Source: Deltaproteobacteria bacterium GWC2_42_11
GTDB taxonomy: Bacteria; Desulfobacterota; GWC2-55-46; UBA9637; GWC2-42-11
Direction of reading: 5' to 3'
Assembly (NCBI GenBank): GCA_001797495.1
Contig: MGPS01000013.1
Coordinates: 21,258 to 76,170 of the forward strand
Length of the DNA stretch: 54,913 bases
The notes beneath the pieces are model-generated. The model saw only the letters and a list, made by a program, of their open reading frames with translations, ran no database searches and was not told where the DNA came from. The position numbers and the translations under genes are program-made. Positions 1-54,913 of the stretch are shown in pieces (positions within the stretch are counted from its first letter, which is position 1; the number at the start of each line of letters is the position of its first letter).

Positions 1-231
1 AATGCTGCAATTGAAGAAGGAGACCGCGGGTTATTTTTGCTTGCTTTAAGAAACATTGCCGAAGCCCAAGGCGGAATATCAACAATAGCGGAAAAGGCTC
101 ATCTTAACAGGGGAAATCTTTATCGCATGCTTTCAAAGCGCAGCAATCCTGAGATAAAAAGCCTGCTGACACTGCTTCGCGCTATGGGACTGGAACTCAC
201 TGTAAAGGCACATAAACAGGCTTATGCATAA
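1..231 (+). CDS. HigA-family HTH antitoxin (addiction-module antidote protein), 5' partial
   Basis: The frame is open from base 1. The translation (AAIEEGDRGLFLLALRNIAEAQGGISTIAEKAHLNRGNLYRMLSKRSNPEIKSLLTLLRAMGLELTV) has the layout of HI1420/TIGR02684-type antidote HTH proteins. The cognate toxin would lie upstream, outside the window. Confidence 0.6.
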   Translation, partial: NAAIEEGDRGLFLLALRNIAEAQGGISTIAEKAHLNRGNLYRMLSKRSNPEIKSLLTLLRAMGLELTVKAHKQAYA

Positions 232-435
232 AAGGGAAACAGAGGTTTTATAATTTTGGCAGGCTTCTGAAGTATGAGAATGCGGGAGATGTTTCTGTAT
301 TTCACTGCACCCTCTTTAAAAATGGATTTCCGCCTTCGCGGGAATGACAAGCATTTATTCTGATGCCACTAAAAATGGTCGCTGTCCCTAGTTTTCCTGA
401 ATTAGGGAATAGGGATATTCTTCTGCTTCAATTCA

Positions 436-1086
436 CTACGTGGCGATCAATACAAGTAATAATCCTGTGATTAAAACAAGCGAGACCGCAAGTTGATAAA
501 GTCCGTGGGAAATGTAATTAGCCATCTTTGAGAATATGAAAGCATATGGCCTAGCAATAATTGCGCACGCAAGTATCGATAGATAGAGCAGTGGAAAGAA
601 GCCAAACAAACGCCCTAGACTACCCCCAAGTGTGTCAATAATCGACCAGAGACTGAGCTGTACCTCAAGCCAGACTGTGATTGCACGCCACATAACTTCG
701 AACGGGAATAATAACCAGCCCAACGGGCCTCGGCCCGAAATTGCAATCAGCACCACCAACAAAATTGAAGACAAAGCAAACTGCTTGCCGATTTGAACGT
801 CCTCATGAACTTGCTCATCTGTTAGTGGCTTTTCTGGCGGAAACTCAAATCCAATCTCATCCTTATTCCAACGCCAGCCTGCTCCTGCCGTGAATTCTCG
901 AATGACTACAGCAACTATTCCGAGTGACCGAGAAATCAGCACCTGCAATTTGTCTTGGAATAGGCACATAAACGCAGATATAACAATGAAAACCTGTCCT
1001 GTTCGATTAATACCTATCACTAATCCTCGATCAAGACTTGGCAACCACTGAAGCAATAACGGTTGCTCATTAAAGAGTTCGATCAT
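436..1086 (-). CDS. hypothetical multi-pass membrane protein, no recognisable family
   Basis: The ORF track gives 436..1182. I prefer the ATG at 1086 (MIELFNEQ...), which is preceded by GAGGAG, because the 5' extension translates a GGGGACAG repeat. There are several long hydrophobic segments and no motif I recognise. Confidence 0.45.
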   Translation of the reverse strand: MIELFNEQPLLLQWLPSLDRGLVIGINRTGQVFIVISAFMCLFQDKLQVLISRSLGIVAVVIREFTAGAGWRWNKDEIGFEFPPEKPLTDEQVHEDVQIGKQFALSSILLVVLIAISGRGPLGWLLFPFEVMWRAITVWLEVQLSLWSIIDTLGGSLGRLFGFFPLLYLSILACAIIARPYAFIFSKMANYISHGLYQLAVSLVLITGLLLVLIAT

Positions 1087-1206
1087 ATCTCCTCTAACGC
1101 CAAGGCTCATCTGGAGAGGAAAAAGGGGACAGAAAAAGGGGACAGATTTATTTACCATTCCCCCTTCCCTATTTTTTTCCATTTTCCCAAAGCAGATGGG
1201 CGTTTT

Positions 1207-2199
1207 TCAGCGTGAAGTGTACACCTCTTTCAATATATCCCATGCGCCTTTGTTTAAAAGGGTTTCGGCGAGTTGGACGCCTAGAGATTCTGCATCATCA
1301 ACATTTCCGATAATAACATCCTTTATAATCTTTTTGCCGTCAACAGATGCAACAAGCCCTGTAAGTTTTATATTACTACCTGAAAATTCCCCCTCACCCT
1401 GACCCTCTCCCGCAAGGGGAGAGGGGATGATAACACCGTATGCTGCAATCGGCACCTGACAGCCGCCCTCAAGTTTCTTTAAAAACGCCCTTTCTGCGCG
1501 CACGGCAATAGATGTTTCTTTGTGATTTAAAAATGCCGCGAGTTTGTTAGTCTCATTATCATCAATCCTTGTTTCAATGCCAACAGCGCCCTGACCTATT
1601 GCAGGTAAACTTATTTCAGGAGAGAGGAGTTCTGTAATCCTATTTTCTAAGCCAAGCCTTTTAACACCGGCAGCGGCAAGGATTATGGCGTCAAACTGCC
1701 CTTCATCCAGTTTTCTAATCCTTGTGTCAAGATTGCCGCGCAATTGAATAATCTTTAAATCAGGTCTTATGTTTAGCAATTGAGACGAGCGTCTAAGACT
1801 ACTTGTGCCAACAGTCGCACCCTGCGGAAGGTCTTTAAACCTTGACCCCTTGACCCCTTGACCCCTTGACCCCTTTATTATCAACGCATCCCTTGGGTCT
1901 TCCCTTTCTAAAATTGCAGAAAGATGAAGTCCTTTTGGAAAATCAGTCGGCACATCCTTCATTGAATGAACTGCCAAATCAACTTTTTTTTCTAACAGCG
2001 CCTCTTCAATCTCTTTGACAAAAAGACCCTTGCCGCCGACCTTCGCCAAAGGCACATCAAGAATTTTATCCCCTGTGGTCTTTATCCTGACAAGTTCAAC
2101 ATGGTATTCCGGGTATCTTTTTTCAATTTCAGACTTAACCCAGTTTGCCTGCCAGATTGCGAGGGCGCTTGCGCGTGTACCAATCTTTATCTTTAACAT
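1207..2199 (-). CDS. hemC: hydroxymethylbilane synthase (porphobilinogen deaminase)
   Basis: It has the IGTRASALAIWQA N-terminus, the GTSSLRR motif and the CQVPI cofactor-cysteine region. It sits immediately downstream of hemA. Confidence 0.95.
   Translation of the reverse strand: MLKIKIGTRASALAIWQANWVKSEIEKRYPEYHVELVRIKTTGDKILDVPLAKVGGKGLFVKEIEEALLEKKVDLAVHSMKDVPTDFPKGLHLSAILEREDPRDALIIKGSRGQGVKGSRFKDLPQGATVGTSSLRRSSQLLNIRPDLKIIQLRGNLDTRIRKLDEGQFDAIILAAAGVKRLGLENRITELLSPEISLPAIGQGAVGIETRIDDNETNKLAAFLNHKETSIAVRAERAFLKKLEGGCQVPIAAYGVIIPSPLAGEGQGEGEFSGSNIKLTGLVASVDGKKIIKDVIIGNVDDAESLGVQLAETLLNKGAWDILKEVYTSR
1389..1425 (-). repeat. in-frame hairpin / G-quadruplex-type insert inside hemC
   Basis: The coding strand reads GGGAGAGGGTCAGGGTGAGGGGG, i.e. 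four G3+ runs. A 9 bp stem forms between CCCTCTCCC and GGGAGAGGG (1403-1425). The insert encodes PLAGEGQGEGE, which is extra relative to typical HemC. Confidence 0.7.
1842..1873 (-). repeat. tandem 8-mer x4 (GGGGTCAA on the coding strand) inside hemC
   Basis: TTGACCCC occurs four times head to tail on the plus strand. It encodes GSRGQGVKGSR, which is extra relative to typical HemC. Confidence 0.85.
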
Positions 2200-2206
2200 A
2201 TTTCCG

Positions 2207-3511
2207 CTAGACCTTTTTTATCTCCTTAACCTCTTCTACTACTGCTTCTTCTTCAAGGTCAAAGAGTTTTCTTGCCGCCTCTATATAAAAATCCCCTTCA
2301 ACTTTATTTGACTCTTTTTTTAAATGCGTCAGCGGCGTATGGAGTATCTTCTTTATAATAGCGCCTGCCATTTTATCTATTATCTTTAATTGTTCGTCTG
2401 AAAGCCCTTTAAGCAATGCCAGAGCCTCTTTCACTTCCTCATCTTTCATCCTCTCAAATTTTTTGCGGAGGGATATTATCGCTGGCACAACATCAAGAGA
2501 CTTTATCCACCTATAAAATTTTTCTACCTCTTCGGTTATTATCTTTTCTGCTTCCTTTGCTTCCTTATGCCGTTCTTTAAGGTTTGCAGTAACAACGCCC
2601 TCAAGGTCGTCTATGTCATAAAGATATACATTGTCTATATTATTTATCAGCGGGTCTATGTTTCTTGGCACGGATATATCAATAAAAAACATTGATTTAT
2701 TCTTTCTCTCTTTAATGACATCTTCTATCTGTTCAGGATGTATTATAAATTTAGGTGCTGCTGTTGACACAATGACTATATCAACCTTTTTCAGATAATG
2801 TCCAAACTCCCTGAACATTATAGGTGTGCCGCTGAAAAGCCTTGCAATCTCAACAGCACGTTCATAAGTCCTGTTTGCAACCATTATCTCCTTTACGCCA
2901 TTACTCAAAAGATGTCTTGCTGCAAGTTCTGCCATCTCACCTGCACCTATAAGCATTGCGGTTTTACCTTCCATTATTCCGAAAATCTTTTTTGCAAGTT
3001 CAACAGCAGCATAACTTATTGATACAGCGGATGAGCCTATCCTTGTCTCTGTCCTTATCCTCTTTGCAACAGAGAATGTCTTATGGAATAGTTTGTTTAT
3101 TATTATCCCTGCTGTAACGTGCTGAACTGCATAACCGTAAGCATCCTTTATCTGCCCGAATATCTGCGGCTCTCCGATAACCATTGAGTCAAGACCTGAT
3201 ACAACCCTGAAAAGATGCTTAACTGCCTCTTCTGACTCATATGTATATAGATGCTCGTCTAATTCATTCAGTGGGATATTATGATATTCAGAAAGAAACC
3301 TCTTGACCTGCCACAGCCCTTTTTCAATATCAGGTGTTACTGCAAATACCTCAACCCTGTTACAGGTAGAGACAATAACCCCTTCGTTTATTCCATAAGT
3401 ATTGCACAGTTTCTTTAATGGTTCATCAATGGTCTGCGGGGGGAATGAGAGTTTTTCCCTTATTTCAACAGGTGCTGTCTTATGGCTTAATCCGACAATT
3501 ATTATGTTCAT
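2207..3511 (-). CDS. hemA: glutamyl-tRNA reductase
   Basis: It has the VGLSHKTAPVEIREKL N-terminus, the STCNRVE active-site Cys motif and the GAGEMA NADPH fold. Confidence 0.95.
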   Translation of the reverse strand: MNIIIVGLSHKTAPVEIREKLSFPPQTIDEPLKKLCNTYGINEGVIVSTCNRVEVFAVTPDIEKGLWQVKRFLSEYHNIPLNELDEHLYTYESEEAVKHLFRVVSGLDSMVIGEPQIFGQIKDAYGYAVQHVTAGIIINKLFHKTFSVAKRIRTETRIGSSAVSISYAAVELAKKIFGIMEGKTAMLIGAGEMAELAARHLLSNGVKEIMVANRTYERAVEIARLFSGTPIMFREFGHYLKKVDIVIVSTAAPKFIIHPEQIEDVIKERKNKSMFFIDISVPRNIDPLINNIDNVYLYDIDDLEGVVTANLKERHKEAKEAEKIITEEVEKFYRWIKSLDVVPAIISLRKKFERMKDEEVKEALALLKGLSDEQLKIIDKMAGAIIKKILHTPLTHLKKESNKVEGDFYIEAARKLFDLEEEAVVEEVKEIKKV

Positions 3512-4323
3512 AATCTGCCGTGTTCACCAAGTGCAAGAAATTTTATTATCAAAAACGATCCCAGTAAAATCATAAACCCTGCAATTGTATATATTGCAGC
3601 CTTTTTCCCTCGCCAGCCTACCGTAAGTCTTCCGTGCAAAAGTGCTGCGTACAGAAACCATGTTATAAGAGACCACACCTGCCTTGGCTCCCATGACCAG
3701 TAACTCCCCCACGCGTATTCAGCCCAGACAGCGCCTGTTATCATAGCAGCAGTTAAAATCGGAAAACCGTATGTGAGGCACTTATAGCCGAGTTCATCCA
3801 GTACATCAAGGGATGGGAGCAGGAAGTAAAGCCCTCCGACTTTCTTTGATTTAAGGTAGTGCTCCTGTATGAGATACATTATCCCCACAAGAAACGACAT
3901 TGCAAAAAAGGCATTGCCGAATATTGCCAGGGGCACATGGATATAAAGCCAGTAACTTTCAAGTGCAGGGACAAGCGGGACAATCTCTTTTGGCAGAAAG
4001 GATGCTGTTATGAGCAGTAAAAGTGCAAAGGGTGCAACAAAAGAACCGAGCGATGCAATATGGTATCTTGCATTTACACTTAAATATATGACAACGGTCA
4101 TCCATGAAAATACAGAAAGGGATTCGTGCAGGTTCGTTAATGGGAGATGCCCTGCTTCAACCCCTCTTGTAATGATGGCAACCGTATGGAATAAAAAACC
4201 GATTACAAGGATTTTGTTAGATATGCCCGATACCTTCTTGTTATGGGAAAAGAGGTATGATGTATAGGCAAATGTGGCTAAGAGGTACAAGGCTACTGTT
4301 ATATGGAATAATACAAAATTCAC
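3508..4323 (-). CDS. cytochrome c assembly protein family (CcsA/HemX-like) membrane protein
   Basis: It is polytopic and carries a Trp-rich WGSYWSWEPRQVWSLITW heme-handling motif. Its position in the hemA operon matches Bacillus hemX. Confidence 0.8.
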   Translation of the reverse strand: MNFVLFHITVALYLLATFAYTSYLFSHNKKVSGISNKILVIGFLFHTVAIITRGVEAGHLPLTNLHESLSVFSWMTVVIYLSVNARYHIASLGSFVAPFALLLLITASFLPKEIVPLVPALESYWLYIHVPLAIFGNAFFAMSFLVGIMYLIQEHYLKSKKVGGLYFLLPSLDVLDELGYKCLTYGFPILTAAMITGAVWAEYAWGSYWSWEPRQVWSLITWFLYAALLHGRLTVGWRGKKAAIYTIAGFMILLGSFLIIKFLALGEHGRL

Positions 4324-4991
4324 CTGTCACCTAATTTGATTTTCATCTTTGCAAGAGTAAATTCTTTGCCTACTGCTTTTTTCAAAAGAGTATCAATTGC
4401 CTTCCTGTTCTTTTGTTTTATTAAATCCATGAGAGACGAGTTGACAAGTTTCTCAAATATCTTTTTATTTTTATGAGATTCCATGCCCTTTTTCAATAAT
4501 CCCCTTCTTATGCAGCCCATAACTTTAACGAATACAGCATATTCTTCGCCGAACTCTTTTCCAAGTCTTTTTCTTATCCTCTTTGCCAATGCAGGACTTT
4601 TGCCAGATGTGGATATGGCAATAAGCAGGTCCCCCCTTTCAACAACCGAAGGCACTATAAAATTGCACATATCAGGGACATCAACAACATTTAACAATAT
4701 GCCTTTTCCCTTTGCCTCCTTAAATATCTCACGGTTTATTTCCCTCTTATCAGTGGCGCTATATGCGAGAAATGCACTGTCAATATCACCTTGTTTGTAT
4801 GCCCTCTTGATAACCTTAACCCTTCTTTCCCGTACAAGTTTTTTTATGCCATCAGTTAGCCTGGGGCTTACCACACATACCTTTGCACCTGCATTAAGGA
4901 GTGATAAAACCTTTCTCTCTGCAACCCTGCCGCCGCCGATAACAACACAAGGCTTGCCCTTTATATCCATAAATATAGGATAGTACTCCAC
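4320..4991 (-). CDS. precorrin-2 dehydrogenase / sirohydrochlorin ferrochelatase (siroheme synthase N-terminal type)
   Basis: YPIFMDIKGKPCVVIGGGRVAERK Rossmann start and ISTSGKSPALAKRIR motif, both typical of SirC/Met8/CysG-N. Confidence 0.85.
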   Translation of the reverse strand: MEYYPIFMDIKGKPCVVIGGGRVAERKVLSLLNAGAKVCVVSPRLTDGIKKLVRERRVKVIKRAYKQGDIDSAFLAYSATDKREINREIFKEAKGKGILLNVVDVPDMCNFIVPSVVERGDLLIAISTSGKSPALAKRIRKRLGKEFGEEYAVFVKVMGCIRRGLLKKGMESHKNKKIFEKLVNSSLMDLIKQKNRKAIDTLLKKAVGKEFTLAKMKIKLGDR

Positions 4992-5006
4992 AAAAGTAAC
5001 CTCTTT

Positions 5007-5801
5007 CTACTGCTTTGTCTCTAACATCTTGAGGAGTGTATCTGCATCAATATATCCCGGTATTGTCCTGCCATCAGGCAGAATGATGAATGGTGTGCCG
5101 CTTATCCCGAGTGTTTTGGCGAGTTTTATATTTTCATCTATTTCCTTTGCCTCACATTCAGGTTTTGGCAGTTCCTTGCCTTCAAAGGCGTTTTCCAGCA
5201 TTTTTATAGACTTTTTGCACAGGATTGTCTTGGATTTTTCATATGCCTTTGGATGGGACGGCAGGGGATAGAGTTTTATGTAAAAGGCAATATCTTTCCT
5301 TTTTTCAATAATCTTTTTTGCCTCTCCATGTAGTTCCCTGCAGTACGGACAGTCAGGGTCATCGAAGATTATTATCTTTATGGGTGCATTTGGACTGCCC
5401 ATTACAAGTGCATCTCCAAGTGGGATTTGGCTAGGGTCAATCTTTTTTGCAGGCGCAGGCTTGCCTATATCTCCGACAGGTATAAACCTTGCCAGTAGGA
5501 TATATTTCTTTGCAAAGTCCAGATATACAGTGAAATTCTTGCCTTCTTGAACTCCGTTTATCTCCCAGAGTCCCTTGACAGGGCTCATCTTTACAGACAT
5601 GACATCCGCCTTTAAAATATTTTTAGCCTCTTCTGTTGTGAGAGTATGGCATGATATGCACTCTGCACCGCAGCCTGCCCCTTGTTGTACCTGTCCATTG
5701 ACCTGAAATGCCCTGACAGGATATGGGTTCAGAAAAACTGCACATGCACCACAGGCTAAAATTAGTATACTTATTATTTTTTTCACTGATGTACCTCGCA
5801 T
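5007..5801 (-). CDS. DsbC/DsbG-like thiol:disulfide interchange protein with an extra N-terminal CXXCH motif
   Basis: It has a signal peptide (the MRGTSVKKIISILILACGA start at 5801 is preferred over 5876), the thioredoxin motif DCPYC, and CISCH at 5646-5660. Confidence 0.75.
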   Translation of the reverse strand: MRGTSVKKIISILILACGACAVFLNPYPVRAFQVNGQVQQGAGCGAECISCHTLTTEEAKNILKADVMSVKMSPVKGLWEINGVQEGKNFTVYLDFAKKYILLARFIPVGDIGKPAPAKKIDPSQIPLGDALVMGSPNAPIKIIIFDDPDCPYCRELHGEAKKIIEKRKDIAFYIKLYPLPSHPKAYEKSKTILCKKSIKMLENAFEGKELPKPECEAKEIDENIKLAKTLGISGTPFIILPDGRTIPGYIDADTLLKMLETKQ

Positions 5802-5938
5802 ATTGTTTTTTATAGTCCATATTTTTAATATATTAAGTCTGTGATTGCAAGGGTTATTTCCAAAAAAACCTTGCAATGCAATATGGATTTGGTAAATTGG
5901 TTGCCTGAATATTGCATCCCTTTCATAATCCTGAAATT

Positions 5939-8077
5939 ATGGCAAAAGACCTTTTAATAGAGATTGGTACAGAAGAGATACCCGCTGGCTTTATCCCGAA
6001 GGCGCTTGAATCATTTTCCAGCCTTTTAAAAACTGCATTCACTGAAAAAAATATTAACTTTCAAAACATTGCAGCACTTGGCACACCCCGCAGACTGACA
6101 ATCCATGTCTCTTCTCTTGATGAAAAACAGCCTGATTCTGCTGCCACAATAACAGGACCTGCAAAAAAGGCTGCATTTGATGAGAACGGCAATCCGACAA
6201 AAGCAGGAGAGGGTTTTGCCCGCTCTCATGTGGTGCAGGTAAAAGACCTGTCAATTGTCAAGACTGAAAAAGGCGAATATGTTTGTATAAAAAAAGAGGT
6301 AAAGGGAAGAAAAACAGAATCCATCCTTGAAGAAACCCTGCCTTATATTATAAGTGCCATACCATTTCCAAAAACAATGAGATGGGGAAACTCTGATATT
6401 AGTTTTGCAAGGCCAATACACTGGATAACTGCACTATTCGGGGATAAGGTTGTAAATTTTAAACTCGGACATATAAAGAGCGGCAACATTTCCTATGGGC
6501 ACAGGTTTTTAAACCCAAAACCATTTAAAGTTGACAGCCTTGAGACCTATCTAAAAAAGACAAAATCTGCAAATGTAATAATAAATCCATCTGAACGAAA
6601 AGAACTGATAGCAAAAAAGGTTGATGAGTCTGCAAAAAATGCAGGTAGTGTGTGCCTTCAGGATGAAGGTCTTCTTGACGAGGTAACAAACCTTGTAGAA
6701 TATCCTGTTTGCCTTCGCGGAAATTTTGATAAAGAATTTTTAAGCCTTCCAAAAGAGGTTATTATAAATGCCATGAGAGAGCACCAGAGATATTTTTCTG
6801 TCGTTGATAAACACGGAAATCTCCTTCCATATTTTATATTTGTTGCAAATACAAAAGCAAAAGACCCGAAGATTGTAATAAAGGGGAATGAAAGGGTTTT
6901 AAGGGCAAGGTTAAATGATGCAAAATTCTATTTTAATAAGGATGTAAATATCCCTCTGGCACAAAGGGTTTCCGCACTTAAAGGTGTTATCTTTCAGGCA
7001 AAACTCGGAACATCCTATGAAAAGGTTGAAAGGTTTACAAGACTTGCAGTGCATATCGGTCATGCGATTGGTTTCTGTGAACCGATGAATGAAGGGGTTG
7101 AGATTTTCTTGCAAGATCCCAGATCCCAAACCCCAGACCCCAGATTTATCCTTGCTCGTGCCTCAATGCTCTGCAAGGCTGACCTTGTTACAGGCATGGT
7201 TAGTGAATTTCCAAAACTTCAGGGGATTATGGGTAAAGAATACGCACTTAAATCAGGAGAATCCAAAGAAGTTGCAGATGCGATATATGAACACTATCTG
7301 CCTATAAAGGCAGAAGGTGAATTACCAAAAAAAGAGGCAGGTGCAATAATAAGCATTGCAGACAAGATGGATACAATATGCGGTTGTTTCAGTGTTGGTC
7401 TTATCCCAACAGGAGGGACAGACCCTTACGGACTGCGGAGGCAGGCGCTTGGCATCATGGCAATAATCATTGATAAAAGCCTTGTCCTGCTTATTGATGA
7501 ACTGGTTGATAAATCCATTGAGATATTAAAGGATAAGATTAAAAGACCAGTTCAGGAGATTAAAAAGGATGTCTTGGAATTTTTCAAGGAAAGGATTAGA
7601 AACCATCTTTTATCACAGGGGTATTCATTTGATTCCACTGATGCAGTTTTATCAGCAAACTGGTATGATATAAACGATGCAGTAAAAAGAATAAAGGCCC
7701 TTGAAGGATTCAAGAAAAACCCTGCATGCAGTGCGCTTACAATTGCATTCAAGAGGGTATCAAATATACTAAAGGGGCAAGAGGCAGGGGTCAAGGGTCA
7801 AAAGATTGATACATCTCTTTTTGAGTATCCAAATGAAAAGGAACTTTTTGAGATTACACAAAGGATAGCACCTGATATAAATAGATACTGGAAGGAAGGC
7901 AATTATGAAAAAGTCTTTGAGACCCTTGCATCATTAAAAGGCATAATAGATACATTCTTTGATAAGGTTATGGTTATGGTGGAAGATGAAAAGGTGAGGG
8001 ATAATCGTCTGATTTTACTTAATATGGTCAGGAACCTTTATTATCAGATTGCAGATTTGTCAAAACTGACAACATAA
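5939..8077 (+). CDS. glyS: glycine--tRNA ligase beta subunit
   Basis: The LLIEIGTEEIPA N-terminus and overall length are typical of GlyS. The ATG at 5939 is preferred over the track start at 5912. Confidence 0.93.
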   Translation: MAKDLLIEIGTEEIPAGFIPKALESFSSLLKTAFTEKNINFQNIAALGTPRRLTIHVSSLDEKQPDSAATITGPAKKAAFDENGNPTKAGEGFARSHVVQVKDLSIVKTEKGEYVCIKKEVKGRKTESILEETLPYIISAIPFPKTMRWGNSDISFARPIHWITALFGDKVVNFKLGHIKSGNISYGHRFLNPKPFKVDSLETYLKKTKSANVIINPSERKELIAKKVDESAKNAGSVCLQDEGLLDEVTNLVEYPVCLRGNFDKEFLSLPKEVIINAMREHQRYFSVVDKHGNLLPYFIFVANTKAKDPKIVIKGNERVLRARLNDAKFYFNKDVNIPLAQRVSALKGVIFQAKLGTSYEKVERFTRLAVHIGHAIGFCEPMNEGVEIFLQDPRSQTPDPRFILARASMLCKADLVTGMVSEFPKLQGIMGKEYALKSGESKEVADAIYEHYLPIKAEGELPKKEAGAIISIADKMDTICGCFSVGLIPTGGTDPYGLRRQALGIMAIIIDKSLVLLIDELVDKSIEILKDKIKRPVQEIKKDVLEFFKERIRNHLLSQGYSFDSTDAVLSANWYDINDAVKRIKALEGFKKNPACSALTIAFKRVSNILKGQEAGVKGQKIDTSLFEYPNEKELFEITQRIAPDINRYWKEGNYEKVFETLASLKGIIDTFFDKVMVMVEDEKVRDNRLILLNMVRNLYYQIADLSKLTT

Positions 8078-8089
8078 AAAGGATTTTGT

Positions 8090-8800
8090 ATGACAGATAG
8101 AGAAATTGAAGAAGTGTATCAAATCATCAAAGACTACCATGAGAAATATTTAAAAAAGCATGGGGTTAAGTTACCAAAGTTAAAAGATGTCGATGGAAAA
8201 TATACCAGAAACGCACTTGTTCTGATTTATCTCGCAAAGTTTTATCCCAGCACTGTTTTAGTGACCAAACAAGATTTAACCGCATTTATTAGGAAGTTTT
8301 ATCCTGAAACAAATGATGTCCAGCAAGCAAGACATTTAGGGGCGCAGTCAGGATGGTTTATTTCAGCAGGTGGCAGAGATAATGTCCATGTTAAGAAAAG
8401 CGGAGAATATCGGCTGATTACATTAGAAAGACCCTATCCTCATTTCAAAGGTCATAGGATTGAAACAACAGGCAATTGGGAGAATATAAAGCAGTAATAT
8501 GGGAACAGATGCGCTACTTGCGGTTCAGAGGAAAACAAGAAAAACATACATTATCCTAATACAATAACAAAATTGCAAAAAGCACATATAGACCCTTTCA
8601 AATCATTAACTGAAGGCAATATCATTCCGCAATGCCAAAAATGTAACAGGGCATATAGAAATTTTTGGGTATTTGATGAAAGGGGACGAGTAAGGGGAAT
8701 AGCAAAACCAACAATAATCAAAAAATGCAGCAAAGATATAAAATGGAAAATCTACAAAATTTTATACAGTGAATTTAAAGGAACAAATCCAAATGAATGA
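8090..8800 (+). pseudogene. HNH (beta-beta-alpha-Me) type II restriction endonuclease interrupted by an in-frame TAA
   Basis: ORFs 8090..8497 and 8573..8800 are in the same frame and are separated only by the TAA at 8495-8497. The read-through sequence YGNRCATCGS...AHIDP...GNIIPQCQKCN forms a CxxC...H...N...CxxC HNH finger. The stop overlaps the methyltransferase start (ATGAATGA). Confidence 0.7.
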
Positions 8801-9825
8801 AACTTATTTGAATAAAATAATCAATGAAGATGCATTGAAAGTTTTATCCATGCTTGCTGACAATAGTGTTGACTTGGTTTTGACCGACCCGCCTTACTTT
8901 TTAGACAAGATGGATGATAGTTGGGATGAAAAAAAAGTGGCAAGCACAAAATATCATCATGTTATAAAATCCCTACCAGCTGGAATGAAATTTGACAGAG
9001 AGCAGGGGAAAAACTTTTATAAGTGGTATTATAAAGTTGCAAATGAAATTATAAGGGTTCTAAAACCGGGGGGGGTTTTTCTTTTCATTCTCCAGTCCAA
9101 GATTGTATCACCGAATGGTCTCTGCAATTGATGATGCGGGACTTTTGATAAGGGATTGTTTTATTTGGTTATATACCCAAAACCAGCCAAAGGCTATGAG
9201 TTTAAACCATTTTATAGAGAAATTAAATGAAGACAAAGAAATTAAAGATACTCTCAAAAACCAGTTGAACGGATGGAAAACCCCTCAGATTAAATCTTGT
9301 TTTGAGCCGATTGTAATGGCGCAAAAAGAAACAGAAGGAACATTTTTAGACAATTTCAGAAAATATAATGTCGGCTTGTTAAATACTAATGTTAAAATCG
9401 GTCAAGATATGTTTCCGTCCAATGTGGTTTCAACTGACAAAATAAATGAGGTTGTTGATAAATGTTTTTTGATTTCAAAACCAGATAAAAAAGAAAAGGG
9501 GGATTTTAACGCGCACAGAACTGTAAAACCGTTAAGTTTATGCGAATACATTATAAACCTAACAACTTATTCAAATGAGGCGGTTGTTCTTGACCCTTTT
9601 GCCGGCAGCGGGACTACACTGGTGGCGGCTAAAAAATTAGGAAGAAAATTTATCGGCATTGATATAAATAAGGAATACATTGAAGTTTCTCAAAGAAGAA
9701 TTAAACAGACTAATACAACCTATTTCATCCTCAATGATATAAAGGCAGAAAGACAATTAAGAATTCTTGAAAAAGCAGCAAAATATAAAAGACTAAATAA
9801 GCGCAAGATAGCAAAAGCGGTTTGA
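8793..9825 (+). pseudogene. beta-class N6A/N4C DNA methyltransferase, frameshifted at a G8 tract
   Basis: The DPPY motif lies in the 5' ORF, and the FAGSGTT SAM motif plus TVKPL lie in the 3' ORF (+1 frame). Removing one G from the G8 run at 9068-9075 gives a continuous LKPGGFFFSFSSPRLYHRMV. Confidence 0.8.
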
Positions 9826-9865
9826 TAAAATTCCACAATCAAAATTAACCGGGGGGATTTAATTT

Positions 9866-12571
9866 ATGCCATCTAAAAAACATGTCTACTTCTTCGGCGG
9901 GGGTCATGCTGAAGGAAATGCAAAGATGAAAGACCTTCTCGGAGGCAAGGGTTCAGGGGTAGCGGAAATGACAAATGCTGGCGTACCTGTGCCGCCGGGC
10001 TTTACTATTACAACAGAGGTTTGCAAGATATTTTATGAAAACAAAAACAAACTCCCAAAGGAGATACTTGATGAGATAGATGAAAACTTGAAAAAACTTG
10101 AGGGAACAATCGGGAAGAGATTCGGAAATTCAGAAGACCCGCTGCTTGTTTCAGTCCGTTCAGGTTCGAAGTTCTCAATGCCCGGGATGATGGATACTGT
10201 TTTAAATCTCGGCTTGAACGACAAGTCAATAATCGGACTTATAAAAAAAACAGGCAATGAAAGATTTGCATGGGATGCATACAGAAGGTTTATTCAGATG
10301 TTCGGAAATGTTGTTTTAGGCATTGAAAAGGAACATTTTGAACATATTGTAAGCCATAAAAAACAGGAGAGAAATATAAAACTTGATATAGAATTTACAG
10401 TTGATGATTTAAAAGACATTGTCAGCAAACACAAGGCAAAGGTAAAGGAATTGACAGGCAAGGATTTCCCTCAAGAGCCATACTCACAACTCGAGATGTC
10501 ACGGGATGCTGTTTTCAAATCATGGAACAATCCACGGGCAGTTACATACAGGAGGCTTTACAGCATCCCTGATAACCTCGGGACTGCTGTAAATGTCCAG
10601 ACAATGGTATTCGGCAATCTTGGAAACACATCAGCAACAGGTGTTGGCTTTACAAGGAATCCTGCAACAGGTGAAAATGAGTTCTACGGCGAATATCTTA
10701 TGAATGCTCAAGGAGAGGATGTTGTCGCAGGCATCAGGACGCCTCATCCTATAAAAGATTTGGAAAAAGAGATGCCCGATGTCTACAAGCAGTTAAAAGG
10801 GATTACATTAAATCTTGAAAAGCATTACAGGGATGTTCAGGACTTTGAGTTTACGATTCAGGAAGGCAAACTCTATATGCTTCAGACAAGGAACGGCAAG
10901 AGGACAGGCATTGCTGCTGTTAAGATTGCTGTTGATATGGTTACAGAAGGGCTTATTACAAAGGAAGAGGCTGTGATGAGGGTTGAGCCAGAGCAGATTG
11001 AGCAGTATCTATTCCCGATATTTAATCCAAAAGAAGAGGTTAAATACAAATCACTTGCAGCAGGCCTCCCTGCAGGTCCAGGGGACGCAGCAGGCGCAAT
11101 TGTGTTTACTGCTAACAAGGCTGTTGAGGAAAAGGCAAAAGGCAAAAGGGTTATTTTGGTCAGGATGGAGACAAGCCCTGATGACATACACGGCATGCAC
11201 GCGGCACAGGGATTTTTAACTGCAAGGGGAGGCATGACATCACACGCAGCAGTTGTTGCAAGGCAGATGGGCAAGGTCTGCGTTGCAGGGTGCGGAGCAG
11301 TTATTGTAAATGAAAAAGAAGGATGTATAAAAATCGGCGAGGCAATGTTTAAAGAAAGTGATTATATCTCAGTCAGCGGGTTTACAGGAAAGGTCTATGC
11401 AGGTGATATACCCACAATCCCATCCGAGGTTATTCAAGTTATTGATGGTGCAATGGATGCGGAAAAGTCCGAAAGATACAGATATTTTTCTCGACTGCTT
11501 AAATGGGCTGATGAACATAGGAAACTTAAAGTCAGGGCGAATGCTGATATACCAAGGGATGCACACATTGCAAGGGAATTTGGCGCAGAAGGGATTGGAC
11601 TCTGCAGAACAGAGCATATGTTCTTTGCAGAGGACAGACTCCCGATAATGCAGGAGATGATACTTGCAACAACAGTCAAAGACAGGGAAACAGCATTATC
11701 AAAACTCCTGCCTATGCAAAAAAGTGATTTCAAAGGCTTGTTCCAGAAGATGAAAGGCTATCCTGTAACAATAAGGCTTTTAGACCCGCCTCTGCATGAG
11801 TTTCTGCCAAAGAGAGAAGAATTACTGGTTGAGATTGCAGTTATGAAGGCAACAAAAAATAATCCTGAAAAACTATTTGAAAAAGAAAGACTTTTAAAGC
11901 GGGTTGAGGAACTCCATGAATTCAACCCCATGCTCGGACACAGGGGGTGCAGGCTCGGCATAACATACCCTGAAATAACAAAGATGCAGGTAAGGGCAAT
12001 AATAGAGGCTGCATGCGAACTTGCAAAAGAAGGGCAGACAGTAATCCCTGAAATAATGATACCTCTTGTCGGCAATGTAAATGAAATCAAAAACCAGAAG
12101 GCGCTTGCTGCAGCAGTTGCAGACGAGGTTATGAAAGAAAGGGAGGTTAAGGTCGAATATATGATAGGCACAATGATAGAGGTGCCGCGTGCCGCAATAA
12201 CTGCTGATGAGATTGCGAGCGAGGCAGAATTTTTCTCATTCGGCACAAATGACCTGACACAGACAACATTCGGTTTCAGCCGTGATGATTCAATGAAATT
12301 CGTAAAATATTACATAGACAACAGAATCCTTGAAAACGACCCATTCGCAATCCTTGACCAAAAAGGTGTCGGCGAATTTATAAAAATGGCTGTTGAAAAG
12401 GGCAAGAAGACAAGACCAAATCTAAAGGTCGGCATATGCGGAGAACACGGCGGAGAGCCTTCATCAGTAGAGTTCTGCCACAGAGTCGGCTTGAATTATG
12501 TTAGTTGCTCGCCATACCGTGTGCCGATTGCCAGACTCGCAGCAGCACATGCAGCATTGAAGGAGAAGTGA
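9866..12571 (+). CDS. ppdK: pyruvate, phosphate dikinase
   Basis: 901 aa, with the GGKGSGVAEM ATP-grasp start, the GGMTSHAAVVAR phospho-His motif and the CGEHGG C-terminal PEP-utilising domain. Confidence 0.96.
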   Translation: MPSKKHVYFFGGGHAEGNAKMKDLLGGKGSGVAEMTNAGVPVPPGFTITTEVCKIFYENKNKLPKEILDEIDENLKKLEGTIGKRFGNSEDPLLVSVRSGSKFSMPGMMDTVLNLGLNDKSIIGLIKKTGNERFAWDAYRRFIQMFGNVVLGIEKEHFEHIVSHKKQERNIKLDIEFTVDDLKDIVSKHKAKVKELTGKDFPQEPYSQLEMSRDAVFKSWNNPRAVTYRRLYSIPDNLGTAVNVQTMVFGNLGNTSATGVGFTRNPATGENEFYGEYLMNAQGEDVVAGIRTPHPIKDLEKEMPDVYKQLKGITLNLEKHYRDVQDFEFTIQEGKLYMLQTRNGKRTGIAAVKIAVDMVTEGLITKEEAVMRVEPEQIEQYLFPIFNPKEEVKYKSLAAGLPAGPGDAAGAIVFTANKAVEEKAKGKRVILVRMETSPDDIHGMHAAQGFLTARGGMTSHAAVVARQMGKVCVAGCGAVIVNEKEGCIKIGEAMFKESDYISVSGFTGKVYAGDIPTIPSEVIQVIDGAMDAEKSERYRYFSRLLKWADEHRKLKVRANADIPRDAHIAREFGAEGIGLCRTEHMFFAEDRLPIMQEMILATTVKDRETALSKLLPMQKSDFKGLFQKMKGYPVTIRLLDPPLHEFLPKREELLVEIAVMKATKNNPEKLFEKERLLKRVEELHEFNPMLGHRGCRLGITYPEITKMQVRAIIEAACELAKEGQTVIPEIMIPLVGNVNEIKNQKALAAAVADEVMKEREVKVEYMIGTMIEVPRAAITADEIASEAEFFSFGTNDLTQTTFGFSRDDSMKFVKYYIDNRILENDPFAILDQKGVGEFIKMAVEKGKKTRPNLKVGICGEHGGEPSSVEFCHRVGLNYVSCSPYRVPIARLAAAHAALKEK

Positions 12572-12610
12572 TAAACATCTGAAGTTGCAGAAAATGGTGA
12601 TTATGAATTA

Positions 12611-12796
12611 ATGGAAGAGCGAGACTATTATTTGAAGGCTCTTCAAGACGCGGAATGGCAGGATAATGAACGTATGGATAAAAGGATGGGACAGATTGAG
12701 CAAAGCGGGGATGTAATGAACGAAAAAAGTTTACTGATGGACATTAGGAAGCGTCTTGCTGAGATTTATTTTTATATTGATAAAGTCAGACAATAA
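12611..12796 (+). CDS. hypothetical small protein
   Basis: This is a 61 aa charged ORF after ppdK with no recognisable motif. Whether it is coding is uncertain. Confidence 0.25.
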   Translation: MEERDYYLKALQDAEWQDNERMDKRMGQIEQSGDVMNEKSLLMDIRKRLAEIYFYIDKVRQ

Positions 12797-13067
12797 GACA
12801 ATAGAAGAATAGAGTGGCAGTTGCGTTCTCCCAATATGATACGCGAAGAATTCAAAAAAGTGTTAGCTAAAATTCAAAACCGTACTGTTTAAAATTCTAA
12901 AAAAGATGGAAAAACCGGAAACGGGGTCAGGTCTTTACTCTTGCAGCGATAGAGGAAAATTCAGCGCCGCTATTGCTCGGGGAGAATAGGGACATTAAAG
13001 AGGAAATTTTTTACCCGAAATATCAGATAACATGCTAAAATAACCAAAGATGAGTTTATTAGACTAT

Positions 13068-13724
13068 TCACTGTGGCTTAACCACCCTTACACCCTGCGG
13101 TATCTCTAAATTGAAAAGAGATTTTTGAAGTGATGTGTTTATCTTTATATTGCTGAATCTCACCGACGCAACACTACCAAACGGGTCAAAGGTGCTAGTC
13201 CCGTTTACGAAGAAGGTCTTTTTATCTACTATGATGTGGATTTTCTTTATGCTCGGCTGTGGTATCCTTGGGATAAGTATCAATGTATAGTCAGCAGGTG
13301 TTTCCCCTTCCAGTCTTACATCAAAATCATTTTTGATATTCCTCATCCCTGACAGAAAGTGTTTTGCCAGAGGCGATGACTCACTGCTGAAACTGCTTAC
13401 CATTACCTGCCCGAGGTCAGGCTGATAAACCCATATGGTATCCCCATTGTTTACTATAATGTCCTTACCGGGTGATGCATATTCCCATCGCATCATGCCT
13501 GGCTTTTTAAAATATACAACCCCTTCAGAATTCTGTGCCCCTCCTAATGAAGAGGAGGTTGTTTTCTGAACGAAGTTAGCCTTCATATCAGATATACCGT
13601 CATATACCTTCTGGATGTTTGACAGGATATTGTCCAGAGTTTCAGCAGATTCAGCAGGTATTAGAAGAAGGGAGAGGAGAAGCAGGAAAGCAGAAGAATA
13701 ATAAAATATGTTTCTCTTTATCAC
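13068..13724 (-). CDS. lolA: outer-membrane lipoprotein carrier protein LolA
   Basis: It has a signal peptide and the conserved FxQ...GxxxxxxPGxxRWEY...W.YxPdL pattern. It is translationally coupled to ftsK. Confidence 0.85.
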   Translation of the reverse strand: MIKRNIFYYSSAFLLLLSLLLIPAESAETLDNILSNIQKVYDGISDMKANFVQKTTSSSLGGAQNSEGVVYFKKPGMMRWEYASPGKDIIVNNGDTIWVYQPDLGQVMVSSFSSESSPLAKHFLSGMRNIKNDFDVRLEGETPADYTLILIPRIPQPSIKKIHIIVDKKTFFVNGTSTFDPFGSVASVRFSNIKINTSLQKSLFNLEIPQGVRVVKPQ

Positions 13725-15964
13725 AACCTTCTCCTTACGAGAACCTCTCGCGGTTTGCTCCCCTGACTCGGTCCCACAACGCCTTCTGCCTCCATCTTTT
13801 CAATTATCCTGGCTGCCGTGTTATAGCCGATTCTTAACCTGCGCTGGAGATAGGATGTAGATGCCTGTTCCAGATTCATAATAATATTCATAGCCTCATC
13901 GTACCTCCTGTTAAATTCTTCATCGTCTTCCTCGTCACCTTTTATATTATTATTGTCGTCCAGCCGTGATTCGGAAATCGCATGGTCAAATACAGGTTTT
14001 CCCTGCTTCTTCAAAAACTCAGCAACCCTGTTTATCTCGATTTCAGAGATATATTCGCCGTGTATCCTCTGCAGCCTTGCTGTCCCCGGCGGGAGGAGAA
14101 GCATATCACCATCGCCCAGCAGACTCTCGGCGCCTATGGAATCAAGGATTGTGCGGGAGTCAGTCCTTGACACAACCTGACATGATATCCTGGTAGGGAA
14201 ATTTGCCTTTATAAGTCCTGTTATAACATCCACAGAAGGTCTTTGTGTTGCCACTATAAGATGTATCCCTGCAGCCCTTGCCATCTGTGAAAGCCTGACA
14301 AGACAGTCCTCAACATCCTTGCCTGCGACCATCATTAGATCTGCAAGTTCATCTATTACAACGACTATGTAGGGGAGTTTCTGATGTCTCCTGTCAAACT
14401 CTGTGGCAATACCTTTATCTGCAGTAATATTCTCCTTTCTCTCCTCATCTATCAGATGGTTGTATCTGGCAATATTTTTTGCCCCCAGTTCTGCCATGAG
14501 TTTGTACCTTTCACCCATTTCTTTCAATACGCCACGCAGTACCCCTGCAGCCTTTTTTGGGTCAGTTACAACAGGTGTCAGGAGATGAGGTATGCCTTCA
14601 TATGCTGAAAGTTCCAGCATCTTCGGGTCTATCATTATAAATTTTACATCATCAGGTGTTGCCTTATAGAGAATGCTCAATATCATTGCATTTATGGCAA
14701 CACTCTTGCCTGTCCCTGTTGCACCGGCAAGCAGCAGGTGGGGCATCTTTGCGAGGTCCGCAATGAATGTATTTCCTACAAGATCTTTGCCAAACCCCAG
14801 TGTCAGAAGTGATGTGCTTTTTATATATTCCTGACTTTCAAGTATATCCCTTAGGAATATCTTTGCCCTGACTGCATTAGGCACCTCTATGCCAACAACT
14901 GCCTTGCCCGGGACAGGTGCAAGTATCCTTATTGAGGAGGCGCGGAGTGCCAATGCAAGGTCATCGGTTAAGTTTAATATCTTCCCGACCTTTATCCCTG
15001 GTGCAGGCTCAAATTCATACATTGTTACGACAGGACCCGGTCTTACCTCTAACACCTTGCCTTCTACTCCGAAGTCTTTGAGTTTTTTCTCAACAATTTC
15101 GGAGTTTGTAAGTATCTTTTTCTCATCTACAGGTTTCCCTTTTTCAGGATTCGGGTCAAGCAGTGAAATCGGCGGGAGTAAAAATTTCTCGTCGGATTTT
15201 AAGAATTCAAAATGCTGCTGAAGAGGTTTCCTCTCTTTTTGTTTAACCTGCGCCTTTGCCTGTTCTTTCGAAGTTTCAGGCATAACAATGGTCGGCGGCA
15301 AATGTTTCTTTGAATGTTCAGGTTGATCAGTAGGCTCTTCTTCGTCTTCTATCCTGGATACCCTCTTCCGTTTTTTACCCATTTCTGCAAGCAGGTTCTT
15401 TTTCAGGAAATCAGCCGCACCCTGATACAGGAGTCTGGATGCATTGATAATATTGCCTATTGCGTTAATAATAGATATTCCGGTGGCATATACTGTTGTT
15501 ACTGCCAGTACTGCGACTAACAGGATAATTGTGCCTATTGTATTCATATAAACTTCAAGGAGATAAGCAACGTAACTGCCTATTATACCGCTTGCACTGA
15601 ACTTGTCTTCGCTGAATATACTTATAAGTGATGAGAACGAGATAATTAAAAAAAGGTGGTTTATGAAGAGAGGTATATTTGGTGTAAGATTTTTTCTGAA
15701 CAGTAGTTTTATTGAAATGGCAAACAGGAGTATAAGGAGAATGTATGCGGAAGGTCCTATTAGGAAGAAAAGAGTGCCTGACAGGTATGAACCTATCTTC
15801 CCGCCCCAGTTCACTACTTCTTCATTTATACCCTGTTCAAAAAGATGCGGGTCGTTTTGAGAAAATGATATAAGGCTTGCCGCTGTAAAAATACAGAATG
15901 CTAATATAACTATGCCATAGATCTCTTTTTTGTGGTCACTCTTACTTTCCTCTTTTGTACCCAT
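13721..15964 (-). CDS. ftsK: DNA translocase FtsK
   Basis: It has N-terminal TM segments, a Pro/Lys-rich linker, the Walker A GATGTGKSV, and a C-terminal gamma wHTH (YLQRRLRIGYNTAARIIE). Confidence 0.95.
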   Translation of the reverse strand: MGTKEESKSDHKKEIYGIVILAFCIFTAASLISFSQNDPHLFEQGINEEVVNWGGKIGSYLSGTLFFLIGPSAYILLILLFAISIKLLFRKNLTPNIPLFINHLFLIISFSSLISIFSEDKFSASGIIGSYVAYLLEVYMNTIGTIILLVAVLAVTTVYATGISIINAIGNIINASRLLYQGAADFLKKNLLAEMGKKRKRVSRIEDEEEPTDQPEHSKKHLPPTIVMPETSKEQAKAQVKQKERKPLQQHFEFLKSDEKFLLPPISLLDPNPEKGKPVDEKKILTNSEIVEKKLKDFGVEGKVLEVRPGPVVTMYEFEPAPGIKVGKILNLTDDLALALRASSIRILAPVPGKAVVGIEVPNAVRAKIFLRDILESQEYIKSTSLLTLGFGKDLVGNTFIADLAKMPHLLLAGATGTGKSVAINAMILSILYKATPDDVKFIMIDPKMLELSAYEGIPHLLTPVVTDPKKAAGVLRGVLKEMGERYKLMAELGAKNIARYNHLIDEERKENITADKGIATEFDRRHQKLPYIVVVIDELADLMMVAGKDVEDCLVRLSQMARAAGIHLIVATQRPSVDVITGLIKANFPTRISCQVVSRTDSRTILDSIGAESLLGDGDMLLLPPGTARLQRIHGEYISEIEINRVAEFLKKQGKPVFDHAISESRLDDNNNIKGDEEDDEEFNRRYDEAMNIIMNLEQASTSYLQRRLRIGYNTAARIIEKMEAEGVVGPSQGSKPREVLVRRRL

Positions 15965-16044
15965 AAGTTTAAAAAATGTAAATGTTTAAGCTTTAGATAC
16001 TCTATACCTGCCCGCAAAACCTGAATGTGCGGCTGGGTCAGGCT

Positions 16045-16602
16045 TTATATCTTTGGCAATGTTATCCCGATCTGGGACTGGTATTTCCCGTTCTTATCCT
16101 TATAAGACACAAGCGGTTCTTCATCACTTTCAAAGAAAAGTACCTGTGCAATCCCTTCATTGGCGTATATCTTTGCAGGGAGAGGGGTTGTATTTGATAT
16201 TTCAAGTGTGACATAACCCTCCCATTCAGGTTCAAAGGGTGTAACATTTGTTATTATGCCGCACCTTGCATATGTTGATTTACCAACACATATAGTCATT
16301 ACATTGCGGGGTATTCTGAAATATTCAACGCTTTGACCGAGCGCAAAAGAGTTTGGGGGTATGATGCAGACATCGCCTTTGAAGTCAACAAAAGACTTGC
16401 TGTCGAACTTTTTAGGGTCAACAATCGCATTATTCACATTTGTAAATATCTTAAACTCGTCAGATATGCGGATGTCGTAACCATACGATGAGACGCCGTA
16501 TGATATGCAGCCCTTTCTAACCTGTTTTTCTTCAAACGGTTCAATCATTTTTGGATTGTGTTCCAGGGACATCTTTCGTATCCACCTGTCATTTTTTATC
16601 AT
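16045..16602 (-). CDS. dcd: dCTP deaminase
   Basis: Typical Dcd N-terminus ([10 protein letters not shown]...IEPF) plus SSYGYDIR and the trimeric dUTPase-like core. Confidence 0.92.
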
Positions 16603-16687
16603 TTCAAAACTCCTCTTTCTGAGTAGAATTTTTAAGTTAAATCTTTATACCATGATAAAATGTAAATAGTCAATAACTTGTCTGACT

Positions 16688-16871
16688 CCAAAAATAGACA
16701 TTGATTTTTGGGGAAACCTGCAAGTTGGCTGCCAGACGAGGCAGCGGACAATTTTTGAGACGAGCCGTATGTTCACCGATACGGTGAGGAACAAAAATTG
16801 GCCGATAACGAAGTATGGCAGCCAAATCGCAGGTTTGTAAAATAGCGAGGTTTTTAATCACTATTTTACGG
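16688..16871 (-). mobile_element. MITE family 1, full-length copy A (184 bp), flanked by the 6 bp direct repeat CTGACT
   Basis: It is the reverse complement of 45014..45198, differing by two substitutions and one terminal G. CTGACT is found at 16682-16687 and 16872-16877. The termini are CCAAAAATAG.../...CTATTTTACGG, and the interior folds as a long imperfect hairpin. Confidence 0.8.
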
Positions 16872-16936
16872 CTGACTCTTGTTTTGCTGTTGTATCGCTG
16901 CCCGTATAAGACCTGCACATAGCGGTTGTTTTTTTC

Positions 16937-16966
16937 TTGACAGTCAAGGCTAGGATACTGTATTTT
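16937..16966 (+). promoter_or_regulatory. putative sigma70 promoter for ffh
   Basis: TTGACA (16937-16942), an 18 nt spacer, then TATTTT (16961-16966), about 40 nt upstream of the ffh ATG. Confidence 0.4.
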
Positions 16967-17006
16967 TAATATTTCTAAATTTCGTAGAATTATCAGGTCA
17001 AATCAT

Positions 17007-18359
17007 ATGTTTGAAAATATAAGCGATAGACTTGGAGTTATATTTAAAAGGCTCAAAGGGTACGGGAGGCTGACTGAAGCGAATATACAGGAGGCACTCA
17101 GGGATGTCAGGATGGCGCTCCTTGAGGCTGATGTCAACTTCAAGGTCGTAAGGGAGTTTATTGACAGGATCAAGACAAAGGCTGTCGGCAGGGAAGTCCT
17201 TGAAAGCCTTACCCCTGGTCAGCAGTTCATAAAGGTAGTGAATGATGAACTTACATCAATCCTCGGGGGTTTGCCTGCAGATCTCAGGTTCGGGTCAAAA
17301 CCGCCTGCTGTTATCATGGTTGTGGGGCTTCAGGGGTCAGGTAAAACTACTACTGCTGCAAAACTTGCCAGATATCTGAAGGGTAAGGGCAGGTCTCCGT
17401 ATCTTGTTCCTGCGGATGTGTACAGACCTGCTGCAATACTGCAGTTGAGAAGACTTGCTGATGAAATAAAGATGGATGTATTTGCAGACGATGTATTCAA
17501 AACACCCCAGGAAATATGCAGAGAGGCAATGAGGGTTGCAGGTGTCATGGGGCATGATACCTTGATTGTTGATACCGCAGGCAGGCTGCATATTGACGAA
17601 GCCCTGATGTGTGAGTTAAAGGAACTTAAAGGCATATTGAAGCCGTGCGAGATGCTATTTGTTGCAGATGCAATGACAGGGCAGGATGCTGTAAATACCG
17701 CAGGCGGATTTGACAGGGAACTGGATATAACAGGCATTATACTTACAAAACTTGACGGCGATGCAAGGGGTGGTGCCGCCCTTTCAATGGCAGCGGTTAC
17801 TGGCAAGCCTATTAAGTTTGTTGGTATCGGTGAGAAGGTTGACGCAATTGAGCCATTCTACCCTGACAGGATGGCAGGCAGGATACTGGGCATGGGTGAT
17901 GTGCTCACCCTTATTGAAAAGGCTCATGAGGCAGTTGATGTAAAGAAAGCAAAGGAGATGGAGGAAAAACTCCGCAAGGATTCCTTCACACTAGAGGATT
18001 TCAGGGAACAGTTGCACCAGATAAAGAAGATGGGCTCGATTGAGAATATACTTTCAATGATGCCTGGGTTTAAGGAACTGCAGAAGTCGCATGGGGTAAA
18101 CCCTGATCCGAAGGATTTGATAAAGATAGAGGCGATAATAAACTCTATGACAAAGGAAGAGAGGAGGAAGCCTGATGTCCTCAACGGCAGCCGCAGAAAG
18201 AGGATAGCAAAAGGGAGCGGGACAACTGTTCAGGATGTTAATAAACTTATAAAGCAGTACCTTCAGATTAAACAGATGATGAAGGTCTTTGCCAGATCTG
18301 GTTCAAGGGCGATGTTTGGCAGGACGTTAAATGCTTTCAGAGGGTTTATGCCGTCCTGA
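17007..18359 (+). CDS. ffh: signal recognition particle protein
   Basis: N and G domains (GLQGSGKTTT, DTAGR, TKLDGD) plus a Met-rich M domain. Confidence 0.96.
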   Translation: MFENISDRLGVIFKRLKGYGRLTEANIQEALRDVRMALLEADVNFKVVREFIDRIKTKAVGREVLESLTPGQQFIKVVNDELTSILGGLPADLRFGSKPPAVIMVVGLQGSGKTTTAAKLARYLKGKGRSPYLVPADVYRPAAILQLRRLADEIKMDVFADDVFKTPQEICREAMRVAGVMGHDTLIVDTAGRLHIDEALMCELKELKGILKPCEMLFVADAMTGQDAVNTAGGFDRELDITGIILTKLDGDARGGAALSMAAVTGKPIKFVGIGEKVDAIEPFYPDRMAGRILGMGDVLTLIEKAHEAVDVKKAKEMEEKLRKDSFTLEDFREQLHQIKKMGSIENILSMMPGFKELQKSHGVNPDPKDLIKIEAIINSMTKEERRKPDVLNGSRRKRIAKGSGTTVQDVNKLIKQYLQIKQMMKVFARSGSRAMFGRTLNAFRGFMPS

Positions 18360-18423
18360 TAAATATAAATCTTGTCAGTTGCATTTAGATTTTTAAGCAG
18401 AATAAAAGGAGGTGGTAATTTCA

Positions 18424-18693
18424 ATGGGTGTGAAGATAAGGCTCACGAGGATTGGGGCAAAAAAGAAACCTGTTTACAGGATAGTAGTTGCTGACTCAAA
18501 TTCGCCGCGGGATGGTAAATTCCTTGAAGTCATAGGTAGTTATGACCCAAATGCAAATCCTGCTAAAGTTGACATTGATGAGGAGGTCACATTAAAATGG
18601 CTGAATAGAGGTGCGACCCCGACAGAGACCGTAAAAAATCTCATCAAAAGGACAAACATTCTGGACAAATTTGCCAGAGGCAGTGCAACGTAG
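18424..18693 (+). CDS. rpsP: 30S ribosomal protein S16
   Basis: [22 protein letters not shown] is the canonical S16 start. An AAGGAGGTG SD lies upstream of the ATG at 18424. Confidence 0.93.
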
Positions 18694-18774
18694 GAGTTGG
18701 TTCTCTGAATATGCCCTGCTTGCAGCAGATAGCAGACAGCCAACCAATACAACTAAATTAACGGAGGTGTGAAG

Positions 18775-19005
18775 GTGAAAGAACTGATAGAATACATCGC
18801 AAAGGCGCTCGTAGATTACCCTGAGAAAGTAAGGGTGAACGAGGTAACAGGTGAAAATACATCTGTTATTGAGTTGATAGTTGCAAAGGAGGACCTTGGC
18901 AAGGTTATAGGTAAGGAAGGAAGGACAGCCAGAGCAATGAGAATAATACTTACGGCAGCATCAACAAAACTGAAGAAAAGGGCAGTACTTGAGATAGTTG
19001 AGTAA
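18775..19005 (+). CDS. KH-domain RNA-binding protein (YlqC/UPF0109)
   Basis: [20 protein letters not shown] and the [21 protein letters not shown] motif. The GTG at 18775 has better SD spacing than the GTG at 18769. Confidence 0.85.
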
Positions 19006-19050
19006 AAGGCACTTTAGCCGCAGGCTGCAGTACGCAGCCTGCTAACCAAG

Positions 19051-19581
19051 ATGAGGAAATCATCAAACATTACTGTCGGGGGTCGCACCCTTATTCGGGT
19101 TGGTAAAGTTGTTGGTGTCCACGGTATAAAGGGAGAGGTGAAGGTCACGCCATATGTTGATTGTGAAAAGAAAGGATGGCAGATGCTTCACCTCTATAAA
19201 GATGGTAACAACAGAGTATATAAAATAAAAAATGTCAGACCTCATAAAGGGACGCTGCTGATATCACTTCTTGACTGCAATACACGGGATGAGGCACTCG
19301 AACTTGCAGGGTCAGATGTTCTGGTCGACAGGTCGCAATTTTCAAAACTTGCTGAGGGCGAATATTATTATTTTGAACTTGCAGGCATGAAGGTCATAAC
19401 AGAAGATAAGGTTATCCTGGGTGTAATAGAGGATATATTTTCAACAGGAAGCAATGATGTATATGTTGTGAAGGGAAGGTTTGGTGAAGTGCTTATCCCT
19501 GCAACAAATGATGTGGTTATTTCAATAGATATAGAGAAGAGGAAGATGACCATAAGGATGATGGAAGGTCTTATGCCCTAA
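19051..19581 (+). CDS. rimM: 16S rRNA processing protein RimM
   Basis: GKVVGVHGIKGEVKV, a PRC barrel, and a position between rpsP and trmD. Confidence 0.9.
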   Translation: MRKSSNITVGGRTLIRVGKVVGVHGIKGEVKVTPYVDCEKKGWQMLHLYKDGNNRVYKIKNVRPHKGTLLISLLDCNTRDEALELAGSDVLVDRSQFSKLAEGEYYYFELAGMKVITEDKVILGVIEDIFSTGSNDVYVVKGRFGEVLIPATNDVVISIDIEKRKMTIRMMEGLMP

Positions 19582-19582
19582 G

Positions 19583-20320
19583 ATGAGATATGATGTCTTC
19601 AGTATCTTTCCTGATTTTTTTGTTTCCCCGCTTAATCAGACAATACTGAAACGGGCGATTCAAAATAATATTATCAGTGTTAATATCCATGACATAAGGG
19701 ATTATGCCGAAGGGAAACACAGGACTACTGACGACTATCCGTATGGCGGCGGAAGCGGGATGGTTATGAAGGTGCAGCCTATTGTGGATGCTGTTAAAGA
19801 TGTGAAATCAAAAATAGGAGTTACGACGGAGTCCATTAAAATAATCCTTACAACGCCGCAGGGGAGGACATTTAACCAGAAGATTGCGGGAGAACTGGCA
19901 GGTTTTAAAAATATTATGATAATCTGCGGCAGGTACGAGGGTATTGATGAAAGGGTTAAAGACATAATTTGTCCTGACGAGATATCTATAGGGGATTATG
20001 TCTTAAGCGGCGGAGAACTCCCAGCCCTTGTGATAATTGATGCTGTATCAAGATATGTGCCGGGTGTGCTTGGTTCAGAGTCATCTGTTGAAGCGGATAC
20101 ATTTTCAGACGGTCTGCTAAAGTATCCGCAGTATACAAGACCTGAAGAGTTCAGGGGTTTGAAAGTCCCGTCAGTCCTTCTTTCGGGCAAACACGGGGAG
20201 ATAGAGAAGTGGAGGAGGAGCGAATCTATAAGGGTGACTCTGGCGAAGAGGCCAGACCTTCTCGAAAATGCAGAACTTACAGAAGAGGATAAGGAGATAA
20301 TTAAGGGATCGGGGAACTAA
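19583..20320 (+). CDS. trmD: tRNA (guanine37-N1)-methyltransferase
   Basis: FSIFPDFF start, DDYPYGGGSGMVM, and the CGRYEGIDERV SPOUT knot motif. Confidence 0.95.
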   Translation: MRYDVFSIFPDFFVSPLNQTILKRAIQNNIISVNIHDIRDYAEGKHRTTDDYPYGGGSGMVMKVQPIVDAVKDVKSKIGVTTESIKIILTTPQGRTFNQKIAGELAGFKNIMIICGRYEGIDERVKDIICPDEISIGDYVLSGGELPALVIIDAVSRYVPGVLGSESSVEADTFSDGLLKYPQYTRPEEFRGLKVPSVLLSGKHGEIEKWRRSESIRVTLAKRPDLLENAELTEEDKEIIKGSGN

Positions 20321-20344
20321 ATACATGCTTACATGGAGGGATTT

Positions 20345-20686
20345 ATGGAAGTGATAAAGAATATTGAGAGCGAGTATCTCCGCACGGATATACCGGATAT
20401 TAAGATAGGTGATACGGTAAAGGTCAGTGTCAGGATAAAAGAGGGTGAAAAAGAGCGGATCCAGCCGTTTGAGGGGGTTGTGATAAGGAAAAGGGGGGGC
20501 GGGCTTAAGACCACATTCACGGTAAGAAAGGTCTCTTACGGTGTTGGTGTTGAACGTACATTTTTCCTGCATTCACCGGGTATAGAAGGTATTAAGGTTG
20601 TGAGCCACGGTAAGGTGAGGAGGGCAAAACTCTATTACCTCCGCAACCTTAAAGGGAAGGCTGCAAGGATCAAGGAAAAAAGTTGA
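20345..20686 (+). CDS. rplS: 50S ribosomal protein L19
   Basis: [13 protein letters not shown]...[10 protein letters not shown] is a typical L19 core. The ATG at 20345 follows a GGAGGG SD. Confidence 0.92.
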
Positions 20687-21306
20687 TATCGGATTATTAT
20701 GAACAGTATGCCCTTAACAGGGGCTATAGGTTCATTGCAGGGGTAGATGAGGCAGGAAGGGGCCCGCTTGCAGGGCCTGTTGTTGCGGCTGCTGTCATCT
20801 TCCCGTTTGACCTCAATAGCGGCTCTGAATATCTGCTTGGACTAGGCATAAATGACTCAAAGAAACTTTCACCGCGGAAAAGAGAAGCCATTTCTGTTAA
20901 TATCTTCCGGAATGCAATATCCACCGGTCTTGGCATTGTCTGGACCAACGGTATAGAGCAGTTCAATATCCACGTGGCAGCACATAAAGCAATGATAAGT
21001 GCTGTCAGTAAACTGATGCCAGCCCCTGACTTCCTTCTCATTGATGGTCCATTCAAACTATCATGTAATATAGAACAAATCCCGGTTATAAAGGGCGACT
21101 CGCTGAGTGTTAGCGTTGCTGCTGCTTCTATTGTTGCAAAGGTTGCACGAGATAAGATTATGGACGGCTATAACCGCATCTTTTCTGCATACGGGTTTGA
21201 TAAAAACAGGGGGTATGGGACCCCTCTGCACCTTGAGGCAATAAAAAAGCACGGGCATTCGTCTATCCATCGGGTTAGTTTTAAAGGTGTAAGGGAATAT
21301 GTATGA
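20683..21306 (+). CDS. rnhB: ribonuclease HII
   Basis: [15 protein letters not shown] catalytic motif, DSKKLS, and GYGT near the C-terminus. Confidence 0.93.
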
Positions 21307-21671
21307 CCGACTTGAGGATTAAACTGGGAAAGAGTGGAGAGGACGAGGCTGTTTCGTTTTTAAAGCGAATGGGTTTTAAGATAATTGAAAGGAATTACAG
21401 GTGCTGTTACGGTGAGGTTGATATAGTTGCAATGGAGAACGGCACTTATGTTTTTGTTGAGGTAAAGGCAAGGAGAACACAGGCTTATGGTGTGCCGCAG
21501 ATGGCGGTAAATTTTAAGAAGCAGAAACAATTGTCAAAGGTGGCTTCACACTATATGGTTCAGAAAAGGCTAAAGGACATACCTGCGAGGTTTGATGTCA
21601 TCGCAGTTAATATTACAGACGATGTGATGAAGGCAGAACTCATAAGAAATGCATTTGAGTGCCGTTTATAA
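21303..21671 (+). CDS. yraN: YraN-family (UPF0102) endonuclease-like protein
   Basis: GEVDIVA...FVEVKAR PD-(D/E)XK pattern, and the conserved position after rnhB. Confidence 0.85.
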   Translation: MTDLRIKLGKSGEDEAVSFLKRMGFKIIERNYRCCYGEVDIVAMENGTYVFVEVKARRTQAYGVPQMAVNFKKQKQLSKVASHYMVQKRLKDIPARFDVIAVNITDDVMKAELIRNAFECRL

Positions 21672-21684
21672 TTATTAAAAATTG

Positions 21685-22251
21685 TTACCTTTCCCAAATC
21701 CCTCTGCTTTTAGAGGGGTCTTCAACTACAGGCGAATCAATAACAGGCAAAGGCTCTTCCTTTTCCTTCACAGGTATCTGCTCCCGCAAGATTTTTTCTT
21801 CCTGCTGCACCTCTTTCAGTTTTGTGATGAAGTTTTCCCTGACTTGTGCTGCCCTTTCAATGATGCTGTCAATATCCTTTTTATTCTCCAGCCCCAGTTT
21901 GCCGGAAAGTTTCTTTACTGCCCTTATATATCTTTCCATATAGGTAGTTACAGTGTTCATTACCCTTCTTGACAGACGGCTGTTTTCTGACTCTATCCAT
22001 CTCATATTTTTAAGTCTTAGCACAGTATCTTCCTTTTCTTTTTTTGAGATAGTGAGTACATTATTTATGTGGTTTCTTCCATCCACACCTGTATTTTTAG
22101 ATAAATTTGTAAGGAAGTCATCCTGTTCGCTCCAGTAATCTTCAACTATTTTTACTGCGAGCGTTAGGCTGTCCTGCTGAGCATACAGCGGGATTACAGA
22201 AATATTAAAGGATATGAATATGCCCGCTATCAAAACAAAGATGAAATGCAT
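21685..22251 (-). CDS. hypothetical secreted, charged / coiled-coil-like protein
   Basis: It has an N-terminal signal-like hydrophobic segment followed by a K/E-rich sequence. I recognise no family. Confidence 0.4.
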   Translation of the reverse strand: MHFIFVLIAGIFISFNISVIPLYAQQDSLTLAVKIVEDYWSEQDDFLTNLSKNTGVDGRNHINNVLTISKKEKEDTVLRLKNMRWIESENSRLSRRVMNTVTTYMERYIRAVKKLSGKLGLENKKDIDSIIERAAQVRENFITKLKEVQQEEKILREQIPVKEKEEPLPVIDSPVVEDPSKSRGIWER

Positions 22252-22488
22252 ATAACCCCCTTCTCCTCTGATGCAATTGATAAGCGTAAATACTGTTTTT
22301 ATTCTTGCTGGTCGAGGTAACTGTTCACCCTGTAATCTTTGATTGTTCTCGGTTATACAAAGTATGCCAGAGTAAACTCATATTGTCAAATACGAGGAAC
22401 AATGTTTTTAGCAGTTAATTTTTTTATTGAAGATACTGAAATTGATATGGTATAAGAATAAACTCTGATAATTTATGGAGTATATTGT

Positions 22489-23406
22489 ATGAGAGAGTAT
22501 AAAAACGATTTTGAGAGATACCTGTCTGTTGAGAAAAATGCCTCGATACACACGAAGGAGAGTTACCTTATTGATATATCACAACTGGAGGCATTCCTGG
22601 GGGAAAAGGGTTTGTGTCTTTCTGGTAACAATATAGATGTGCATCGTATAACAGAAGATATATTAAGGACTTTTATTGCAAGCCTTTACAGGAAAAAAAG
22701 GAAGTCATCGATATCAAGAAAGGTCTCTTCCCTTAAGACGTTTTTCAGGTTTCTGGTAAAAAGGGGCATTATCGATGAAAATCCTGCACTGCTGCTTTCG
22801 CACCCTAAAGCAGACAAATTCCTTCCTACTGTCCTGACAAAGGAAGAGATAAATGAACTGATAGATGTTAAGTTTGAAGATGATTTCTCAGGGATAAGGA
22901 ATATGGTAATGCTTGAGATACTTTATTCGTCGGGCATAAGGGTAGGCGAACTCATTGGTCTGGATACAGGTGATATTGATTTGAATTCAGGTGTTATCAG
23001 GGTTCTGGGCAAGGGTAAAAAGGATAGGATAGTGCCTGTGGGAGAAAAGGCGATTAGTGCACTTGTCTCTTATCTTGAAAAAAGAGGTGAACTCATAAGG
23101 AAGGTTTCCAGTGATAAGCAGGATGCAGTGTTCATCAATGAAAGGGGTACCAGGATTACAACAAGGACTGTGCAAAGGTTATTAAAAAATTGTGTTTATA
23201 AAACAGGTATTATAAAGAAGGCAACACCGCATTCTATCAGGCATACATTTGCAACACACATGATGGAGGCAGGCGCTGACCTGAGGGCGATACAGGAGAT
23301 GCTCGGGCATGCAAGTCTTTCTACAACGCAGAGGTATACAAAGGTAAATATGGAGAGGCTTATGCGGGTATATGACGATGCACACCCGAGGGCAAAGAAA
23401 CCGTGA
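22489..23406 (+). CDS. xerC: tyrosine recombinase XerC/XerD
   Basis: SAM-like N domain, HSIRHTFATH...LGHASLSTTQRYT catalytic box, and a position upstream of hslVU. Confidence 0.9.
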   Translation: MREYKNDFERYLSVEKNASIHTKESYLIDISQLEAFLGEKGLCLSGNNIDVHRITEDILRTFIASLYRKKRKSSISRKVSSLKTFFRFLVKRGIIDENPALLLSHPKADKFLPTVLTKEEINELIDVKFEDDFSGIRNMVMLEILYSSGIRVGELIGLDTGDIDLNSGVIRVLGKGKKDRIVPVGEKAISALVSYLEKRGELIRKVSSDKQDAVFINERGTRITTRTVQRLLKNCVYKTGIIKKATPHSIRHTFATHMMEAGADLRAIQEMLGHASLSTTQRYTKVNMERLMRVYDDAHPRAKKP

Positions 23407-23470
23407 TGCGTGAAGAGATTAAAATACGCATAACGCATCACGCACACGTATCACGGTAGTTGAGGTATTT

Positions 23471-23998
23471 ATGTTCCACGGTACAACAATACTGGCGGTA
23501 AGGAAAGACGGCAGAGTCGCTGTTGCAGGCGACGGACAGGTGACGCTTGGCAATACTATTATGAAGAAAGGTGCGGTCAAGGTCAGAAGGATGGGGGACG
23601 ATAAGGTTCTTGCCGGTTTTGCAGGCTCAACCGCTGACGCATTCACACTCTTTGAAAAGTTTGAGTCTAAACTTGAAAAGTATAGGGGGAATATCGCACG
23701 GGCTGCTGTGGAACTTGCAAAGGACTGGAGGACAGACAAGATATTAAGAAGACTTGAGGCGCTTCTGCTGGTGGTTGATAAAGAACATTCATTTATTATT
23801 TCAGGCAGTGGTGATGTTATAGAGCCTGAAGGCGGTGCAGCTGCCATAGGTTCCGGCGGCACGTATGCCCTTTCTGCTGCAAGGGCACTTCTTAAACATT
23901 CGGAACTGGATGCAAAGGCAATAGTACTTGAGGCAATGAATATCGCAGCGGAGATTTGCATATATACAAATGAAAATATAACAGTGGAGGAACTATAA
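23471..23998 (+). CDS. hslV: ATP-dependent protease subunit HslV
   Basis: [14 protein letters not shown] gives the Thr2-type N-terminal nucleophile. A 20S-like fold is inferred from GDGQVT and GSGG. Confidence 0.95.
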
Positions 23999-24134
23999 CG
24001 GCTTCGTAAAAAGTCCATCTGCTTCGTTGTCGCTGCGGCTTCTTCGCTCAACATACTAAAAAGTATGCCTCCCCCCGACAGTTTCAATCGGGGGCTTGCT
24101 TCGCCTTGCATCTGGAACTTTTTACTTTGCCGTT
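23997..24134. mobile_element. palindromic intergenic element with CGTAAAAAGT termini (MITE family 2-like) between hslV and hslU
   Basis: The left end AACGGCTTCGTAAAAAGTCCATCTGC mirrors the right end GCATCTGGAACTTTTTACTTTGCCGTT. There is a central CATACT/AGTATG hairpin. The element overlaps the hslV stop codon. No clear target duplication is visible. Confidence 0.55.
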
Positions 24135-24171
24135 TAATCTTTAACTATATAAGGTGGTTAACTATAAAACT

Positions 24172-26450
<2,279 letters not shown>

Positions 26451-26528
26451 AATGAAGTATCAAGGCTAAAGCCTTGAGTTACAGCAAGAGACCGTAACTC
26501 AAACCTTCAGGTTTGAGACATTTTTCAA

Positions 26529-27722
26529 ATGGACAGCAAACAACTCATAGAACTCTCAAACAAATATATTGCCAATACATACAACCGCTTCCCTATTGTC
26601 CTTGTCAGGGGGAGTTGGTGCAGGGTATGGGATATAGACGGCAAAGAGTATCTTGACTTTGTCGCAGGGCTTGCTGTTTGCAATCTCGGGCACTGTCATC
26701 CTAGAGTTGTGGAGGCGATTCAGGAGCAGGCGGAAAAACTCATCCATGTTTCCAATCTCTATCATATTGAGCCGCAGGCGCGGCTCGCAGAACTCCTCTG
26801 CAAAAATTCATTTGCCAATAAAGTGTTTTTCTGCAATTCAGGCGCAGAGGCGAATGAGGCTGCAATAAAACTTGCGCGAAAATATTTCAAGGATAAAAGC
26901 GAAAACCGTTTTCAGATAATCACAATGGAAAAATCCTTCCACGGAAGGACCATGGCAACCCTTGCGGCAACAGGGCAGAAGAAATTTCAACAGGGTTTTG
27001 AGCCGCTATTGGAGAAATTTATATATGTTCCTTTTAATGATGTCCAAGCAGTGGAATCTGCAATTACACAAGAGACATGCGCTGTTATGGTTGAGCCGAT
27101 TCAGGGGGAAGGCGGCGTAAATATCCCGTCTACTCATTATTTAAAAGACTTGAAGGCGCTTTGCAAAGACAAAGGAATCCTTCTTATATTTGACGAGGTT
27201 CAGGTCGGCATGGGACGCACTGGAAAATTATTTGCTTATGAAAATTATAATGTCTCCCCTGATATAATGACTTTGGCAAAAGGGCTTGCAGGCGGCGTTG
27301 CCATAGGCGCTATGCTTGCAACTGATGAAATAGCAAAGAGTTTTACACCCGGTACACATGCGTCCACATTTGGAGGCAATCCGCTTGCCACAGCAGCAGG
27401 CATCGCTGCATTAAAGGCAGTGTTAGAAGAAGGGATGCTGGAAAATTGTCAGAAGGTCGGGCAATATCTTTTTGAAAAACTAAATGGATTAAAGGCAGAA
27501 TATCCTTTCATCAAAGAGGTGCGGGGAAAGGGCTTGATAATCGGCATGGAGTTGACTATCCCCGGCGCAAGCATTGTGAATGCCTGTATGGGAAATGGGC
27601 TTTTAATCAACTGCACTTCCGACACTATATTGCGGTTTATCCCGCCGCTTGTTGTTACAAAAGATGAAGTGGATGAGATGCTTGAAATTCTGATGCCGAT
27701 TCTGGACGGGGTGCAATCTTGA
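26529..27722 (+). CDS. argD: acetylornithine aminotransferase
   Basis: Class III aminotransferase with SGAEANEAAIKLAR, DEVQVGMGRTG and TLAKGLAGG (PLP Lys), in an arg context. Confidence 0.92.
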   Translation: MDSKQLIELSNKYIANTYNRFPIVLVRGSWCRVWDIDGKEYLDFVAGLAVCNLGHCHPRVVEAIQEQAEKLIHVSNLYHIEPQARLAELLCKNSFANKVFFCNSGAEANEAAIKLARKYFKDKSENRFQIITMEKSFHGRTMATLAATGQKKFQQGFEPLLEKFIYVPFNDVQAVESAITQETCAVMVEPIQGEGGVNIPSTHYLKDLKALCKDKGILLIFDEVQVGMGRTGKLFAYENYNVSPDIMTLAKGLAGGVAIGAMLATDEIAKSFTPGTHASTFGGNPLATAAGIAALKAVLEEGMLENCQKVGQYLFEKLNGLKAEYPFIKEVRGKGLIIGMELTIPGASIVNACMGNGLLINCTSDTILRFIPPLVVTKDEVDEMLEILMPILDGVQS

Positions 27723-28645
27723 AAAAAGATTTACTCAAAATATCAGACTTAACAAGACATGAGATTGATGAAATCTTTGAGAGAAGCCGCATTCTCAAAG
27801 GTAATCATAAAAGGGGCATGCCTTACAAGCCGCTTATCGGTAAGACGCTTGGGCTCATATTTGAAAAGGCATCAACAAGAACCCGTGTCTCGTTTGAGGC
27901 AGCCATGTATCAACTCGGAGGCAATACGATATTCATAAGCAGCAGGGATTCGCAAATGGGCAGAGGCGAGCCGATAAAGGATACTGCGCGGGTTTTGTCA
28001 AGGTATCTGGACGCTGTTGTTATCAGAACATTTGGCCATGATATTGTGGATGAGTTTGCAAGGTATTCGGAGATACCTGTTATAAACGGTCTTACAGATT
28101 TGCATCACCCATGTCAGGTCTTAACAGATATGTTCACTATAATAGAGAAAAAAGGTGATTATAAAGGATTAAAGATTGCATGGATAGGTGACGGCAACAA
28201 TATGGCGAATTCATGGATTGAGGCTGCAAGCATTCTGGGCTTTAATTTGTTTCTTGCATGTCCAAAAGGATATGAACCTGATAAAAAGATACTTGAGCAT
28301 GCGCAAAAAGAGGCAAAATCAGAGATTAAGGTTTTGAAAGACCCAAAAGATGCGGCAGATGGCGCTGATGTTTTGAATACAGATGTTTGGGCAAGCATGG
28401 GGCAGGAAGATGAAAGAGAGAAAAGGCTTAAAGATTTTAAGGGCTATCAGATAAATAAAGATGTTTTAAAACTTGCAAAAAAAGATGCCATTGTCATGCA
28501 CTGCCTGCCCGCGCACAGGGGAGAAGAAATAACAGACGAGGTTATGGAAGGCAGCCAATCGGTTGTATTTGATCAGGCGGAGAACCGGCTGCATGTTCAG
28601 AAGGCAGTGCTGGAGATACTGCTGATAAACCCCATTGAAAAATGA
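27719..28645 (+). CDS. argF: ornithine carbamoyltransferase
   Basis: STRTRVSFE carbamoyl-phosphate motif, HPCQ and HCLPAHRGEE. Confidence 0.95.
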   Translation: MKKDLLKISDLTRHEIDEIFERSRILKGNHKRGMPYKPLIGKTLGLIFEKASTRTRVSFEAAMYQLGGNTIFISSRDSQMGRGEPIKDTARVLSRYLDAVVIRTFGHDIVDEFARYSEIPVINGLTDLHHPCQVLTDMFTIIEKKGDYKGLKIAWIGDGNNMANSWIEAASILGFNLFLACPKGYEPDKKILEHAQKEAKSEIKVLKDPKDAADGADVLNTDVWASMGQEDEREKRLKDFKGYQINKDVLKLAKKDAIVMHCLPAHRGEEITDEVMEGSQSVVFDQAENRLHVQKAVLEILLINPIEK

Positions 28646-28656
28646 ACTATTGACAC

Positions 28657-28735
28657 GGTATTTTGCCCTGCCGGCAAACCCGTTGCCTCTAAAAGCCTCC
28701 AATCCAGACGGTTTGCCTTTGCAGGACAAAATACC
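28657..28735. repeat. 79 bp imperfect palindrome between argF and argG
   Basis: GGTATTTTGCCCTGCCGGCAAACC at the left mirrors GGTTTGCCTTTGCAGGACAAAATACC at the right. Confidence 0.7.
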
Positions 28736-28779
28736 TGCTGTGATATATGGGTGAAACTTTTACAGTGAGAGGAGAAAAT

Positions 28780-29991
28780 ATGAAAAGCAATATCAAAAAA
28801 GTTATTTTAGCCTACTCCGGCGGGCTTGACACATCTGTAATAATAAAATGGCTTGTTGAAAATTATGGATGCGATGTGATTGCATTTGCCGCTGATTTGG
28901 GACAAGGAGAGGAGCTTGCGCCGCTTAAGAAAAAGGCCATAGCCACAGGCGCTAAAAAGATTTATATAAAGGATTTGAAAGAAGAATTTGTCCGGGATTT
29001 TATATTTCCAATGCTTCGGGCAGGCGCTGTTTATGAAGGCAGATATTTGCTTGGGACATCAATAGCCCGCCCCCTCATTGCAAAGGCACAGATGGATATT
29101 GCAAAAAAGGAAAAGGCAGATGCTGTCTGTCACGGCTCTACCGGCAAAGGAAATGATCAGATTCGCTTTGAACTTACCTATTATGCAATAGACCCGCATA
29201 TCAAGGTTATTGCGCCTTGGCGCGAATGGGATATGAAATCAAGAACGGATTTAATTGATTATGCAGAAAAACACGGCATACCTGTTACTGCAACAAAGTC
29301 AAAACCGTATAGTTCAGACAGAAATCTGTTCCACATAAGTTTTGAAGGCGGCATACTTGAAGACCCATGGGCTGAGCCTCCGGAGGATATGTTTGTATTG
29401 AGCGTTTCGCCTGAGAAGTCGCCGAATAAGCCAAGATATGTTGAGATAGATTTTGAAAACGGCAATCCGGTTAAAGTTGACGGCAAGAGATTATCACCTG
29501 CAAAGTTGTTAGCGCTCCTGAATAAAATCGGCGGCGAGAACGGCATTGGAAGGATTGATATGGTTGAGAATAGATATGTCGGCATGAAGTCAAGGGGCGT
29601 GTATGAAACCCCCGGAGGCACAATACTCCATGCGGCAAGAAGGGCTGTTGAATCAATAACAATGGATAGAGAGGTAATGCACATTAGAGACAGCATGATT
29701 TCAAGATATGCTGAACTTGTCTATTACGGCTACTGGTATTCGCCTGAAAGAGAACTCCTTCAAAAGTTGATTGATGAGGCTGCAAAAAATGTAACAGGGG
29801 CAGCGCGTTTAAAATTGTATAAGGGAAACTGCGATGTGGTTGGCAGAAAATCCTCAAAATCATTATACCACCCTGACTTTGCAACATTTGAAGAGGATGT
29901 TGTATATGACCAGAAAGATGCGGAGGGATTTATAAAATTGAATGCCTTGAGGCTGAAGATTAAAGCAATGGTGGAGAAAGGCAGGGACTAG
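28780..29991 (+). CDS. argG: argininosuccinate synthase
   Basis: [12 protein letters not shown]-PPase motif. The ATG at 28780 follows GAGAGGAG. Confidence 0.95.
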
Positions 29992-30018
29992 GGGCTGGGG
30001 ATTAGGGACTGAAAAACT

Positions 30019-30948
30019 ATGGCTTATAAAATAATAAATGGCGATTGCAAAAAGGAACTTGATTATAAAAAGTTCAAGAAGATTGACTTTTACCCCGTTA
30101 GAAAGGATGGGCTTTCTAACGGGGTTTATAAAGGCATTGACCTAACATTTCTTGACCCCCCATTTAATCAGGGTAAAGACTATGCAGAGCATAATGACAA
30201 CCTTCCTGACGAGGTTTATTGGCGCTGGATGCATGATATATGCTCAAATATATATGGACTTACCTCTCAAGGCGGGGCAATTTATTTTATGCAGAGGGAA
30301 AAAAACGCAGAATATGTATTAGAAGCCTTGAGAAAATCAGGATGGAATTTACAAAACTTGATAATATGGAAAAAGAAGAGTTCAGCAGTCCCGTGCAGTA
30401 ATAAATTCGGCAAGCATTATCAGGTTATTGCCTTTGCAATAAAGGGCAAAAAAACCAGAGTCTTTAACAGACTTCGCATCAATCCTCCTTTGCCTTCCGA
30501 ATATAAGTTTGAACGGGAAAACGGCATGTATGCAACAGATGTCTGGGATGATATAAGGGAACTTACATCAGGCTATTTTGCAGGTGATGAGGCAATAAGA
30601 AAGCCTGATAATGAAAGGTTTCACAAACAGCAAGCCCCATTAGCGCTTTTGTTAAGGATTATTCTTTCCTCAACAAATATAGGAGATACTGTTTTAGATC
30701 CATTTGCGGGCACAGGAACGACACTGGTTGCTGCAGAACAACTCAAAAGAAATTCAATTGGAATAGAGGTTGATAAAAAAAATACAAGGTGTATTGAAGA
30801 TAGGCTGGAAAATATTAGAGAGGCAGATGATATCCAGAAATATTACAAGGACTATAGATATACGGAAAATTTAGAGCAGATATGGGAGATGGATATTAAA
30901 GGCAGTTTGAATGTTAGGAAAAATAAACAAGCCTATTTATTCAGGTAG
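30019..30948 (+). CDS. beta-class N6A/N4C DNA methyltransferase
   Basis: LDPPFNQGKDY catalytic motif precedes the C-terminal DPFAGTGTT SAM motif. This is the PF01555-type domain order. Confidence 0.85.
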   Translation: MAYKIINGDCKKELDYKKFKKIDFYPVRKDGLSNGVYKGIDLTFLDPPFNQGKDYAEHNDNLPDEVYWRWMHDICSNIYGLTSQGGAIYFMQREKNAEYVLEALRKSGWNLQNLIIWKKKSSAVPCSNKFGKHYQVIAFAIKGKKTRVFNRLRINPPLPSEYKFERENGMYATDVWDDIRELTSGYFAGDEAIRKPDNERFHKQQAPLALLLRIILSSTNIGDTVLDPFAGTGTTLVAAEQLKRNSIGIEVDKKNTRCIEDRLENIREADDIQKYYKDYRYTENLEQIWEMDIKGSLNVRKNKQAYLFR

Positions 30949-30955
30949 AGTAGAA

Positions 30956-31789
30956 ATGTATTCTATATATTATTTTTTCAAATCACTTGCTGCAAAAAAA
31001 TACCTTTTAAACAAGGTTAAGAAACTAAGTGAATTTCCATATGATGTTAGATTATTGTCTTGCAGAAACGAAGGTCAATTTCCTGATATGGCAATCAGGG
31101 TCAATAAAACAAAAGAGAGATTTACCGGCGGTGAACTCATTGAACTAAAAGATAGCGATTCCTATACGGTCTCTTCATTTAATTCAACAATACCCACACG
31201 GAAAAAAGAAATATCACAAATAATAACAAGCGACAGCAGTATTATTAAGCAGCAGATGGAAAAGGCTGGGGATGATATTTATTCTCTGCCTGTTAGAAAT
31301 GTATTTTACCTGGTGAGGGGCAGAAAGAAAGGGCATACTAAGGTTTGCCTGGTATATGGAAGTTTCTTTGAGACCATAGGTGTGGATAGTTTAATAAACC
31401 AGTCTTTTTCACAGGTTTTAGAAGAGCGGTTAAAAGAGAGCAAAATGGAAATTTCTGATGATTTAAAAAAATCTCTTCTTTCAATCTTTTCAAAGCAGGA
31501 GAATTTTAGCAAGGTCAGGAATGTTGAAAAGGCATCTGTCAAATTAAGATTCAGGGTTATGACAGAGGTTAAAGCCGAAGGGAATATTTTGAATCCAAAG
31601 AAATACCCGGAAATAAAAGATGATACGCTGAATCTTATTTTGCCGTGCCATTCTGATAAAGATGAAAGTGATATAATTGGTAAAGCAGGGCATGTATTTG
31701 GCAAAAAGGTTTTTGATGAGTTTAAAGTTTTTAAAATCAAGCACCACTTTAATGGATATTTTCTTGTCTTTCAAACTTTGCTATCATAG
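30956..31789 (+). CDS. putative type II restriction endonuclease (PD-ExK), partner of the upstream methyltransferase
   Basis: It starts 8 nt after the M gene. FPDMAI...GGELIELKDS fits the PD...(D/E)xK pattern, and I recognise no other family. The ATG at 30956 is preferred over the track start at 30911. Confidence 0.55.
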   Translation: MYSIYYFFKSLAAKKYLLNKVKKLSEFPYDVRLLSCRNEGQFPDMAIRVNKTKERFTGGELIELKDSDSYTVSSFNSTIPTRKKEISQIITSDSSIIKQQMEKAGDDIYSLPVRNVFYLVRGRKKGHTKVCLVYGSFFETIGVDSLINQSFSQVLEERLKESKMEISDDLKKSLLSIFSKQENFSKVRNVEKASVKLRFRVMTEVKAEGNILNPKKYPEIKDDTLNLILPCHSDKDESDIIGKAGHVFGKKVFDEFKVFKIKHHFNGYFLVFQTLLS

Positions 31790-31804
31790 AAACAATCTAC
31801 TAAG

Positions 31805-31941
31805 AGCTTGTTGAAAAACTCAACAATCTCTGATTACACAGATAAAAAATATAGATTACACAGATTTAACCTATTAAATTATCTGTGTAATCGTTTTTAT
31901 AAATCTGTGTAATCATGGCTGTTGAGGTCTTTTTCAACAGC
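31805..31941. mobile_element. 137 bp MITE (family 3) with the 8 bp target-site duplication CTACTAAG
   Basis: CTACTAAG is found at 31797-31804 and 31942-31949. The terminal inverted repeats are AGCTTGTTGAAAAA / TTTTTCAACAGC. The core has GATTACACAGAT twice directly (22 bp apart), then twice inverted. Confidence 0.8.
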
Positions 31942-32023
31942 CTACTAAGTCGCTATCATTTCTCGCAATGACGGCTTTTTCAACAACCTGTTAAAAGATG
32001 ATGTTTGCGAAAGGAGTTGGTTT

Positions 32024-32794
32024 TTGAAACTTGCACGGTTTTTAAAAAATGGTTTAATCAAATACGGCATTGTTGAAGGTGAAGATATTATTGAAATAGA
32101 AGGTAATATCTTTGGCAGTTTTAAAAAAACATCTATCATCAGTAAACTCAAAGATGTAAAACTCCTTGCACCGTGTGAACCGTCAAAGGTTGTTGCAATA
32201 GGCTTGAATTACAAGGCTCATGCCGCTGAATTCAGCAAACCCTTGCCTGAAGAGCCAATGCTCTTTCTGAAACCGTCTACCGCAGTAATAGGGCATGGTG
32301 ATGAGATTATTTATCCGCATCATATGTCCCATCGCGTTGATTACGAAGGGGAACTTGCAGTTGTTATCCGCAAAAAGGCGCACATGGTAAAAAAGGAGGA
32401 TGCAAAAGACTATATACTCGGCTATACATGCATAAATGATGTGACTGCAAGGGATTTGCAGGGTAAGGATATTCAGTATACACGTGCAAAGGGTTTTGAT
32501 ACATTTGCGCCGATTGGGCCATGGGTAGAAACAGATTTAAACCCTGAAAATGTGCGTATAGAAACATACCTTAACGGAGAGAAGAGACAGGATACATTTA
32601 CAAGTGATATGATATTTGATGTTTATCATTTGCTAAGTTTTGTTTCCTGTGTTATGACACTCTGCCCCGGAGATGTGATTGCAACAGGTACACCATCCGG
32701 TGTGGGAAAGATGAAGCCGGGTGATATTGTTGAAGTAAGGATTGAAGGTATTGGTAGGCTTATAAATAGAGTGAGTTCCTTAAAGGAGGTATGA
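32024..32794 (+). CDS. fumarylacetoacetate hydrolase (FAH) family protein
   Basis: Length and the [11 protein letters not shown]...DVTARDLQ...[11 protein letters not shown] motifs are typical of FAH / 2-keto-4-pentenoate hydratase-like enzymes. Confidence 0.85.
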
Positions 32795-34032
32795 TTGTGT
32801 CAGAGAGTTATATCCAGAACCTCTTTGCCGAGAGGATAGGAGGGGAGACATTTGGCAAAGAGACAAAGATTTACAAATTTGAAAAGATAAAGAGGGCAAA
32901 GGCTCAGGCGCGCAAGTCGCATCCTAATGTGGAACTCCTTGATTTTGGTGTAGGTGAGCCTGATGAGATGGCACTCCCAATGGTTGTGGAGGCGCTTAAG
33001 ATAGAGTGTGCAAAACCTGAGAACAGGGGTTATGCGGACAACGGAATACAGGAACTCAAGGATGCGGCAGTTAAATATATGGAAAAGGTTTATGGAGTAA
33101 AGGATATTGACCCTTCAAAGGAAGTGATACATTCCATAGGGAGCAAGCCTGCCCTTGCAATGATACCTGCTGCATTCATAAACGAGGGTGATGCTGCGCT
33201 GGTTACTGTCCCCGGTTATCCTGTACTTGCAACGCATACAAGATGGTATGGCGGCAAGGTTGTAACCCTTCCACTTAAGGAAAAGAATAAATTTCTTCCC
33301 GACCTGGGAGGAGTAAATACAAGCGACCTGAAAAAGGCAAAACTCCTTTATATAAACTATCCGAATAATCCTACAGGCGCTGCTGCAACAAAGGAGTTTT
33401 TTAAAGAAGTTGTTGGGTTTGCAAAAAGGAACAACATAGTGGTTGTGCATGATGCGGCATATGCTGCACTCAGTTTTAACTCTAAACCGCTCAGTTTCCT
33501 CTCTGTAACGGGCGCAAAAGATGTGGGTGTTGAAATTCATTCTTTCTCAAAGGCATTTAATATGACAGGATGGAGGCTCGCATTTCTCGCTGGAAATGAA
33601 AGGGTCATAAGTGCATTCGCCAATATCAAGGACAACTGTGATTCAGGGCAGTTTATAGCCATACAGAAGGCAGGCATTTATGCGCTTGATCACCCTGAAA
33701 TGACGGAGAAGATTTCTCAGAAATACAAGAGAAGACTTGAGCAGATGGTTGATGCCCTCAACTCTGTCGGTTTTGATGCGCAAATGCCCAAAGGTTCTTT
33801 TTATCTCTATGTAAGAGCGCCGAAGGGTATAAAAAAGGGTATAAGGTTCAGGAGTGCCGAGGATGTCTCCGAATATCTCATTACAGAGAAACTCATATCA
33901 ACTGTGCCATGGGATGATGTGGGGAACTATTTGAGACTTTCGGCAACCTTTACAGCAAAGAATGAGGAGGAGGAGAGGAGAGTCGTGGGAGAGATGAAAA
34001 AGAGGCTGGAGGAACTTGACCTTGAATTTTAA
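32791..34032 (+). CDS. class I/II PLP aminotransferase, LL-diaminopimelate aminotransferase-like
   Basis: LDFGVGEPD start region, NYPNNPTGA, and [14 protein letters not shown] (PLP Lys). Confidence 0.7.
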
Positions 34033-34086
34033 AACCGCAAAAAACCAGACCATAGTCTAGAGTCTTGTATCAATAGTCTATATTTT

Positions 34087-34605
34087 ATGCATACTACCTT
34101 TCTCAGTATAGGCTCTAATATAGGTAATGGTGTTGACAATATAAGAAAGGCTCTGGATTTAATTGGCAGGCATGAAAAGATTAAAATAGTAAAAATGTCG
34201 CACCTTTATAAGACTGAACCATGGGGTAATACAGAGCAGGCATGGTTTGTGAATTGCATTGCAAAGGTAGAAACCTCGCTGCCTGTTGAAATATTTTTTG
34301 AACAACTCAAGAAGGTTGAGGCAGGACTCGGAAGAAAGCATGTCCCTGAAAGTCTTAATCAGGGAAAGAATAAAAGGTATGCCCCGCGGCTTATTGATAT
34401 TGATATACTTTTTTTCGGTGATACAATAGTCAACTACGATGCACTGATCATACCACATCCGCTCCTTCACGAAAGGGCGTTTGTCTTGATACCGTTCCTT
34501 GATATAGACCCTTTGTTTGTTCATCCTGTTCTGAATAGGAGTATCAGCGAAATGATTTCAGGTCTTAAGGATAAAAAAAAGGTTTTAAGATTTGAGGATA
34601 CCTGA
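34087..34605 (+). CDS. folK: 2-amino-4-hydroxy-6-hydroxymethyldihydropteridine diphosphokinase
   Basis: FLSIGSNIGN start, YKTEPWG, RLIDIDILFF and IPHPLLHERAFVL. Confidence 0.92.
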   Translation: MHTTFLSIGSNIGNGVDNIRKALDLIGRHEKIKIVKMSHLYKTEPWGNTEQAWFVNCIAKVETSLPVEIFFEQLKKVEAGLGRKHVPESLNQGKNKRYAPRLIDIDILFFGDTIVNYDALIIPHPLLHERAFVLIPFLDIDPLFVHPVLNRSISEMISGLKDKKKVLRFEDT

Positions 34606-34853
34606 TGCGGTTTATAATATACATAGTCCTGATATTACTGGTTTATAATATAGTTAAGATGTATCTTTATCCGGGGAAGGTTGTTTTGAAAAAGAAAAAT
34701 AACGAATCTTCTGCAGATGAGGAAGATATGGTTTTAGACCCGGTATGCAATACCTATTTCCCAAGGGGTTCTGCATTGAGGGTCAGGAATGGTGATGATA
34801 TGCATTACTTCTGCAGCGATGAGTGCAGGCAGAAATACATGAAAAGCCATTAG
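34605..34853 (+). CDS. small membrane-anchored YHS/TRASH-type zinc-finger protein
   Basis: An N-terminal TM helix is followed by DPVCNTYF...HYFCSDECRQKY (YHS pattern). Its start overlaps the folK stop (TGATG). Confidence 0.6.
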   Translation: MRFIIYIVLILLVYNIVKMYLYPGKVVLKKKNNESSADEEDMVLDPVCNTYFPRGSALRVRNGDDMHYFCSDECRQKYMKSH

Positions 34854-34855
34854 CC

Positions 34856-34884
34856 TTGACAATTCTATTCTTTTTTATTAGCAT
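34856..34884 (+). promoter_or_regulatory. putative sigma70 promoter for pilB
   Basis: TTGACA (34856-34861), a 17 nt spacer, then TAGCAT (34879-34884). Confidence 0.35.
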
Positions 34885-34930
34885 CTAAAAGCGGGTAGAA
34901 TAAGTAAATTATTCGCCGGAGAGTGTACAT

Positions 34931-36640
34931 ATGGCTGACAGACTTGGTGACCTTCTTGTAAGGGAGAAGGTAATTACCCCTGAACAAGTAAAAAAGGCTG
35001 TTGAAGAGCAGCGCATAAGCGGCGGCAAACTTGGTGCAATCCTTATCAGGTTCAAATTTATTACGGAAAGCAATTTAACCACCTTCCTGAGCAAACAGTA
35101 TGGAATCCCTGCCATAGATCTTGCAACTTTAGAGATAGACCGCGAAGTTATAAAACTTGTCCCTGAGGATGTGTGCAAGAAATATCAGATACTCCCTGTA
35201 AGCAGGGCAGGTTCTACACTTGTGGTAGCAATGGCTGACCCTTCCAATATATTTGCAATAGATGATATAAAGTTTCTTACAGGTTACACTGTTGATACAG
35301 TCATTGCATCAGAGGCAGCGATTGAGGCTGCTATAGAAAAACAGCATGAGACGCCTCCAGAAGAGATAGAGGAAAAGACAGAGGATTTACTTGCAGGCTT
35401 TGAGGGTGAAGACCTTGAGGTTGTTCAGGATGAAGAGGATATTGATTTAACAGACCTTAAAAAAGGCGCAGAAGATGCCCCGATAATCAAACTGGTCAAC
35501 AAGATACTGACAGACCCTATAAAAATTAAGGCTAGCGATATTCATATAGAGCCTTATGAAAAGTCATTCAGGGTGCGCTACCGCCTTGACGGTGTTCTGA
35601 AGGAGGTCATGAAGCCTCCGATGAAACTCAAGAATGCAATTGTTTCAAGAATAAAGATAATGTCCAATCTTGATATTGCTGAAAGGAGGCTGCCTCAGGA
35701 TGGAAGGATAAAGATGAAACTCGGCGGAGGCAAGGAGATGGATTACAGGGTCTCTGTGCTGCCGACACTTTTTGGCGAAAAGGTATGCATGAGGCTCCTT
35801 GACAAGTCCAACCTCCAACTGGACATGACAAAACTTGGTTTTGATGAAAAGCCTTTAAAGGATTTTTTGGATGCTATTCATAAACCGTGGGGAATGGTTC
35901 TGGTGACGGGTCCTACCGGAAGCGGAAAGACAACAACACTCTATTCAGCGCTTTCAGACTTGAATAAAATTACTGAAAACATATCCACAGCAGAAGACCC
36001 TGTGGAATTCAATCTCATGGGCATAAATCAAGTTCAGATGCATGAGGCGATAGGGCTCAACTTTGCAGCGGCGCTTCGGTCATTTTTAAGGCAGGACCCT
36101 GATATAATAATGGTCGGTGAGATAAGGGATTATGAAACCGCTGAAATAGCAGTCAAGGCAGCGCTAACAGGGCATCTTGTGCTTTCCACACTTCATACAA
36201 ATGATGCGCCATCAACTGTAAATAGACTTTTAAATATGGGTATTGAACCATTCCTTATTGCATCTGCAACAAATCTTATACTTGCGCAGAGGCTTGCCAG
36301 AAAGGTATGCAGTGAATGCAAAGAACCTGTCAAGGTTCCTGTACAGGCACTGGTAGACATAGGTGTGTCCCCTGAAAATGCTGCGACATTCAAATGTATG
36401 AAAGGGAAGGGGTGTCCTACATGCGGCGGGACAGGTTATAAAGGAAGGATTGCTCTTTATGAGGTTATGCCGTTAGGAGAGGCTTTGAAAGAGGCAATAT
36501 TAAGCGGGGCATCAGGTGCAGAATTGAAGAGGGAAGCGATACGGCAGGGTATGAAGTCATTAAGGATGAGCGGTATAACAAAGATAAAGGAAGGTGTTAC
36601 AACAATTGAAGAGGTAGTAAGGGTTACAATGGCGGATTGA
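34931..36640 (+). CDS. pilB: type IV pilus assembly ATPase PilB (GspE family)
   Basis: MshEN-like N-terminal domain, Walker A GPTGSGKTTT, and a tetracysteine CxxC...CxxC. Confidence 0.93.
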   Translation: MADRLGDLLVREKVITPEQVKKAVEEQRISGGKLGAILIRFKFITESNLTTFLSKQYGIPAIDLATLEIDREVIKLVPEDVCKKYQILPVSRAGSTLVVAMADPSNIFAIDDIKFLTGYTVDTVIASEAAIEAAIEKQHETPPEEIEEKTEDLLAGFEGEDLEVVQDEEDIDLTDLKKGAEDAPIIKLVNKILTDPIKIKASDIHIEPYEKSFRVRYRLDGVLKEVMKPPMKLKNAIVSRIKIMSNLDIAERRLPQDGRIKMKLGGGKEMDYRVSVLPTLFGEKVCMRLLDKSNLQLDMTKLGFDEKPLKDFLDAIHKPWGMVLVTGPTGSGKTTTLYSALSDLNKITENISTAEDPVEFNLMGINQVQMHEAIGLNFAAALRSFLRQDPDIIMVGEIRDYETAEIAVKAALTGHLVLSTLHTNDAPSTVNRLLNMGIEPFLIASATNLILAQRLARKVCSECKEPVKVPVQALVDIGVSPENAATFKCMKGKGCPTCGGTGYKGRIALYEVMPLGEALKEAILSGASGAELKREAIRQGMKSLRMSGITKIKEGVTTIEEVVRVTMAD

Positions 36641-36741
36641 AGAACTAGGGATTAGTGGACAGTTGGCAGTGGGCAGTTGTGCCAACTGGTAACTATGCTC
36701 TATGCGACATGGGCAATGGATAAGATAAAACAGGAGAAAAA

Positions 36742-37866
36742 ATGTCTGAAAATCAGCAGCAGGAAAAGAAATTAAATCTTCAGGAACTCTTAAAGATTAT
36801 GATAGATAACGGTGCATCTGACCTGCACATAACCGCAGGCTCGCCGCCGCGGTTCAGGATAAATGGCAAACTGATAAATATGGGTGATATGCCTGTGCTT
36901 ACATCTGCTGATACAAAACAGATGTGCTATAGTATCCTGATAGATGCGCAGAAACATAAATTTGAGGAAGATAACGAACTTGATTTTTCATTCGGTATAA
37001 AGGGCTTAAGCAGGTTCCGCGGTAATCTTTTTATTCAGAGAGGGGCAACCGGTGCTGCGTTCAGGACAATACCGTTCAAGATTAAAACCCTTCAGGAGCT
37101 GGGGCTGCCACAGGCGTTGGAAGAACTTACAAAGAAACCGAGGGGACTTGTCCTTGTGACGGGTCCTACAGGAAGCGGAAAATCATCTACACTTGCTGCA
37201 ATGATAGATAAGATAAATCAGGAAAGGCACGAACATATCATGACTATAGAAGACCCTATTGAGTATATCCATCAGTCAAAGTCAGCGCTTGTGAACCAGA
37301 GGGAGGTAGGCGCTGATACATTTTCATTTAAAAATGCCCTGAAGCATGTATTAAGGCAGGACCCTGATATTGTCCTTCTGGGTGAAATGAGGGATATGGA
37401 GACCATTGAGGTCGCGCTCACTGTTGCAGAGACAGGGCATTTATGTTTTGCAACGCTCCATACAAATTCATGCGTGCAGACAATAAACAGGATAATAGAT
37501 GTATTCCCATCAGGCCAGCAGCCTCAGATAAGGGCACAACTTTCTTTTGTGCTGGAAGGGGTTATATCGCAACTCCTTTTACCGCGTGCAGACGGGAGGG
37601 GGAGGGTTGCTGCATGTGAGATAATGATACCGAACGCTGCCATAAGGAACCTGATAAGAGAAGACAAATTGCATCAGATATATTCGCAGATGCAGGTAGG
37701 ACAGGCTAAATTCGGCATGCAGACAATGAACCAGTCTTTGTTTGCATTATACCAAAGAAGGTTTATTACACTTGAAGAGGCGATTAACAGGAGTTCTGAC
37801 CCTGATGAATTAAGGCAGATGATGACGAATCAGGGCGGTGGAAGACCCGGCGGGATGGGAAGGTAA
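36742..37866 (+). CDS. pilT: twitching motility ATPase PilT
   Basis: ASDLHIT start, GPTGSGKSST, and the AIRNLIRE PilT signature. Confidence 0.93.
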   Translation: MSENQQQEKKLNLQELLKIMIDNGASDLHITAGSPPRFRINGKLINMGDMPVLTSADTKQMCYSILIDAQKHKFEEDNELDFSFGIKGLSRFRGNLFIQRGATGAAFRTIPFKIKTLQELGLPQALEELTKKPRGLVLVTGPTGSGKSSTLAAMIDKINQERHEHIMTIEDPIEYIHQSKSALVNQREVGADTFSFKNALKHVLRQDPDIVLLGEMRDMETIEVALTVAETGHLCFATLHTNSCVQTINRIIDVFPSGQQPQIRAQLSFVLEGVISQLLLPRADGRGRVAACEIMIPNAAIRNLIREDKLHQIYSQMQVGQAKFGMQTMNQSLFALYQRRFITLEEAINRSSDPDELRQMMTNQGGGRPGGMGR

Positions 37867-37891
37867 GAGAAGCGAAGCGAAGGAGGTTACT

Positions 37892-39103
37892 ATGCCAACC
37901 TTTGTATATGTAGGGAAGACACTGAGGGGCGAGGCAAGAAAAGGCGTGATAGATGCAGCAAACCTCGCTGCTGCAAACACTGCACTCCGAAGACAGCAGA
38001 TCGTCCCGGCAACTATTTCAGAAAAGGGGGGAGGGTTCAAATTTCCGGGTCTTGGCGGCAAGGTTTCTACAAAGGAGATAGTAATATTCACGAGACAGTT
38101 TGCAACAATGATAGATGCCGGACTTCCACTTGTTCAGTGTCTTGACATACTTTCCAGTCAGCAGGAGAACAAGACCTTTAAAAAGGCGCTCCTTGCTATA
38201 AAAAACAGTGTAGAAGGCGGCACGACATTCGCTGATGCGCTCAGAAAACACCCAAAAGTATTTGACGACCTGTATGTAAACCTTGTCGCAGCAGGGGAGG
38301 TCGGCGGTATCCTTGATACCATACTTGGCAGGCTTGCAAGTTTTATGGAGAAGTCTGAGAAGATTAAGGGCAAGGTTAAGGGTGCGATGACCTATCCTGC
38401 GATAGTCATGGTTATTGCCGGTATTGTTGTAACAGTCATTTTAATATATGTTGTGCCTGTTTTTACAAGTATGTTTACAGGTTTTGGGGCGCAGCTCCCT
38501 GTACCGACTCAGATGGTTGTAAATTTAAGTGAAGCCTTAAAGAAATACTGGTATATGTTTATAGCAGGTGTTGCAGGTATTATTGCAATTTATAAGCAGA
38601 TACGAAAAAATCCGAAGGGTAAATACATAACTGATAAGATATTTTTAAAACTGCCTCTTTTTGGTCCACTTATCAGAAAAACAGCAGTTGCACGATTTAC
38701 AAGGACACTGGGCACAATGGTATCCAGCGGTGTTCCCATACTTGAGGCATTGGAGATAGTTGCAAAAACAGCAGGCAACAAGGTTATTGAAGAGGCGGTT
38801 ATGAAGACGAGGACTGCACTTAGTCAGGGTAAGACACTTGCAGAGCCGCTTGCTGAAACAAAGGTATTTCCCTCAATGGTTGTACAGATGATAAGCGTAG
38901 GTGAGGCAGCAGGCGCTTTAGACACGATGTTGAACAAGATTGCAGATTTTTATGAAGAAGAGGTTGATACCGCAGTAGAGGCACTGATGTCAGCAATGGA
39001 GCCCATGCTCATGGCATTCCTCGGTGTTGTGATAGGCGGACTTGTTGTTGCTATGTATTTGCCCATATTCAAGATGGGAGAGGCAATCATGGGAGGAGGA
39101 TAA
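37892..39103 (+). CDS. pilC: type IV pilus platform protein PilC (GspF family)
   Basis: Two GspF repeats. MPTFVYVGK start after a GAAGGAGG SD. Confidence 0.92.
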   Translation: MPTFVYVGKTLRGEARKGVIDAANLAAANTALRRQQIVPATISEKGGGFKFPGLGGKVSTKEIVIFTRQFATMIDAGLPLVQCLDILSSQQENKTFKKALLAIKNSVEGGTTFADALRKHPKVFDDLYVNLVAAGEVGGILDTILGRLASFMEKSEKIKGKVKGAMTYPAIVMVIAGIVVTVILIYVVPVFTSMFTGFGAQLPVPTQMVVNLSEALKKYWYMFIAGVAGIIAIYKQIRKNPKGKYITDKIFLKLPLFGPLIRKTAVARFTRTLGTMVSSGVPILEALEIVAKTAGNKVIEEAVMKTRTALSQGKTLAEPLAETKVFPSMVVQMISVGEAAGALDTMLNKIADFYEEEVDTAVEALMSAMEPMLMAFLGVVIGGLVVAMYLPIFKMGEAIMGGG

Positions 39104-39106
39104 TTA

Positions 39107-39230
39107 TACAGAGCGTCATAACTTCGCATACCTGCGTTGCTCCTCGGCTCGTCGTTGCGGCGTATGCTTAAAATACGCCTCACTCCTCGCCTTCGTTGCG
39201 CCTTGGTCTGCTTTGTTCTGACGCTCTGTA
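39107..39230. repeat. 124 bp palindromic element downstream of pilC
   Basis: Perfect 12 bp termini TACAGAGCGTCA / TGACGCTCTGTA and a central GGCGTAT/ATACGCC hairpin. Its architecture resembles the hslV-hslU element. Confidence 0.65.
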
Positions 39231-39307
39231 TGCTGATTTACTTGTGACGCTGTGTATAGAAAATTCAAAATACAAATTGTGAATTTAAAAATTTAAAACC
39301 TATTCCT

Positions 39308-39440
39308 GATGAGTTCGTAAAAAGTCTGAAAACACATATATTTGTCATTCCCGTGAAAACGGGAATCCAGTCTTTTCAAGTAGTTGCACCAGCTCTGGAT
39401 ACCCGCCTTCGCGGGTATGACGACTTTTTACGAGTGCATC
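39308..39440. mobile_element. 133 bp MITE (family 2) flanked by the 6 bp duplication ATTCCT
   Basis: ATTCCT is found at 39302-39307 and 39441-39446. The terminal inverted repeats are GATGAGTTCGTAAAAAGTC / GACTTTTTACGAGTGCATC. Internal hairpins are GTCATTCCCG..CGGGAAT and ATACCCGCCTTCGCGGGTAT. Confidence 0.8.
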
Positions 39441-39500
39441 ATTCCTGATAGGTTCAGGAATTTCCAATCTTCAATTTCCAATTTTTACCTCGCTTTTTAT

Positions 39501-41162
39501 ATGCCAGATACCCATGATACTCAATCCCTTCTAAAAGTAAGACTCCAGTGGTTAATGATAATGAGGGTGGCGCTTGCAATCCTGTTCCTCGGCACCACAA
39601 GCTGGTTCCAGATCACAAGGGTCCTGTTTTTTGATGCAAATCTCTATCCGTTCTATTTTATTGTTATAATCATATCAGGTACGTCCATCCTTTACGGCAT
39701 TTTGATGAGGTGGATAAACAACCTCATTCTCTTTACATACCTGCAGATATTTATGGACATCTTTATTATAACCGCTGCTGTTTATATTACCGGCGGTATG
39801 GGCAGTATACTGTCCATCCTTTATTTCTTCTCCATAATAAGCGGGAGCATCCTGCTTAAGCGGGTTGGCGGGTTTTATGCTGCGGCAGCAAGCACCATAT
39901 TTTACGGTATTCTGATAGATGCAGATTTCTATGGCATACTGCCTGCCGACTACCAGATAGTTACATGGAATATCGTAAGAAGCAGAGAAGAGTTTTTAAC
40001 CACTCTTTTTACAAACATTGCAGCATTTTTTACAATTGCATTCTTAAGCGGTTACCTGGCAGAAAGGATGGCGCGTGTTGAGAAGGAACTGAAGAATAAA
40101 GATATAGATTTCAGGAGGCTTGAGTCTCTCAATAAATACATCATTGAAAATATCTCGAGCGGTATAATTACAGTGGATAAAGGTTTAAGGATAACCTCTT
40201 TTAACATGGCGGCAGAAAGAATAACAGGATATGCAATGAGTGAGGTATATAATAAAAGGCTTGGTGATTTTTTTACAGGGCTTACAGAGGGTGATTCTTT
40301 TAAAAATGCCATACTGCTATCTTTTTTGAGAGGTGAAATAACTTTTGAAAGGAGGGACGGACAAAGACTTTATCTGGGGTTTACAGTGTCAGAGATGAAG
40401 GATGAAACGGGCAAAGAGACGGGTTATATTCTGATAGTCCGGGACTTGACTTCGTTAAAGGACATAGAAGAGAGGATGAGGAGGGATGAAAGGCTCAAGT
40501 CTCTTGGCGAACTTGCTGCAGGTCTGGCGCATGAAATCAGAAACCCCCTTGCTTCTATAAACGGCTCGATACAGGTTTTGAAACATGACCTTAAACTTGC
40601 CGGGGATGATTTACATCTGATGGATATCGCACTCCGGGAGACAAACAGGCTTAATCTGCTGATTACGGACTTTCTTTTGTTTGCCAAACCTGCACCGCCT
40701 AAAAAGGTTGAAGTTGATATAAAAAACCTGATAGAAGAAATCGTTGAGATGTTTAAAAACAGCCCTGGTGCCGGTAGTATAGATATATTTACAGAGATTG
40801 AGGATAACCTCAAAATTCTGGCAGACCAGCGGAGCATGAAGCAGGTCTTCTGGAATCTATTTTTGAATGCCCAGCATGCAATGCCAGGTGGGGGGAGGCT
40901 GTTTATCCATGCAGGACGACATAGATTACAGCCGCATTCCATAGAAATAACTGTCTCTGATACAGGGAGAGGTATTGACGAAAAGGATATAGACAATATA
41001 TTTGATCCGTTCTTTACAACAAAGGATGGAGGGACAGGACTTGGTCTCGCGATAGTCCACAGGGTTATAGATAGCCACAGCGGAACAATAGTTGCGGAGA
41101 GTGAAAAAGGGAAAGGGACTGCATTTAAGATGTGTCTTCCACTTGCAAGGAAGGGGGACTAG
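39501..41162 (+). CDS. pilS: PilS-type sensor histidine kinase
   Basis: Multi-TM N-terminus, a PAS domain, the H-box HEIRNPL, and N/G boxes. The ATG at 39501 is preferred because the track extension translates the MITE. Confidence 0.85.
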   Translation: MPDTHDTQSLLKVRLQWLMIMRVALAILFLGTTSWFQITRVLFFDANLYPFYFIVIIISGTSILYGILMRWINNLILFTYLQIFMDIFIITAAVYITGGMGSILSILYFFSIISGSILLKRVGGFYAAAASTIFYGILIDADFYGILPADYQIVTWNIVRSREEFLTTLFTNIAAFFTIAFLSGYLAERMARVEKELKNKDIDFRRLESLNKYIIENISSGIITVDKGLRITSFNMAAERITGYAMSEVYNKRLGDFFTGLTEGDSFKNAILLSFLRGEITFERRDGQRLYLGFTVSEMKDETGKETGYILIVRDLTSLKDIEERMRRDERLKSLGELAAGLAHEIRNPLASINGSIQVLKHDLKLAGDDLHLMDIALRETNRLNLLITDFLLFAKPAPPKKVEVDIKNLIEEIVEMFKNSPGAGSIDIFTEIEDNLKILADQRSMKQVFWNLFLNAQHAMPGGGRLFIHAGRHRLQPHSIEITVSDTGRGIDEKDIDNIFDPFFTTKDGGTGLGLAIVHRVIDSHSGTIVAESEKGKGTAFKMCLPLARKGD

Positions 41163-41165
41163 AAA

Positions 41166-42584
41166 ATGGCAAAAGAAGAGAAACTACTCATAGTTGATGA
41201 TGAAAAAAGCATGAGGGACTTCCTTGAGATAATGTTCAAGAAAGAAGGCTACAAGGTAGCCACCTCAACGTCTGCAGAGGATGGACTTGCCCTGTGTGAC
41301 AAGGGGACATTTGACCTCATCATTACTGATATAAAGATGGGGGGTATGGATGGTGTCTCGTTTGTGGAAAAGGTAAAAGAGGTATGCCCTGAAACAACTG
41401 TCATTGTTATTACAGCATATGCAAGCATTGATAATGCGGTAAAGGCAATGAAGGTAGGTGCGTATGATTATATTTCAAAGCCGTTTAATGTGGATGAGGT
41501 AAAACTCATTGTGCGAAAGGCACTGGATATGCGGCAACTGGAAAAGGAGAATATCGTTCTTAAGAAGGAGTTAAAACAAAAGTACGGTTTTGCAAACCTG
41601 ATAGGTATAAGTTCAAAGATGGTAGATATATATAATTTAATAAAAAGGGTTGCTTCTACAAAAAGCAATATCCTTATTACAGGCGAAAGCGGTACAGGTA
41701 AGGAACTTGTTGCAAGGGCAATCCATTACGAGGGGGACAGGAAGGGTGCCACTTTTATTGCTGTAAACTGTGGCGCAATCCCTGAAAACCTGATAGAAAG
41801 TGAGATGTTCGGGCATCAGAAAGGTGCATTTACAGGTGCAATTGCAAATAAGAGCGGCCTTTTTGAAGCAGCAAACAGCGGTACGATATTTCTGGATGAG
41901 ATTACAGAACTTCCTCTTCACACACAGGTCAAACTCTTACGGGTTATACAGGAAAGGAGTTTCAGGAGGGTCGGCGGTATAGATGATATATCAGTGGATG
42001 TCCGCATAATTGCTGCGTCCAACAGGGATATTGAGGATGAGGTGAAAGAAGGTAGATTCAGGGAGGACCTGTTTTACAGGCTTAATGTCATACCTATATA
42101 TATACCTGCCTTGCGGGAAAGAAGAGAGGATGTCCCTATGCTGGCAGACCATTTTCTTGAAAAATATAGGAAAGAACTCGGCAAGGATATAAAAAAGATA
42201 TCAGAGGAGGCTGTGAAAATTCTATTGCATTACAACTACCCCGGGAATGTCAGAGAACTTGAAAATATTATTGAACGGGCTGTGGCGCTAGAGGCATCTG
42301 ACATAATACTTCCTGAAAGTTTGCCGGAAAACTTACGGTATTCTATTACAGAAATTCTGCCATCTGACTTTAACCTTGAAAAGAAAAGACTTACTCGGCT
42401 GCCGTTTCATATTACAGAAATTCTGCCATCTGACTTTAACCTTGAAAAGACCATAGAATCATACGAAAAGGAAATGTTTCTGAAGGCACTTAAAATGTCA
42501 GGCGGTGTAAAAACTAAGGCAGCAAAACTCCTCGGGCTGAGTTTCAGGTCTTTGAGGTATAAATTTGAGAAATACGGGTTATAG
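41166..42584 (+). CDS. pilR: sigma-54-dependent response regulator PilR (NtrC family)
   Basis: Receiver domain (DDEKS...D...K), AAA+ with GESGTGKE and the GAFTGA loop, and a C-terminal Fis-type HTH. Confidence 0.9.
   Translation: MAKEEKLLIVDDEKSMRDFLEIMFKKEGYKVATSTSAEDGLALCDKGTFDLIITDIKMGGMDGVSFVEKVKEVCPETTVIVITAYASIDNAVKAMKVGAYDYISKPFNVDEVKLIVRKALDMRQLEKENIVLKKELKQKYGFANLIGISSKMVDIYNLIKRVASTKSNILITGESGTGKELVARAIHYEGDRKGATFIAVNCGAIPENLIESEMFGHQKGAFTGAIANKSGLFEAANSGTIFLDEITELPLHTQVKLLRVIQERSFRRVGGIDDISVDVRIIAASNRDIEDEVKEGRFREDLFYRLNVIPIYIPALRERREDVPMLADHFLEKYRKELGKDIKKISEEAVKILLHYNYPGNVRELENIIERAVALEASDIILPESLPENLRYSITEILPSDFNLEKKRLTRLPFHITEILPSDFNLEKTIESYEKEMFLKALKMSGGVKTKAAKLLGLSFRSLRYKFEKYGL
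42345..42449 (+). repeat. perfect 39 bp direct repeat (66 bp period) inside pilR
   Basis: ATTACAGAAATTCTGCCATCTGACTTTAACCTTGAAAAG occurs at 42345-42383 and 42411-42449. It duplicates ITEILPSDFNLEK in the linker before the HTH. Confidence 0.9.
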
Positions 42585-42590
42585 TTCTTA

Positions 42591-43898
42591 CTATCTCTTC
42601 TTAAAGATAAGTTTTACAGGAATTTTATCAAGACCGAACTCTTCCCTTATTCTGTTTATCAGAAATCTCTCATAGGAAAGGTGGATACCTTCAGGGTAGT
42701 TTGTGAAAGCCACAAATGTCGGCGGGTTGATAGAGGTCTGTGTTATATAGTAAACTTTAATCTCTTTATTTTTATACCGCGGCGGTTGGGGTGCCTTCGT
42801 AAATTTATTAAAAAACTTGTTCAGCAAGGATGTCTGCACCCTCGTAGAAAGTTGTGCTGCAACCTCATCGACAACTGCAATTATTTTGTTGATGCGCTGT
42901 CCTGTTAGTGCGGATACAAAGACGACAGGTGCGAACTGAAGGAACTTTGCCTTCCACTTAATCCTCTCCTCGTATTCCTTTGCTGTGTTTGTTTCTTTTT
43001 CAACAGCATCCCATTTATTAATGACGAGGATGCATCCCTTCCCCTTTTCATAGGCTATGCCTGCTATCCTTTCATCCTGCTCTGTGATTCCCTCTACAGC
43101 ATCTATAAGGATGAGCGCCACATCACACCGCTCGATACTCCTTATCGCGTGCACAACAGCGTACCTTTCAATGGTTCTGCTTATCTTACCCTTCTGCCTT
43201 ATCCCTGCTGTATCTATAAGGATGTATTTCCTTTTGCCCATTTCAAAAGATGTGTCAATGGCATCTCTGGTTGTGCCTGGGATATTGCTTACCATAACCC
43301 TTTCATAGCCGACCAGTTTGTTGACCAGTGTTGATTTTCCGACATTAGGTCTCCCGACAACCGCAATCCTTATTCTTTCATCATCCTCATCAATATATTC
43401 TCCGGCAGGGACGAGGAGCCTTATTTTATCTATAAGTTCATCAATGCCTATGCCGTGCTCTGCAGAAACAGGTATTATCTCTTCCATCCCGAGTTTAAAG
43501 AAATCTCCGAGTTTGTTTCCGACTGCAGGTGTATCAACCTTATTTACTGTATATATTACGGGCTTTGAAGTTTTTCTCAGGATGGAAGCAACATCTATAT
43601 CATTTAATGTAAGCCCTGCCCGTGCATCCATCAGGAATATAATTATATCAGATTCTTCAATAGCCATCTGTGCCTGTTCTCTTACCATGGAGAACATTTT
43701 GTCCTTTGCATCAGGTTCAAAGCCGCCTGTGTCAATAAGTGTAAAAGAAATATCTTTATCAGTTACATCTCCGTAGTTTAAATCCCTTGTTACACCCGGC
43801 TCATCCAGAACAATAGCCTTTTTCCTGCCGACTATCCTGTTAAACAGACATGATTTGCCAACATTGGGTCTGCCGACTATTGCAACAATTGGTTTCAT
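42591..43898 (-). CDS. der: ribosome-associated GTPase Der (EngA)
   Basis: Two tandem G domains (GRPNVGKS twice) plus a KH-like C-terminus. Confidence 0.95.
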   Translation of the reverse strand: MKPIVAIVGRPNVGKSCLFNRIVGRKKAIVLDEPGVTRDLNYGDVTDKDISFTLIDTGGFEPDAKDKMFSMVREQAQMAIEESDIIIFLMDARAGLTLNDIDVASILRKTSKPVIYTVNKVDTPAVGNKLGDFFKLGMEEIIPVSAEHGIGIDELIDKIRLLVPAGEYIDEDDERIRIAVVGRPNVGKSTLVNKLVGYERVMVSNIPGTTRDAIDTSFEMGKRKYILIDTAGIRQKGKISRTIERYAVVHAIRSIERCDVALILIDAVEGITEQDERIAGIAYEKGKGCILVINKWDAVEKETNTAKEYEERIKWKAKFLQFAPVVFVSALTGQRINKIIAVVDEVAAQLSTRVQTSLLNKFFNKFTKAPQPPRYKNKEIKVYYITQTSINPPTFVAFTNYPEGIHLSYERFLINRIREEFGLDKIPVKLIFKKR

Positions 43899-44785
43899 CT
43901 GAAATACCCAAACTCCCTTAACACCCTTGTATCTTCAGTCCACTTTTCCTGAACCCGCACAAAAAGTTTTAAGAAAACCCTTGTCCCAAGGAGTTTCTCT
44001 ATATCAAGCCTTGCACGGGTGCCTATCTCTTTCAGCATACTGCCTTTTTTACCGATTATGATGCCCTTTTGTGATTCTCTTTCCACATTTATTGCTGCCA
44101 TTATCCGCACAAGATTTTTCCCTGTTTCTTCCCTGAACTCTTCTATCTGGATAGCAGTGGAATAAGGTACCTCCTCTTTAGTGAGTTCAAAGACCTTTTC
44201 CCTTATAATCTCTGCAGCAAGAAATTTTTCAGGCAGGTCAGTCAATATGTCTTCAGGGAAATATTTTGGACCCTCTGGCAGTAATCCTATAACCTTTTCA
44301 AGCAGTATGTCTATACCGTCATTCTTTATGCAGGATATTGGTATAACCTCTTCAAATTTATGCAGGCTGGAATATCCCTTAATAATGGGCAGCAGTGTGT
44401 CCTTCTTAATAAGGTCTATTTTGTTTATGCACAGGATTACAGGATTTTTAACACGTTTTAAGAGACTAATGTTATATCTCTCGTTATCGTCCAGTGGTTT
44501 ATTAGCAGCGATCATGTAAATAATTATGTCGACATCCCTAAGCGAAGACAGTGCCTGTTTCATCATCATCGCGTTAAATTCTGATTTTGTCCTGTGTATG
44601 CCGGGTGTGTCCAGAAAAATGATCTGGCAGTCTTTAAGGTTTTTTATGCCCGTTATCTTATTACGCGTGGTCTGCGGTTTTGTGGATACAATTGCAACCT
44701 TTTCACCCACGAGAATATTCAGGAGTGTTGATTTCCCGACATTCGGACTCCCTATTATTGAAACAAAACCTGATTTAAAAGACAT
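43895..44785 (-). CDS. era: GTPase Era
   Basis: GSPNVGKST, DTPG, NKID and a C-terminal KH domain. Confidence 0.95.
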   Translation of the reverse strand: MSFKSGFVSIIGSPNVGKSTLLNILVGEKVAIVSTKPQTTRNKITGIKNLKDCQIIFLDTPGIHRTKSEFNAMMMKQALSSLRDVDIIIYMIAANKPLDDNERYNISLLKRVKNPVILCINKIDLIKKDTLLPIIKGYSSLHKFEEVIPISCIKNDGIDILLEKVIGLLPEGPKYFPEDILTDLPEKFLAAEIIREKVFELTKEEVPYSTAIQIEEFREETGKNLVRIMAAINVERESQKGIIIGKKGSMLKEIGTRARLDIEKLLGTRVFLKLFVRVQEKWTEDTRVLREFGYFR

Positions 44786-44883
44786 GATTATAAAATACCA
44801 CCCAGTAAAACAGTTGTCAATCTATGACGGGACTAAATATGAACCTACAGGAGGCTTATCTTACAAAGGGGCATGAAAATCTC

Positions 44884-44981
44884 GCTGCTGCCTGCCCCGC
44901 CAGTGGCACAGGCTTCCAGCCTGTGATGATAGGCAAGATGCCTGTCCCACCAGGTTTGTAGGCGGGGCAGGCAGCAACAGC
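44884..44981. repeat. about 100 nt branched palindrome (15 bp outer stem enclosing two hairpins)
   Basis: GCTGCCTGCCCCGCC (44887-44901) pairs with GGCGGGGCAGGCAGC (44961-44975). Inner hairpins are CACAGGC/GCCTGTG and AGGCA/TGCCT. Confidence 0.6.
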
Positions 44982-45013
44982 AAAAAGATATTTTCGGGCA
45001 AAGGTATAGGTAA

Positions 45014-45198
45014 CCGTAAAATAGCGATTAAAAACCTCGCTATTTTACAAACCTGCGATTTGGCTGCCATACTTCGTTATCGGCCAATTTTTATTCCTCA
45101 CCGTATCGGTGAACATACGGCTCGTCTCAAAAATTGTCCGCTGCCTCGTCTGGCAGCCAACTTGCAGGTTTCCCCAAAAATCAATGTCTATTTTTGGG
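45014..45198 (+). mobile_element. MITE family 1, full-length copy B (185 bp), flanked by the 6 bp direct repeat AGGTAA
   Basis: It is the near-identical reverse complement of 16688..16871. AGGTAA is found at 45008-45013 and 45199-45204. Confidence 0.8.
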
Positions 45199-45212
45199 AG
45201 GTAAAATGGGGG

Positions 45213-45241
45213 TTGACAATGTAATTGTGTGATGATATTTT
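45213..45241 (+). promoter_or_regulatory. putative sigma70 promoter for tRNA-Ala
   Basis: TTGACA (45213-45218), a 17 nt spacer, then TATTTT (45236-45241), about 20 nt upstream of the tRNA 5' end. It shares the TATTTTTAAT context with the ffh promoter. Confidence 0.5.
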
Positions 45242-45261
45242 TAATCTCAGAGAATGGTAAT

Positions 45262-45337
45262 GGGGCTGTAGCTCAGTTGGGAGAGCGACAGGCTGGCAGT
45301 CTGTAGGTCAGGGGTTCGATCCCCCTCAGCTCCACCA
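45262..45337 (+). tRNA. tRNA-Ala (anticodon GGC)
   Basis: A 76 nt cloverleaf folded by hand: acceptor GGGGCTG/CAGCTCC with the G3:U70 Ala identity pair, anticodon loop CTGGCAG, a GGTTCGATCC T arm, and an encoded CCA. Confidence 0.93.
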
Positions 45338-45359
45338 GAAAAATCAAGGGATTGCAGAA

Positions 45360-45527
45360 TTATACGACATTAGAAACACCGTTGAAACCCCTTACTGTGA
45401 TAAAATTGTGATACTTTTCCCCGTGCAAAGTCTTGTCCATCACATCTACTGCTTTAGCCTTATGGCTTGGTGCAAGGTGAGCATACCTCATAGATCCTAA
45501 TTTGGCATTTGCATAATGCCTCGTCAA
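45360..45527 (-). pseudogene. 3' remnant of a tyrosine recombinase (integrase) gene next to tRNA-Ala
   Basis: The minus-strand frame reads ...GSMRYAHLAPSHKAKAVDVMD...*. This is the catalytic-Tyr RYAHL C-terminal box of phage-type integrases, with no upstream body. Confidence 0.55.
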
Positions 45528-45771
45528 TTATAATGCAATCCTTATCTCTCCAAAGCGACTGGGGGTCGAGCCGTGCCCTTTCCATAATGTCATAGTCATC
45601 CATGGTTATATAGGCAAAGTCCTGAAATTCATTCCGAAGCATGGTGCTTTTACCTACCTGCCGCGCTCCAGTCACCACGACAACAGAGAATATTGCGGTA
45701 GTTTGCCTCATTATTGGCGCCAACCTGCGTTTTATGTAATTTATTTCAGTATGCGAAATATTATCTTTCAT
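45460..45771 (-). pseudogene. 5' fragment of an AAA_14/DUF4143-family ATPase gene
   Basis: Walker A GARQVGKST and Walker B IIIDE are present, but homology stops near 45520 and the tail is unrelated sequence. Confidence 0.6.
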
Positions 45772-45931
45772 GGTTTAAAATATGCTGCTGTACTATCGCT
45801 TTGTCAACAGGTTTTTGCTATCTAAACAATACCCGAGTAATAAAATGGGCAGTTCTATTTAAACTGCTCTGATTGGCATGTATCAGAGGTATTGCACCTT
45901 CTGGATTTTTCCTCCCATCTTTTCACCCTAC

Positions 45932-46000
45932 CTACTTCATGACAGCCGTTGACAAAAACTCCTCAATAGAGATGCCGATTCCACCGACCAGCAGTTTCTT
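45932..46000 (-). pseudogene. 3'-terminal fragment of a DUF4143 ATPase paralog
   Basis: It reads KKLLVGGIGISIEEFLSTAVMK*, matching the C-terminus of the 46185..47147 ORF (KKLVVGGSGISIEEFLSTAVMEWVK*). Confidence 0.6.
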
Positions 46001-46113
46001 TACAAATTACTCAAAATTATTAAACCCCACTGACCAACCTTTGTCGCAGCCCTCTGGTATTTTGTCCTTAAAAATAGTATTGTTTGTCTGACAAAATAAG
46101 GAGGTTAAACCTT

Positions 46114-46185
46114 ATACCCCTCTATTCCCACAGCAGATTATCCACATACGAAACCTGCCCCCTCAAATATAAACTCCAATATCTT
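46114..46185 (+). pseudogene. 5' fragment of a Cas4-like PD-(D/E)XK nuclease gene (start codon mutated to ATA)
   Basis: It reads IPLYSHSRLSTYETCPLKYKLQY and parallels the 47619 copy. It is preceded by AAGGAGG and ends at the junction with the ATPase 3' end. Confidence 0.5.
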
Positions 46186-47376
46186 TATTTTACCCACTCC
46201 ATAACAGCCGTTGATAAAAACTCTTCAATAGAGATGCCGGAGCCGCCAACCACCAGTTTCTTTTGTGGTTTGAAGATAGAAAAAAATGCCTCCATTCCTG
46301 CAAGGGTATCCTTACTTCTGCCGCTTTTTACCTCTATTGCAACAATGATTTTGCCCAGACGCATGACAAAGTCCACCTCCTTGCCCCGTTCGCGCCAGTA
46401 AAACACCTCTGCCTTTGTGCTGGTTGTGCCATTAACCAAATGAGCGCCAACAGCCGTTTCCACCAGCCTGCCCCAAAAGTCGCGATTGGTTATGACTGTG
46501 TCAAATGAGATATTAGACTGAGCAGTCATCAGCGCTGTATTCAGAACCTGCATCTTCGGGCTTGACCCCCGCTGTTTAATCTGTTTTCCGGCAAATTTCT
46601 GCAAGCCTGTCAACATGCCGGCGCCTGCGAGCAGTTCTAGATAATGTGCAAGGGTTGTGGTGTTGCCTGCATCCTGCAACTGCCCCAGCATCTTTTGGTA
46701 GGATAAAATTTGGCCTGAATAATCACAGCCTAAAAGAAACAGTCTTCTGAGCAGCGCCGGCTTGTCCACGCGGGTCATAAGAAGAATATCCCTTGAGAGA
46801 GTAGTCTCAATCAGCGAGTCAATAATATACCGCGACCAGCGCTCCTGATCATCTATTAAACCGGCTGCACCGGGATAGCCGCCGAAATATATAAACTGCT
46901 CAACATCCCAGCCAAAGGCATCTTTCATTTCAGAGAATGACCAGTGGGTAAGGGGGATAATCTCAAAACGTCCTGCAAGGCTTTCAGTCAACCCGTGCTG
47001 GATAAAAAGCGGAGATGAGCCAAGCAATACAACCTTCAGCCGAGTTTTTTTAGCAGTATCTTCGTCCCACAGACGCTTTACAATCTCAGACCAGCCTGAT
47101 ACCTTCTGCACCTCATCAAGGGCAAGAAGCGTCCCCCCTTTTTTCATTTTTCCTTGCTTGAAGCCTGCCTATTTCCCATTGCTGCTCAATCCAAACCGCG
47201 CTTTTCAATGTCGGCTCATCTGCTGATGCATAATGACTGGGAACCTTGAGCGCCTCTATAACCTGTCTTATCAGGGTGGTTTTACCCACCTGCCTCGGCC
47301 CTGCCAGAACCTGCAGAAATCTCCTCGGCTCCTTAAGTCTTGATAAAAGGGTCTTATATATGGGACGGCTATACAT
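46185..47376 (-). pseudogene. AAA_14 + DUF4143 ATPase (C-terminal PD-(D/E)XK-like domain), frameshifted in an A6G6 run
   Basis: The N-terminal ORF 47116..47376 has Walker A GPRQVGKTT. The body ORF 46185..47147 starts at LLALDEVQK (Walker B) and ends with EVDFV...AIEVKSG. The frames meet at GAAAAAAGGGGGG (plus strand 47133-47144). Confidence 0.75.
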
Positions 47377-47434
47377 TACGAAACCTCAATTTAAGTCCAT
47401 AAAATGCAGCGATAACAAAAGGTTGCAGGCTTGC

Positions 47435-47474
47435 TTACAAATTACTCAATATCTTGAGTAATTTTACTCAAAAT
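47435..47474. promoter_or_regulatory. operator-like site with three TTACTCAA half-sites in the divergent ATPase/nuclease intergenic region
   Basis: The sequence TTACAAATTACTCAATATCTTGAGTAATTTTACTCAAAAT contains the perfect palindrome ATTACTCAA-TATC-TTGAGTAAT. A collapsed version, TTACAAATTACTCAAAAT, recurs at 46000-46017. Confidence 0.5.
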
Positions 47475-47618
47475 AGAATAAATGTCAAATGTTTTAATCT
47501 TTAAAGATTGACAGGCTTTTGTTAAAGGTGTAAGATTTAAAATACTGACAGATGGAAACGATTCAACATTGTTCAAAAAATAAAGACAACCGCAAAGGTA
47601 TTTAAGGAGCCTCATTGT

Positions 47619-47750
47619 ATGCCCATCTATTCCCACAGCAAATTATCTACCTACGAAACCTGTCCTCTCCAATACAAACTTCAATTATTGATAATGATGA
47701 GATTACAAAGAAGGGCGTTATCACCTCACCCACTCCATAACAGCCGTTGA
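47619..47750 (+). pseudogene. 5' fragment of a Cas4-like PD-(D/E)XK nuclease gene
   Basis: MPIYSHSKLSTYETCPLQYKLQ is the usual N-terminus of PDDEXK_1-type nucleases. The ORF then runs into a third copy of the ATPase 3'-end sequence and stops. Confidence 0.55.
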
Positions 47751-47767
47751 CAAAAACTCCTCAATAG

Positions 47768-48565
47768 TCTGATGGCGGTAAATTACCTCATGCAAAGAAT
47801 AAAAATGTAAATGAAATAGTTAACTACTTTGCTGCATTACGGTATATCTCAAAACATGCAAATAAAAGAAGTATATCTCAAAACGATATATTAAAAATTC
47901 ATAAAATCATAGGTGAGGGTGTTCTTGAAAGGGAACCTGTAGGGGCATCCAGAACATACCATATGTATGTAGGAAATCATGTTCCGCCAAAATATGAAGA
48001 TGTTTCCATGCTGGCAGGTGAATTTCTTGAGGGGTTAAACGGTCAAGGACGATCTCTGCCTGCTGTATTTTCCTCTGCCATTCTTCATTATCAATTTGAA
48101 TTTATCCATCCCTTTGGTGATGGTAATGGAAGGGTGGGATGTGTTCTTGCCACATGGGAATTATACAAAAGAAAATTTGATACTCACCATATCTTTTCAG
48201 TTGATGAAGTTTTCTGGGAAAGCAGGCAAAGGTATTATGCTGCTTTGGATAATGTCCGTCAGCAAAAAGAAGACCTCACAGGCCGGCTGGAATTTATTGC
48301 AGAAGCAGTGGAACTTACACTTGAAAGGATGTGGATGAGGATTGAATCTATTAAATTAGAAGGTAAAAAAGGTTCTATTGCTTTGACCCCTAAACAGGAA
48401 AAACTTCTGCATTTACTCAGAGAAACGTCATTAAATATAAAAGAGATTCAATCTGAGTTGAAAGTAACCAAGCAGGGGGCGCATTTTATTTTAAAACCTT
48501 TATTGCAAGATAGCCTTGTTAAACGGATTGGCGGACATAAGACTGGTAAGTATAGGTTGTCTTAA
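47768..48565 (+). pseudogene. Fic-domain protein with C-terminal wHTH, 5'-truncated
   Basis: It has the Fic motif HPFGDGNGRVG. The frame is open back to 47768 with no start codon before the ATG at 47963, and it abuts the ATPase 3'-end repeat. Confidence 0.7.
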
Positions 48566-48654
48566 CTAAATGGGAAGTTAATAGGTTTTTAAAATGGCGT
48601 AGAATATTCTATGCCCCTTTTTATTTTTATCACTTATTCACGGATTGACTGATA

Positions 48655-49617
48655 ATGGACCCAATAACGCATGGTTTTTCAGGCATACTTATATCAAGGA
48701 CAGGTTTTTATCAGAGATGGGGAAGGGCAGCAAGCATTACCTTTGTTGCAGGTGCACTCATCCCTGATATTGACCACTTTACACTCCGTCTTGCAGGACC
48801 TGTTGCATACCTGAAATACCACAGGGGCTTTACCCATTCCATCATCGGCATAATCCCGCTTGCACTAATCATTGCATTTATTGTCCCCATGTTTTTCAAA
48901 CAGATAAGAGGAAAGGCGGATTATCTGACTTTTGCCGGCATGAGTGCTCTCGGCATCGGTACACACATATTCCTTGACATTATAACATCCTACGGCACAC
49001 AGGTGTTTTTCCCGTTTGATACATCCAGATACAGCCTTGACCTTGTATTCATAATTGACCCATATTTTTCCCTTATATTCATACTGCCGCCGCTCTTATG
49101 GATATTCATGAAAGACAGGGCAAAGATGATTGCATTTACTGCCATTATACTGATAGCCGCTTACCTTACAATGGCATATGTATTCAAAGGCATTGCCGTA
49201 CACAGGGCTGAAAAGGAAGCGGCAGGGATGTCTATAAATCCATCAAGGGTTGAGGCAGTCCCGCTGCCGTTTTCTCCATTCAAATGGTCTGTGTTTGTTG
49301 AAGATAAAGATAAATTCTACCAGATGAATGTGGATATACTCAGAGATAAAATATCTAAAGAGGCATTTGATAAGGTGTCTGCACAGGATGACATAATAAA
49401 AAAGGCTGAAACTCTTGAAGTGGTAAAGATATATAGGTGGTTTGCCAGATTTCCTGTTATCACCGCGGTTGAGTTGGGAGATGATTATGTTATTGAATAT
49501 TATGACATCAGATTTAATTCCATGCCGCCAAGAAAACCGTTTCTCCTAAAGGTTGTTCTGAATAAAAATGGTTCTTTCAAGGAAGGAGAACTCTCTTTTC
49601 ACAGTATAAAACCGTAA
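48655..49617 (+). CDS. DUF457/YdjM-family membrane-bound metal-dependent hydrolase
   Basis: MDPITHGFSG start, IPDIDH, several TM helices, and a soluble C-terminal extension. Confidence 0.7.
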   Translation: MDPITHGFSGILISRTGFYQRWGRAASITFVAGALIPDIDHFTLRLAGPVAYLKYHRGFTHSIIGIIPLALIIAFIVPMFFKQIRGKADYLTFAGMSALGIGTHIFLDIITSYGTQVFFPFDTSRYSLDLVFIIDPYFSLIFILPPLLWIFMKDRAKMIAFTAIILIAAYLTMAYVFKGIAVHRAEKEAAGMSINPSRVEAVPLPFSPFKWSVFVEDKDKFYQMNVDILRDKISKEAFDKVSAQDDIIKKAETLEVVKIYRWFARFPVITAVELGDDYVIEYYDIRFNSMPPRKPFLLKVVLNKNGSFKEGELSFHSIKP

Positions 49618-49629
49618 CCTATTCCATTT

Positions 49630-49658
49630 GGGGAAAATAGGGGCGGGGAAAATAGGGG
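49630..49658 (+). repeat. tandem GGGGAAAATAGGGGC x2 (canonical G-quadruplex motif)
   Basis: Four GGGG runs with loops of 6, 1 and 6 nt lie immediately after the DUF457 stop. Confidence 0.8.
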
Positions 49659-49929
49659 CAGCGACCATTAAAAAAGGAATTGCCCGCAACGGCAGATAAC
49701 ATTGGCTAAGCGGTTCATTATGCTCACCTAAATTGCTTCGCAATTCCGTTTAGCCTAACCGTTATCTGATAATGGCGGCGGAAAAGCCCAAATAATTATA
49801 GATAAGGGAGAGGGGGGTTTTTAAAGAGAAAGAGAAAGCCAAAGTGAAAGGAAGTTTGTTATCATTTATGGCTTATTGGATGTTAACAATAACACGATTT
49901 CTGAGATTTGGGAATGGGGAGGTTCATTG

Positions 49930-50979
49930 TTAAAACCCCGTTTCCATCTGCACCTTCTCCATCAATGTTCTAAACTTTTTACCCCCTGAACCTAAAATAA
50001 ACTTTATCTTATCCTTGCCTCTGCCGATTCCAAGTTCAACTGCCTTCTTTATCTGCCTCTGCTCCCAGACATCCTTTTCTGTAACCATCTTCCATTTGCC
50101 GAATGATTTTATTATGCCAAGTCCAACTATATCTGCTGCAACACGGTCTCCGCTTGCTATTATAAGGTTTGTATGTGCCGACGTCCCTTCCCACGGGCCT
50201 CCCTCTATCATTGAGACAGTACCGTCAACAATATTTAAATCAGGACGATAGGCAATGTTAAATTCTGATATGAGTTCTTCCCAATGGCTTGAGTCTACAA
50301 GATAAGGCCTTTGTTTCAGGTGAGTGCATCCGATGAAGTTTTTTAAAGTGATGGTATAGCTTGCAGACCTGTGTGTCTTTATGACAGGCAGATTTATGAT
50401 AATGTCCACATTGTAAATCCATTCTGTAACATACGCCTTATCAATATACAAAGCTCCTGGTAACACCACCTCAACCCAGTCATAATCTTCAAACACAATA
50501 ACCTCTGCACCCGCATCCTCTGCCGCCTTCTTTATCCCGTTCCGTTCCATATTTCTTACAGTGGAAAGAGTGGCAAGGGCAGACATGTCCCCAACATAGA
50601 CCTTTTTTGCCCCTTGTTCATAAAGAATTTCTACTGCTGCCTTTACAACCTCTGGATTTGTTGTCGCGGGATTTTTCTCCCCTGATACACAATTGGGTTT
50701 TACAAGGACAGTTTTCCCTTTCAGGTTGAGCCTTTCAAAGCCGCCTATGAGGGACACAGCCTCCCTTATCATCTCCTTTACTGTGCCGCTGCCTGCAGCG
50801 CTGACAAGCGATTTATCTCCTTCTGTAAAAAGGTCAGACAATATTCTCGGCTTCATCTTCTTTTTTGGCTTAAAGAATATATTTGCCACGGCTGGTCTCA
50901 TTCTGAAAGACAGGAGGAATAATAATACCCCGAAAAGGCTTAATATAAAACGGCGGGAAAACATAATTTTGAATAACAC
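49930..50979 (-). CDS. DUF362 domain-containing protein with an N-terminal signal/anchor
   Basis: VLVKPN, VIKTHR and DGTVSMIEGGP motifs are typical of DUF362. Confidence 0.6.
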   Translation of the reverse strand: MLFKIMFSRRFILSLFGVLLFLLSFRMRPAVANIFFKPKKKMKPRILSDLFTEGDKSLVSAAGSGTVKEMIREAVSLIGGFERLNLKGKTVLVKPNCVSGEKNPATTNPEVVKAAVEILYEQGAKKVYVGDMSALATLSTVRNMERNGIKKAAEDAGAEVIVFEDYDWVEVVLPGALYIDKAYVTEWIYNVDIIINLPVIKTHRSASYTITLKNFIGCTHLKQRPYLVDSSHWEELISEFNIAYRPDLNIVDGTVSMIEGGPWEGTSAHTNLIIASGDRVAADIVGLGIIKSFGKWKMVTEKDVWEQRQIKKAVELGIGRGKDKIKFILGSGGKKFRTLMEKVQMETGF

Positions 50980-51067
50980 ACTTGCTGATTTTAGTAAAGC
51001 TTTGCAATGAGGAAAATTACTGCCTTTGCACGGTTTCTATGGATGGAACTTGCAGGGTGCGGTATAA

Positions 51068-51160
51068 ATACAGACAGTCATTGACTATAGCCATGACATT
51101 GAGGCTAAGAGGCTAATAGGAAGAAATGAGCCGTGTCCGTGCGGCAGTCGTTGGAGATAA
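51068..51160 (+). pseudogene. C-terminal remnant carrying a SEC-C motif
   Basis: A start-less frame reads ...IGRNEPCPCGSRWR*. NEPCPCGS is the SecA/YecA-type SEC-C zinc motif. Confidence 0.4.
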
Positions 51161-51318
51161 AAATATTAACCTCTTAGCTTTTTAACCTCTTATTAAGATG
51201 CAGGATTGGCAGAGAAGAAATTGCCTAAGAAGGGGTCCTATCGGCTTTTACATTATATTTAAAACATATCCGTTTGTCCCTTGTCAAAGACAATAGGCAA
51301 TGATAGATTGAAATTCAA

Positions 51319-53721
51319 ATGACAAAAATAAAGATATACGCAGCAATCTTTCTCTTCTCATTTTCATCCCTTGCATATGAGATAGCCTTAATAAGGATAT
51401 TCTCCATCTCGCTATGGTATCATTTTGCATTTATGGTTATCAGTATAGCAATGCTAGGCATTGGCGCAAGCGGCACGGTTCTTTCACTCTATCCCAAAAT
51501 TGCAGGGGCGACCCCTGTGGCCAGCCAAAAGGGAGGAGATATCTCCTTCCCCTATGAACGGATTGGAATATACGGGCTGCTCCTTGGCGCGGGCATATCC
51601 TTAAGTTATATGCTTTCAAACCAGATACCCTTTGACCCCGTAAGGCTTGCATGGGAAAGAGTTCAGATTTTTTATATATGCCTTTACTACATGATACTTT
51701 CTATCCCATTTCTCTTTTTCGGGTTTTGTATGGCATCTGCGTTTTCCATAATAAGTGAAAAATCAGGGCTGTTATATGGCTCAGACCTCATTGGCGCAGG
51801 CACAGGCTCAATTGTCATTCTATTTTTATTGAGCATAACGCCTCCTGAGAAGGCTATTATTATTATATCTTCACTGGCATTATTGGGTGCATTTATCATT
51901 GGGCAGCGAAGGATAAAGATTGCTGCGCTGTGCTTGATTGCATCAAATTTCTTCCTTTTAATCATGCCGGACATCATTACTCCCAGAGTGTCTCCGTACA
52001 AAGCCCTTCAGGCTGCTTTAAAATTTCCTGGGGCAGAACATATCAGGACATACAACAGCCCATATTCACGTATAGACACATTTAAAAGCCCTGCGGCACG
52101 ATTTGCACCTGGGCTGAGCCTGAAATATCTTGACCCGCTTCCTGAACAGATCGGCATTTCCATAGATGGAGGTGAGATAAATGCTCTTACCGACGCCCGG
52201 GATAACCATGCACTCAGGTTTTTAACATACCTCCCCTCTGCCCTTTCTTATGAGATTGGCAAAAAAACGGATGTGTTAATTCTTGAGCCAAAAGGAGGCA
52301 TGGAGGTATTGCTTGCCCGCTATTACAACTCAAAAAACATCTATAAGGTTGATTCCAACCCGCAGGTCATAAAGGTCATACGAGATGATTTTACAGAATT
52401 TTCTCATGGTATCTATAGCCAGGATACATGGTCTGGCATGGGAAGGTCATGGCTTAAAAAGAGAGATAAAAAATTTGATGCCATTGATATTCCCTTAATG
52501 GGCGCATCACCAGGAGGCTTTTTTGGAATCTCAGAGGACTACAGATTTACTGTTGAGGCATTCAAAGAATATCTGGGGCATTTAAAAGATAATGGCATAC
52601 TGAGCATGCACCTCTTCATTCTCCATCCGCCAAGGGCAGAGTTAAGGCTTTTAAACACCATAGTTTTGGCAATGGATGAGAGCGGGATAGCGGATGCAGA
52701 TAAAAATATTGCAGCTATAAGAAGTTGGGGAACTGTATCTATCCTTGCAAAAAAATCGCCATTTTCTTTTGATGAAATAGAATCAGTCAAAAAATTTTGC
52801 AGGGAAAGGAGGTTTGACCTCATATATCTTCCGGGGATTACAGAACAAGAAACAAATATTTATGTGCGGCAGCCTTCAAATGAATATTTCGCGGCATTTA
52901 AGAGTATTCTTGATTTAGAAAATAGAAAGAGTTTTCAGCATAATTATATCTTTGACATAAGCCCTGTCCGGGATGAAAATCCGTTCTTTTCTTATTACTT
53001 AAGGCTCAAGAATATAAAAACAATCTACAGGCAGATGGGTGAAAAGTGGCAGTATTTTATAGAAGAGGGGTATCTTCTCCCTGTGGTTTTTATACAGGCT
53101 CTGCTCCTGAGTATCATTTTTATATTTCTCCCTGCTGTTGCAAAAAGGCATGGAGATGCGAAGGTTAAGGGCGGTTATTCATCCCTCATCTATTTTGCTC
53201 TCATCGGCATTGGCTTTATGTTTGTAGAAATCACCATGATTCAGAAGATGATACTCCCTCTGGAAAATCCTTCTTATGCTGTCAGCGTTGTCCTTACATC
53301 CATACTGATTAGCTCGGGTGCGGGAAGTCTTTTGAGCCACAAATTTTCCTTGCTAAGAAACCGGGCTATGCTTTTTGTAATCTCATTTCTCATCATTGCA
53401 TACAGCCTTGTTATACCCGCAATCTCTGATGTTATTTCTCTCCATGCATTGTCGGTTAAAATTGTCATCTCATTCATTGTGCTTATTCCGCTCGGTTTTC
53501 TCATGGGGATACCGTTTCCGCTCGGGATTAAATCACTCGGCGCAGGAAACCACTCTCTCATTCCGTGGGCATGGGCCGTCAATGGTTGTTTCTCTGTTCT
53601 AGCGCCTATACTCACCATCATGCTGGCTATAGTCATTGGTTTTAAGGCAGTTCTCTGGATGGGCGGTATTTCATATGTCCTTGCCTTTTTTACCTTGCCT
53701 TCTCCCAAAAATAGACATTGA
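51319..53721 (+). CDS. 800 aa polytopic membrane protein with a central spermidine-synthase-like domain
   Basis: About 7 N-terminal and about 6 C-terminal TM helices flank a soluble region arranged like the fused spermidine synthase-like membrane proteins. The usual GGGDG SAM-site motif is not evident (it reads LEPKGG). Confidence 0.45.
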   Translation: MTKIKIYAAIFLFSFSSLAYEIALIRIFSISLWYHFAFMVISIAMLGIGASGTVLSLYPKIAGATPVASQKGGDISFPYERIGIYGLLLGAGISLSYMLSNQIPFDPVRLAWERVQIFYICLYYMILSIPFLFFGFCMASAFSIISEKSGLLYGSDLIGAGTGSIVILFLLSITPPEKAIIIISSLALLGAFIIGQRRIKIAALCLIASNFFLLIMPDIITPRVSPYKALQAALKFPGAEHIRTYNSPYSRIDTFKSPAARFAPGLSLKYLDPLPEQIGISIDGGEINALTDARDNHALRFLTYLPSALSYEIGKKTDVLILEPKGGMEVLLARYYNSKNIYKVDSNPQVIKVIRDDFTEFSHGIYSQDTWSGMGRSWLKKRDKKFDAIDIPLMGASPGGFFGISEDYRFTVEAFKEYLGHLKDNGILSMHLFILHPPRAELRLLNTIVLAMDESGIADADKNIAAIRSWGTVSILAKKSPFSFDEIESVKKFCRERRFDLIYLPGITEQETNIYVRQPSNEYFAAFKSILDLENRKSFQHNYIFDISPVRDENPFFSYYLRLKNIKTIYRQMGEKWQYFIEEGYLLPVVFIQALLLSIIFIFLPAVAKRHGDAKVKGGYSSLIYFALIGIGFMFVEITMIQKMILPLENPSYAVSVVLTSILISSGAGSLLSHKFSLLRNRAMLFVISFLIIAYSLVIPAISDVISLHALSVKIVISFIVLIPLGFLMGIPFPLGIKSLGAGNHSLIPWAWAVNGCFSVLAPILTIMLAIVIGFKAVLWMGGISYVLAFFTLPSPKNRH

Positions 53722-53751
53722 TTTTTGGGGTTTTTAATCGCTATTTTACAG
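53704..53751 (-). mobile_element. MITE family 1, 48 bp internally deleted copy C, flanked by the 6 bp direct repeat CCTTCT
   Basis: CCCAAAAATAGACATTGATTTTTGGGG is joined directly to TTTTTAATCGCTATTTTACAG, so both termini of copies A/B are present without the central ~137 nt. CCTTCT is found at 53698-53703 and 53752-53757. Confidence 0.75.
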
Positions 53752-54463
53752 CCTTCTCCACCTCGCCAATCATAGGGACAAATCTCACGGAGGTTATCTC
53801 CTCAAGGTTAATCTCCCCCTTTATCTTTGTGGCAAGAATAAGGGTCTGGCTGTAGACAGTGCTGCCAAGCGGGATAACCATCCTTCCGCCTTCCTTTAAT
53901 TGTTTTATCAGCGGCGGTGGAATATGATTTGCAGCAGCAGTGATGATTATGGCATCAAACAATGCATATTCTTCCCAGCCAAAATATCCGTCCCCATACT
54001 TAACCTTTACATTTTTATAGCCCATCTCTTTAAGCCTTTTTTCAGCCTTTTCTGCAAGTTTTTTTCTAATCTCTATGGTATAAACCTCTTTCACTATCTC
54101 TGCAAGAATAGCCGCCTGATAGCCTGAACCTGTGCCTATCTCCAGAACCCTGTCAGAAGGCTTAAGCCGCAATACCTCGGTCATCAAAGCAACTACATAG
54201 GGCTGGGATATGGTCTGATCTTCATCTATGGGGAGGGGATAATCTTCATATGCTGAATTCTTAAGACGCTCATCAACAAAAAGGTGTCGGGGCATCTTTC
54301 CCATCACATCCAAAACCTTTTTATCCGTGATACCCCGTCCTTGTATATCCTTCTTCACCATTATTTGCCGTTTTTTTTCATATACATCCTGTGAATAGGC
54401 AGGGAGGATGGATAGAATCAGTATGCTTAAGAAAAAAAGAGGGATGTATTTACGGTTTGTCAT
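53741..54463 (-). CDS. pcm: protein-L-isoaspartate O-methyltransferase with an N-terminal signal peptide
   Basis: [15 protein letters not shown] and the [17 protein letters not shown] motif. The first ~24 aa are hydrophobic and signal-like. Confidence 0.9.
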
Positions 54464-54837
54464 TTAGTTAGTTTCTCTTGAGGGAATAAGGGGGGATAAA
54501 GGGGATGCAGCCCTTTCAGGCATATCCACATCATCAACGAATATATCCTCTCTGTCTGCGTGTGCATGGACGCACAGGCAGGTCTGCTGTACCCCTGTAC
54601 CCCTTTTGGGTTACACATGATAAGGAATACCTTATATTACTGCTCTTGCTATCCGCGGCATAGTGCCTTATTCATATAACTCCAGACAACGAAAGTCAAG
54701 AAAAGGGTTGTGTCCCCTTTATCTCCATATTATGAAAGTCCATGCCTTTCTATCAAAAATTCATAAAATTTGAAAGATTAAATTAACTTCCTTTTTTCAA
54801 AATCTGACAACAGGCGAAAAAACAGGCGAAAAAATGC

Positions 54838-54864
54838 TTGACAAAAGAAAGGGGGAGGTATAAT
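54838..54864 (+). promoter_or_regulatory. putative sigma70 promoter
   Basis: TTGACA (54838-54843) and TATAAT (54859-54864), but with a short 15 nt spacer. It is preceded by tandem ACAGGCGAAAAA x2. Confidence 0.4.
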
Positions 54865-54888
54865 TTACAGTCGAAAAAAGAGGTAGAT

Positions 54889-54913
54889 ATGTCAGAAGTT
54901 CAAACTGCCTTTC
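54889..54913 (+). CDS. 5' end of an unidentified ORF (MSEVQTAF...), runs off the window
   Basis: An ATG lies 7 nt after AGAGGTAG, downstream of the putative promoter. Only 8 codons are visible. Confidence 0.3.

Follow-up and report, generated by a model that had tools for sequence, protein, structure and literature searches.

The repeat and its neighbours in the window

The window analysed in this study is a 54,913-nucleotide stretch of contig MGPS01000013.1 from Deltaproteobacteria bacterium GWC2_42_11. It contains a 184-bp repeat, present as two copies of 184–185 bp (copies A and B) and one 48-bp copy with an internal deletion (copy C), each lying between its own 6-bp direct repeats. The copies, their parts and the adjoining promoters are listed below.

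16644–16673, minus strand: putative dcd promoter, predicted from the sequence, with a −35 of TTGACT (16673–16668), an 18-nt spacer and TGgTATAAA (−10 at 16649–16644)
16682–16687: left target-site duplication of copy A, CTGACT; present once in the empty-site contig of run X3
16688–16871, plus strand: copy A, full length (184 bp), comprising a left hairpin, a central imperfect hairpin and a right hairpin
16688–16713, plus strand: left hairpin of copy A
about 16714–16836, plus strand: long central imperfect hairpin of copy A
16837–16869, plus strand: right hairpin of copy A
16872–16877: right target-site duplication of copy A, CTGACT
45008–45013: target-site duplication of copy B on the side of the right hairpin, AGGTAA
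45014–45198, minus strand: copy B, full length (185 bp), in the orientation opposite to copy A
45199–45204: target-site duplication of copy B on the side of the left hairpin, AGGTAA
45213–45241, plus strand: tRNA-Ala(GGC) promoter, TTGACA, 17-nt spacer, TG-TATTTT
45262–45337: tRNA-Ala(GGC)
53698–53703: left target-site duplication of copy C, CCTTCT
53704–53751, plus strand: copy C (48 bp), an internal-deletion derivative made up of the left hairpin and the outer (distal) arm of the right hairpin
53752–53757: right target-site duplication of copy C, CCTTCT

A first-pass annotation of this DNA had described the three copies with the direct repeats CTGACT, AGGTAA and CCTTCT, and all of them were found at the positions listed above. 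Alignment also reproduced its statement that copies A and B are two substitutions and one terminal base apart. Neither terminal motif of the element occurred in any of 100 shuffles of the window. The element is non-coding, and the open reading frames that cross the copies are all spurious. Copy C lies inside the overlapping 3' ends of two convergent genes.

The two ends of the element, 5'-CCCAAAAATAG... and ...CTATTTTACGG-3', form an imperfect terminal inverted repeat (TIR), CCCAAAAATAG / CCGTAAAATAG, in which 9 of 11 positions match (about 14 of 18 across a longer stretch). This relationship between the ends was absent from the first-pass annotation.

Both full-length copies stand close to a promoter. 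The −35 hexamer of the putative dcd promoter begins 13–14 nt from the left tip of copy A, and this promoter stretch is identical in the empty-site allele of run X3 described below. Its −10 (TATAAA) is non-canonical, and a promoter scan made no call here because the T at position 6 is missing. Copy B has the tip of its left hairpin 14 nt from the start of the tRNA-Ala −35. The copies had been placed just upstream of the promoters of ffh and tRNA-Ala; this holds for tRNA-Ala, but 65 nt separate the right end of copy A from the ffh promoter, and it is the dcd promoter that matters for this copy.

Secondary structure and covariation

We folded the element as RNA and as DNA. It forms terminal hairpins of 9 bp and 11–12 bp on either side of a long, imperfect central one, in which the outer stem measures about 21 bp and has two mismatches; the folding energies are −75.6 kcal/mol (RNA) and −46.8 kcal/mol (DNA), with a z-score of about −10. 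The three-part shape proposed earlier from the letters was thus borne out, and it is formed by both strands, as RNA or DNA. Covariation, which the first-pass annotation had named as a point to check, is present: eight pairs show double-sided changes, and none of 500 shuffles attained the observed score. Paired cells make up 97.9% of the total. On the strand shown, G-U cells outnumber A-C cells by 34 to 10, with 16 of the G-U cells coming from a single conserved pair. We infer that the pairing of the hairpins is conserved through compensatory changes and kept by selection.

The strong fold, the eight covarying pairs and the excess of G-U over A-C cells are all features that speak for structured non-coding RNA genes, or cis-regulatory RNA motifs, whose spread would be secondary. 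In addition, a 190-nt contig from an unrelated sediment metatranscriptome, a single contig of low depth, corresponds to a full related copy. Transcriptome runs from the site itself are tiny SOLiD sets and gave no coverage. We nevertheless regard an origin as RNA genes as very improbable. The only matches in the window at Rfam 15 gathering scores are to tRNA-Ala, the element has no conserved promoter or terminator of its own, and the insertion features described in the next two sections weigh against it as well.

Family size, copy structure and mobility

To the earlier question of whether relatives carry more copies, an exact scan of one genome per species with the left hairpin gave a clear answer: at least 76 loci in nine groundwater Deltaproteobacteria/Thermodesulfobacteriota metagenome-assembled genomes (MAGs), a lower bound. 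The five richest MAGs have 30, 17, 14, 6 and 5 loci. In several assemblies the contigs with the window's dcd gene end within the element, and in groundwater runs words of the element reach depths hundreds of times greater than the flanks do; both are usual for a repeat of high copy number.

Copy length varies between 48 and 349 bp and is most often 183–185 bp; longer copies carry GC-rich hairpin cassettes within the central hairpin. Between two species, one pair of orthologous insertions differs by a single 33-bp cassette, which indicates that interiors alter in place. We considered whether the cassettes are dispersed elements in their own right and rejected this, as they were found almost only within copies of the repeat. 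This exchange of interiors for unrelated hairpin cassettes is a further point against RNA genes. At the other extreme are about 14 solo hairpins of 26 bp, CCCAAAAATAGACATTGATTTTTGGG, nine of which have flanking direct repeats of their own; duplications thus still flank the 26-bp and 48-bp forms, again at odds with RNA genes.

When CCC...ACGG was taken to define the borders, 38 of the 53 copies with both ends had a direct repeat of 5 bp or more immediately outside them; the number expected from shuffling the flank pairings is 0.99. Their lengths are 5 bp (n = 13), 6 bp (n = 17) and 7–8 bp (n = 8), and the remaining 15 copies lack a clear duplication. The duplication of 6 bp given in the first-pass annotation is therefore right for the three copies in the window; across the family it has to be widened to 5–6 bp, occasionally 7–8 bp.

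An empty site was identified for copy A. A 681-bp contig of run X3, which differs from the window by about six SNPs, joins position 16681 to position 16872; it omits exactly 190 bp (184 + 6) and leaves one CTGACT, and seven letters at the junction fit both sides. This precise empty site in a close relative makes copy A polymorphic and hence young, in agreement with the recent mobility that had been suspected. The corresponding allele for copy B was not found in the contigs of the public runs, and junction queries against all of the fetched loci returned self-matches only. Target duplications together with a precise empty site are not what RNA genes would leave.

The surviving copies of the family are intergenic. 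Relative to tandem genes, 17 lie in the same orientation and 12 in the opposite one (p = 0.46), and this lack of bias argues against a strand-specific gene.

An autonomous partner of the IS1380 family

We searched a metagenome collection for occurrences of the left tip in which the next base was not the T of the hairpin. The scan yielded 89 loci from very diverse environments. Most are other MITE-like elements (MITE, miniature inverted-repeat transposable element) that carry this 18-nt TIR at each end and have GC-rich hairpin interiors of unrelated sequence. At two loci the TIRs enclose a transposase gene. In L106 they are 1620 bp apart; in L115 the same TIRs are 2994 bp apart, a distance that includes a nested second insertion sequence (IS) with an rve_3 open reading frame. 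The proteins encoded at L106 and L115 (430 and 442 aa) score 247 and 262 bits with the NCBIfam model NF033539, 'IS1380 family transposase', whose equivalog cut-off is 180 bits, and match Pfam PF13701 (DDE_Tnp_1_4) with E-values of 4e-31 and 2e-34. At E ≤ 1e-30 a protein search returned 348 homologues. These usually lie on contigs close to 1.6 kb in length, and one of the homologues, from a Deltaproteobacteria MAG, is named an IS1380-family transposase by NCBI.

Eight more IS insertion sites were found in L173–L182. These elements are about 1.62 kb long, with TIRs of the form CCC[ACT]AAAATAGACATTG[ACG], and are flanked at four of the sites by 5-bp duplications (AAAAA, TCTGT, GAGCT and AATCT). 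Members of the IS1380 family, as summarised in ISfinder, are about 1.5–2 kb long with a single open reading frame, TIRs beginning with CC and duplications of 4–5 bp. The partner IS fits these traits, having a length of about 1.62 kb, one open reading frame, TIRs starting with CCC and 5-bp duplications at four sites.

The tip of the repeat, CCCAAAAATAGACATTGA, is the TIR of these ISs of about 1.62 kb: its first 18 nt equal the TIR of the IS copies in L106, L115 and L173–L182. The left end agrees with the left inverted repeat of L106 at 27 of 30 positions, with no internal match, and the right tip, CCGTAAAATAGCGATT, agrees less well with the IS TIR (about 14 of 18 positions). As the likeness is confined to the terminal 17–30 nt, the repeat falls under the TIR-only (type II) MITEs as defined in PMC10969869.

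An L115-type IS is present in the window's own sample (runs X1 and X2) at 98–99% identity over nearly its whole length, with a depth of about 4.6 compared with about 8.7 for the unique flanks of the window. The IS and the MITE thus co-occur at the level of the sample. The absence of a transposase from the window, noted earlier, was confirmed with tblastn, in which an IS1380 transposase query gave no hits to the window or to the 76 family loci (about 600 kb). Paired tips 400–4000 bp apart in the family loci belong to neighbouring MITEs only and enclose no partner IS.

Two other candidates were examined as the partner and rejected. Repeated long segments in the family loci are orthologous regions or an RHS/YD-repeat gene, and an IS-like insertion within the copy at L008 has different ends and runs off the end of its contig. 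At L170, on a short contig, the open reading frame adjoining a matching tip is an HTH_28 fragment that scores below the Pfam cut-off.

Taken together, the repeat is a non-coding element of less than 500 bp with TIRs, duplications above chance, filled and empty sites and termini in common with an autonomous IS. The proposal of a MITE in the first-pass annotation is supported by the further copies, the duplications in 38 of 53 cases, the empty site, the IS termini and the lack of orientation bias; the search that it had suggested for an autonomous element with matching termini led to the IS1380-family ISs. We have high confidence that the element is an IS1380-derived MITE. In full, it is very probably a non-autonomous, TIR-only (type II) MITE derived from an IS1380-family clade with the TIR CCCAAAAATAGACATTGA, landing upstream of −35 hexamers. 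Termini identical to those of IS1380-family ISs are also difficult to reconcile with RNA genes. The first-pass annotation had held that covariation plus stable expression would point to a structured RNA family; covariation was indeed found, and the evidence for a transposable element outweighs that reading. The covariation and the metatranscriptome contig still leave space for a role at the RNA level that a plain MITE model does not need.

Hairpins at each end, dispersed solo hairpins of 26 bp and stems kept through compensatory change are also seen as grounds for a palindrome of the REP/REPIN or IS200/IS605 type, moved as single-stranded DNA by an HUH enzyme (RAYT or TnpA-Y1). Elements moved by HUH enzymes produce no target duplication and insert beside a fixed tetra- or pentanucleotide. 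The present repeat instead has duplications of 5–6 bp and variable sequence, which are single in the empty site; the conserved TTGAC described below lies 13 nt away and does not abut the end; and the tips equal the TIRs of DDE-type IS1380 elements. No RAYT or TnpA was found beside copies in the open reading frames of a few loci inspected, a weak negative. We consider HUH-mediated movement the least plausible of the explanations weighed here, with hardly any probability left to it. Membership of REP/REPIN–RAYT, of IS200/IS605-derived elements and of Rfam families was rejected, as each fails on the defining feature that was tested.

Fixed spacing to −35 hexamers

The closeness to promoters, remarked on only in passing in the first-pass annotation, proved to be a family-wide rule of fixed spacing. 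In the IS copies, in the MITE family and in the unrelated MITEs with the same tip, one end lies 12–15 nt (mode 13) from a TTGACA-type −35 that reads outward.

For the MITE family, we counted −35-like hexamers (TTGAC, TTGAT or TTGCA, reading away from the element) in 136 flanks of 70 copies. Hexamers starting 12–15 nt from the end were found in 29 flanks, compared with 2.6 expected (Poisson p = 7e-21), and 17 of these hexamers start at exactly 13 nt. Other flank positions have about 0.6 hexamers each, and the opposite strand shows no peak. A credible −10 follows at 17 nt in most of the 29 flanks, and a full match to −35/N16–18/−10 within 45 nt was found for 24 of the 70 copies, against 2% of random 80-nt windows. 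The MITE may have either of its ends towards the promoter. The next open reading frame or tRNA is directed away from the element in 20 of 26 flanks with the hexamer and in 46 of 95 others (p = 0.014).

The independent metagenome set gave the same result. The hexamer is present at this distance in 26 of 75 distinct flanks, 21 of them at exactly 13 nt (p = 5e-20), and lies on exactly one side in 28 of 35 two-ended elements (15 left, 13 right). Among the IS copies it is found beside the right inverted repeat, the end downstream of the transposase gene, at 8 of 10 sites. About 60% of the copies of the MITE family, copy C among them, lack a −35 starting 12–15 nt from an end.

The promoter is host DNA and does not belong to the element, since the duplications directly adjoin the tips and the stretch from tip to −35 is variable. 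Insertion is non-random: the duplicated target lies at about −48 to −43 of a pre-existing promoter that is still intact. This landing spot is the only intergenic place that spares both the upstream gene and the core promoter.

The spacing could in principle have arisen by selection after near-random or merely AT-biased insertion, if survivors are those that spare genes and core promoters or if the T-rich tip acts in an UP-like manner at about −52 to −56. Several observations are consistent with this: the surviving copies are all intergenic, the tips read outward as ATTTTTGGG or ATTTTACGG and so place a T-tract where the distal UP subsite would be, and 40–60% of the family copies break the spacing rule. 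Purifying selection could also sharpen an apparent targeting. However, filtering predicts a sharp lower limit with a broad tail, and the data show a spike, with 17 and 21 flanks in the two sets at exactly 13 nt, compared with about 0.5–0.7 at each other position. In many unrelated organisms, ISs of 1.6 kb and MITEs whose interiors are unrelated show the same spacing, and the young, polymorphic copy A already follows the rule. A single-position spike common to such different elements in unrelated hosts is not explained by purifying selection alone. Selection as the source of the spacing therefore seems unlikely to us, though it is the strongest of the competing explanations, and we attribute the spacing to active targeting with moderate confidence. 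Stated more broadly, we lean towards the view that a widespread, uncharacterised IS1380-family clade and its MITEs actively use sigma-70 promoters as landing beacons, inserting one helical turn upstream of the −35.

Possible mechanism of insertion

An IS1380-family DDE transposase acting in trans would recognise both tips of the element, CCCAAAAATAGACATTGA on the left and the degenerate CCGTAAAATAGCGATT on the right, and insert it through a staggered cut of 5–6 bp. If the spacing reflects active targeting, the transposase would itself select the target. Two ways of sensing the −35 can be envisaged. Both TIRs contain TTGA[CAT] 14 nt from the tip, which mirrors the TTGAC 13 nt out in the flank; a single DNA-binding surface might therefore read the motif in the TIR and the TTGAC in the flank alike, as a form of pseudo-end recognition. 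Alternatively, the transposase could dock on promoter-bound RNA polymerase or sigma factor. In either case, a spot that spares the upstream gene and the core promoter would aid survival of the insertion.

ISEcp1 and ISPme1 tolerate poor surrogate ends (PMC9330008). Such tolerance in the IS1380 family would explain the degenerate right tip and the solo forms of 26 bp.

As to the hairpins, the most likely reason for their presence is that snap-back or cruciform folding would bring together both tips of an element shorter than the persistence length for synapsis. Transcribed hairpins may have a secondary role, for example in stabilising the 3' end of an upstream mRNA or in insulating the promoter.

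Comparison with known elements

Among characterised elements, the partner IS belongs with the IS1380 family (ISEcp1, ISPme1 and ISSsu5): it passes the IS1380 model, is about 1.6 kb long, and has TIRs that start with CC and 5-bp duplications. Its transposases share only about 25% identity with those of ISSsu5 and ISEcp1, the nearest named relatives. Characterised members of the family bring an outward promoter of their own, whereas the present clade lands beside a resident promoter.

Site-selective transposons are few in bacteria; Tn7 at attTn7, the ISs that target REP sequences and group IIC introns at terminators are examples, each of which has been instructive or has become a tool. Outside bacteria, Ty3/Ty1 and the Dictyostelium TRE elements are eukaryotic retroelements tethered by transcription factors. 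The likeness to them is one of analogy and not of membership: they insert at a near-fixed distance upstream of Pol III promoters, a 'safe haven' that spares coding sequence, whereas the present element is a bacterial DDE transposon at sigma-70-type promoters, for which tethering to RNA polymerase is a hypothesis.

Correia elements duplicate TA. They also differ in having promoters of their own, whereas the present MITE adjoins host promoters at a fixed spacing. Correia/NEMIS, Nezha of cyanobacteria, ERIC and BOX/RUP are non-coding stem-loops bounded by TIRs, with filled and empty sites; the interior of BOX is modular or nested, and some such elements affect the expression of neighbouring genes (PMC3184786, PMC10969869). 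The present MITE differs from all of them in its partner IS family and its duplications.

Among MITEs described from related bacteria, the closest is Chunjie of the delta-proteobacterium Geobacter uraniireducens. It is AT-rich and 178–235 bp long, with very stable hairpins, many size variants, an intergenic location, TIRs and direct repeats (PMC3184786, PMC10969869). The present MITE resembles it in size, AT-richness, stable hairpins, size variants, intergenic location and the possession of TIRs and direct repeats. Chunjie differs in having 21-bp TIRs and 9-bp direct repeats (PMC3184786), which point to another transposase family. It has no sequence relationship to the present MITE, and a rule of promoter spacing has not been reported for it. 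REP/REPIN sequences are short, dispersed extragenic palindromes with conserved stems (PMC3116915). REPINs are without target duplications and linked to HUH enzymes, in contrast to the present element with its duplications and IS1380 termini.

A review of prokaryotic MITEs describes intergenic location, size heterogeneity and nesting, and no fixed promoter spacing (PMC10969869, section 3.3). We found no description in the literature of −35 targeting at a fixed distance, either for MITEs or for IS1380 elements, and no report of IS1380-derived MITEs in the literature searched. We accordingly rate the element as a further bacterial MITE and its target rule as a new variation on the behaviour of such elements.

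Implications of the landing rule

If the rule is one of active targeting, it would represent a bacterial counterpart of the promoter-tethered integration of Ty3, and a DDE family that finds the upstream edge of promoters with the precision of a single turn would add an example of target choice to the short list given above. It would also account for the high copy number that a small parasite reaches in compact genomes without killing genes. Each insertion at the canonical distance would sever the core promoter from the DNA upstream of about −48, where UP elements and class I activator sites lie, and replace that DNA with a hairpin-rich block ending in a T-tract. In many uncultivated lineages, the elements would then serve as natural insulators or as modifiers of upstream promoter elements. 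For practical purposes, CCCAAAAATAGACATTGA can serve as an annotation marker for repeats that break metagenome assemblies, and the copies flag promoters in uncultivated bacteria.

Hairpin cassettes and solo hairpins

One insertion site was common to two species (L043:5531-5748 and L054:6687-6871, both family loci from MAGs), with flank identity of ~87%. The MITE copies at this site differed by one 33-bp hairpin cassette, CCCGTTGC...GCAACGGG, indicating that cassettes are gained or lost in place. This cassette is related to the CCACTTGC...GCAAGTGG cassette found in other copies, in reverse orientation and with compensatory changes in the stem.

Solo 26-bp hairpins (L011, L029, L030, L063, L064, L068, L071, L083, and others) were bracketed by 5-7 bp direct repeats of their own and likewise obeyed the 13-nt promoter rule, by which the element end lies 12-15 nt from an outward-reading -35 hexamer. 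The solo hairpin of L068 was flanked by two divergent -35 boxes, at distances of 13 and 15 nt. Where the neighbouring genes are in tandem, the loop orientation of the solo hairpins was the same in eight cases and opposite in one, and full copies differed in this respect. Related mini-hairpins with other stems, CCGTAAAAT... and CCGAAAAAT..., were also present.

Beside the matched tip, the flanks showed a second, smaller cluster of -35-like hexamers at a distance of 23-25 nt (8 of 75 cases), approximately one helical turn past the main peak. The metagenome loci concerned were as follows.

L084, L087, L095, L132, L162, and L165: -35-like hexamer 23-25 nt from the matched tip, in its flank

Copy C at two convergent gene ends

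Copy C, the 48-bp internal-deletion form, lies where two genes converge.

51319-53721, + strand: membrane protein ORF
53698-53757: copy C with its target duplications, in the overlapping 3' ends of the two convergent genes
53741-54463, - strand: pcm ORF

The stop codons of both genes now come from copy C, as the TAG inside AAAATAG at each tip. When the insert was taken out, the C-terminus of the membrane protein changed from ...LPSPKNRH* to ...LPSPPRQS*, and that of the pcm product from ...GEVEKAVK* to ...GEVEKAR*.

Nested elements and the IS1380 copy of the sample

Nesting of transposons within transposons was seen at L115:858-3851 and L008:5709-5918. At the former, a metagenome locus, the IS1380 copy hosts a second IS, whose ORF is an rve_3 protein of 391 aa. 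At the latter, a MITE copy is broken by another element, whose ORF begins MNKFSSIFGQIL. An insert starting GAGACTGTGTCGTAATC... was common to the wider-superfamily MITEs in L103, L120, L126, L143, and L163. The L115 IS1380 element, as it occurs in the sample of the window itself (runs X1 and X2), is missing a single base at L115:961, 17 nt inside the transposase ORF; the gene could be frameshifted, or it could begin at another start codon.

Surroundings of copy B and other repeats

A second, unrelated palindromic repeat, CTGCCTGCCCCGCC...GGCGGGGCAGGCAG (44862-44996), adjoins copy B. In run X3, the public run with a close relative, word depth within this repeat (44889-44969) reached ~22,000, versus ~10-20 in the unique flanks. 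The tRNA-Ala gene is followed immediately downstream by a short ORF.

45360-45527, - strand: short ORF, apparently a C-terminal remnant of a tyrosine integrase

Beyond this integrase-like ORF, diverged direct repeats (D1, D2, and D4; region 45912-47767) flank ORF 46185-47147, which from its sequence looks like a putative AAA-ATPase. The region at tRNA-Ala (45360-45527 and 45912-47767) has the appearance of a decayed island.

Elsewhere in the window, another short palindromic repeat, of the GGATTCCCGC...GCGGGAATGAC type, has copies at 318-357 and 39342-39430 and occurs in both direct (D9) and inverted (I4) orientation. An exact 41-nt direct repeat (D6; 42344-42384 and 42410-42450, spacing 66 nt) lies a short way past the GTPase gene 42591-43898 on its 3' side, and a 35-nt inverted repeat (I2; 31831-31915) is made up of ATCTGTGTAATC units.

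Follow-up and report, generated by a model that had tools for sequence, protein, structure and literature searches.

PDC-S01 (COG1373; Pfam AAA_14 plus DUF4143) is a PADLOC defence candidate made up of an AAA+ ATPase, a wHTH and a PD-(D/E)XK nuclease domain. It has been described, with candidate status only, as a fusion of an AAA+ ATPase with a PD-(D/E)XK domain (PMC12988326), and DUF4143 has been classed among the PD-(D/E)XK families (PMC3424549); one PDC-S01 representative did not protect against T4, T5 or T7 (bioRxiv 10.1101/2024.09.26.614923). The other described systems closest to the locus analysed here are the Cas4/RecB-family exonucleases (PDDEXK_1; PHROG 69 phage exonuclease), the Fic-domain defence-associated protein SoFic, and the tRNA-linked genomic and defence islands that act as recombination hotspots. 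Homology-facilitated illegitimate recombination combines one homologous anchor with a microhomology join.

The locus occupies positions 45338-48565 of the window, that is, of the whole 54,913-nt stretch of DNA analysed. Like the tRNA-linked islands, it lies directly 3' of a tRNA gene and contains defence-type genes only, all of them fragmentary; unlike them, it showed neither an integrase that could be verified nor a direct repeat derived from the tRNA 3' end. One of its ATPase genes matches PDC-S01 end to end but is frameshifted, and the other copies are stubs. The exonuclease relatives have the Cys arrangement of Cas4, whereas only 23-35 codons of the gene are left in the window. We conclude, with a probability of roughly 0.65, that the interval is a non-functional recombination scrapyard, built from serial PDC-S01 blocks and phage-type exonuclease starts and later pared down by deletions. 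It is an ordinary decaying defence islet and not a new two-gene system, since it consists of broken PDC-S01 copies, phage-type exonuclease starts and a beheaded Fic gene.

Results

Layout of the array

The features of the interval and its left border are as follows.

45262-45337, plus strand: tRNA-Ala, anticodon GGC (ARAGORN; Rfam tRNA-like match), gene intact with its CCA end; left border of the scrapyard
45360-45490, minus strand: short open reading frame tail with MRYAHLAPSHKAKAVDVMDK (from the ORF list; string MRYAHLAPSH within 45360-45527), resembling a tyrosine-recombinase C-terminus at the motif level only
about 45490-45771, minus strand: AAA_14 5' fragment, about 94 codons, ending after Walker B
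45912-46001, minus strand: ATPase-A remnant (repeat families, self-blastn/tblastx), last ~27 codons with in-frame stops, MK* replacing MEW
46002-46112, no strand: intergenic region A, with one operator half-site (TTACAAATTACTCAA, 46000-46017)
46113-46184, plus strand: nuclease-A start, codons 1-23, start codon now ATA
46185-47376, minus strand: ATPase-B, the sole full-length ATPase, a PDC-S01 gene (AAA_14 plus DUF4143 / PD-(D/E)XK)
47377-47617, no strand: intergenic region B, with back-to-back predicted promoters (promoter scan, inverted repeats)
47618-47717, plus strand: nuclease-B start, ATG and about 35 codons with one internal frameshift (tblastn to P0127, alignment)
47718-47767, minus strand: ATPase-C remnant, last ~16 codons (…SIEEFLSTAVMEWVR*), 88-95% identical to copies A and B by blastn
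47768-48565, plus strand: SoFic-like Fic gene from which some 88 N-terminal residues are missing (Pfam Fic E 1.4e-11)

Self-comparison (blastn/tblastx) bears out the repeated unit of ATPase end, intergenic region and nuclease start that an earlier note on this DNA had described, the repeats scoring BLAST E values of 1e-13 to 1e-18 inside 3.5 kb. The ATPase 3' end, which that note placed near 45940, 46205 and 47740, is indeed present in three copies (45920-45969, 46182-46231 and 47718-47767; 80-88% identical), and similarity between the first two extends to 90 nt. The nuclease N-terminus recurs at 46113-46180 and 47618-47685 (85% DNA identity; peptides IPLYSHSRLSTYETCPLKYKLQYL and MPIYSHSKLSTYETCPLQYKLQLL), matching the pair of starts read at 46114 and 47619, and both copies lead directly into an antisense ATPase 3' end, as had been claimed. 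At junction J1 the nuclease-A start is joined 2 nt past the ATPase-B stop codon, and at J2 the nuclease-B start is joined at the ATPase-C stop codon; in these, as in junction J3 of a related locus described below, nuclease codons 14-35 are joined at most 7 nt from the ATPase stop codon. The ATPase-A remnant is joined directly to the operator half-site, and the ATPase-C remnant is fused to the truncated Fic gene. The two stubs, of 50-90 nt, are too short for phylogenetic placement. The divergent arrangement of ATPase and nuclease holds in both units A and B.

At least six independent assemblies contain the array, at 98.8-100% identity, and it is therefore neither a product of chance nor an assembly artefact. 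The ATPase-B frameshift is likewise common to at least six assemblies, and all contigs that span the interval with an identical Era or YdjM protein carry the same array. Apart from one patch, the strains do not differ in the host DNA around the array. A possible gene-conversion patch between paralogs was also observed.

ATPases

The AAA_14 5' fragment reported near tRNA-Ala is real (Pfam E 1e-8). It carries a Walker A (GARQVGKS) and a Walker B (IIIDE) motif, is preceded by a promoter-like site (45807..45779, minus strand), and represents a separate PDC-S01-type ATPase of PADLOC subgroup PDLC04790 (E 1e-17). ATPase-B, the only near-complete copy, is frameshifted, as had been noticed: a 2-nt loss in an A6G6 run (C6T6 on the plus strand; 47133-47144), which reads A8G7 in the related locus L013, splits it into ORFs of 86 and 320 aa. 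When corrected for the frameshift, it matches PADLOC PDLC04791 with an E value of 9.6e-183 (residues 1-395 against profile positions 1-394/395), along with Pfam AAA_14 in two halves (E 2e-13 and 3e-7) and DUF4143 (E 4e-26), and its intact homologs, 397 aa long, are up to 95% identical to it. In the alignment of these homologs (numbered after P0001, which is 95% identical to ATPase-B; P#### denotes a homologous protein), Walker A residues G26, P27, R28 and Q29 are invariant and G31, K32, T33 and T34 are conserved at 90% or more; Walker B residues D88 and E89 are invariant, as are D336, E349 and K351, which make up the D...ExK module of a C-terminus with alpha-beta-beta-beta-alpha-beta topology. 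Both Walker motifs and the C-terminal restriction-like domain proposed from the letters are thus found. The accompanying statement that no function has been assigned to this ATPase is outdated, because the ATPase is the PDC-S01 of PADLOC, a single-gene defence candidate with a wide distribution. PDC-S01 is defined without an exonuclease, whereas in the clade of the window the ATPase shares its regulatory region with an exonuclease gene.

Nuclease starts and Fic gene

The nuclease N-terminal motif, YSHS.LSTYETCPL.YKL, matches the start of PDDEXK_1. The two window copies fall just under the Pfam cut-off of 22 bits (nuclease-A, E 3e-4 and 21.3 bits; nuclease-B, E 1e-3 and 19.6 bits), each over profile positions 3-25 only; the full-length relatives P0127 and that of locus L038 match at E 1e-32 to 1e-33 (L### denotes a comparison locus). 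The nuclease-A start is 75% identical to P0127 over 24 aa (tblastn) and shares 89% DNA identity with the start of the nuclease gene of L016; this DNA match and the full-length relatives show that the window fragments descend from a PDDEXK_1-type gene.

Full-length nucleases such as P0127 connect these N-terminal fragments with Cas4-like C-terminal Cys clusters: a C-terminal CxxCxxxxxC cluster, with an N-terminal Cys before it, is found in P0127, P0126 and the remnants in L009 and L013. The window fragments retain only the first Cys (ETCP) and lack both the catalytic D...ExK core and the Cas4-type four-Cys cluster; no nuclease body was found anywhere in the 55-kb window. The relatives match Cas4 models weakly (E 1e-3 to 1e-11), and P0127, at 26.9 bits, stays below the TIGR00372 cut-off of 65 for Cas4 proper (CRISPR adaptation). 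Many relatives, unlike Cas4, are extended at the C-terminus by a further domain of some 140 aa (DUF7376, Sipho_Gp157-like), and no cas genes or CRISPR context were seen near the nuclease in the few loci inspected.

The Fic gene at the end of the array is truncated, as described, with its N-terminus missing. Its reading frame begins directly after the ATPase-C stub, its longest ATG-started ORF spans 47963-48565, and a terminator-like hairpin follows at 48596-48615. It resembles SoFic (PADLOC, E 2e-43, profile positions 89-348 of 361) in retaining the HPFGDGNGR motif and the C-terminal wHTH, but differs in being cut at the ATPase-C stub junction. The HMM searches therefore supported AAA_14, DUF4143, Fic and, just under the cut-off, the PDDEXK_1 N-terminus, but not the integrase that had also been proposed.

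Regulatory regions

The intergenic TTACTCAA-type sites seen by the earlier note are present at 46000-46017 and 47435-47475. Region A contains an RBS (AAGGAGG) for nuclease A, and its remainder is unalignable with region B. In region B a palindromic operator (47434-47475) overlaps the predicted ATPase promoter (TTGACA-16-TAAAAT; 47488..47461, minus strand), and the predicted nuclease promoter lies at 47508..47536 on the plus strand. Among PDC-S01 ATPases in general, 87 of 137 distinct upstream regions contain the operator, as against none of 137 downstream controls, and its conservation spans more than ten phyla.

Setting of the array

The ORF next to tRNA-Ala had been read as the 3' remnant of an integrase. 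The RYAHL-type motif is present, but the integrase identity finds no database support: the ORF with MRYAHLAPSH gave no integrase match in Pfam, NCBIfam, PHROGs or PDB, nothing by tblastn against phages and plasmids or among 5.8 billion proteins, and could not be aligned with the Xer recombinase encoded in the window. A direct repeat of the tRNA-Ala 3' end, sought as a mark of the far boundary, was not found, a 25-mer and a 16-mer of that end (up to 3 mismatches each) matching in the tRNA itself only. The restriction-modification systems thought to lie elsewhere in the window are absent from the nine large ORFs scanned there with Pfam, which comprise seven housekeeping genes, one Xer-type recombinase and one ORF without a Pfam match. 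We infer the island borders and a foreign origin from weak GC heterogeneity; no empty site was found in a sister genome.

Pairing of ATPase and nuclease in relatives

We fetched 160 ATPase loci, about 146 of them non-redundant, and searched for the nuclease by tblastn. It adjoins the ATPase only in the window clade (the window and L012; L009-L011 and L096; L013; L016) and in L038, where it lies downstream of the ATPase and is co-directional; L014 and L015 have a nuclease without the ATPase. The two genes had been expected to be conserved divergent neighbours in other genomes, and the earlier note named a lack of synteny between intact homologs as the finding that would speak against its proposal. 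Intact homologs are largely not syntenic, and adjacency is not conserved across the family as in an obligate two-gene system. The proposed ancestral module, a divergent ATPase and Cas4-like nuclease, holds in so far as the window fragments derive from such a pair and L016 has it intact, but the two genes are rarely adjacent.

In L016 the intact divergent pair shares the same intergenic region (84% DNA identity to the window), and a 42-nt copy of the nuclease start, with 1 mismatch, sits at the ATPase stop, where the join (J3) shows ACC microhomology. Junction J1 is found also in L009-L011 and L013; the J1 composite is 91-93% identical in L009 and L013, where it adjoins pcrA. Both of these loci have an intact ATPase and independent 5' deletions of the nuclease, and L009 has a further nuclease 3' remnant past the block. 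The cassette end lies at the stop codon (-10 to +6 nt) in 66 of the 110 locus pairs of at least 88% identity. Across the family, PDC-S01 cassettes have sharp ends and extend from the promoter to the stop codon, and pairs of 95-98.5% identity occur in unrelated contexts.

Discussion

From four lineages of one clade we infer the following order of events and recombination mechanism. A variable spot between tRNA-Ala and ydjM would have become a scrapyard for four generations of PDC-S01, represented by the distant-subtype 5' fragment, the 3' stubs A and C, and full-length B, which was probably killed by a 2-nt slip in its poly-A/G run. Copies A, B and C would each have moved in one block together with a phage-type, Cas4-like exonuclease gene and the regulatory region shared with it, and successive diverged blocks would have recombined into the 5' end of the resident exonuclease gene, the join being homologous on the nuclease side and illegitimate, via microhomology, at the ATPase stop codon. 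Because of such a one-sided homologous join, the older nuclease would be left with its first 14-35 codons abutting the 3' end of the newcomer ATPase. Later deletions would have taken away most of ATPase-A and ATPase-C, every nuclease body and the N-terminal part of the neighbouring SoFic-type gene. The composite of nuclease-A start, ATPase-B and intergenic region B presumably predates its arrival here, since it is present elsewhere in other contexts, and the 12-20% DNA divergence among A, B and C, taken with the identical host DNA, favours separate acquisitions over duplication in place. Homology-facilitated illegitimate recombination predicts the product that is seen, a resident nuclease start followed by incoming ATPase, intergenic region and nuclease, and the ACC microhomology at J3 fits it; on its own, however, it leaves unexplained why three joins lie within 7 nt of an ATPase stop, and this clustering may point to a more specific mechanism.

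The array might instead be the decaying remains of an obligate divergent defence or mobile module of ATPase and Cas4-like nuclease. The intact pair of L016 with its single shared regulatory region, the divergence of both units A and B despite their diverged intergenic regions, the back-to-back promoters with an operator over that of the ATPase, and the second, independent adjacency in L038 would all suit such a module. We nevertheless consider it unlikely, given that about 140 non-redundant ATPase loci lack the nuclease, among them L001-L008 (89% identical to ATPase-B) and L039 (91% identical in DNA to the ATPase gene of L038), that the window, L009 and L013 have independently lost or truncated the nuclease, the latter two with the ATPase still intact, that the nuclease occurs alone or beside a WYL regulator, and that PADLOC treats PDC-S01 as a single-gene candidate. 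Decidedly doubtful is the idea that the PDC-S01 cassette is a homing-like selfish insertion into the first ~35 exonuclease codons, possibly by means of its own PD-(D/E)XK domain. It would account for the placing of nuclease codons 14-35 within 7 nt of the ATPase stop at J1, J2 and J3, for the 42-nt near-identical direct repeat flanking ATPase and intergenic region in L016, for the nuclease 5' and 3' remnants on either side of the L009 block, and for the sharp cassette ends family-wide; ATPase identities of 62-95% over more than ten phyla, which imply frequent transfer, agree with it too. Yet the junction positions are imprecise and all three come from one clade, other cassette borders have neither target-site duplications nor terminal repeats, more than 95% of cassettes lie in unrelated contexts that contain no remnant of the nuclease, and no cassette relative was found among 2.9 million viral contigs.

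A further reading concerns ATPase-B only, which could be a contingency defence gene subject to phase variation, turned OFF when its A/G run slipped and able to revert. Its 1.2-kb reading frame is otherwise undamaged, the frameshift sits in a homopolymer tract, and relatives have long runs at the same place (L013, A8G7; L009, A8G4; L016, A7; L001, A8). Against these stand the identical OFF allele in all assemblies, even in that of a strain with differences elsewhere, and the tract itself, now only A6G6, in which 2 nt would have to change before the frame was regained; an intact copy of 89% identity at the same sites may moreover make ATPase-B redundant. Reversible switching is accordingly very improbable.

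Under the scrapyard reading, a present-day function of the array components is not likely. The intact ATPase would most probably be an autorepressed, stand-alone ATP-dependent nuclease, and the exonuclease is most probably an occasional passenger of the ATPase rather than an obligate partner. A bolder proposal, which we hold to be rather unlikely, is that PDC-S01 genes are more than passive cargo of defence islands, being self-spreading promoter-to-stop units that in the clade of the window repeatedly capture the exonuclease 5' end as a homing-like target or recombination anchor; if this were true, the operator would be the site of autoregulation that allows the unit to move between phyla, and the window would be a fossil record of three capture events.

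The locus itself carries little weight, being dead DNA from gene families already catalogued. It provides a worked example of defence-islet turnover, in which diverged copies of one of the most abundant candidate defence genes would have arrived serially, with each predecessor truncated at break points that recur and with slippage in a homopolymer as the cause of inactivation. The operator, the sharp cassette borders and the possible gene-conversion patch could be useful for testing the function of PDC-S01 and the movement of single-gene cassettes.

Structure of the array

Between the only tRNA of the window (ARAGORN) and the next host gene, ydjM, lies an array of mostly truncated gene copies with the following plus-strand order, the coordinates of the ATPase-end and nuclease-start repeat blocks being given with the copies that contain them:

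45262-45337, tRNA-Ala(GGC)
45360-45527, short ORF tail with MRYAHLAPSH
5' ATPase fragment
ATPase-A, minus strand, 3' stub (end block 45920-45969)
intergenic region A, with one TTACTCAA site
nuclease-A, plus strand, start of a Cas4-like PD-(D/E)XK exonuclease gene (start block 46113-46180)
ATPase-B, minus strand, full-length and frameshifted (end block 46182-46231)
intergenic region B, with palindromic sites
nuclease-B, plus strand, start of the same kind of gene (start block 47618-47685)
ATPase-C, minus strand, 3' stub (end block 47718-47767)
Fic gene without its N-terminus
48655, start of ydjM (Pfam YdjM, E 7e-35)

The repeats claimed earlier from inspection of the sequence were recovered both by a repeat finder and by self-BLAST. 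The three copies of the ATPase-end block (50-90 nt; 80-88% identity, self-BLAST E 1e-13 to 1e-18) encode on the minus strand the final ATPase residues (…SIEEFLSTAVMEWVK*), and the two copies of the 68-nt nuclease-start block (85% identity) encode on the plus strand (M/I)P(L/I)YSHS(R/K)LSTYETCPL(K/Q)YKLQ. Contigs of at least six independent assemblies carry the same array with the same frameshift (98.8-100% identity); because of this concordance the array is real, and an assembly artefact is ruled out. An Rfam scan of 44700-48700 returned nothing besides the tRNA. The 476-nt spacer between era and the tRNA-Ala gene shows a 98-nt indel difference (45035-45132, missing in the related locus L185) that overlaps one of the two 24-nt arms of an inverted repeat (45049-45072 and 45148-45171) and has no Rfam family match.

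The only family assignment of the earlier note to fail is that of an integrase remnant next to the tRNA. The segment 45360-45527 had no significant integrase match in Pfam (up to E 10), NCBIfam, PHROGs or a phmmer search of PDB, in tblastn against phages and plasmids, or in a search of 5.8 billion proteins; its best phage integrase matches had E values of 6-9, and BLASTP against the Xer recombinase of the window itself gave nothing significant. At the level of the motif only, an integrase remnant is a possibility. A direct repeat of the tRNA-Ala 3' end, suggested as a mark of the far island border, was looked for and not found, and both the integrase and the island borders are unproven.

The ATPase is a catalogued defence candidate

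Pfam upheld the AAA_14 assignment for the 5' fragment (E 1e-8) and both halves of ATPase-B, as well as DUF4143 in ATPase-B (E 4e-26) and Fic (E 1e-11). The ATPase, half of a pairing that the earlier note took to lack an assigned function, is catalogued in PADLOC: the frameshift-corrected ATPase-B (396 aa) matches PDLC04791, a subgroup model of the single-gene phage-defence candidate PDC-S01, end to end (E 1e-182), and the 5' fragment matches a second PDC-S01 model (E 1e-17). PDC-S01, a fusion of an ATPase with a PD-(D/E)XK domain, has been ranked the fourth commonest defence (candidate) across prokaryotes, with validation pending (PMC12988326); DUF4143/COG1373 was already on the 2012 list of PD-(D/E)XK families (PMC3424549). 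One PDC-S01 representative did not protect against T4, T5 or T7 (bioRxiv 10.1101/2024.09.26.614923).

Across 41 aligned intact homologs, numbered after P0001 (95% identical to ATPase-B), Walker A residues G26, P27, R28 and Q29 are invariant and G31, K32, T33 and T34 nearly so, while D88 and E89 of Walker B and the C-terminal D336, E349 and K351 are invariant. The AlphaFold model of P0001 (pLDDT 70.6, middle third poor) has a C-terminal alpha-beta-beta-beta-alpha-beta unit, and Foldseek against PDB gave generic AAA+ matches only (ORC/Cdc6, RFC, ClpX; TM about 0.3); the predicted structure and its comparison bring no gain over the domain calls. A sequence search of PDB with the ATPase had zero matches. 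A viral origin was dropped, since no relative was found among the 2.9 million viral contigs of IMG/VR.

The frameshift of ATPase-B lies inside a homopolymer run (47133-47144), A6G6 in the window against A8G7 in the related locus L013; other relatives have A8G4 (L009), A7 (L016) or A8 (L001) at this site. In close relatives of this PDC-S01 clade, the long A/G runs lie within the coding region, about 15 codons ahead of Walker B, and form a built-in slippage hotspot. The nuclease-ATPase fusions create antisense ORFs (105 aa at 46084-46401; 82 aa in L016), which are regarded as by-products of ATPase coding constraint.

The nuclease and Fic fragments

The nuclease-A and nuclease-B starts score 21.3 and 19.6 bits against PDDEXK_1, just below the threshold of 22 and over the first 23 profile positions only. 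Their proposed identity as PD-(D/E)XK nucleases was settled by full-length relatives such as P0127 (258 aa), which begins MPTYSHSRLSTYETCPLQFKLHYID and ends CDWCDYWAYCPAKKH and matches PDDEXK_1 (E 1e-32) and the phage exonuclease family PHROG 69 (E 9e-32). A 409-aa exonuclease homolog (47% identity) is encoded at 4995-6224 of the viral contig L188 (IMGVR_UViG_3300009538_000029). The Fic gene matches PADLOC SoFic (E 2e-43), starting at position 89 of the 361-position profile. The N-terminal part of its truncated frame contains the 14-nt sequence GTATATCTCAAAAC twice without mismatch (47842-47855 and 47871-47884, 29 nt apart), a direct repeat that is probably due to chance.

Linkage of the ATPase to the nuclease

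Intact 397-aa ATPase homologs abound (each of the 8,000 candidates scored had E <1e-20), and those 62-95% identical come from Nitrospinota, Nitrospirota, Desulfobacterota, Planctomycetota, Verrucomicrobiota, Elusimicrobiota, Actinomycetota and others. With the full nuclease we searched 160 loci, 80 of them from species-representative genomes and the other 80 from metagenomes. In L016, which belongs to the window clade (88% protein identity), the divergent pair is intact and has the intergenic region seen in the window; nuclease remnants are found in L009-L011 (with L096) and L013 (94-95%), where L009 and L013 have two different deletions of the nuclease 5' part and an intact ATPase; and in L038 (69%) the nuclease lies downstream of the ATPase and is co-directional. 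It was not found in the remaining fetched loci outside the window clade, including L001-L008, whose ATPase is 89% identical to ATPase-B in protein sequence, and L039, whose ATPase gene is 91% identical in DNA to that of L038. The nuclease occurs without the ATPase in L014 and beside a WYL regulator in L015. The fragments of the window thus do derive from a divergent pair, as proposed, but the pair is not general: the conserved divergent neighbours expected in other genomes were seen in few of the 160 loci, and the linkage is lineage-specific and no obligate system.

A UvrD-type helicase beside the cassette in L009, L013 and L016 was rejected as a system partner, since it scores as the housekeeping protein PcrA (883 bits, cut-off 911) and has no such link in the window. 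L001-L008 share an identical mutL-ATPase locus, yet the sequence directly downstream differs between strains from about 7400 onward (a PemK toxin pair, a DUF4258 pair or a large protein), so that there, too, the ATPase borders a variable hotspot.

Operator and cassette borders

A GAGTA-N4-TACTC palindrome is conserved at the DNA level upstream of PDC-S01 ATPases in more than 10 phyla (loci L001-L175). It is exact in 87 of 137 distinct upstream regions and in none of 137 downstream controls, and 120 of the 137 upstream regions have at least two half-sites. It overlaps the -10 box of a TTGACA-N16/17-TAAAAT ATPase promoter, and at many loci the ATPase ATG directly follows the last half-site. In the window, the palindromic putative operator TGAGTAAAATTACTCA is accompanied by a TTGAGTAAATTGTA half-site (47434-47488). 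The ATPase's own wHTH would be the obvious candidate for its binder.

Among about 146 non-redundant loci compared in pairs at ≥88% DNA identity, 66 of 110 pairs lose homology between -10 and +6 nt from the stop codon, and at the other end 52 of 87 pairs lose it 61-125 nt ahead of the ATG. The members of four pairs that are 95-98.5% identical (L110/L113, L152/L158, L153/L156, L054/L164) lie in unrelated contexts with abrupt borders, at which no terminal repeats or target duplications were found. Faster decay of non-coding DNA could cause the border pattern in pairs at 88-92% identity, but cannot do so in pairs at ≥95%. Judged from these borders, PDC-S01 genes act as discrete cassettes about 1.3-1.4 kb long, each reaching from promoter to stop codon.

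Origin of the array and its junctions

The DNA of copies A, B and C diverges by 12-20% while the surrounding host DNA is identical between strains, so separate acquisitions would be favoured over tandem duplication in place. Duplication is further disfavoured by a composite partly shared with other genomes: window 46147-47606, which spans nuclease-A codons 12-23 through ATPase-B to intergenic region B, is 91-93% identical to L009 and L013, where the segment adjoins the 3' end of a PcrA-type helicase gene, and part of the composite would thus be older than its arrival here. The exonuclease start meets the ATPase stop codon at three different junctions.

Nuclease-ATPase junctions
Junction; nuclease side; ATPase side; location
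J1; codon 23; 2 nt beyond stop; window 46180, L009, L013
J2; codon ~35; at stop; window ~47712
J3; codon 14; last two codons replaced, ACC microhomology; L016

The ATPase and intergenic region of L016 are flanked by a direct repeat of 42 nt (2101-2142; 620-660), a copy of the nuclease start that has a single mismatch. A second, C-terminal nuclease remnant (66% identical) lies beyond the block in L009 (3928-4068), past TumE and MarR-like genes, and would fit insertion of the block into an older nuclease gene. We prefer an origin in which an incoming block would recombine with a resident nuclease gene, anchored there by homology, and the join would be closed illegitimately at the ATPase end of the block, giving the observed product of nuclease start and ATPase stop. 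There is a small chance that the recurrent junctions might reveal cassette movement.

One assembly, GCA_003532155.1 (L179, DOFD01000155.1), matches the window exactly across 4.4 kb except for two lone mismatches and a 382-nt patch inside ATPase-B (46680-47061). Of the 52 differences, 50 fall in this patch, mostly at third codon positions, and its sequence agrees fully (100% identity) with the mutL-linked ATPase of L001-L008, which is found at the same sites. The patch is either a gene conversion between paralogs or a metagenome assembly chimera.

The observation made in the earlier note is sound and its interpretation half right: the ATPase is the known single-gene candidate PDC-S01, its pairing with the nuclease is not general, and the locus is dead. 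It represents one more example of catalogued gene families rather than a new two-gene system.
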